Shown here piece by piece: positions 1 through 1,372 of a stretch of DNA of 1,372 nt. Below the pieces are notes generated by a model. It was given only the letters and a program-made list of their open reading frames with translations, was not told where the DNA came from and did not search any database. The stretch's first letter is position 1. Each line of letters opens with the position of its first letter. This stretch comes from Naegleria gruberi. Taxonomy: Eukaryota. Where the stretch lies: the NCBI GenBank assembly GCA_000004985.1, contig GG739438.1, one strand, 5' to 3'. Both the position numbers and the translations under genes were made by a program.

Positions 1-10
1 TATATATATA
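1..10. repeat. (TA)n dinucleotide microsatellite of at least 5 units, cut by the window start
   Basis: tatatatata occupies 1-10 and may continue upstream of the window. Confidence 0.6.
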
Positions 11-318
11 CATATTGTAATAAATATAGTATGATATCATACCATATAGCCCGTAAATTCATAAGTTGCGTTCCCATCAATCACAATTAAACTGTGTTAA
101 ATTGAATATCAGTTCCTTCTAATTCGCAAAGATTGAAAAATTGAATTTTTGTTTTTATTTCAAATCTGGAAATATATACATATTATACTAATATATAGAC
201 CATTGATCAATATTAATAAAATTATTATCTAATTAACGCAAAGTAAAAAATCAAATCGAAATTTTTTTTTTCACTTTTGTCGTCTTTCGCGCAAAACAAG
301 GGTAACTTAAAGTCACGA

Positions 319-325
319 GGGGGGG
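319..325. repeat. G7 homopolymer tract inside a short GC-richer island (about 276-330)
   Basis: The sequence reads cacgag-ggggggg-tgttgtg. Seven consecutive G in an AT-rich background is unusual, and an A7 run with a TATA-like string (336-345) follows. Confidence 0.8.
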
Positions 326-553
326 TGTTGTGTCATATAAAAAAATCATTATTTAAATAACTCGAAGGTGCACTGCAAATTGTCGGACAAAATAATCCAC
401 TATAATAAACATTGTTTGATGCCAAACGTTCGGGAGGTAGTCCAAACGGAGCAAGTAGGAAGTAAATGCATTTTTGGGAAATACGGGGTTTCGGAGTAAT
501 TTAAAATACTGTTTACAGACCGATTATTTCATCCGACATTATTTGTGGGCTTT

Positions 554-573
554 CCCTTCGAATCCCTTCGAAT
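554..573. repeat. Perfect tandem duplication of the 10-mer CCCTTCGAAT, giving two TTCGAA cores
   Basis: cccttcgaat occurs at 554-563 and again at 564-573. The second TTCGAA (567-572) sits in the same phase as the TTCGAA + A-run + CCC junction between units of the downstream array. Confidence 0.75.
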
Positions 574-584
574 CGGGATAAAAA

Positions 585-620
585 CCCCTACAACTTGTCA
601 ATTAAAGTATATTAATAGGG
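585..620. repeat. Degenerate version of the unit palindrome (copy 1)
   Basis: The sequence is cccctacaacttgtc-aattaa-agtatattaataggg. The left arm and AATTAA centre are conserved. The right arm has diverged so that only the outer cccta/taggg still pair. Confidence 0.5.
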
Positions 621-703
621 TTTTATTATATTAAAAAAGAAAAATATCCCCCAAATTATGAAAAAATATCCAAGTCAGGATTGAAAAATTTTCGAAAAAA
701 AAA
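585..703. repeat. Array copy 1 (degenerate edge copy, 119 bp)
   Basis: It aligns to the consensus over its whole length. Substitutions cluster in the right palindrome arm (agtatattaataggg instead of gacgagttgataggg) and in tatcccccaaattatg versus tactttcccgaacttg. Confidence 0.8.
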
Positions 704-738
704 CCCTACCACTTGTCAATTAAGACGAGTTGATAGGG
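704..738. repeat. 35-bp imperfect palindrome centred on AATTAA (copy 2); hairpin-forming on either strand
   Basis: Left arm ccctaccacttgtc (704-717), loop aattaa (718-723), right arm gacgagttgataggg (724-738). Folded: 13 pairs (one G-T wobble), one C/A mismatch, one bulged T730. An A-run lies 5' and TTTTATT 3'. Confidence 0.65.
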
Positions 739-822
739 TTTTATTATATTAAAAAAAAGAAAATACTTTCCCGAACTTGAAAAAATATCCAAGTCAGGAT
801 TGAAAAATTTTCGAAAAAAAAA
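704..822. repeat. Array copy 2 (119 bp)
   Basis: It matches copies 3 and 4 except for a 9-A junction run (695-703) before CCC. Confidence 0.9.
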
Positions 823-857
823 AACTACCACTTGTCAATTAAGACGAGTTGATAGGG
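823..857. repeat. Same imperfect palindrome (copy 3), with the outer CC replaced by AA
   Basis: aactaccacttgtc-aattaa-gacgagttgataggg. The outer two stem pairs are lost. Confidence 0.6.
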
Positions 858-942
858 TTTTATTATATTAAAAAAAAGAAAATACTTTCCCGAACTTGAA
901 AAAATATCCAAGTCAGGATTGAAAAATTTTCGAAAAAAAAAA
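823..942. repeat. Array copy 3 (120 bp)
   Basis: It matches copies 2 and 4 except that the leading CC is AA (823-824), which lengthens the junction A-run to 11 (814-824). Confidence 0.9.
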
Positions 943-977
943 CCCTACCACTTGTCAATTAAGACGAGTTGATAGGG
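943..977. repeat. Same imperfect palindrome (copy 4)
   Basis: Identical to 704-738. Confidence 0.65.
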
Positions 978-1062
978 TTTTATTATATTAAAAAAAAGAA
1001 AATACTTTCCCGAACTTGAAAAAATATCCAAGTCAGGATTGAAAAATTTTCGAAAAAAAAAA
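943..1062. repeat. Array copy 4 (120 bp)
   Basis: It is identical to the consensus, with a 10-A junction run at 933-942. Confidence 0.9.
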
Positions 1063-1097
1063 CCCTACCACTTGTCAATTAAGACGAGTTGATAGGG
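1053..1097 (-). terminator. Candidate intrinsic-terminator-like structure on the minus strand: hairpin plus a 10-nt U-run, 47 nt downstream of the minus-strand stop codon
   Basis: On the minus strand, hairpin 1097->1063 is followed by TTTTTTTTTT (the complement of A-run 1053-1062). The stem is AT-rich with 2 mismatches and a bulge on this strand, so predicted stability is modest. The same structure recurs once per unit further downstream at 933-977 and 814-857, and in degenerate form at 695-738. Confidence 0.3.
1063..1097. repeat. Same imperfect palindrome (copy 5, the one nearest the minus-strand gene)
   Basis: Identical to 704-738. Confidence 0.65.
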
Positions 1098-1105
1098 TTT
1101 TATTA
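1063..1105. repeat. Array copy 5 (truncated, 43 bp)
   Basis: It matches the consensus from ccctacc through gatagggttttatta, then diverges at 1106 (agcgaac...). Confidence 0.85.
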
Positions 1106-1144
1106 AGCGAACAAAAATAAAGCAATTTTTTTTGTTAGAGAGTC

Positions 1145-1372
1145 CTATTGAATGTTTTTATTTACAGTATTTACAGACATCTTATTACGGTACCAAGATA
1201 ATGCCACTAATGGTCCTCCAGGGGATCGACGAGTAGGAGGTCTTTCACGTTGATTATTTACAGGTTCTTCCTCGGGTTCTTCGTAAGGTACTTCCTCTTG
1301 CTTCCTCTTCCGTTTCAATTCCTTCTCTCTTTGTTCATAAATTCCTTGTTCATGGTTAATTTCTACAGTATT
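1145..1372 (-). CDS. 3' end of a protein-coding gene (5' part lies beyond the window end). Charged low-complexity C-terminal tail, product unknown
   Basis: Minus-strand frame is open for 75 codons from the window edge to TAG (complement of 1145-1147), and the other five frames over the same span contain stops. Translation: ...NTVEINHEQGIYEQREKELKRKRKQEEVPYEEPEEEPVNNQRERPPTRRSPGGPLVALSWYRNKMSVNTVNKNIQ*. No in-frame start lies inside the window other than a Met 11 codons from the end. Confidence 0.65.
   Translation of the reverse strand, partial: NTVEINHEQGIYEQREKELKRKRKQEEVPYEEPEEEPVNNQRERPPTRRSPGGPLVALSWYRNKMSVNTVNKNIQ

Follow-up and report, generated by a model that had tools for sequence, protein, structure and literature searches.

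We analysed a 1,372-nucleotide stretch of Naegleria gruberi DNA (the window) in which a 35-bp imperfect palindrome recurs in tandem 120-bp units. With moderate confidence, we interpret each unit as a termination module of the rRNA transcription unit, which RNA polymerase I (Pol I) transcribes with the minus strand of the window as the sense strand. The array lies past the 28S rRNA gene, its long T-runs are on the rRNA-sense strand and the palindrome gives a stable RNA hairpin. The stem carries compensatory changes, the adjoining T-run and box are conserved and modules of this kind recur across the genus. We infer from these observations that the polymerase is Pol I, that transcripts end at the modules and that a protein binds the box.

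Because it matches rRNA-bearing contigs and encodes part of an N. gruberi protein, the window comes, as judged from sequence, from the non-ribosomal spacer of the rDNA circle (CERE) of N. gruberi. This circle is a nucleolar plasmid of 14 kb and roughly 4000 copies, and its spacer has been described only as 'repeat-laden' (PMC5805870; PMC13398248). When metagenomes were scanned with a 20-mer that all five repeat copies share, a single contig matched, L001 (14,434 bp), which is 89–91% identical to the window over its entire length. On its minus strand L001 carries a GIR1 ribozyme along with the genes for 28S, 5.8S and 18S rRNA. It is collinear with the window, so that the rRNA-sense strand is the window's minus strand. 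Contigs L004 and L005 are 99–100% identical to the window and their ORF is a GenBank N. gruberi protein; window identity is 99% for the contig encoding AUH25140.1 (N. gruberi; P0002) and 100% for a second contig. BLAST searches of the window against phage and plasmid collections, two scans of viral contigs and a search of prokaryote genomes gave no match, and a viral or bacterial source was dropped on these grounds. A search for tRNAs found none.

In the rRNA-sense direction, the 28S end is followed by about 600 nt, an ORF, about 45–47 nt and then the 120-bp array. In N. gruberi the interval between 28S and array holds a 1-kb ORF and also an earlier hairpin followed by T8, about 190 nt past the 28S. 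On contig L002, the 28S ends at 7263 and array hairpins with T10 lie at 8999 and 9118 on the same strand. The window contains the C-terminal 75 codons of the ORF (1145–1372, minus strand, frame open to the window edge), which is homing-endonuclease-like (zf-His_Me_endon). Its full-length orthologue on L001 (6341–7408, minus strand) is a protein of 355 aa that is 81% identical to AUH25140.1 and matches PF05551, the zinc domain of His-Cys-box homing endonucleases, at 94 bits. The ORF is also found on L004 (361–1395) and L006 (986–2029), and L010 has an inverted homologue with 28% identity and PF05551 (13419–13985, minus strand). The ORF downstream of the 28S has been called a likely pseudogene (PMC5805870); it is intact in three lineages, with dN/dS of 0.46–0.56 at dS up to 0.65. 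The idea that the adjacent His-Cys-box-like protein binds the palindrome as a dimer was set aside, given that the arms change between lineages, that L007 has no such ORF and that the centre of the palindrome is asymmetric.

Other features of the spacer were recorded alongside the array. A dispersed direct repeat of 270 bp has one copy adjoining the array (window 293–538), and its copies in L001 (3426–3697 and 5345–5617) are 98% identical and about 1.9 kb apart. The sequence GATTGAAAAATT, which belongs to the box region, recurs in antisense orientation at window 131–142, 550 bp beyond the array. This fifth exact copy is kept in L001 and may have been left by an old unit. The distal array edge (553–574) has a 10-bp tandem repeat, TCCCTTCGAA, of 2.2 copies that is single-copy in L001. 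The near-perfect 24-bp palindrome ATATAGTATGATATCATACCATAT at 24–47 is conserved in L001, and the left part of the window around it is very AT-rich (17–26% GC). The circles L001 and L002, with spacer ORFs that are 99% identical, are unlike in the twin-ribozyme intron of the 18S: GIR1 and an endonuclease gene are found in L001 at 13315–14242, and the 18S of L002 (1463–3482) is intron-less.

The array occupies 580–1105 and consists of 4.4 copies (TRF: period 120, 94% matches), which bears out the 120-bp spacing given in a sequence-only reading of the same DNA. On the sense strand each unit runs AAAA, the 35-nt hairpin, T9–T11, CGAAAATTTTT, the box CAATCCTGACTTGG, ATA-T6 and the remainder. The reference palindrome, CCCTACCACTTGTCAATTAAGACGAGTTGATAGGG, is at 704–738 on the minus strand; it is abutted by T9 at 695–703, and the box, which begins 11 nt after the T-run and is directly followed by ATA-T6, is at 670–683. 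Sister T-runs are at 814–824 (T11), 933–942 (T10) and 1053–1062 (T10), and sister boxes at 789–802, 908–921 and 1028–1041. The first hairpin met on the sense strand (1063–1097) starts 47 nt past the ORF stop codon (1145–1147). This copy and the one at 943–977 are exact copies of the 35-mer, as the earlier reading had stated for all copies but that at the edge. The copy at 823–857 departs from it, with AA for CC at 823–824. This substitution removes two outer C-G pairs, thereby lengthening the T-run to 11, and leaves a weaker hairpin (ΔG –9.9 kcal/mol, z –2.9). The edge copy at 585–620 had been singled out as mutated in one arm only, and it is indeed degenerate: it folds no better than chance (–4.7, z –0.3), and has T5 only and no downstream box. 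An equivalent decayed edge copy is present in the sister lineage (alignment A1). The palindrome occurs in this one cluster and nowhere else on the 14-kb circle. Each N. gruberi unit also has a second sense-strand hairpin, CCUGACUUGG...CAAGUUCGGG, followed by UAUUUUCU8 (window 862–940 and sister units), which is weaker in L002 and absent from L010.

The imperfect palindrome at 704–738 is real, and its folding largely agrees with the sequence-only reading. The plus-strand RNA fold has the 13 pairs, one mismatch and one bulge that had been described, namely 12 Watson-Crick pairs and one G-U pair, a C/U mismatch, a bulged A and a 6-nt loop. Its stability is –14.9 kcal/mol (z –5.2; none of 200 shuffles was as stable), and that of the minus-strand fold is –15.6 kcal/mol (z –4.8), both far better than shuffled sequence. 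The AATTAA loop had been called palindromic, but its reverse complement is TTAATT and it is merely an unpaired centre. Wobble-pair asymmetry was considered as an indicator of the strand and was uninformative, with one G-U pair per strand, each the mismatch of the opposite strand. Because both strands fold equally well, the choice of strand rests on the T-run and on comparative polarity alone. As had been noted, the plus strand continues with TTTTATT and the minus strand with T9, T11, T10 and T10. The hairpin is thus flanked by T residues on both strands, but the symmetry was overstated: a long T-run (9–11) is found on the minus strand only. With DNA parameters the palindrome folds weakly (–5.0 and –3.9 kcal/mol, z –2.7 and –1.7). 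The arms have changed in sequence between lineages, which is hard to reconcile with binding of a sequence-specific dimer. This and the weak DNA fold favour an RNA rather than a DNA hairpin.

To compare lineages, we searched with the endonuclease of the 18S intron and obtained three near-complete Naegleria circles, L007, L010 and L011, and a partial one, L016. The contig of an intermediate lineage, L006, ends in a repeat unit just before the palindrome. L014, L015 and L018 were rejected as Naegleria spacers after they were found not to be such. L010 has one homologous unit, AAAACCCGAGTAGTTTGTCTTGAGTGACACTACTCGGG followed by T10 and CAAAAATTTTTCAATCTCGACTTGGAAATTTTT. It keeps the flanks, the outer CCC/GGG and inner GTC/GAC of the stem, the T-run and the box, and differs in mid-stem on both arms with pairing retained; its hairpin is predicted at –24.3 kcal/mol (z –5.8). 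In alignment A1, 92% of cells pair, compared with 26–48% in slid controls, and three pairs are changed on both sides, a number reached in 4 of 500 shuffles; this covariation is drawn from a single independent comparison of lineages, that with L010. Both L010 and L002 retain T10 at the equivalent position, and the box there is nearly identical while the stem diverges. Between the two N. gruberi-type lineages (ORF dS 0.23) the 35-mer has zero changes and the rest of the unit differs by about 12%, a value read by eye from A1 rather than computed. Compensatory change in the stem next to nearly invariant flanks, T-run and box suggests that pairing is under selection; repair within the palindrome could mimic such compensation.

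The comparison with L010 also bears on polarity. Its unit has T10 on the sense strand vs TTTTG on the other strand. Despite the inversion of the ORF homologue in L010, hairpin and T-run are still oriented with the rRNA genes. The sequence-only reading had proposed a bidirectional, intrinsic-terminator-like architecture. The terminator-like part of that proposal is supported by our data. The bidirectional, bacterial or viral part is not, with the long T-run in rRNA sense only. Because of this T-run, and because orientation is kept beside an inverted ORF, the terminator looks unidirectional and tied to Pol I.

Modules with unrelated hairpins are found at the equivalent place in other lineages. 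In L007, which has no spacer ORF, the first 1.1 kb past the 28S end holds several unrelated sense-strand hairpins followed by T7–T9; one of them is TGGCAAAGTCGAGGAATTTTTCGACTTTGCCA with T8 (–27.2 kcal/mol including flanking A and U runs). L011 has a hairpin of –31.8 kcal/mol with T5 before its ORF, and after the ORF a hairpin of –18.3 kcal/mol with T9, about 95 nt past the stop, and then AT-rich palindromes with T8 in tandem repeats. The ORF that these repeats follow in L011 is HNH-like (CGDNSCTNPRH motif), without a Pfam match; the palindromes, TAATTAAAATTAGTTT..AAACTAAYTTTAATTA, are AT-rich and 37–41 bp long (13270–13586 and 1–260), and half of them are followed by T8. In N. fowleri TY, whose sequence was taken from a printed supplement, a 168-bp tandem unit beside the 28S contains a sense-strand hairpin with T10 (–16.7 kcal/mol, z –5.4) and also CGACTTGTAA with T9. 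The strongest module comes right after a sense-oriented ORF in L002 (+1735) and L011 (+1204), and lies within 500 nt of the 28S where there is no such ORF (L010 +489, L007 +363).

We also surveyed T-runs in the pooled spacers of four lineages, counting identical repeats once, which gave 110 distinct runs of T7 or longer. A hairpin of –12 kcal/mol or lower abuts 7 of the 29 sense-strand runs within 2.2 kb of the 28S end and none of the 81 runs elsewhere in the four spacers (Fisher 5e-5, indicative only because the thresholds were chosen post hoc). Closer to the 28S, a small palindrome, CCAAGYTGATCARCTTGG, followed by T7–T9, is conserved across lineages about 190 nt past the 3' end (L002 7437–7462, plus strand; L006 541–570; L010 12985–13012), and this may be a primary terminator or a processing site.

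The box CAATCCTGACTTGG is a candidate site for a roadblock protein. Its consensus is CAATC(CT/TC)GACTTGG, a post hoc motif that begins 11 bp past the T-run. Scanning for GACTT[GT]-N0-6-T5+, with motif and thresholds set after seeing the data, gave 2 to 8 sense-strand copies in the first 2 kb past the 28S of each complete circle and 0.1–0.2 per strand in dinucleotide shuffles. The supplement of PMC12366685 prints the Xenopus T2 Rib2 site with the same core, GACTTG, as the box; we take this match as a lead and not as a test. The wider pattern, (C/T)GACTT(G/T) with a few bases and a T-run, is seen genus-wide on the rRNA-sense strand past the 28S, including L007 790–1500, L010 13080–13345 and N. 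fowleri TY. In L007 and L011 this motif is the 3' arm of hairpins.

For decades the mechanism of Pol I termination has been in dispute. According to Nielsen and Zenkin (Sci Adv 2025) it is a conserved one, in which a roadblock protein acts together with an RNA hairpin and a T-rich tract (PMC12366685). In their account, Pol I halts about 15 bp upstream of the roadblock site, Pol I stopped near a hairpin terminates without backtracking, the sequence of the hairpin is irrelevant and downstream fail-safe terminators also have hairpins; the layout was surveyed in yeast, Xenopus and mammals, so that it covers fungi and vertebrates only (PMC12366685). The features of such a terminator that are present in the Naegleria array are its position downstream of the 28S in sense orientation, a stable hairpin and a T tract in the non-template strand. 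Counting 15 bp upstream from the Naegleria box leads into the T-run, adjacent to the hairpin.

By analogy, the nascent RNA would fold into the 35-nt hairpin while the polymerase rests on a weak rU-dA hybrid (U9–U11), probably stalled there by a protein on the CAATCCTGACTTGG box that starts 11 bp onward, and the hairpin would then free the transcript. The four intact tandem modules, which are accompanied by the decayed fifth, could serve as fail-safe terminators behind the weaker proximal hairpin-T8. Such an array would keep polymerase from circling the 14-kb plasmid and running through the remaining spacer, the origin and promoter. Because the ORF and the earlier hairpin-T8 intervene after the 28S, Pol I may never reach the array in N. 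gruberi, and the array could serve the ORF instead. We know of no roadblock protein in Naegleria. The Naegleria CERE literature that we examined describes no mapped transcript 3' ends, and the Naegleria literature that we found assigns no function to the spacer repeat or its palindrome. The repeat has been in GenBank since the first CERE sequence. The CERE announcements that we examined, PMC5805870 among them, describe spacer repeats only as repeats.

In an alternative that we regard as unlikely, the array would work as a polar replication fork barrier, or as some other DNA element at the rDNA 3' end to which protein binds, with termination secondary or absent. The fork that moves against rRNA transcription would be halted by a protein on the box and perhaps on the palindrome. 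In its 3'-end position, tandem repetition and conserved box the array is like rDNA fork barriers; those of mouse and S. pombe share sites with terminators (TTF-I, Reb1), a use of terminator sites that is also described in PMC11358750. The CERE of N. gruberi replicates by the theta mode from a single origin in a 2.1-kb spacer fragment (PMC13315211), so one fork must run head-on into the rDNA. A barrier, however, needs a sequence-specific site, whereas the palindrome arms have changed and kept their complementarity, and a barrier alone would leave the abutting T-run and the stability at the RNA level unexplained. This alternative and termination by Pol I are compatible rather than exclusive, and the box-protein complexes of a terminator could double as a polar fork barrier.

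It is distinctly unlikely, in our judgement, that the modules instead signal the 3' end or the termination of transcripts of the homing-endonuclease-like gene next to them, for any polymerase, or form a bidirectional terminator between gene and spacer. The close spacing of hairpin and ORF does fit such a role: the first N. gruberi hairpin is 47 nt past the stop, the strong hairpin-T9 of L011 is about 95 nt past the stop of the HNH-like ORF and, in L010, the inverted ORF has its 3' end about 110 nt short of the hairpin. So does the maintenance of the ORF in three lineages (dN/dS about 0.5). What speaks against it is that the long T-run in L010 faces the rRNA direction and not the ORF, that L007 has modules without an ORF and that the N. 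fowleri array precedes the ORF.

Very unlikely, too, is a role of the array as the CERE replication origin or part of it, as a structure-prone array of palindromes flanked by A/T tracts. The single origin does lie inside the non-ribosomal spacer, within the 2.1-kb fragment (PMC13315211), a 636-bp fragment used in vectors is said to contain it and the array is AT-rich (about 27% GC). Against this, neither the window nor L001 has the yeast ARS consensus, the hairpin is weak as DNA (–5.0 and –3.9 kcal/mol), and for an origin one would expect neither strict rRNA-sense polarity nor a single copy in L010. In other rDNAs the origin is upstream of the promoter, not at the 3' end, and the position of the array is unlike theirs.

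The repeat could also be a neutral minisatellite, functionless, with its palindrome carried along by unequal crossing-over and concerted evolution. Copy number does vary among assemblies, with 4.4 in the window, 5.4 in L001 and 2.4 each in L002, L003 and L004; these differences may be real length variation or assembly collapse, and the published lengths of two N. gruberi CEREs are about one unit apart. The copies are also near-identical, one has uncompensated changes and the edge copy is decayed. We nonetheless judge this highly improbable in view of the single-copy L010 homologue with its conserved flanks and compensated stem, and of the unrelated hairpin-T-run modules at the equivalent place in other lineages. 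Least probable of all is that every unit is a gene for a small hairpin RNA, pol III-type or miRNA-like, ending at the T-run: a stable hairpin precedes a T-run and Rfam gave weak matches to SpF36 (32.5 bits, gathering 48) and mir-454 (24.8 bits, gathering 60), but zero families reached the gathering score, the matches are of a generic hairpin-plus-U kind and no promoter element is evident.

If the Pol I terminator reading is correct, a compensated hairpin-T-run-box module in Discoba would extend the hairpin, T-tract and roadblock model across eukaryotes. It would also be the first functional assignment for the 'repeat-laden' spacer of Naegleria, the pathogen N. fowleri included. The CERE, as a 14-kb circle of 4000 copies with a single rDNA unit, would be an unusually clean natural test system, and setting a candidate terminator or fork-barrier sequence apart from the origin matters for CERE-based vectors. 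A bolder proposal is that near-bacterial intrinsic rRNA terminators (a hairpin abutting U10), a Rib2-like box and a Pol I-transcribed ORF all hold jointly; this is possible but, taken as a whole, doubtful. Under this joint proposal, the deep-branching eukaryote Naegleria would end transcription of its rRNA near-intrinsically, the shared GACTTG core would suggest that a hairpin, T-tract and box terminator is ancestral to eukaryotes, and the endonuclease-like ORF between the 28S and the array would lie inside the Pol I transcription unit.

Several known systems resemble the array in part. Baculovirus hr elements likewise contain imperfect palindromes of about 30 bp inside direct repeats, and the sequence-only reading had offered them, together with origin and partition-protein sites, as an alternative. 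We found no support for this: hr clusters are dispersed, whereas the array is a single non-viral cluster on the circle, without a restriction-site core and with arms that are not conserved, and the searches gave no viral or phage match. Bacterial intrinsic terminators share with the array a stable RNA hairpin with a U-run immediately after it, and the upstream A4 of the array can pair with the first U residues as it can in bacteria. Unlike them, the array has a moderately GC-rich stem with a mismatch and a bulge, and is found in a eukaryote, where it is presumably transcribed by Pol I. On a eukaryotic rDNA plasmid, it is not a bacterial intrinsic terminator. A bacterial promoter and terminator scan of the orthologous region of L001 did not report the palindrome, a result that is uninformative because the palindrome has a bulge.

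Fork barriers of rDNA (the yeast Fob1 RFB, S. pombe Reb1-Ter and mouse TTF-I Sal boxes) are, like the array, repeated at the rDNA 3' end with fixed polarity relative to transcription. They are protein-DNA complexes that need no hairpin or T-run, whereas the array has both. The 168-bp repeat of the N. fowleri CERE (MT741533; TY), described in the literature only as a repeat, is in the same genus, on the same side of the rDNA and in tandem; it differs in unit length and hairpin sequence and precedes the spacer ORF, whereas the N. gruberi array follows it.

The closest resemblance is to the Pol I terminators of yeast, Xenopus and mammals. The array differs from them in that the hairpin abuts an uninterrupted T9–T11, as in bacterial terminators, that its modules repeat in tandem every 120 bp on a single-gene plasmid that is circular and that N. 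gruberi has a protein-coding ORF between the 28S and the array. The known roadblock sites bind Reb1/Nsi1, Rib2 or TTF-I, and the Naegleria box is a candidate only. In both cases, however, the elements lie past the large-subunit rRNA gene in sense orientation and follow the same order of hairpin, T-rich tract and conserved box about 11–18 bp onward. In both, the sequence of the hairpin is free while its pairing is kept, and the copies are repeated, as in the Sal-box series of mouse.
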